Origin: Dicyema japonicum
Lineage: Eukaryota; Animalia; Dicyemida
Direction of reading: 5' to 3'
Assembly (NCBI GenBank): GCA_011109175.1
Contig: RDEW01000014.1
Coordinates: forward strand, 1,089,661-1,141,039
DNA length: 51,379 nucleotides
The notes under the pieces were generated by a model, which had not been told where the DNA came from, searched no databases, and saw nothing but the letters and a program-made list of their open reading frames with translations. The translations under genes and the position numbers were made by a program. Below, piece after piece: positions 1-51,379 of this stretch (position 1 is its first letter; every line of letters starts with the position of its first letter).

Positions 1-412
1 ATAAATATGACTTGCTTGCAAATGAACTTTCGCTGCTCTATGAATGCCAAGTGAAGATTATTCCAATGGTTTTGACATGGGATAGAGTTATCTCAAGATG
101 CTTCAAGAATCATATGAATAAATTATCTATTAAAGAATCAACGAGGACTTACATCCAATCGGTTGTTCTGAAGAGAACGCTCGAAAGTATGCTCATTGAA
201 CATAAGCATGGGATGATGGTATACGATAAAGAGTACGTCACTGCCACCTCCCAACTTGTGGAACTGGCATGCCGTGAGGACAGCCCACTGGACTCTAACT
301 GAGATATTTCGACTGAATCTGATAGGGAGTAACAGGGAGTTTATGGCACACTCTTCTTCTAAGAGAAAAAGAAGGATTACTAACAATCTGGATCAAAATC
401 CGCTTAATTAGT
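1..412 (+). mobile_element. 3' end of an RLE-type (R4/NeSL-like) non-LTR retrotransposon, frameshifted near 300
   Basis: ORF 12..302 has ANEL..KIIPMVLTWD..YIQSVVLKRTLES, the C-terminal restriction-like endonuclease region of this family. The shifted frame ends AHSSSKRKRRITNNLDQNPLN*. Confidence 0.7.
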
Positions 413-529
413 TAATTTACTCATTATAAACAAATATAAAATGTTTATCTCCCAAATGGCTGCATGGTTCCATGTTGCTGACTACCTGATTTAAGATTCA
501 TCTACTTCTCTCTGGTTGCGTCANTATTT

Positions 530-3200
530 TATTTTTATTTAACCCCAAGACCACCAGGAAAGATAGGTCAAAACTAACTAATTATGTGATCCCAGCCTCC
601 AGCAACATCCGAACTCTCTTTATTTGGTCTTCTGATGATCCAACCGCACTCCGGAAGCGTCTTCTCTTCCTTCTGCAAAGGAATTCAATCGGCGTGCATT
701 TTTTTGTTACCTACCGAAATTTCTCTCCATGGGCCACCTTTTCCTTGAGTGGGTTTCCCAGTTCCTTGCAGATACGTAAAAAACCCTGGCCTTTTTTTAA
801 CGTTGCCTCATCAGAAACGAAATCGCCAATGGGGATGTTTGTGTGGTGCATATTTCTCCGGCTGAAGGAGTTCAAATGGTCCACTCTCGAAGGGGGAATC
901 ACAAACTTCCAAGCGGAACAGGCTTATTCAATGGTCGGTACGATTACTTGTTGATAGACCTTGCTGATGCAAGCAGCCAAGGGGAAAGGGCTCTTATTTA
1001 TCATCGCATTCAGAATGTTCCATTTCCGAAGACCCTNCTCTCGAAGGGGGAATCACAAACTTCCATGGTCGGTACGATTACTTGTTGATAGACCTTGCTG
1101 ATGCAAGCAGCCGAGGGGAAAGGGCTCTTCTTTATCATCGCATTCAGAATGTTCCATTTCCGAAGACCCTTGGCGAGCACCTCCTCCACGTGACTCGAGA
1201 ACGTCAACAGAGAGTCGAAAACTACACCAAGGATCTTCTGGGTCCGTGTAGAAGGGATGGGAGTGTTTCCGATGAATATCTCAAGCCCACCTTTAAACCT
1301 TCTGTCCGTAGTGAATAATGTGAACTGAGACTTGGATGCTGATGCACATAACATATTTGCAGATAGCCAGTCACAAATTCGGTTTAGGTGTGTCTGAACA
1401 GTTACTACAGCCATGGGTCGAGATTTATTTCTTGCAGCGATAATTAGGTCGTCCGCATAGGATAAAAATATAGTGTCCTGGTCATTGGTAGTAGATAGGT
1501 CATGTAGAAATAGGTTGAAAAGGAGAGGAGATAAAGGTGAGTCTTGCGGGACTCCATTGGGGAGTAGTCTTGATTTTGAAGTGGTTTTATCAATCCGGGA
1601 GTAGTCTTTGAAACCATATTGAAACTCTGGTAGATGTAGAACAGGAGAGATGCACATTAACATAAGCTTTTCCAGTACTTTTAATAAAACACAAGTTATT
1701 TAGAAGAGGGAACGTCTTTTGGTTTTTTGGGCTTTAGAATTGGCGTAATCAAAGAGTTTTTCCATATATTAGGTAGCGTATGGTAGTTGATAGAGTCTTT
1801 GTACAGTCTTGATAGTATGGCCCGTGCCTGCGGTCCAAGGTGTTTGATGTGAATAGTGCAAATACCGTCGGGACCACAAGCATGAATGGGACGTAGCAAT
1901 TTAATAGCCTTGTCAACATCATCGGGGGTGAAGAAGGTGGAATATTGTTTTTGTTGTGGCCGACGCCGTTCAACAAGTGTAGAACGAGAAAAATTTTTAT
2001 GGCTAATCGATACGTAGTACTTCATAATCTTGTTTGCGAGTGCGAGTTTGCGTGCGGGTTCCGAAGCGTTGCGGGTAACGGCCTCAGTTCCGCGGTCCTC
2101 CTCTTTGATGAGGCTATTGATCCTTCTTAGCGTTTTCCAAAATGTGACGTGAACGTATGGAGTAGGAGTTGTTGGTCTGTGTTCTATTCCTCTTCAGCAC
2201 ATCTCGTTTCTTGATGAGTGACACACTGTGCAATGATATTCTTGGATTGAACTTTTTGTAAAAGGCGACGGGTATAAATAGTTTATCAGCGTTCAAAATG
2301 ATAACAAACAGAATCTTGGCCGTCTCCTCTACTGTACAATTAACCATAGTAAGGTCAAGGAGACTATTGTCCACATACGTCATGAAACCTTGCCAGTCAG
2401 CTTTCAAGTAATTTTTGAACTGTAGATCAACACGGTGAACAAATAGACCTTCCAAGTCTCAACACAATGGGGTTATGGTCGCTTGAGAAACCATAACAAA
2501 CATTCCATGAAATACATCTAGCCATAAAGGGAGAGCAGAGGGACAAGTCCGGGGATGTTGGACTGTCCCTTCTGCGGGACGGGATCCTTGTGTGGGTGTC
2601 CGGATCATTAAGGATAGTCAGATCTTTGAGCAGGGAAAGGATGTATTTGCGACTGTCGGCTGATTGAGTCCGGAGCCAGAGTGGATGTTTCGCGTTTAGG
2701 TATCCGCATGGTAGCAGATCATTTAGTCCACATAGTCTCAATAGGTTGGGGATGTAAGAAGTAGTACATGACCTCTGAGGCGGGATATAGACATTACACA
2801 GTGTGAAACATCTCGTCGAAGAAAAGGGAACTTCAATAGAAATCTGTTCCAGAATAAGATTCCCTTCGCAGAGAGAAGATACAGAAGGGGTGACATCCGT
2901 GAATTTTAGTTCATTCTTAACGATAGTCAATACTTTTCCTCCGAGACATTTTGTTCGGTCCCTGCAAAGTACACAATATCCGGGAAAACAAGGTGTTGGG
3001 GACTTTATAGAGAGCTTCGATTCTTGGATGAAGGCAATGTCCACTTTCAAATGGGGAAGAGGGATCGTATTTCAAATACTTTATTGCGGATTCCATTTAC
3101 ATTTAGTTTTAGAATACTCAACGTGCAGTTGGGTCCCGGATTAGGTTCTACATCACCAGACAGAAGTAGTAGAGAGAAAATACGAGGGAGGGAACATCGA
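530..3200 (-). mobile_element. Near full-length decayed APE-type LINE (2A-APE-RT, single ORF, multiple frameshifts and stops)
   Basis: APE motifs (IAFIQESK, GYLNAKHPLW, SDHNPI at 2427..3050) and RT motifs (GPDGI 1696..2025; GVPQDSPLSPLLFNLF, LSYADD 1010..1663). 3' tail CTGGGATCAC..GGGGTTAAATAAAA at 530-595. Confidence 0.9.
3131..3157 (-). other. 2A-like ribosome-skipping motif GDVEPNPGP at the LINE N-terminus
   Basis: LLLLSGDVEPNPGP, in frame and immediately upstream of the APE start (ILKLNVNGI). Matches D[V/I]ExNPGP. Confidence 0.85.
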
Positions 3201-3340
3201 ACGGTTCTCTTCCATGCAGAACTTGCACTGAGCGCCACCACAACAACAGGTGAACCGCATGACGCCACGTCTTCTAAGAGAAGAGAAATTACCAACAATC
3301 TCATTAAAATATGATTAATTGGTTAATTTACTCGTTAATT
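3200..3340 (+). mobile_element. Short 3' fragment of the RLE-LINE family seen at 1..412
   Basis: Clear nucleotide similarity to 341..430 (TCTTCTAAGAGAA..ATTAC.AACAATCT..TTAATT.GTTAATTTACTC). Both encode SSKR..ITNNL* on +. Confidence 0.5.
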
Positions 3341-3496
3341 TACTTATACTTTTTTAAATAATAAATGTTAAACATACTGCCGATAAAATTTTCATGCACT
3401 GCTAACAACCATCTCCGTTCGAAAGGCCCTTGAGTCTCCACACAATTGCATTCCCGATTTCATTGATGACTCCTTTTTATTAATTATCTTAATGAC

Positions 3497-4130
3497 TCAG
3501 TTTTCTCTGTTTGCCAGAGTCGGGTTTCGGTCAACCATTTCTCCACATAATAGATGTGAGGTAGGAAAAGTCGAGCCTGAGGCACAAATCAATAACGATA
3601 TGAAGACTCTCAGTTCCAACAAAGTTATGATGCTCAGGAGTGGGTAAGCGTTGAAGCGACATTTCCTGTCCTCAATGAAAGAGGTCAGTTGACAAACAGA
3701 GTGGTAATAAATGAGGCTCTTTTTTAGCTTCATGAGGGAAGACCTTCAGGAAACCTCATCCCAAAATTGANTGAGGTAGGAAAAGTCGAGCCTGAGGCAC
3801 AAGTCAATAACGATATGAAGACTCTCAGTTCCAACAAAGTTATGATGCTCAGGAGTGGGTAAGCGTTGAACCGACATTTCTTGTCCTCAATGAAAGAGGT
3901 CAGTTGACAAACAGAGTGGTCATAAATGAGGCCCTTTTTTAGCTTCATGGGGGAAGACCTTCAGGAAACCTCATCCCAAAATTGATAATACAGTTTATTA
4001 TAGGAAATGAAAAGCCAAGAGGCCAGAATTCGGATATAGCCTCGTCAAACAGAGGTCTTGACAAGTCGCATGAGATCTCTGCCCTGAAACGGTACCACAA
4101 GAAGACAAAAAAGCAAGAAGTGTAGCATTT
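3497..4130. repeat. Unidentified segment with a ~215-nt tandem duplication across the n at 3771
   Basis: 3556-3770 is nearly identical to 3772-3985. No family motif recognised. Confidence 0.6.
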
Positions 4131-4144
4131 ATCGACGACTGAAT

Positions 4145-5472
4145 GATGTCCAGACATTGGCCTACATGAAATTTAGCACAAATAACTAATAAATATGTCA
4201 TACTTTTTATTAGCACATTGTTTTAAAATTCAAGATGAAAACATCAAATAAAATGAGTTAAAAAGTTACATCAATACTCATTGTTCTATAGGTAAAACAG
4301 TTAAGATTTACTTAAAGGTTATGAGAAAGCCCACTCAAAAATTCTACTGGAGTGTATTCATCATATTTTTCAATAATACTGTTTATCCTTTGTTCACATC
4401 CTGGTACTTCTTTACTTGTCTTATTGTTATTCCGGCCATCACTTGTTCTACTGTGAGCTCCCACTCCGACTGTTCTTTTCGTATTTTTGCAACAAACCGA
4501 CAAACGGTTGATGTTTTATAGACACTTTTTGTGAAAAAGATCTGTGCCATCCTTCAAGTGAATTCGTAGTTCTCGGGAGGCCTTCTGCCTGTCTGTCGTG
4601 TACATTCCACATTTCCAAACTAAACAATGGTCTTCTCCTTCCACGTTGCAAGGCTCCTATCCATGTTGTATCAAAATAGGTCAGAAAATCTCCCAACACG
4701 GCATCAATCTCGTCATCTATAGTTTCAAGGACCGCTCGGAAACTCTCAATGACTTGAGGAACAGGAACAAATGTCAGTGCTTGAATACTTTAAGTTTGCA
4801 TTTGCTGGGTTATTATACCAAGCCTGCAGTCCTAGATTTTGTATTTTTCGCCATAAACACTGCCCAACGTGAAAGTAGCAGCTATACACATTTGCATTTA
4901 GAAAAATTTAATTTCATCAGTTAGAACATTACCGTCTTGTATTTGATCTGTACACTGTCGTCGAAAAGTACGTGCAAGGGTTTCTTTTTTGGGTAGCGCN
5001 ACCGTCCTGTATTTGATCTGTACACTGTCGTCGAACAGTACGTGCAAGGGTTTCTTTTTTGGGTAGCGCACAAGCAGCATTAATAGGGTATGTGCTTAAA
5101 CAATTTTGGATAACTGTGGATGTAGTTTCTTCCGAATCTCTCGCTCTCTTCTTTATCGTATTGACGGTTTTCAGCGCATGTAAACGTCCTGCATTTGGTG
5201 GATGTTCTTGTGGTGTCATAGTTCCATTAAGTTCTTCGTTAACAGTTCTTACTCTGCCTTTGCATTTTCCTTTCAGCTCACATCTCCAATATATGACATT
5301 GTCTCTCTGTCCACAATGTACGCATAGCCATCATGCACAAGTTTTCTCTTTCCACGAGTGGTTTGTGAAAATTCCATTTTTTTACCGTTATTAAAATATA
5401 TAGTGTATTTCTTGATCATTTATGCTTAATTGAATTGTCGGCTAAACGTCTGTCGGCCAATGTCCTAGTACC
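4145..5472 (-). mobile_element. MULE/Mutator DNA transposon remnant (FLYWCH + partial MULE transposase), probably internally deleted
   Basis: MEFSQTTRGKRKLVHDGY..YWRC (FLYWCH; ATG at 5377, frameshifted) and YFDTTWIG..WNV..RTTNSLEGWH. Degenerate TIR cores GACATTGGCC at 4153-4162 and GGCCAATGTC at 5455-5464. Confidence 0.8.
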
Positions 5473-6426
5473 GACTGAAGACCGCCAATAACAATTATAA
5501 GTTTACATTGAGACAAATCCAGGCCGTATAATCTGATGTTTAGAATATCTTTGGTCAAAGTCTTTAGTGTTGAATTGGATGCATGACTGGAAGCAAAAGA
5601 ACATATGACGTGAACTTCGACATATGGAAAAAGTTCTTTATGAGAAAAAAAACAACACGTGCATCAATCGGGTTCAATCTTTGGGAGCAATATAAAGAGA
5701 GCATCCCTTAGTTTAACATCACTGAAATGAGGATCAAGAAAAGTGAGATCCAACATATGAGTCACCTTAGCGTCACCAAATTTTTCAGATACCCGTCTGA
5801 AAGCAAACGACCTTCTCTCTGAACAGAAGAATACTTTCCGGCCCTTACTCGCTGAATGCGAAATTGCATATCTTTGAAGAATGACTTGCACATGTCTCCA
5901 GGAACAATTGTATATTATTGAACGGGTTTGAGATGTCCGTTTGACAGTGACCGTTAATTAAGCGATGCCATCAAATGTGAAAGAAAAACATTATGGCTAT
6001 TTATAACACCGACACCCATTTGAAGCAGGATATCTCCAATTAGGAGCGGATAAGTAGCAATTTTCGAAATCGAATACTACCATCGAGACTTCAGAAGGCG
6101 TACAAGTTTGCACTAAAAATATTATTGAAAAAAAAGGTAAAATCCAATTAACCATCCAATCAATAAGGGAAAAGATATTAATGAATATTCCTTTACACAG
6201 TTTCAACCAAAGTCATTAATGTAGACCATCAACTCCATTACTGTCAATAGTAAAGTTACATAAAAATTTATTTACGTGGACAGCGTTTAATCCATAAATC
6301 CTGGAGATTCCTAGGAATTCATGTTTTATTTATTTCCTAAAATAGACATCAATGAACCCAAAAGGATAACAAGGATTTGAATAAATTAGATTTTTATTCC
6401 AACAAACCGATAACAGAAAATGAAAA

Positions 6427-9318
6427 TTAACTAAAACATTTTTCAAGAGAAGAAAAATGTTGACTCCTTTTTAGTTTTAATTCTTCAATCTCCTCAGCAC
6501 ACTGAGCCACCGTTCTTTCGATTCCAGTTGATTTATCAGCAAAGAATGCCTTAAAGTCATTAAGGAGGTCGTCAGTAGCCATATAATATGTGACACACTA
6601 ATAAATGCAGACTAACAAATACCTTAACAGAGAAGCCTAAAGTAGACACTTGAACATAATTAGAGAGAAATGAGTAATTTTTCTTATAAAATTCCCAAAA
6701 CTCAGACAAATTTTCCCTCCTCGATTTGAGTCCCTTTACCAAATAATTAATGTCTTGAGAACGAAACTTGTCCTATATAATTACAAAAGGTTACAGTCTT
6801 CATAAGCTCAAATATCCGTTCTATTCCGCCACATAACTGAATCCACCCCATTGATTGTATTAAATTAGATTTTGTTTCCGACCTCTCAACACGGTCTAGG
6901 AACTCAACCAGTCTATTAAAGTCATTATCAGATGCATTCCGCATTGCCGACTGGTAAACCTATTGCATTATAACAATACAACAACAGCAAGGGAAATGTT
7001 AGGGTCAACAATAGACTCACCGTTAGTAGTAATATCTAAGAATAGGTTATAACATTGAGAGTAAAAGTGATCATCCCCATACATTACCATTAACCCAAAT
7101 ATTTTAGCCCTAAGAAGACCCATTTGAGGATCTAAGTAATATTAATATAAAAAACCCTCATTCTGTTTTGCCCTCCACCCAACATGCTGATAAACTCCAG
7201 ACATGAGAAGATTCCTCACATATTGAATGAATTTGTCATTGAGAGGAGTTCCAGACAAAATTCTGTCTATTTCACAAATCCCATTAGCCAAAACTCCCCA
7301 AATATTGACATGGTAGATATTCTTGAACTTTTCAATAAGTTTGAAGACCATATCAAAGGTAATGTACCCAGAAAAGGCCTAAAATCAACTAAACCAGAAA
7401 ACCAAAGCGAATGTATCGTCCAATAGTGAAATCTTATCATTTTCAGACAAATACTGACAGCCTTCCAATAGCCTGGTGAAGAGAGCTTGGGAGTACTGCA
7501 CTCTAAAGAATCCATGAACGCCCGCATTGACCTGGATGTAAACAAAACACTAACTTTAATCCAACATGAGTCTGCAAGGTAATCAATATTAAAATCATCA
7601 CGTGCTTTATCAAGGACAACATATTTGATATTATCAGAAGCATGTTGAGAACAATATCCGATTGGAATCTTCCACAAAGTACCATCCTCCTCGTTTAGTC
7701 TGGAGGCTGTCTTAAAGGCCTCCTGTTGGAGAGTCAAAACCATATTTCCATTAACACAGGTACAATCAACCTACCATTATAACACAACAACCTTCACAAC
7801 AGGGTACCCACATTGAAGAGTGAAGGTATTCATTATACCAGCCACATCAAAACGAGGATCACTAAAGGAATCCCACAAATTCTTGGTGACTGTGTTGGAA
7901 TATGAAAATTCTGTTAAATATTTCTTTAGGGATTTCTTGAATTGCTAAAATAGTTATGGGACATTACATTCTCCCCAATAAAGTAGAACAGCATGGCTAT
8001 TACTGAGGATCCCTTAGCATATGAGATATCATCAAAAATTTCATCAATCATGGCTGGGTCGTCAATGAATACCTACAATGCATCATACTCAGGTACCTCT
8101 ACAGGATGAGTGTTCTTAAGTGAGTCACTTACCAGGGAAGTCATAAACTCCATTGTTAAAAACTGTGTTTCGAATTTATATTGAGGAAAGCATTGGGATG
8201 AACAGTAATACTCCATAAACGTGGCAAAACCTTCATTAAGCCACAAATCAGTCCACCAACCCTGTCATTATAGACTACAAAAACCATTGTGACCAGATTA
8301 CCAAACCACATATGAGCCAGTTCATGGGCAACTACAAGTGTTACTAATGATTTTGTCCTGACAGAACTCTGATCCTCATTAACCAACAATGTGGTCTCCC
8401 TAAAGGTGACTAACCCCCAGTTCTCCATAGCTCCTGAGGAAAAGTCAGGAATTGATACTAAATCCAACTTTGGCAGAGGATATTTAATGCCAAAAAATTC
8501 CTCATAAAATGAAAGGGACTTTGTGGCAACATTAAGGGCAAACTTCCCCTCATCAGACCTCCCAACAGGAGTATACACTCTTATCCTTACTTTATTTTCA
8601 CTAGTCCCCTCCACATAGTCGTAATGTCCTATAGTGAATGCTAGTAAATATGTGGACATGATCGGAGTAATCCCAAACTTATAGAGAACTCTTCCGTCAG
8701 TTTGACTATCTGAAGATTCGATTTCCTACAAATGACCAAAGAATAATACCATATTGGAGAGAACAATCCTGTCTTCAGGGGACACTACAGATAACTCGAA
8801 TTGTGCTTTCATATCGGGTTCATCAAAACATGGGAAGGCACGACGAGCATCGATTGGCTCAAGTAACACAAACAACCACCTCAAACTGTGTGGATACACC
8901 AAAACAGTTTTCTCCATTTAATTTGTATTTTATTTTGTAGAGACCAGCCATTTTTTCTGAAATAGGTCCATTAAAAGTAATGAAAATGTTGGCTTGTCCT
9001 TTGTTCTAAAATAATAATAATAAGGCAAACAAGGTTATTTTGTAGAATTAGGTCGACAGTCTGGGCAGACTCATCAAATTTCCAGGAGGCATCAAACTGT
9101 TTACCATCTCACAGTAATTTAATAATCAAACTTTGTGTAATATAAGCACAGGTTATATCAATGTCTACAACGTTCATTCTAACCATTTTTGATGGTTGGG
9201 AGACATTTGACACAATTTCCAAGTTTCCTTTGAATTTGAATGTTTCTAGATTAGGGTCGATGTGGAGTTTGTATATGGATGGTAGAATTGTTCTTGGGAG
9301 TCTTGCAAATGAAGACAT
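6427..9318 (-). CDS. NPEPPS: M1-family aminopeptidase, puromycin-sensitive aminopeptidase-like; 15 exons, 14 introns of 21-25 nt
   Basis: TQFE|PIDARRAFPCFDEP, GAMENWG, HELAH..W, WLNEG and YAKGS motifs. Introns at 9108-9131, 9006-9030, 8858-8879, 8726-8749, 8262-8284, 8073-8096, 7945-7967, 7771-7791, 7532-7554, 7379-7402, 7132-7155, 6960-6982 (or -6985), 6773-6794 and 6598-6622 give one continuous ORF to TAA at 6427. Family is secure; exact orthology less so. Confidence 0.9.
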
Positions 9319-9479
9319 TTTTGAACAATAAGTACTAGGGATCGATAATAACGTGGAATATACATATTATTTTATTTAAGGTAAACCATTTATTAAACAA
9401 TAACTAAATCAACTAAATTATCATAATTAATTAGAATTTTAATCCAATTTGGTGGTCTCGCCTATGAAAGGAGACTGGG

Positions 9480-10110
9480 GATTGATATAGTGTCTGACTG
9501 CATATGCTGCATGATTTTCGGCCTGAGAGAGTTTATACGCTCCACCCTCGAAAACGGAAGAGCGAATCTCCAGGCAGAACAGGCATATTCAAGTGTCGAC
9601 AAATAACCTAAATATATAGTTTGCTAATACAAGCTGTAGGTGGAAAGGGGTCCTTCTCTATGATAGCCTTTAGGACGTTCCAATTTGAAGCCCTTTGATT
9701 AATACTTTTTCCGTGTGACTGAAGAACGTTATCAGAGAGTCGAATGTTACTCCAAGGATCATATGGATTCGCGTATAAGGAATAGGAATGTTTCCGAAAA
9801 GTATCTCGAGTCCACCTTTAAATCTCCTGTCCGTAGTAAATAGGGTGAACTGAGACTTGGATGCAGATAAAGACAGCAAATTCACGAATAGCCAGTCACA
9901 CGCCTGGTTAAGGTGTGACTGAACCACCGACACAGCCCTGGAAGGAGATTTTTCCCTTGTAGCGATAATCAAGTCGTCCTCGTAAGATAAAAATATAGTG
10001 TCCTGATATTGATAGTAAGTAAATCGTGTAGAAATAAGTTAAACAGAAGATAAAGGGGAACCTTATGGGAGTAATCTTGATTTTGAAGTATTTTTACCAA
10101 TCCAGACTTT
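9480..10110 (-). mobile_element. Decayed APE-LINE RT fragment, same family as 530..3200
   Basis: ORF 9670..9972 (ASKSQFTLFTTDRRFKGGLEI..ILGVTFDS) is closely similar to ORF 1010..1663. Confidence 0.85.
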
Positions 10111-10149
10111 ACCACGTCGGCTAGTTTAGAAGTTTTCCAGCCATAACAT

Positions 10150-10560
10150 GATGTTCTGATGTAAATTTGAATTAATTCATCAGCAAAATTATGACTCACA
10201 TCGTCATATTGTTTCAGTGGCACTGCAAACTGTCATATAGTGAAGTCTCTTACCACCTTACGAATGACGTCTCTTTTAATGAAGCAGAATCTTTTTCAAC
10301 ACAATTCTTCCAAAGCATTGTATCCACAATGGTTAGAGTGGATCTCTTAGGAAATTATCCACATCTCATCTGTGTTGGTTGAGGAGACTACGAACTTGTG
10401 ATTAGATAACGAATCTTCAAGATAGAGCATTTCCTCTATCAAAAGCAAGTTTCAGCCTTTTTTTAAGTTTATACTTCCGAGTTGCTGATGCATTCAGGTC
10501 TTGTCCTTCGAGGATGCATTTTATAATGTTGTACTCTTTAGTATTTTTATGGTAACTTTG
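10150..10560 (-). mobile_element. Degenerate retroviral-type integrase N-terminus (HHCC zinc finger)
   Basis: Minus-strand translation with stops, IHSNHCGYNALEELC..FIKRDVIRKVVRD..QFAVPLK, parallels 32935..33588. Confidence 0.55.
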
Positions 10561-10759
10561 TTAGGCATCAGGACAACGTGGTTACTTTTTTGATTTTATT
10601 GTCAAAAATTATGGTATGCCAACAAAAATTGGTGTAAATCTTTTATAAAATACTTTTACAATAATAATTATTACATAGGATTAATCTCTATTAGTAAAAA
10701 TAAGTATTTTATATAAAAATGCACAAAATTATTCATAAACCTAATTATTGGTTAATTCG

Positions 10760-11095
10760 TTTTTGTGATATCACTCTCAGCGACACATTAATACAAGCTT
10801 CTCCAACACTTCTGACAAGGCGCAGCATCGGGCCAAGATGAAATCCCTGCTAGTGCGTGCTGGGATCACGTGATTAGTTAGTTTGTGTAACTGTGGTCTC
10901 GGTGTTATTATTATGGAGAATTGGTGTAATTAGTGAATTCTTCCATATATTTGGTATTGTATGGAAGTTGATAGAGTAGTTGTATAGACTCGATAAATTA
11001 ATATGTCCCTGGGGTAGGTTTAATACCACAGACACCGTCGAGGCCACAGGCACGGGTGGAGCGTAGCAATCTAATAGTCTTGTCCACATCATAGG
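10760..11095. mobile_element. Plus-strand LINE 3' tail (10760-10915) abutting a minus-strand LINE fragment
   Basis: CTGGGATCAC..TTAGTTAG..GGTGTTATTATTAT tail on +. IPNIWKNSLITPI on - (10874..11092). Confidence 0.6.
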
Positions 11096-11519
11096 GTGTG
11101 AAGAAGGCAGTATGTGACGTATGTTGTGGACCAGTCATTTGACATTCAGAAAGATAGAAATTATTGTGTCAAGACATAATGTGACATGCTGGACAGGTTA
11201 TTTGTAATCTTATAGCTGTCATATTTAGTCTTATTTCGATAAAGAATATTTAATCGAAAAGAGAACGACAATGACTATGGAGCTCAGATGAGTCAACCAA
11301 ATTGGATGCCAAAGTTCCCTCCTTCTGGAAAATTTACAAGAGAATAACCGTTCACAATAATGATGAAAGGAAGATTGAACAACCCAGATGGGGGTTCGCA
11401 TTATGGAAGAAACCTCGACTATCTTCAAAGCAAACTAGACAAAATCCAGGGAATCAATCTATTGTTATTAATCCCATGTGAACAGATGGATGAGTAACTA
11501 GAACTCTGCAATTACTCAT

Positions 11520-14500
11520 TATTATTATTACCCCCAGGATCACTGGGTCAAAGAGAAAGAAATAAAAGTTCTCATCTAAGTGATCCCAGACCGACAAAGG
11601 AGAGGACGAGTCTGGCGGGGTCGAGAATCCTGAACAGCTCTTCTCATTGGACATGAAAATTTCTGTATGATTGTAGATAATTCGATAGTGTATGGATTAG
11701 AGGGCAGCTCGGTAAAATAGCCTCCTTTAAGAATTTCCGTTGTAATTAGATTAAGAAATTTTCAATGGACTGGATTTTGTGTTCTGGTCCAATTAACCTT
11801 ATTGCAGTCTCCTCGATTTCGGATAGTTTCAATGAGAAGGATCGTGAAATCTGCATTGCCCACGAAGGACTTGCATACGTCATCGTTGGTCGGATAAATT
11901 GTTCATAAATCGTGGCAAAGCTCCCAGTTTTGTCTCTAAGTGTTTTTGAGAGCACTTTTAAAATTCTCATTTTCTTCAGAGCAGAAGTGACTTTGTCTCA
12001 ACATGGCGGATAAAGTTGAGTCCCTGATCCTAGGTGACTTCCAAAATCCTTGGTGTTTTGTTAATAGGAATAGCTTGTTCTTCATAAAGATTTTTGGTTC
12101 GACACAGAGCTGTCTTTTGTAAGTGGTAAACAGCGTGACAGAAGACTGTTGTTGATGCGTCGAGTCTTCGCTTCGAAAGCCATAGTTCCAAGTTTTCAAG
12201 CATTTTTTCAGCGGACTGAGTCGCTGATTGAATGCTTCTGTCCTTGGAGGCAATAATGATATCGTCGGCATAGGAGAGGATTAGGAAGTTTTCATTACAG
12301 GTTTGTGGCATGTTGTTTATGTAGAGATTGAAGAGTTGGGGTGATAGTGGGGAGCCTTGAGGGACTCCATTTGGGAAATAGCGAGATCTTGATTTGATGT
12401 TGCATAGGAGAGGATTAGACAGTTTTCATTACAGGTTTGTGGCATGTCGTTTATGTAGAGATTGAAGAGTTGGGGTGATAGTGGGGAGCCTTGAGGGACT
12501 CCATTTGGGAAATAGAGAGATCTTGATTTGATGTTAATGCAGAGTACTTGTGCTCGTCTTCCATTTAGGAAGTTTCCAAGCCAAAGTTTCAAGTTTGAAT
12601 GGATGTTGGTTTCAAATATTTTCTTTGTTAGGAGTTTCCTAGGGAGTGAGTCGAACGCTTTTGTGATGTCCACGGATATAAGTACTGTGTTCTGATGGGG
12701 TTTGTGGGAGTTAAATCCTTCCACAATGAATTGTGTGAGGGTTGTAAGGTGTGTTGTTGTCGAATGATTATCCAGGAATCCGTTTTGGGTCGGAGGTATT
12801 GAGATTGAGTCCTGTATTTTTTCCAAAACAAGCCTTTCAAGGATCCTTGAGACCGGACTTAGAATAGATATTGGGTGATAGGAAGATGGTTCATCTATTT
12901 GTTTGTTGGGTTTTCGGATAGGTCTGATTAGAGACTTCTTCCATATTTCAGGGATTGTATTTGTGTTGATGGATAGGTTGAAGATATAGGATAATAGTTC
13001 CAGGGTTAGATGACCTAGGTGCTTCAGTTCACATGTGGTTATGTTGTCTGGTCCTTTAGACTCTGAGTTATTGGCCTTGGATATGGCTCTGCGAACATCC
13101 TGACTAGTAAATGGGATCCAGTCATCGGAGCGTTTCGGTTCAATCTTTTTCAGGAATACTTTTTGTTTTTTTGAAAACTTCTTGTAGGATATAGACCAGG
13201 GGTTCTCAACCTTTTTAGCTCAAGGGCCAAATCGATAATTGAGTATCTTTGCGGGCCGCACAAAAAATATTTTATTTGATTAAAGAAAAAAGGCTTTATT
13301 ACGTAATAAGAGAATCAATGTGAGACTTGATTTTGCTTGGCGTCTACTATTTTATCGAAACGAGGAGTAAAGTTCAAAGACGATGTACGTAAAAGTTGAA
13401 TTAGGTGTTCATTAGTCAATCGATTTCGATGCTTACTTTTTATTCGCGTATGTTTACTGAAAAGAGCTTCACATGCATACGTTGATCCTAAGAGTGATGC
13501 ATTTTTTTGATCGACCAAGTTCGGATATTTCCATTGTGGAATTCGACTCCAAAAATCCAATAGTTCACTTGACTTAAATAGCGCGGTAAGTTGTAAATCT
13601 GCCTGCATTTCAATTAGCTCCAGCTGATATACATATGGAGCGGTTGCAGCATCTGTTTCCATAGGTGACGAAAATATTTTCATAATAGGTATAGCTTTTT
13701 TAAAATCATTAAAACGTGTTTTGAATTCATCGATTAAGTCACTAATAACAGAGGTATATTTTTCATATGATCCATCTTCTTTGTGGTTTGAAAGTATTGG
13801 AAAATGAATGGTAACTCTACTTGCAATTTGTATTTTGAAAAGGTGTAGTTTTTCGATAAATGCAGAAACCAGTCCATCGATTAAGTCACTAATAACAGAG
13901 GTATATTTTTCATATGATCCATCTTCCCTGTGGTTTGAAAGTATTGGAAAATGAATGGTAACTCTACTTGCAATTTGTATTTTGAAAAGGTGTAGTTTTT
14001 CGATAAATGCAGAAACCAGTCCGTATAATTCATGACATAGTTTATTCTTACCCTGCAGAGAAGTATTCAAAATCGAAAGGTGTGTAGAAATATCAACCAT
14101 AAATGCTAAATCCGCAATCCACTCCTTATCAGTAAGCTGAAGATAGAATATCTTATTGTCAATAAAATTTATAATCTCCGGGAGAAGGTCATAAAATCTA
14201 AATGCGATTTATTTAAAATTTATACAACCTTTTCAGACATGCTGCCCGACTCAACCATCGTACGGTTGTATGCATGAGCAAATCTCCATACTCACATCAA
14301 CATCCTCGAGAAATTTCTTAAAATTGCGGTGATTTAAAGCACGAGAGAGAATAAAGTTTCTGTTACATGGTCCATTTTTATAGATTTTGCAGCTAAATTT
14401 TCTTGATGTAGTATGCAGTGATGCCAAATCACAGGACTCATATCCAGCTACGAGACCTTGAAACCCAGTTTTCCATCCAACCATAGAAGGACATCCATCT

Positions 14501-16950
14501 GTGGCAATTGAAAACATTTTTGAAAGATCCGAAGTGCCTTTTTAAGGCAATCACGAAATTCACGGAATATATCAGCTCCTTTAGTAGAACCATGAAAGTT
14601 ACGTAGCGTGAGAAATTCTTCATAAATTTTAAAGTCAGGCATGACACCTCGAATATACACAGCCATTTGTTCTGTATCACTAACATCTTTAGTGATGTCA
14701 AGAGCAATAGAATAATGTACGAAAAAGTAGGATTCAGTGAGTAGCTGGCATTGAATATCGTCAGATATTCTCTCAATTCTCCGAGTAACTGTATCGTTGC
14801 TTAGCTGTAAGTTTATAACATTTTTTTAATTTCTGAAGAACAACATTTTTCAGTAAATATAAGGATAGCTTGCTTAATAAATTCTCTGGCATTGAATATC
14901 GTCAGATATTCTCTCAATTCTCCGAGTAACTGTATCGTTGCTTAGCTGTAAGTTTATAACATTTTTTTAATTTCTGAAGAACAACATTTTTCAGTAAATA
15001 TAAGGATAGCTTGCTTAATAAATTCTCCATCTGAATACGGCTTCATATTTTTTGGTAGTAGATGACAAATTTTGAAAGAAGCTATTGTAGCGGATCTTGA
15101 TGACATGGGCTGTTTAAACAAAGTGGTTTGTAGTTTGCGATTTGATTTCATAGATAGAAATTTGATTTTTCTTGATTCACCTTGAAATGAATCATATTCT
15201 GAAGAATGTTTCATATAATGCCTCTCGACATTATATAACCTAAGACAACGTATAACAAAATGACAAATCAGGCAATGTGCTTTGCCATTTTCTTCAAAAA
15301 CGAAAAATTGTTCCTCCCATTCGGGGTTAAATGCACGATTTTCTTGAATAATTTTTCTACTTCTTTTAACACGTTTTCCAGACATCACAAGCAATATTAA
15401 TTAAAATTCAATACAAAAAATATTCATTTTCTTCAAAAACGAAAAATTGTTCCTCCCATTCTGGGTTTAATGCACGATTTTCTTGAATAATTTTTCTACT
15501 TCTTTTAACACGTTTTCCAGATATCACAAGCAATATTAATTAAAATTTAATACTAAAAATATTTAATTTAAAAACAATAGTTAATATATGTAAAAATTTT
15601 TTGACAATAAAAAGTTTATTGTTTACAAACAGAAAGAAAAAGCACAGTTAAAATCCGGCTGCATTATGTAAAATATGTAATATTTTTTATAATTTTAAGC
15701 GGGCCCCACCAAAATCCTGGGGGGCCGCCGTTGAGAATTCCTGATATAGACGTATAATATTTTATCAGTGTAGGTTTTATGTAGACTTAGACTTTTCTCT
15801 CTGGGGTGGATCTTTTGATGTTTTTGATCCACTTCCACACTCTCTGCATTGGGGGGTTTTTACAGAGAGCCTTCGATAGTCTCGTCCATCATTTGCATTT
15901 TCTGTCTTTATGCTGTTGTCGATCTCTCTGTTCAATTCTCGTATTTTCCTGATGTTCTCTTCTGTTGGCGATTTTACCATCTTTAGATTATTTCGTTCTC
16001 TGATCAGATGTTTCGTCGTTGTGTTGAAACGTTTTGATGACGTTGGTTGTCTCCCCATAGGAATGTACTTCTTTTTCGCATCGTTTATAATNTTTTCCTG
16101 ATGTTCTCTTCTGTTGGCGATTTTACCATCTTTAGATTATTTCGTTCTCTGATCAGATGTTTCGTCGTTGTGTTAAAACGTTTTGATGACGTTGATTGTC
16201 TCCTCATAGGAATGTGCTTCTTTTTTGCATCGCTTATAATGGAGTTGAACCATTTCATTAATTGTTCGACGGAGGGAAAGTGGGAAATTTAATAGTCCAA
16301 TACAATCATCGACGTATTCCTTGAATCCTCTCCAATTTGCAAGGCTGTAGTTAGTTATCGTTGGGCATTGTCTTTTTATTTGTGACCTTGTTTTGACCTC
16401 CAAAAATATTGGATTGTAATCACTCCTGGTGTCATACTTCACTGACCAGTCAATAAGAAAGACCAAGGACGGTGATGACAATGAGATGTCGATAGAAGAA
16501 GGTTTATCGTTACGTCGAGTAGGTGTTCTTGTATGAGATGCAGGATCGTTGAGTATACATAGGCTGGGAGGTCCTCAATTATCATCTTCCCTCTTTTGTC
16601 GTAGGTTTGTCCTGTCAGCCACAGTGGGTGCTTCGCATTGAAGTCACCACAGATAATCACATCCTTCAGTGATGCGAGAGGAGTGAGTCTGGAGGCACTG
16701 GACGAGCAGGAACTCAACGGTGGGAGATATGCGTTGACATTGATAGTCTTGGGAATCGTACTTTGGTAACCAAAAGTTCGAGATTTCCATATCCTTTAAG
16801 CATAGTGTAAGCACTTTTAGTTAAGTCCTCAAACGGAATGCCGTTGCGGATAACTGTAAGAAGACCCCCACCAAGTTTGCCAATTCTGTCACGGCGAATT
16901 ACTGTGAATCCCGGAAATACTGGTGTTGAATTCTTTGGAGAAAGTTTAAA
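11520..16950 (-). mobile_element. Decayed APE-LINE split by the hAT insertion
   Basis: APE (RRDRIGKLGGGLLT, IICGDFNAKHPLW, SDYNPI) at 16173-16940. RT (DITKAFDS, GVPQGSPLSPQLFNLYINDMP, SYADD) at 11746-13190. 3' tail GGGGGTAATAATAAT at ~11520. Confidence 0.85.
13197..15743 (-). mobile_element. hAT DNA transposon (GTF2IRD2/Spin/Charlie-like transposase, disrupted)
   Basis: TIRs CAGGGGTTCTCAAC / CAGGAATTCTCAAC. 8-bp TSD ATATAGAC at 13189-13196 and 15744-15751. BED-like zinc finger (FNPEWEEQFF..CLIC..RHY), SIATDG, and C-terminal dimerisation motif (GSTYACEALFS..K...RNRLT). Confidence 0.93.
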
Positions 16951-17700
16951 CTCTAGAATTAGCAGAGATGTTTCACTAAAGAGAGGCGTTCCGCAGGGCT
17001 CTGTCCTGAGCCCACTGTTATTCAACATTTTTTTGTCCAACTTCCCAATCTCGTCGGACCCGAATTCGAAATTATTAATATACGCAGATGGCATCCTCAT
17101 TATGGACATCTCTAAAAAGTCCCGGGGGAATGTTATGGTCAAACTGGACATCAAGAACGCCTTCAGAGGGGAGGCTCAAGACATTCATTAACCAAGTGCA
17201 AGACTAGTATGACCGGAGAAGGATGAAGCTCTCGACGGAGAAGTCAAACTCTATGAGAATCAGCCGTGTAAGAAGTCATTATGTACAGCCTTACACGCTT
17301 GGAATACCAAGAGTACGTTTGCTCTGCTACTTTGGTGTAACAGTCGATCATAAAGGATCATTCCTGGAGGATATCAAGCTGAAGAGGAAAAAAGCGCTGT
17401 AGGCGCTCCTCTGCACACGTAAGCTGGTCGTCAGTACTGAGACCTTCCTCTTCATATTAATGAGAATAATTTTATCGAAGTTATTAAATGGATGTGAGGC
17501 CTATCCAGGGAAAAGTCTAGATCAGCTATATAGTTAGTCTTGGGCAGAAGACTACAAAACGTCCTAAGCATAGGAGGACGAAATTCTTGTCCCAGTGAAA
17601 CAGATAGTTTAGGATTCGTGAATTCCGCGAAAGAACTCAGGGAAATTAAGGAGAGACGAGTAAATGTCCAGCGAGTAAAGGCGGACTTATAAAGCCCTAT
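16950..17700 (+). mobile_element. Rearranged LINE RT fragments
   Basis: RGVPQGSVLSPLLFNIF..IYADG fused out of order to KLDIKNAF, followed by a degenerate thumb region. Confidence 0.65.
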
Positions 17701-17849
17701 AGTAACTCCTAATCAGTTTATAGTTGTTGTTGTTTTTTTAATTACATTATTGGACAAGGATGTGTGCTCAAAGATGTTATTGACTTTCTTTTAATTAATA
17801 GGTTAAACATATTTTGAATACAAGACAATAATGAATACTCTAACCATAA

Positions 17850-18150
17850 CCCTGATCCAAATCCGAAATGTTTATGCACTGCATAGAAATGGTCATTCCT
17901 GAATCAAGTTAATCAAAGAATGTTCAGTCATATTTTTCCATCATAAAAATGTTATTGAAACTGTTGTAAAAGATTGTTCAGTATGCAGGTATTCCTCTTA
18001 ATGTATGAAATTAATATATCATTTGATTGCCTCTATACCAAATTAACGATTTAAGTGGACTTAATCGATGTCAAAAATTTGTGTACTTCAAATGAAGACT
18101 ACAAATGGATTTTAATGCCCCAAGATAGTTTCTAATTAAAGTTTTTGTAA
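17850..18150 (+). mobile_element. Degenerate integrase fragment (HHCC + first catalytic Asp region)
   Basis: H..GH..VVKDCSVC..VDLIDVKNL..NEDYKWIL, read across stops. Confidence 0.5.
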
Positions 18151-18470
18151 GACAATAAATGGGATAAACATTCTGTCGGCTTTCGAATTATAGGTTAATA
18201 TCTTACATTCTTTTTTTAATATTTTCAGATAAAATCTTAAAACTCGTAATATTTTGTTATACTTTGTGTTATAAAATTATGAATACTTTTTTCTAGTTCA
18301 TTCTGATACCAGTTTTTCATGCCTGTTGTTAGAAAAGCTACTACAAAGAAGACTACTAAAATCAAAAAGACTAACTCTGGAGAGGTCTTAAAGGAGAATT
18401 ATATTGAAAACAATGAGACTACCTCTGGAGGGGTTTTAAAGAATAGCTGTATTGAAAATGTTACGCAATC

Positions 18471-19530
18471 ATGGATGCCAATAACTCCCGTTTCCGAGGT
18501 GTTGACAATATCTCGATGATGGAACTGAAACACCTTAGTGAAAAAGCAACCGAATTCCTATCATACGTTTATACTCTATCTGTGAACAATTATATGATAC
18601 CTTCTATATGCAAGAAATCCATAATTCTGCCAATTCGGAAGCCAAATAAACCTGCAAACGATTCTTATCGTCCTATTGCAATACTATGTGCGTTGTCCCG
18701 AATTTTAGAAAAATTAATATTAACACGAATCAAAGATATTGCACCAAATCGAGTATTCCAGCATGGATTCCTTGAAAATCATTCTACTACGACTCACCTA
18801 ACAAAATTAAACCACATAAAAGGACCATAATGGCCTCAATAGACTTGAAGAAAGCATTCGACTCCGTGTCCCGGACACTACTTATAGAGAAAATTCCTAA
18901 CATTTTTATAAATCCAAACATTAAAAAATGGCTGTTGAACTTTCTAAATGGAAGAAGAGGACAAGTGATGTTAGACAACATAAAATCTAAATCCTGTTTA
19001 TTGCCGAATGGTATCCCTCAATGTTCACCTCTCTCTCCCCTACAACAATGACTTTCCCACCAATGATGATCCCGATACATTGATACTCTCATACACAGAT
19101 GACATTGTTCTTGCGACGAGAGACTCTAACTATAAGAAGGCAGGGATAAAACTTCAAAGTTATATTGGTATGTTGGAACATTAATGTCCTTCCTGGAGCT
19201 CGATGATTTTTGAATCGTCGTCTCAAAAAATTAGAAGCCGCACAACTTGCTGCCTTGAAAATAATAAGAAAACCGTGAATAACGTATTGAATGTTAAAGA
19301 ACATCTAAGGTGGAAAGTGAAGTCATTTCTACAGTGGGCAATGAAAATATGTCTGTCCGCTTTCACTCTCTATATCTAACTATTTAAAAAATGCGGGGAA
19401 TCTATGGAGAATGAAAATGAACCTTGTTTTTCAGCAATTCTGTTGGATCTTCGAGGACCCCGAACGAGAATCAGAACCCGGTAAACCGGGATCACTTAAT
19501 TAGTAGTTAACTTTTAACTTTTTATAATCC
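18471..19530 (+). mobile_element. Decayed APE-LINE RT 3' portion
   Basis: YRPIAILCALSRILEK, QHGF, SIDLKKAFDS, GIPQCSPLSP. 3' motif CCGGGATCAC at 19486. Confidence 0.85.
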
Positions 19531-19589
19531 GGTGATCTTGAGGTAAAAAAAGAAATAATTGTCTACGTAATTCCAACAACCGTTATTAC

Positions 19590-19915
19590 ATGTTGTAGTA
19601 AGCACTTCCGCGTTGCCATAAGCACGCAAATGCCTAGGGTTTCGTTCATGCAGAACATACTTTATTTAAGTAAAGAACAGTTATTATAACTAATCATAGA
19701 GGGAGAACCAAAGAATACTCTTTACTTTTTGTTTTTTTTTCTTGTGTGCATGTCCCATTAGACTATCCAGTTCCGCAGTGAATTTCCACTGATGACGGCT
19801 TCACTCGTCAAGCCCTTTTTGCATCGTAGATGCGTGGAACCTTCCACCAGGTGAACAGCAGCGAGAATCGAACCCGTGACCTAAGCCACTTACCGCGACA
19901 CTTAACCACTGGCAA
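19590..19915 (-). mobile_element. tRNA-derived SINE with RTE-LINE-derived 3' tail
   Basis: A-box-like GCCAGTGGTTAAG and B-box GGTTCGATTC (19865-19874) with a T-stem but no acceptor stem. 19601-19650 matches 24072-24123. Confidence 0.7.
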
Positions 19916-20560
19916 TTACATGTCTCAGATTGATTTCATTTAGTTTTGGAAAAATAAGTTCTTCGTCTTGGGACACAAGAGTAAAAAATATCAAATTGTT
20001 AAAATATCTTGATTTAAATGCCTTTATTATTCCCATGTCTGATGGCTGTACAAGTGACCTAGTATTTGGCAGAAATAATAGTTTAACATTCGAATAAGAG
20101 AAATTTTTATGACATGTTGCATTGTCTAGCATTAACAATATTTTTGTATTTTAACAAATCATTTTTTCGTTCAACTTGCACGGCCACATATTAAAAATGT
20201 CTTAAGTCATCCAAAAATTTTTTGACGCTGCATACATCACTCCATGGTCCTCAGTATTGAAATTTTTGAAACATCGAGGAGATTTATACTTTCCTATTAG
20301 CAAAGGTTTTAACTTCTCCCCAAGCGCACTGTAACAAAGAAGAATGATGACTCTATTATTTTTTTATTCCAGTACAGTTATCATTTATTCCCACCAATGA
20401 TTTTGATGGATATCTTTTAACATATGATGTTTCATCGCAATTGAAACAATCTTAAAGCAGATTGACTACATTTCAAGATATTCGTTGGCTGTGTTTAATT
20501 CTTTAAGAGTAAAAATGGTCACTTAACTAATTTCTCTGCCCAACTATTCCCCCCATTACT
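19902..20560 (-). mobile_element. pogo/Tigger (DDE_1, CENP-B-like) transposase remnant
   Basis: LLMLDNATCH..VKLLFLP-NT.S.VQP.DMGIIKAFKSRY signature. Confidence 0.8.
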
Positions 20561-20599
20561 TGACCACGTGTCAATCCGAAACAAGGGGTCTAGTTTAAT

Positions 20600-21400
20600 C
20601 ACTCTCAGATTGCTTCTATTAATCAGCGTTAATAGCCGCCAAAACAGGTAAATTGAGTATAACCCATGCCTCTTTGAATTCTAATAAAAAAGAGCGTCAT
20701 GGATTAAAAAAACTGCGAGTACTATGGAAGAACGCAACAAAAACCTCTCGATCCTGTTGAAGTCTACCTTGATAACTTAATTAGAAGGTTTAACTCCTTA
20801 TTTCTTGGTGTTGCCTTTTTGTGGGTAGATAATAAATAATAATGAGTTTGCCATTAAGTCTCTCACTCTCTTTTACATTGTTTTAATTCCATACATCCCT
20901 GAGAGAAGCAGATGTAAACATTTGACGACCTCATTGTGTCTTTGGACGTCATCACTAACATTTACTACACTAAGTGGGCAAATGATCAGTTGTCTTGTTG
21001 TTTTTCTTGCTATGCATAATTAATTAGTAAAATCAATGCAATAGAGAAAACCCATTTAATGAATTCAGTTTGTCTTTGAAAGCATAGTTATCCTCTTCTT
21101 AAGGTCGGATAACTCTTTAATTACGAATATTATTTCCTTCAAGTACACCCAAATAAAGATATCCATTAATGCGTTCCAAAGTCTCACTAATGATATAACA
21201 CCGGAATCAGGTTTTTCAGATTCATCAAAAACGGACAATGTGTAAGAATCCCCTAGCAGCTTTCATCATTTTAATATATTACTTCAGAACAAATATCTTA
21301 GGATATTGCTTATAAATTTCTATCTTTTCCTATTTGATTAAATACACCAGTTATCCTTGTCCATCCTCTAATAATGTACTTTCTGCATCGATAACAGCAA
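20600..21400 (-). mobile_element. Highly decayed RLE-LINE fragment
   Basis: TTDHL.T.C..QRHNEVVKCLHL..MYGIK zinc-knuckle/RLE motif, read across stops. Confidence 0.55.
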
Positions 21401-21515
21401 AAACATCCATCAATTTTTGCGTTTCTGAGAGATTGTCTTTAGTAGAAAGGATACATTATTATAAACTAGTATATAAATCCTTAATCTCAAAATAAACAAA
21501 GGAATCATCAATCTC

Positions 21516-23174
21516 CTAAAAATTAGAATTATGAGGAGCATCGTAATCCATATACTCTTTCCTCTTCCCCCCATGTCCTTCATATTTATAAGTCTTTCCC
21601 CCTCCCCTATGATTATAGTCATCTAAGTTCAGACAATAACAACTTTTACGATGAGTCCTCCTTCTCTTAGGTGATGTCCCATCTCCCAAATAAGACCTCT
21701 GCAAACTCAGATTTGGTAGTGGTCTGTCAACATCAAACACAAAATTATTAAAGTATTTAACCTAAAATAACACCACCACTAACATAATCGCACAATCTCT
21801 CAATATTACTCCCATACTTCCTTTTTATGTGCTTATACACAAAGTCTTGACTCACAAAGAGTTTATTACTCAATACACACAAATACTTTCCTTCTTCAAC
21901 CTTTTGACAATTCTCACTCATAAATTTATCAATTTCCCTACAATATCCGACAAAACATACTCTTCCTCATTCATCACTCCTAGTCTAACTCCCTCCTCCT
22001 CACTCACTCTGCTACACAATTTCCTTCTGTTCATTCTATCCATCCACTCGTCTTACATTAAACACACATTTACTTATCACATCATCAGAATAAACAGCAT
22101 CCTTACACGAAAGTCTCCGCACGTGTATTACTGACATTGGTTGGGCAAAGGAGTACTCCTGTGTGTATTTAACTCCCCCATAATAGTCATATGAGTGGAC
22201 TAGTCTTAAATATAGCAATATTTTATCCAATATCTATTAATAACACAAACACGTCACCTTCAACAGATCCTCCACTTCCAAATTTGACATATCCGACTCA
22301 CCAGGGAGTATTGATTTGAGGATATCATTACATTTCCCCAAAATACTCTCATAATGAGTGGCAATTTCAGTAGCACGCATAATATCGTTTAACACCACTC
22401 TCCTATCCCACGTGGGTCCATCAACAATAATCACGGAATCCGTGGTGGATACTGATCTGAAAGCCCTGATCTTTGTGTTGTCCTTGATACTAAAATCCCC
22501 GTCATTTATTCGACAGATGAGCTTAGAGACAGAAATTCCAGGCTCAAACTGAAGGAAGACGTTGACCTTCCAATCATCCTTAAATCGTGGTGGTCGAATT
22601 TCCACCCTCTGGAATCCATTCTCCTTGCAAAAGAGCTCATTGATATCATTTCTGGTGACACGTGACGAAAGAGATGTTAGAAATACAAATACGGGGTCAC
22701 AAATCTGATCATTCGATATTAATGAAATGTCCTTGTAATTCCCTGTTCTATAAATAACGGAAACTACGAAATGAGTAAGAATTACTCACTTTTTATCATA
22801 AATAAGTGAATATGCTTTATATATTTGTCTGAGAGCGAAAAGTCAATAAAATTATGATTTAAAAGTCTGTCGTAGAGATTTTTCATGTTATTAGTGTTTT
22901 CTGTAAGTTTTTCCCTGTATTGATCAATAAAGGCTGGGTGGTAAAGCTCTTTAAGCCAATCTTCGTCCTTGTGGGCTTTAAAGAATTGTTTTATGTGATT
23001 CCTTTGACTGTTATCCTTGTAGGAATTATATCTTTGTATAGCCACGTGCTCACTAATATCGTCATCTTGGGTTTTCATAAATAATTCAAAAGAGAGTATG
23101 CTGTTTATTGGTTCATTTTCTTTGTGTCTTTTATTAAGTTTTTCTGAATATTCAGGGCGAGAACGTTTACTCAT
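21516..23174 (-). CDS. SRRT: Serrate/ARS2 RNA-processing effector; at least 5 tiny introns
   Basis: LSFELF..DDDISEHVAIQRYNSYK..FFKAHKDEDW..YHP, LDKILLYLRLVHSYDYY, LCVLSNKLF..DFVYKHI, YFNNF..DVDRP and terminal DYDAP. Introns 22764-22789 (or 22748-22785), 22234-22257, 22052-22073, 21938-21960, 21762-21783. Confidence 0.9.
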
Positions 23175-23329
23175 ATCAGATTCAACCAAAATGGGATTGC
23201 AATTAAATTTAAAAATTTATATTTGGAAAAATATTAAGTAATTATTTATACTCTTTATTTATACTTTATTAACTAACCAAAAACGTTAATATTCAACTAA
23301 CGCCTTGTTTCCTGATATTCTGTTTAGCG

Positions 23330-24070
23330 GGAATATAATCCGCGTTGCTCTTCTGCTAGACTTTTAAGTCTGCTTGGAACAACGATGTCGATGTGGTGAA
23401 TTGTTTACAGAAAAAGACTATACCCGCTGTCACGCAGACGGAGCTCCGGGAGATTTCATCGTCACACCATGTTAAACACGACTGTCATGAGAGCTATCGA
23501 AGACACCGTGTTGCTTTCTGGAACCCGTCGGTCTTGACAGGACTGGCGGCAATAGGCCGGTTGGCGTAACAACAATGCCATGGAGCCGAGGGAGGTGTCT
23601 TGCTTGTGATTCAACGTGTAAGCATACTTTTTCTAATGGGAGTTTGTTTAAGCCATCGTTGCGAGCGGGTTCCGCAAATGCCATGGAGCCGAGGGAGGTG
23701 TCTTGCTTGTGATTCAACGTGTAAGCATACTTTTTCTAATGGGAGTTTGTTTAAGCCATCGTTGCGAGCGGGTTCCGCAACAAGCACTGCTGAATATATG
23801 AAAAGGAGGAAGTACCACGGCACCGTGGGCTAGTTCGTTTTTTAGCCGATCTCAGTTGAGATGCCTGTAGTTATTGACCCTAGCACGTCTGAGTTTATCA
23901 GTTTAATCGGACAACTTGTAGGGAAGCGGAAGGGTGAACCTAGAATGATGAGATGGTCTTTCCAGAACATTGGGCTCTCGATTATGAATGGTAATTCGCA
24001 TTATGTGCTCTACGCTGCAGGCCATTACAGCGGAAAATTTGAGGAAGCAGTGAGATGGTTAGTTAGTTAA
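23330..24070 (+). mobile_element. CRE-like non-LTR retrotransposon 3' fragment (RLE domain), decayed
   Basis: EPVGLDRTGGNRPVGVTTMPWSRGRCLACDSTC..KRRKY..NGNS, homologous to 40429..40932. Confidence 0.75.
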
Positions 24071-24071
24071 T

Positions 24072-26780
24072 AGCACTCCCGCGTTGCCATAAGCACGTAA
24101 AATGCCTAGGTTTTCGCTCGTGTCGTACACTCGACTATCCTCCCAGTCAGCCTGCTCCATCTAGCTATCGGTTTGCATTTACATATTTTGTAGAGAGTGT
24201 CGTTTTTGATAATCTGTGGCAATTTGATTCCCGAAATTTTTCTCAATTGATTTCTATGAAATGTGTCTTGTCTGTCAAGGTCCGTTTTTGATGTTCCCCA
24301 TGCTCCCGAGTTATATAATAGGACTGAAGATTTAAGGAGATAAGTTTTCTACGAATCAAAATACTCCACATTTTTTTCAGTGCACACGATGCCAACATCT
24401 CTATGCGAGCAGTTTCCAGCATCACCCAAAAACGACCCGAGCCTTTTAGTAAACCTTCATTTCTCATCGATCTGTGTCGGTAACCGCTGAATCCAAGTTA
24501 ACTCAGTTTTTTCTGAATTGATCTTCAAAGACCATATCTCCAGAACTGTTGTGGCTTTATCTACTACAGTTCTTAGAACCTCCACATCCTCAGACGCAAG
24601 GTGTCATCAGCATACATTAATTCCACAAAATGATTATTTAAGTGACCCAATTCTTTTCTAACGTCCCTCAACACAGCTTCCAAATAGATTGCAAAGAGAA
24701 CTGGCGAAAGCGAGTCCCCTTGCAGAGTCCCAATCACGTTCGTGAATTTTTCCGAATAGCCCATCTTCACTTTCACTATGAGGCTCGTGTCAGCCAGCAA
24801 AAAACGCACAATCCTCTAACAGTCCTCATTAATTATGTTTTTGAAAACTTGCAGTAGTTTATCTCGGCAGACACAGCCGAATGCTTTCGATAAGTCGACT
24901 CCCAGAAAATACATTGTTTTTCTATACTTCTGACATATTGCCGTAACCACCGATGACTCCATACTATATCAGCAGTCGATCTTCCTGGTCTGAATCCGCT
25001 TTGAATGGTGACAAGTATTGGTCAACTGAATTTAATATTCAATGTTGTAATCGACAATGTTTTTCGTAAAGTGGTCAAAAGCACGATCGGCCTGAGATTT
25101 TCAATTGGACCTGCAGGTTTGCCAGGTTTTGTAAAGGAAGTAGAACTCCCATCACGATGTCAATTGAACAATGAGTCCTGAATATCTCGTTGAATATAAA
25201 AATTATCTTTTCTGCTAGCTGGGTTGGTGCGTATTTTAACAACTCCACACATATATTTTCATAGTCAGTAGCACTGTTGTTATTCAGACAAAGGAGTGCT
25301 CCGCGAATCTCGGAATCCGTAAACACATTATTAAGTGAGCGAGGCTGTCCTTCGAATTGTGTGATGGGTAAAATATCATCTCGATTGAACTGCTTGCTAA
25401 AGTGTTGGGCTATAACTCCATTGGTGACAATCTGGACTCACTGAGGGACCTAGCAAAGAACAGAAGAGCTTGGAGCAACCAAACTAATTCTCTTATATTT
25501 TTTGCTGCACATGCGGGGCTATAAATATTATGGCTCTCGTGAAAGTGCTAATAATAATAAGTCCAGCAGAACGGTTGGCGTTCAATACAAAGTGATCAAA
25601 CTCATCTTGAATTTTTAAATTCGTTTTAGCTTACCCGCGGTTGAGTAAACGCACAGCCATAAATATTTTTGCACCTGAATGTAGTCTTTCCACTTCCAAT
25701 CCTCGTTGGTTCAAAAATTTGACCATGATTGGAGCATATTCTTCTTAATTCCGTGTTGTATTTTATTCCGCAATTTTTTTAATTCGGATTTTCGTTCAGG
25801 ATCACAAGTTTCAATTTGAAGTCTTATATCTCGTTAACGGATAGACAATTCATTGGCTGTCGAGTTATATGCTTCTTTATATCTTCCTTTCATAGTATTT
25901 TCGCGAATCCCAACTGTTTCTTCGGCAGCCGTCATTATGGCTTCAGAGATTCTCTTCCACATGATGTGGGGTAGGCCATCCATAGAAATATTGGATAGAT
26001 ACTGGTCCATTCGCTGCTGGTATCTCGTGAGGAGTGCAGGATTATTTACTAATTCTTTCCCCCTATAATCTGTGTTTTTCTGGAACGTGCATGATTCGCA
26101 TATAATATTCCTAATATTCAACCGACAGACTACGATCTTGTGATCGCTATTTGTCAATGCTCCTCCATACGAACGGGAGTCCACTAATAATCTCTTGTGC
26201 AACTGTTTGCACGAGATATTATTTATTTGATTAACCATTTTTATTTGTTCTACAACCTACCCAGGTGGTCTTGTTGCACAGAAACAAATTGTAGGTATTA
26301 CAAAAGTCGATCATAAAATTTCCAGAAGAAATTGATATCCCCTTCCGTGATTACCAATGCAACTTTCACCTCTGCGTTTAATTCCTGCCTTTGAATTCCA
26401 GTCTCCCGCAACAAAAATCAGCATGGACGAGCAGAGTTTAGAGTATACTTCCGATAAACTCATATAAAAATCATCAAGCTCATTTATAGAGGTTGATAAT
26501 CTTTCTGTGTGGGGGGCATACACATTTATGACAGTCATAATCGATCTTTTATTACGTGATCCGATATTAATATCAATTCGGTCTGTTACCCTCCAAACTT
26601 TGAGTAACCGATCCACAAGTGAGATGTGCAAAGCCCATCCCATAATGACGGGAGTCGGATGGTAGTAGTATTAACCGGTAATTGTCATAGTATACATGTC
26701 GTTCCACTGTCACCTTCGTCTCATGCAGTCATGCCACACCGGTTTTGTATCTTTTTAGATCCGTACATAGAATGTTCTGT
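24072..26780 (-). mobile_element. RTE-like LINE (APE + RT), decayed
   Basis: INVYAPH, AGDWNSK, SDHKIVV, VDLSKAFG, GTLQGDSLSPVLF, MYADD. Confidence 0.85.
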
Positions 26781-26782
26781 TT

Positions 26783-27050
26783 GTGGCAATTCCTATGACA
26801 TTGAAAGATGTAATGGAAAAAAGCGTAAAGTGGATTGATCAAGAATACAATGAAGACATTACAATGAAAGAGGTGTCAACCAACAAAGTTACTAACCTGG
26901 AAACGATTCCTGATTGGATGTACACTGGGACAACTTATTTAATCCCAAAGCTTACAACCCCCACTCTGCTGCAGATTATCGATTGATAACAGTCTGACAT
27001 CCTCACTCGAAACTTTTAATGTCACAGAATCGATAGTACTTTGCATGTTT
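26783..27050 (+). mobile_element. RLE-LINE RT N-terminal fragment
   Basis: IPDWMYTGTTYLIPK motif typical of this RT family. Confidence 0.55.
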
Positions 27051-27250
27051 TAAGTATTTGTGTTAAATATTAAGTTATTATTTATATAAGCCTATCCAAG
27101 ATGAGGAGAAACCTTGCCCTTTATGAGATTAATCCAAGATTCCAAGACCAACATTAATCATGGTGGGATTACTTAATTTAGACAATAACTACTGTCCTCC
27201 TGTGATTACGGGTTAATAAATAATTTAAAAAATCAATATTTTGTAAGATA

Positions 27251-27593
27251 TTATTGTAATAAATCAGAATATCCTTGGTTTTTTAATATTATTTTTATAT
27301 TATTAATCAAATTATCAACCACGTGTTGAGGAATATCGTCTAAATATTATAATAGTGAATAACTGTGTGCTTGAGGTGATAATATATTACAAATATTGTC
27401 TATATTTACGTTTTCATTCCTTTGAATCAATTCTTGACATCGATTTCGAATGGAATCCTCCCACCCTGATGACTTTAGATCTTTTTTAATCATATCTTTC
27501 AGTCTAAAGTACACATTTTTATCAATACTTTTCAAGTTGACCACTATTGTCAAGAATAGTCTTAAGTCGTGTTGTCAAACCCACATGATCCAT
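27251..27593 (-). CDS. ENY2: ENY2/Sus1 (SAGA/TREX-2 subunit); 2 introns (25, 24 nt)
   Basis: L..SGQLEK|LKDMIKKDLKSSGWEDSIRNRCQELI..IDNI..LSPQAH|NDIPQHV follows the ENY2 pattern GWxDxL..C..V.DDL..ITP..VP. Introns 27504-27528 and 27340-27363. Confidence 0.85.
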
Positions 27594-27669
27594 CTATTTT
27601 TAATTATATAATAATTAATTATAATTAAATTAAAATTATTAAACCAGAAAACATATAATCATATTAAAT

Positions 27670-29330
27670 TCGAGAGAAACTGGTCGAGGATCCTGGAGAA
27701 ACTAGTCCTAAAAGTTATTCGCCCTTCTCTCCCACAACCTACATTCCAACATGGCTTCAAGGAAGGATTATCAACAACCTCCTTCCTAACGACATTAATG
27801 AAGTTCATAACTGAAGGACACAAGAACAAGCCAAAACAAGAAAAATCGGTCATATGTACGATCGACATTCAAAAAGCTTTCGACTCTGTCCCAAAGAAGA
27901 TCCTCATACGAAAAATATTTTTGACAAAAATTGATGCACCATTAAAGTTATGGTTAGCAAATTTCGTAAGTGGACGCCGAGGAAAAGTGTCCGTCGGAAA
28001 CAAGAGTTTCAGATCGGGATTATTACCCAATGGTGTACCCCAAGGATCTCCTCTGTCACCAATCCTTTTTAATTTGTTTTTGAATGATCTCCCCGTACCT
28101 ATGAATAATAATGACATGCTACTTTCCTATGCCGATGACATAGTTGTCGCATCTAGGGACGTAAATGTCATGCTAAAGAAAGACTACAAGGAATACTAAA
28201 TAACATATATGGATGGTTGTGCGATAATCGACTAAATGCATGTTCCGAAAAGTCAGCATGAAAAAGACCCCCGTCCGTATAGAAAATACGTGGGATCACG
28301 GTCGGAGCATCGACAATAAATGGCCCGATTATTGAGAGATGCCGGGATCACCTGAATATTAGTTATTGGTTAAGACGGTGTTTCTTTGGCTTAAATAATA
28401 ATAATAAAAAAAATTCAAACAACACCGGTGGTACTTAACTAACTAAACAGAACTACTCACAATTATAAAGAACGGTATACTTATCATTGGAGTCGACAGA
28501 CCTCAAAACTTTTGGTCTCAGACGATACCATGAAGAAGATTACCATCAAGCTGTTCCTGTCTCTTTGGATTAATTTGATTAACTTATACATTCCACCACA
28601 AGGATTCTGCCCAAAATCCTACACCTCAAACCTACCCAGCTTCTCAGCACTAAAGAACGCTTTAATGTGCTGCTACCTTAATGCACGACACTCCGTTTAG
28701 TTTGCTTCATTGTCTTCTGACAGTCGAGGTGAGTTCATCAAAATGGTCTTAATCAAACCGAAAAAAATGAACCTTACAAAGAACTATTCTCAGACAAGCA
28801 GGTCTCAGAAGTTATCGTCGGATTAAAGAGCTCATTATTATTTTCAATTCACCTAAAACACCTAAGCAAATACGCAATTAGCAACCTAACGGAAATTTTT
28901 AACCTGTCCGTTAACTCATAAGGCCGGAAAACCAAAAAAAATCAAAGTTTATACATACAATCTCATTGACCTCTACTATATCAAAAGTGTTGGAAAAGTT
29001 GATTGAAATTACTCATTCCCTAACTCAACTGAATTTCCAACACGGATTCTGTTCTGGAAGATCAACCACGACTTTCTTATCAACGCTTTCGCAGTTCATT
29101 GCGGATGGATTCAACACTACCCCAAAACACATGCGGACAACGATGGTCTCGATTGACATCAACAAGGCTTTGAGTCGGTACCAAGGAAACATTTAATTGG
29201 AAAAATCTTTGATTCAAAAATTCGCCTTAACTTGAAGCTATGGGTTGTAGAGACTCTTGTCATGTACACATTAACAATATAAATAAGGTATTTATTAGCA
29301 TTCCTTGTATTTATCTGGAATACAGCTAAA
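27670..29330 (+). mobile_element. Two or more decayed APE-LINE fragments
   Basis: QHGF, IDIQKAFDS, GVPQGSPLSP, SYADD (27798..28199); 3' motif at 28342; a further QHGF..IDINKA at 28966..29196. Confidence 0.8.
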
Positions 29331-29779
29331 CTGTCATTAAATCCTATTACTCTGTACATTCTCTCGTAAGATACTTGTGGATAGCAAAACCAAACCAGAA
29401 GTGTTCGCATTCAGGTTGTTTAGTGAATCTTTTCGAGGGTTTTCCAGAAAACATGTGTGTTAGAATACGGATTAAGACTAGAGACTTTGTTCTTTTTGGA
29501 TTTCGTCAAATTTTTAAATAATTAAAGACAGATAATTCTTCCTTTAACATCAAATATATTATTGATTATTAAGGCACTTTCACGCAAGCCATAATGTTTA
29601 TAGCCCTGAATGTGCAACATAGAAACAAGTATGCCAGTTTTAAAGGGGCAACATATATGCAAGTGCGTACCCAAAAAAGTTTGGGCAAAAGGAATCAAAT
29701 TCCGGAGAATCTGTATCTATTCGGGGACCAAAAAAAGTGCTTGTTTTAAGCCCAAATAACACTTTTAATAATTTATTAT

Positions 29780-32360
29780 TATTAAAAACCAAAAATCACG
29801 GACAAATTAAATAACTACATAGCCGTCAAATGATTCTGGCCGCCTCGAATAGCCATCTCATTCTTGCTCGGTGTTCCTCTAGGGATCCAACGCATTTCCG
29901 GATTGGGAGTGGGTTTCTGACTTTTTTTGGTGGTAGTAAGATTCCAGTTTTCTTCACTAATTCCTCAAATAGTGTAGGGTTTGGTGGTGTCTGGGAAACC
30001 CTTTGCAGAGCCTTACTGTCCATTTTTTGGAATGTATTAATTTTTTACATATTCGCGTTTGATAGTTTGGTTCCCCATGCAGCACACCCGTAAGTTAGAG
30101 ACGGTTGAATATACTGCACGTAGAGCGAGTCCAAATTTGAGTTGAAACACCAATTATATTGTCCAAGGAGTGTTTTAACAAAATTTAGCTTTCGTTGTGC
30201 CTAAGAGATGACGTTGTCAATGTGTTTGCTGAAGGTCAAGAGTGGCTCGCATGTTACGCCCAGTATCTAGACCGAGTTGGTCGTGCTTGAGGGACCCCAT
30301 TTGGAAGGAACTTGGGCACTGATCAAGTTTTTCCAGCAGTTACTCTTCCTCTTCTTCCATTTAGGAAATTTGCGATCCAGATTTTCAGGTTGTTTGGAAT
30401 TTTTGACGTAAAGATCTTCCTTATCAAAAACTTTTTTGAGAGTGTCGAAAGCTTTTTCTATATTGATGGAGCACAACAAAGACTTCTGATAAGGGTTGCG
30501 TTTTAGGCCATCCTTTATGAAATTTGTAAAGCATGTAAGATGCGTTTCTGTGGAGTGTTTTTTGAATCCATGTTGAACGGGTGTATCAGGAAGGTATGGT
30601 TTGATTAGTTCAAGAATCAGCTTTTCCAAAAGTTTTGATGTAACACATAGGAGAGATGTTGGTCTGTATGAGACTGGTGATCCCTTTGCTCGCCCGGGTT
30701 TCAGAGTAGGTCGTATGTTTGATAGTTACCATATGGAAGGAATACAATTTTCGTTGATTGAAAAGTTGGAAATTTTTGTGAGGGCCATGATAGCATAGGG
30801 GCCTATGTTTTTCAAAACTATTGTAAGGATTCCGTCCGGACCATATGAATAAGTCGACTTTTGACCCTTGACCATATTCTGTACGTTCTCCACAAAGAGA
30901 ACAATCGGGGAGGTGGCTCTTTTAGGTTTGAGGGCTAGGATGGATGGACCTTCGAATTTCTTGTGTGGGATGAAACTCGTGGAGAAGTAGTACTTCATAA
31001 GTTTGTTTAGGAAGATCTTGTTTTCCACTTCATCACGTGTGACCGGGTTGTCAGCGTTACTAAAGCTTCTAAGTGTTTTCCACATTTTTGTAAGGGAGTT
31101 CTGCTTGTTTAGATTGGACATGAGGTTTTTCCAAACCTTCTCTTGTTTCTTCTTTGCATTGTTCCTGATCTCTCTTTCTAATGTACGAATTCTCAATCTT
31201 GATTCCCAGGATTATTTTTGGAGGTTTTTAGGTAATTTTTTTCTTTTATGAGTGGATCGGCTCTGGGAGAAAACGTCTTTCTTGAAGTCAGTGGCCTTCT
31301 TTTAATACAAATTTTCATTCCCTCGCGTACCATTCTATTAAAATAGTGTAGTGCTTTATCGATGTTGAAATTGGATAAATGAAAGTCAACTAGATAATAG
31401 TCGACAAAATTTGAGAACTTTTCCCAGTCGACATTTTTGTAGTCTGCAAATAAAACAGGTTTTTTTATAATTGACACTCTTCTTTCAAACTTAATCATAA
31501 CATGATTATGGTCACTGCTGGTCTCTTATAGCACTGTCTATTTTGTTAATGTTTCGATGTTTGGTGAGGCTAGAGTGAGATCGGGGGACGATGTCCTGTC
31601 ATTCGCTCTAAAGGGAATCCTTGTATTAAATGTAGGGTTGTTTAATATTATCAGGTCATCCAGATTCGATAACAATTAGTTTCCTCCGACATCGCATGGT
31701 TGCTTCTTGAACCATGTCGGATGCTTTGCGTTTAGGTCTCCGCAAAGTGATATATTTTTGATTTGTCGATGTCTGACAGGGAGGCATGAGTTGGGCGGTA
31801 CCACATACACATTCAATATGTTTATGCTTCCGATGCTTGTCTTGACTGAAATACTAATATATTAAAAGTTTCGTTAGCGTACGGAATTTCTTTTTTGATA
31901 AAGGTAAGCAATCCACCACCACCACCCAGCTAGCCGGTCGCGCCTGATGACGTGATAGTTTGGGAAAACGGGAGTGGAAGAAGACGGAGTCAGTCTTGTT
32001 TCTTAGAGTAGGCAAATGTCAAAAGGTTTCTGAGTTCGAAAATTTTCCCTTTCACTCCAATTATGTTTAGTTGAATCAAAATAATGGGTTTTCGAGGTCC
32101 AGGATTGGGGTTCACATCGCCGGAAAGCATTAGATGGGCTTCCATCGAGGCAGGAGAGAGAGGCCAGTGGGGAGACCGTCCAAGAAGGACATTCCTCTTG
32201 GATTGGACGTAGAGAATGGTTCTTTTATCTGTGAAGTATATTCCACNGTGGGGAGACCGTCCAAGAAGGACATTCCTCTTGGATTGTATGTAGAGAATGG
32301 TTCTTTTATCTTTGAAGTATATTCCACAGTTTTTGTCACCAGAAACGGCGAACCACATGA
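29780..32360 (-). mobile_element. Second near full-length 2A-APE-RT LINE, decayed, with a deletion in the RT core
   Basis: QLNIIG, GDLNAKHP, SDHNH, GPDGI, YRPTSL, QHGF, NIEKAFD, GVPQ. N-terminal LMLSGDVNPNPGP. Confidence 0.85.
32095..32121 (-). other. Variant 2A-like motif GDVNPNPGP
   Basis: In frame and directly before the APE start. Glu of DxExNPGP is replaced by Asn. Confidence 0.7.
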
Positions 32361-32457
32361 ATTTGGATTTAGAAATTAAAAAGCTATTTTTTAAATTGAT
32401 TTAATAAGCTTATTTGTTAATTTGGTTTAAAAATTTCAATAGCAAATGAGCCCTGAT

Positions 32458-33660
32458 TTATGTGGAGTACTCACTTGACCAACATATTTTCATTGTCACT
32501 TTCATCGTATCTAGAATAAACGTGTTGTACCCTTTACTTCCATGAAATAGATAAAAAGGGGTTTTCTTCGTTGAAGAATGCAAGCTTTTATTATAATTAT
32601 ACACTACCAAGTCCAAACATGAAATCCATTCTTTATTTTGTTGTATAAAAGGTTTTTTTTGTAACCAACGAGTCAACGTTTGGTTACAACGTTCTACTTG
32701 GCCCTGGGATTGAGGATGCCTTGGACGACTAAACTTTTGTAAAATGTTAAATTCTTTGCATAAAGAATTAACTAGTTTATTTTTAAACTCTTTCCCATTG
32801 TCAGATTGTAAAATCTGAGGAGCTCCAAAACAATAAAAGATAGATCTTAAAGATGAACAAATAACAGTTGCTTCTTTTGAGACGATCGCTTTTGCAAAAC
32901 AAAATTTGGAATATACGTCAATAACATTAAATATCTATTTAAAGCCATCATTGGCCTGGGACCATCGACTTAAATCCACCAAGTCCATTTGAAATATTTC
33001 TCGAGGAAACTTTGCTTTAATGTGAATCATAGGAATTTGAGCTTTTAAAGGTTGGCTTTGTGCACATGCTGTGCATTCGGAACATACATCACGTATAATG
33101 GATTTTTTGATGGTGAAATAATAATTGTAAAATTCTTTCAGTTTATTGATTCCATAATGATTGGTCAAATGCTGTTTCATGCATTCTATCTTCATAGTTT
33201 GAATATCGTCCTGAGCAATAACACGTTTATGAGCCTCACGTATAATGGATTTTTTGATGGTGAAATAATAATTGTAAAATTCCTTCAGTTTATTAATTCC
33301 ATAATGAGTGGTCAAATGCTGTTTCATGCATTCTATCTTCATAGTTTGAACATCGTCCTGAGCACTAACACGTTTATGAGCCTCATCATTTGTAAAGAGT
33401 TTAGAATCTTCCAACAAGAAAAAATTGGCTTTCTTAATAAACCGAAATTTTTGCATTCGTGTAAAATTTTGGTCGATGATTATGCATTGTAGATATGAAA
33501 CAATATCATCCTCTTGGCCAGTCCTGATCATACTTTTAATATGCATTTTTCTAACACAGATAAAAAATTTTGGTCGATGATTATGCATTGTAGATATGAA
33601 ACAATATCATCCTCTTGGCCAGTCCTGATCATACTTTTAATATGCATTTTTCTAACACAG
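32458..33660 (-). mobile_element. Retroviral-type DDE integrase without recognisable gag/RT (Ginger/Gin/KRBA2-SCAND3-like)
   Basis: H..HYG..CTAC zinc finger, FQMDLVDL, ILQSDNGKEF, PQSQGQVERCNQT, YN.S.HSST.KTPF. Confidence 0.85.
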
Positions 33661-34299
33661 ATAATTCGATTTATGAATAAATAGTGAATTAATTTTGGTT
33701 AATTGATCCATAAAAATCAAAGTGTAACGCTTAAAATTGGTGTAACCTGCATGGAGGGCCACACTTAATATGGACAGAATATATATTCAATTTAGTAGAA
33801 TATGTATTAACATTTATAAGTATTTTCTTTTTTTCCTGTTGAAAATAAATCTTTCATTCTAAAGTTATAAATAATAAAAAAGATGACTTTTTACCTAAAG
33901 ATATCAAGCACATAGTAAAACTTCTTGTGATGTTTATTGATAAACTTATCCAAAACCTGAAAAAAATTAATCGGAGGCCATTTTGAATGGGAACCCGTAT
34001 TTCATATCCTTAATTCTCGGACACTTACACTCATATAACAAGAATTCTTGTTAACCGAATACACTTTAATCGCATACGTTTCGAGGTACTTCTATAAAAA
34101 TCAATTCAGAGAGTTACTCGAACTCTCAAGATCCAACTTGGAGACTCAGGATTACAAAAATTCCCAAAACGTTCAAAAATAGTAATACTTTATCGGTAAT
34201 GGTCCCAGTTTATACTTATAAGATCATAGCGTGCTAGAACAGGCTTGACCTCTAAAGGAGTTAGGTTGAGTTTATAAAAGATTGGTGGATGATCACTAC

Positions 34300-36100
34300 C
34301 AATATCATCTAGCGTGATCGGTCATTCCAAAAATCTATGTACAGATTCCGATACTAACGCCATTCCCAAATAATCCCAGCCACTTGGAGAATAGTGATTC
34401 GGGGTCGAGGACGTCACAACGGAAAACCCAGAAAACACAGACATATCCTTTAAAAACCGGTCGTCTCTGTTTGTCCCCAAACGATGTATCTTTCGAGTTT
34501 AAGTCCTCCAAAAGGACCAAGAACGGTGCATTTTCATCATGAAAAAAACTCTCGATAAGATAAGGATACGACGATAATTTTTAGAATATATTCTTCCAAT
34601 TTTCATCCACATATTTTCCACTCGTACTTCCAGGGAACCAAACTCACACAATTCTTGGAATATGATCTTCAGGTTACGAACCCTTAGATTTAGTCTGTAG
34701 AATAAATATGTACCCGTTCTTGCAACCAAACCAGACTTCCATTTAAAATCAAGAAAACAATATCCCTCAAGTTGATAATTATCCTCAATCTTTAACTTCG
34801 TTTCATTAACAATTAATATATCAATTGGTGGATATACACAATCTCAGAACGCCTTCTCTTTAAGGATCGGCCGTTCACAGCAATAATAGTAAGAACAGAC
34901 TTCATGCTTATAGAACCTCTGCCTCTCCAAAAAAAAGAGGGCCAACAGGTTCCTGACGTGTAGTTAACAAATATAAACCAGTTTTTTTAACAGCATTTGT
35001 CAATTCCAAGTCTGCAACTAGGTCTTCCACCAGATAAGGAGTACTGACATTATTCCCTTTGTTCATGTAATTGGAAACAATGTTTGTATTCTCAGAGGTT
35101 CGGGTAATATCCACGGTCTCATTTCTGAGTCCATTTGGTTGAAAATCACATTTTATGGAGTTTGTAGATTTCCCCAAACAATTTCAACGGTCTCAGCTTT
35201 AACCTACTTAACGGGTCGAAACACCTTCTTAGTCATGTCTTTTGTTCTTCTTACTTCAAAGGCACCCTTTGTTGAAGAACAACCACCATAACAAGCCAAA
35301 TGACCAACTGTCCCACAGTTAATGAATTTCCTTTCACTGTCCTTAGCCAAACAAGAGTTCATGCTGTGCTCTCCAACACAAATTAAGCACTTTTCCTTGC
35401 AGAAATTCGCAATGTGACCGAATTTTTGGCATCGGTAGCACCTAGTTACCGGTTACCTGTACCATTAAAAACGAACTCTCTGGAACCCAAAAACCATCCC
35501 CAGTCTAACAAGTGACGTGGCTTCCGCCCTAGACTTCAAAGTTCCAACAGGAAGACTGTGACCGTCCTTCATGAAACGTTTGAAATATAAACCAGGTCGT
35601 ACAGTTTCTGTANACCGGTTACCTGTACCATTAAAAACGAACTCTCTGGAACCCAAAAACCATCCCCAGTCTAACAAGTGACGTGGCTTCCGCCCTAGAC
35701 TTCAAAGTTCCAACAGGAAGACTGTGGCCGTCCTTCATGAAACGTTTGAAATATAAACCAGGTCGTACAGTTTCTGTAAGAAAAAGATTCAAGTGATCAT
35801 CTGAGACCCAAGAAGGGATTCCCTTCACAACAAAAGTGGAAGGATATAGGACGGAAGTGGTAAAAATATGCCATCAATACCAAATGGCGCATTCAAACCA
35901 AAATAATCGACACAAGCGTTCATATCCACTTTCGATGCAAATTCAAGTGTGAATATGGCTGATCTCCTTAGTGTAATTCGTGCCTTACTGGCAATCGCTG
36001 AGTTTGAAATATGTTAAAACATTTAATTTGTCCCAAAGCCATGTGTTTAATTTCCAGATTCACTCTAAGTGAATCATACGTCAAGTTAGACGAAGCAGCT
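34300..36100 (-). mobile_element. LINE ORF1 (gag-like, CCHC knuckles) plus decayed APE
   Basis: RCYRCQKFGHIANFC..CLICVGEH..C..CGTVGH at ~35250-35450; LLEDLNSK APE remnant at 34335..34520. Confidence 0.75.
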
Positions 36101-36417
36101 TGCCCCGACACAACATCCTCATAAAGTTAATTAGTGGGTATTTCATTCCCCTTCGTTGATTTAGACTTGGCTGCAAGTTTTTCTTTCATTAGCCAGTTTT
36201 CTTTCCTCGGTTGTTAATGCTTTCCCAACTTTTCCTATTGTCGAAATTTTGCAACGCAATTAAGAATTGTGTTATGGAGTATTGGAGAAAAGTTTTAGAG
36301 AACAACCAAAAACTCTTGTAATCAAAAAGACTTTGCAAGTAGGAATAGTTTGACAAATTGGTTAACCTTATATATGAGTAATCACAATATTAGAATAAAG
36401 ACAATTATTAATAAATG

Positions 36418-37095
36418 TTAATTAGCCTTAAGTTTCCTAATAGGGACGTAATTTAACTTCCAAAGGGACTCCATCATTATGAGGAGAGGAACAAAAATCC
36501 AAACCGAGTTGAGAAAGACAAAGTAAAACCAAAAATAAATAGGATCCTTCCTATCCATGCAATGTTCAAAGTCATCAAAGTACTCAGTTAGAAAGTACAT
36601 AGTGGTCCCATACAACTGAAAGAGAACAGTCATCAACTGAAATACATACATTTTTGATATTTTAAGGGTAGTCATCACAAAACAGATTAAACATAGAGGA
36701 CCGACCACATAGACAGTGAATGATTCAATAGCTAAGACTGTGACGTCATTTCTAAAATATATTGATTGGGTAACGTGAGGTAGCGAGAGTCAGAAATGGA
36801 GTATTCCTTCCCTAATTAATTATAAAATAAGCAGACATAATTGTGCCATCAGTGTGTTCTGGCTAATGATAGAGTCATGGTTTGTGACGTAAGTCATCTC
36901 AATCACCAAATGAGTAAAGGCAGACAACAGAAACCACACCGCTTTGAACTTTCCAAAGCAGGATAGACGACAGAGTTTTGCCAAACCCAACCCAATCAAG
37001 AATATCCCCAAATATAGAGCAAACAGATATGAAAGAAGTTCATATCTTGGCATTGTATTAGGCACATAGCCTTTCAGTTGATTAAAATATTCCAT
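36418..37095 (-). CDS. EBP: Emopamil-binding protein / sterol delta8-delta7 isomerase family; 2 introns (25, 23 nt)
   Basis: WF...HLVIE, QLW|KEYS.SDSRY, GPL, QLYG..YFLTE, YFWFYFVFLNSVW. Introns 36812-36836 and 36752-36774. EBP versus EBPL not rigorously resolved. Confidence 0.85.
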
Positions 37096-37199
37096 AAAAC
37101 AATGTAAGCGTGTTTTAAATTTAAATTTATTGAACCAAAAAACACAATTAAAAATATGTTTCCTTTATTATCTTTATTTTATTTTTATTATCTTAAACA

Positions 37200-37420
37200 T
37201 GGCCCTCCAATTGACTCAGTTACCAAAGTATATGATCTCGTTGTTGCTAAGATCTTAGGAGGCCCGAGATATGAAAGAAACCTCCCCTGCTGTGGAGATT
37301 AATCCAGGAATTCAAAACTAACCGCAGGAAAAGGACTGGTATGGACACCGGGATCTCTTAGTTGTACGATAACTTTTATCTTCTTTCTCGTGATTTCGGG
37401 GTTAATAAATTAAAATAATT
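37200..37420 (+). mobile_element. LINE 3' terminal fragment
   Basis: CCGGGATCTCTTAG..GGGGTTAATAAATTAAAA tail shared with the other LINE ends. Confidence 0.55.
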
Positions 37421-37630
37421 AAAAGATCTTGGGAGGCAAACGAATCGTGTAAGAGATATTAATCTAGTGAGTCTTAGGTTCTGTGTTTAACCAGAAGGAA
37501 ATTCCAATATAAATAAGGTTTTCCAGACACACCATCCAATGTGGTCTGGAGTAAGCTAGGTTCCAGTATTTGGGTCATGAATATGAATAATACCAGAATT
37601 TAACACATTATTAGTAGAATTAATGTAAAA

Positions 37631-48817: not shown

Positions 48818-49429
48818 CTAATTAAGAGTGTCTCTCACTAAATTTTGAACTTTCTTTTTAAAAAGGACAATATCATCTCTGAAATCCTGAGCAGCCTGAA
48901 GATTAGCAGGACTCTCCGTGTTAGGTTCTAAACTTAATAATCAACCAAACCTGATAAAAGAGAAACAACAGACAACAATATACTCGATATTGACTGAGCA
49001 GCACACCAACGTTCCTGACTCTTCTCATAAAAGTTAGGATCATCCCCCGGTGGGTGAAGAATGGACACACACACTCTGCCATCCTCATAGACAACAGTAA
49101 AAATCATATATTACTGTTGGGGTGGTATATCGGCGTTATAAAACGTAGCTCAGGAGGTTCAATTGGGTACGCACTTGAAAATTTGAGTTGTGCCTTGAAT
49201 ATTCCGTCCTCATAGCACGTACCTGCTGGTCCTCTACTAAATAGAACAACTAAGATGACATTATGACGACGTTCCACATGAACAGGTTCTCGTCACTTTC
49301 TGGCTCAGCAAATATGTTTGGCACTTGTTCCTGTCGCAGTTCTACATTTATAGGTATATCATTATTTTTAATATAATATCATCAATAGTTACGCTGTAAT
49401 TCTAGAAATAAACGACGTCTAGCATGCAT
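48818..49429 (-). CDS. UBE2G2: Ubiquitin-conjugating enzyme E2, UBE2G/Ubc7 family (missed by the ORF track); 4 introns, one GT-TG
   Basis: RRLFLELQ|[13 protein letters not shown]|[25 protein letters not shown]|[34 protein letters not shown]|EPN.ESPAN. Introns 49342-49392, 49234-49259, 49092-49114, 48928-48950. The acidic loop fits Ubc7/G2 best; Cdc34/G1 not excluded. Confidence 0.85.
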
Positions 49430-49559
49430 CACTAAACAGATCTAGAAAGTACTAATCGACAATATATTATTCAATTTATTATTTTTGGTTAACCACATTA
49501 AATTATTTATTTTTATTAAAATTCATAAAAAAGTTAATTAAGATAGGATCACAATATCA

Positions 49560-50320
49560 TAATTCTAATCTATTCAGACAATCTCAATATTGTCACTAAG
49601 GATCCACCATACCATACTGTATATTGACTATCTGACAATATTTTATCTGTATTGGTACCCAAATCTGAGTTTACCTTCTCTACAAGCTGTTTATTCATTG
49701 GCGATATCCACATCACATCTACGAAATGGCATCACTTTCGACAACTTAATGACGTTTACTCGTCACAGCGCGTAGGTCACGGGGCTTCATAGGTGGTATG
49801 TTTTTAAAAACATATTGCACAGAAGACCTACATCAACAGGTTTTATCTTTAAATCATTGTTTCTGGGCATCGAAAAAGCTTGTTTCGCTTGGAAATTCCT
49901 CCCTTCCTTTAAGAAGTATGTCACCTCATTCCAACGGAAAACATAAGAGGATCAATTAGTACTTTATTTTAATAATTCCAGCAGAAACAATGATCAAGGT
50001 TTCCCGATAGCGATTAGGAAAATATATGTCCTATCGTGGACAGAAGAATAAATTAATTCAGATCACTCTCAAAATCCTTCACATCCTTTTAAAAATAAGA
50101 CACCATCCAAACGAGAAATTTATTTGAGCTAATCATGGACTACTTTATTGATTGCCAGTGAGACTTTCAAAATAATTAACTCTCTTGAACATCTTGGACT
50201 AGGAGTTAGATTATTTGGAATTTTGCCCAAGATACAAGAAGCCTTTCCCTTCAATCCAGTATTCCCAAACTAACCATAGTAGAAATCTTGGCATGGGCAC
50301 TGGGATCACTTTATTTATTT
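49560..50320 (+). mobile_element. Decayed APE-LINE 3' fragment
   Basis: GITFDNLMTFTRH motif; ends with CTGGGATCAC at 50300. Confidence 0.55.
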
Positions 50321-50599
50321 GATTATTTTCTTGTGGTAAAAAATAGAACTCTTAAATATTCGAAATGTCATAAAATAGGCCACTTGAAGAACAGGTTGTT
50401 TCCTCAATAGCTATCGAGAAACGCTCTCCATTCAATAAATCAAAAAACCTAATGCTTCCGAAATTGTAATCGAATTAGGGAGAAACAATTTAATCGCTGA
50501 GGTGCTGGAGAGCTATCCAGGAGTGCTATACTGAATCTACAAATTGTTAAAAATAGAAGGCGATTGAGTACAAGTGTCTAAGATCACAATTGGTTTTAC

Positions 50600-50895
50600 T
50601 TTTCCTTAACTTGATTACCATTGTTTATTGTTGAGTTCTCTATGAGGGAAACAAATATATTTTTTAATATTATTCGACAATTAATGAAGTACTAAACGTT
50701 ACTATTTGAACGATTAAACTTTGATATAAAATCAAATTTAAGCATCGCCAAGTTTTCTATATATAATAAATATATACTCTTTTCGTCCTCTATTTTATTG
50801 CTTAAAATAGTTGTGTTTTCTAATATAACGTTCAATTTTTCAAGACATTCTCTAAAATCAGCATTTAAAGTCGACACATCCACCATATTAAACAT
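50600..50895 (-). CDS. Possible small unknown coiled-coil-like gene
   Basis: ORF 50692..50895 has an intron-like GTATATATTTATTATATATAG (50757-50777) and AT-rich upstream sequence like that of the other genes. No homology recognised. Confidence 0.25.
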
Positions 50896-51169
50896 TAATA
50901 TATTTTTTTAATTAAAATTAAATTCATTGTAATGATATTTAAATTAACTATGATTAGGCTAATGCTGCACGGGTGAGATTATAATAATAATACGCATGTT
51001 GCTTACAATCATAGACTAAACTAATATNAAACATTAATATATTTTTTTAATTAAAATTAAATTCATTGTAATGATATTTAAATTAACTATGATTAGGCTA
51101 ATGCTGCACGGGTGAGATTATAATAATAATACGCATGTTGCTTACAATCATAGACTAAACTAATATATC

Positions 51170-51379
51170 CTTCCTCCTTACGGGGATCTTTACCAGCCAT
51201 CCAAATGACTTCTACGTCCTCCTCAGACTGTGGGTCCGCCGCTTCGCATATGTAATAATTTCCCCGTTCTTCCAGTATCTCAACACGTAAAAGATTTCGC
51301 TAGTTGGTGTCTTGACTTTGACTCCATTTTTGTGCTCAACAATAACACTTTCTAATGTTTTTCATAAAACCACCGATTG
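51170..51379 (-). mobile_element. 3' end of another RLE-LINE copy
   Basis: QSVVL*KTLESVIVEHKNG matches YIQSVVLKRTLESMLIEHKHG in ORF 12..302. Confidence 0.7.

Follow-up and report, generated by a model that had tools for sequence, protein, structure and literature searches.

To our knowledge, a 3' terminal AG is held to be an absolute rule for U2-type introns. The stretch of Dicyema japonicum DNA analysed here, a window of 51,379 nucleotides, raises the question of whether an animal spliceosome can dispense with it: a gene for a ubiquitin-conjugating enzyme (E2) is interrupted, right beside its HPN motif, by 23 nucleotides that begin with GT and end with TG. How such a segment is to be read, as an intron that is productively removed or as the mark of a failing allele, can be approached through the anatomy of the gene, the history of the intron position and the transcript of a neighbouring gene.

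An E2 gene interrupted at an ancient intron position

The gene and its parts, as given by the spliced translation, are the following (a slash in a sequence marks an intron boundary here and below, except in the degenerate position A/G and between the arms of an inverted repeat).

48818..49429, minus strand: UBE2G2/Ubc7-type E2 gene, 5 exons, 489-nt CDS, 162 aa
49429-49393, 49341-49260, 49233-49115, 49091-48951 and 48927-48818, minus strand: E2 exons 1 to 5
49342..49392, minus strand: E2 intron 1, 51 nt, GT-AG, position conserved in Helobdella
49234..49259, minus strand: E2 intron 2, 26 nt, GT-AG, with a TAG/TAG tandem acceptor
49092..49114, minus strand: E2 intron 3, predicted 23-nt GT...TG micro-intron, phase 1
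48928..48950, minus strand: E2 intron 4, 23 nt, GT-AG

Taking out the 23-nt segment together with the three GT-AG introns (51, 26 and 23 nt) leaves a complete open reading frame, whose 162-aa product carries HPN and the catalytic Cys along with the acidic loop known from the UBE2G/Ubc7 group, and whose exons match human UBE2G2 (4lad_A) in PDB alignment. Beyond the TG-ended intron the gene has no further lesion, and no second E2 copy lies in the 51,379-nt window, an intact paralogue beside a silent copy here being what an earlier, sequence-only reading of this DNA had said would tell against its case. In intron 2, the 26-nt form corresponds to the orthologue boundary and the 23-nt form would add one Arg, so that the tandem may serve as an alternative acceptor of the NAGNAG type.

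On the minus strand, 49114..49092 reads GTAATATATGATTTTTACTGTTG, with CAC CCC AAC A upstream and TC TAT GAG GAT GGC downstream; it contains no internal AG and its 3' end is CTGTTG. Excision of the 23 nt joins HPN to IYEDGRVC, the split codon A/TC giving Ile. Further on, AGs at +8, +16 and +18 would define alternative introns of 31, 39 and 41 nt. The first two are out of frame and hit stop codons, the 41-nt form yields HPN-M-CVSILH, in which IYEDGRV is lost just ahead of the catalytic Cys, and retention gives HPNSNI and then a stop. Among the excisions of 23, 31, 39 and 41 nt and retention, it is thus solely the 23-nt excision that restores a productive protein. Sequence and translation here agree with the sequence-only reading on the AG-free segment and its unique restoration of HPN-I-YEDGRVC, on the two frame shifts and the loss of IYEDGRV at the next AGs, and on the broken frame upon retention.

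Set against what defines a U2-type intron, the donor GTAATA is a 5' GT with a purine at +3, and the position and phase are common to orthologous introns; the 3' terminal AG is absent. The A of UUUUUAC, 5 nt ahead of the 3' end, is a candidate branch point. The length equals that of E2 intron 4 (23 nt) and is close to those of the introns of the neighbouring EB1 gene (22 and 23 nt).

The history of this position was examined by mapping the exons of the UBE2G2 genes of Helobdella robusta and Trichoplax. Aligned with 4lad_A, exon 3 of the Dicyema gene covers residues 43-81, up to the N of HPN, and exon 4 covers residues 83-127, from the Y onwards, so that exactly one residue is left for the split codon A/TC. 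In the gene of Helobdella, an annelid (leech), each of the four positions with an intron in Dicyema has one too, and its intron 3 (CAC CCC AAC A/GTCAGT...ACGCAG/TC TAC AAA GAT GGC) divides the same codon in phase 1, as does intron 3 of Trichoplax (...ACAG/TT TAT CCA). An identical boundary appears in read-through fragments of other animals that start ...V-YPDGRVC. A comparison with the orthologous intron of relatives, which the sequence-only reading had suggested, has therefore borne it out in position and in phase. This shared position and phase indicate an intron rather than a random-site insertion or a lesion, and the exact match of the 23-nt excision to them is far beyond chance. On these grounds the segment is judged to be orthologous to an intron of early metazoan date, which has shrunk to 23 nt and whose AG has turned into TG.

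Genomic DNA, and a transcript of the neighbouring EB1 gene

Two sequencing runs (X1 and X2) have the character of genomic DNA, from a haplotype about 1% diverged from the window. Their contigs are colinear with it over 48731-49460 (7 mismatches, 0 gaps), so the intron 3 segment is present in the second haplotype as well, the colinearity speaking to its length and not to the T at 49093. Outside this stretch, the X2 haplotype contig differs from the window by a 209-nt indel just downstream of the E2 gene (48522-48730) and by an 8-nt deletion at 48377.

The transcript of the E2 gene itself was sought in RNA and protein records. A search among RNA-type runs found none containing the gene, and the runs of unknown kind that contain it proved to be DNA. 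A 2017 run labelled "DNA?" (X5) covers only genic parts and repeats and behaves as a transcriptome; 39% of the E2 gene's sampled words occur in it, and no X5 contig was placed on the gene. Placement needed 90% likeness, and a fully spliced E2 contig, with about 20% gaps, falls below that threshold, so that the missing X5 coverage over the gene is uninformative. From the protein collection, word-index queries with guide-plus-exon alignments and with the 57-aa exon-4 ORF did not return the spliced E2 of Dicyema, which by local scoring would be expected at 235 bits, about rank 10, in one guide-plus-exon query. A representative protein search with exon 4 gave a best identity of 76%, and an exact-sequence look-up of the exon-4 ORF found no record.

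The RNA support comes from EB1, a gene about 5 kb from E2 intron 3, in which two introns are of interest.

43677..43699, minus strand: EB1 CH-domain intron, 23 nt, GT...TG, with RNA support and exon homology
43807..43828, minus strand: EB1 partner intron, 22 nt, GT-AG, within the same transcript contig

EB1 exon 2 aligns to residues 56-89 of EB3 (9f3r_S) and exon 3 starts at residue 90. An X5 contig of 848 nt begins 12 nt before the start codon of EB1 and, over 43480-44006, sets 482 letters against 527 window bases, with 2 mismatches and 45 gaps; 45 is the sum of the two predicted introns (22 + 23). The bin depths of 47.2, 37.9 and 30.5, at a contig depth of 48, correspond to 197/200, 158/200 and 127/200 and place 3 gap bases at or before 43679 and 42 within 43680-43879, which fits gaps at 43677-43699 and 43807-43828. 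Two other outcomes were considered and rejected: with retention of the intron the first bin would read 48, against the 47.2 observed, and if an in-frame GT-AG intron of 38 nt were used instead, the depth of that bin would fall to 43.7 and the gaps would add up to 60.

In EB1, then, an in-frame AG is available 15 nt beyond the TG, and the gap in the assembled transcript ends at the TG. In the EB1 stretch the X1 and X2 DNA differs from the window at 43524 and 43695 only, the latter being an A>T change at intron position 5 with the TG kept, so that the EB1 TG is confirmed by independent DNA. Ligation at this TG despite the AG 15 nt further on is thus supported, and the Dicyema spliceosome is able to use a TG acceptor.

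Readings of the TG end

Human TG 3' splice sites are used only with an AG within 28 nt and never as the sole acceptor (Szafranski et al., 2007; PMC2374985), and human AG>TG acceptor mutants switch to nearby AGs with no splicing at the TG (PMC2374985). The likeness of the Dicyema intron to these TG-AG tandems extends to its GT-TG ends, the pyrimidine at -3 and the presence of AGs inside the 28-nt range, at +8, +16 and +18 in this case. The differences are that the human TG is a minor or alternative site beside a productive AG, whereas here the TG yields the only productive mRNA; that the assembled EB1 transcript uses TG; and that the +1 base is T here instead of a purine. Counted against productive splicing at the TG of intron 3 are the AG merely 8 nt downstream, given the activation of nearby AGs in the human mutants, the failure of the protein-collection queries to return the spliced product, and a stable stem that sequesters the donor. 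On balance, intron 3 is probably spliced out productively at its TG. The sequence-only reading had gone further and made TG the sole acceptor at the modal intron length; the modal length stands, as does the use of TG, through the EB1 RNA, and "sole" is unproven because the exonic AGs at +8, +16 and +18 fall inside the 28-nt limit of the human tandems.

In spliceosome structures, the final G of the intron pairs with its first G, while the branch A is touched by the A at -2. A more far-reaching reading, a little less likely than not, is a dicyemid spliceosome with a relaxed 3' site, in which ligation in introns of 22-23 nt would be set mainly by the distance from donor and branch, the final G alone would be needed and TG would be constitutive in many conserved genes. 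The reading we favour is that intron 3 is removed by an ordinary U2-type spliceosome from the donor GUAAUA, with the likely branch A in UUUUUAC, 5 nt before the 3' end. The exons would be ligated after UUG, the G lying at the donor and branch distance used for introns of 22-26 nt, as if by a distance ruler. The U at -2 would forgo one contact and keep the G-G pair; an early AG-dependent step might employ the exonic AG at +8, +16 or +18, and these AGs, at least 8 nt further on, would yield dead products if used for ligation.

The strongest competitor, itself unlikely, is a null or leaky allele. Under this explanation the AG>TG change would be recent and lie in the reference haplotype, the transcripts would retain the intron or lose 31 nt and be degraded, and the other haplotype or another copy would supply the enzyme. 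Human AG>TG mutants act in this way (PMC2374985), an AG is present at +8, the sample is polymorphic (about 1% across the E2 gene), and the spliced product was not found in the protein collection. However, EB1 is ligated at its TG even with an in-frame AG 15 nt downstream, the E2 gene is otherwise intact and the window holds no paralogue to stand in for it.

More doubtful is a choice of acceptor that depends on the hairpin into which the ends of intron 3 can fold, and without which the TG would not reach the catalytic centre in the right way.

49111..49119, minus strand: hairpin 5' arm, CAACA/GUAA, the final 5 exon and first 4 intron bases
49092..49100, minus strand: hairpin 3' arm, UUACUGUUG, the final 9 intron bases, TG included

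The arms (CAACAGTAA / TTACTGTTG) are complementary at 9 of 9 positions around a 10-nt loop, so that the perfect 9-bp inverted repeat described in the sequence-only reading is there, and the RNA fold has -9.5 kcal/mol with z = -3.9 against shuffled sequences. The stem terminates exactly at the acceptor, and EB1 too has a weak helix between exon end and intron end. That helix is, however, in another register and its fold is non-significant (z = -1.4); the three canonical introns of the E2 gene likewise fold no better than expected, the z values running from +0.8 to -1.4 with the EB1 GT-TG intron included. The window has 13 positions at which a perfect inverted repeat of 9 bp encloses a loop of up to 20 nt, where Markov simulations give 7.9 +/- 3.6, and so the hairpin is real yet not in itself beyond chance. 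Further, the stem contains the donor GUAA and has to open for the donor to be recognised, and it pairs intron -1 with exon -5, so that the reacting groups are not lined up. The proposed role of the hairpin in uniting donor and acceptor is weakened on each of these counts: the buried donor, the register, the lack of such a structure in EB1 and the chance density.

The hairpin is probably an incidental by-product or a mutational scar, and not a splicing requirement. An ancestral TAG would make the repeat 8/9, with the sole mismatch at position -2, and the exon arm CCC AAC A is constrained by coding and identical in Helobdella. TTG may plausibly have arisen from TAG by quasi-palindrome correction.

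That the TG is an error of base calling or assembly, with an AG as the real sequence at 49093, is very improbable. This reading draws on the fact that the agreement with X1 and X2 covers the length of the segment and not this base; it would need to strike exactly position -2, and the EB1 TG is confirmed in two DNA runs and one RNA contig.

UBE2G2 is an enzyme of ER-associated degradation (ERAD), and xbp-1 introns are 23-26 nt long. Even so, non-spliceosomal excision by IRE1 and RtcB, of the XBP1 type, is the least likely reading: the size is fitting, a hairpin is present and CUGUUGU matches the loop motif CNGNNGN, but the 5' cut would fall after A instead of G, cuts at the consensus would take out 19 nt and so break the frame, a single stem stands in place of twin 7-nt loops, EB1 has the same kind of intron and is unrelated to ER stress, and spliceosomal introns have occupied this site since ancient times.

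The U12 consensus is (A/G)TATCCTT at the donor and TCCTTAAC at the branch; a U12-type intron was rejected, the donor here being GTAATATA with no such branch consensus. A ciliate internal eliminated sequence (IES) was rejected too, as a TA-bounded excision leaves the frame unrestored. No Rfam or tRNA match was found in the window.

Ultra-short introns and the choice of the 3' splice site

The D. japonicum genome has a GC content of 36.7%, consists of repeats to 48.9% and has introns that average 38 bp (PMC6736024), and the only animals with introns below 30 bp are D. japonicum and the myxobolid myxozoans, according to a 2026 paper in which their intron signals are reduced to GTa...AG and non-canonical ends are unmentioned (PMC13644364). 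The window fits this picture, with about 36% GC, introns of 22-26 nt, very high-copy repeats and fragments of LINE and hAT elements.

Several of its other features may be recorded here. Very high-copy repeats at 44080-44279, 45080-45479 and 46680-48079 have summed contig depths 100-2000x those of the unique flanks and include many "90-95% diverged" copies, and an ORF inside one of them (47479-47892) has no Pfam match. Transposon remnants comprise a LINE endonuclease and reverse transcriptase (1013-3047, minus strand), a further reverse transcriptase fragment (27798-28196, plus strand), a hAT dimerisation domain (13318-14100, minus strand) and an H2C2 integrase-type zinc finger (32938-33588, minus strand). 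An M1-family aminopeptidase gene at about 6439-9321 on the minus strand (Peptidase_M1, E = 1.6e-34 for one exon) appears to be split by many micro-introns. Directly upstream of the E2 gene and on the same strand, at about 49570-49700, a gene ends in ...YTVWYGGSLVTILRLSE and a stop codon; judged by eye, this end resembles that of an actin-related protein. Across the window, a census of acceptors by ORF joining passed about 22% of candidates, which equals the chance expectation, and a dynamic-programming gene finder based on codon usage was too weak, missing even the E2 gene.

Among the known systems close to intron 3, the ultra-short U2-type introns of Dicyema and the myxobolids share with it a length of 22-26 nt, the GTa donor, A residues near the 3' end and positions conserved with other animals, and differ in that the published logos have AG as the 3' signal whereas intron 3 ends in TG. 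The non-conventional introns of euglenids also have a non-AG end and a helix that unites the intron ends; here, in contrast, the intron belongs to an animal, begins with a normal GT and lies at an ancient spliceosomal position, and EB1 lacks the structure. The XBP1/HAC1 introns cut by IRE1 offer a likeness in a small (23-nt) structured intron and a gene of ER quality control; the cleavage consensus and twin loops have no counterpart here, and consensus cuts leave the frame broken. Since GT-TG introns of U2 type are known, what is new is probably the use of TG as the productive site in ultra-short introns.

The gene models of Dicyema were built with aligners that accepted canonical junctions only (PMC6736024). 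In Dicyema, and probably in other parasites with tiny introns, gene models are likely to be broken at GT-TG introns, and apparent completeness could drop as a result. If the 3' site is indeed relaxed, Dicyema would be the first animal, and its spliceosome the first U2-type system, with non-AG acceptors used regularly as the sole productive sites. Productive TG in introns too short for the usual 3' signals would moreover provide a handle on how the second step of splicing chooses its site, by the identity of the bases or by distance.
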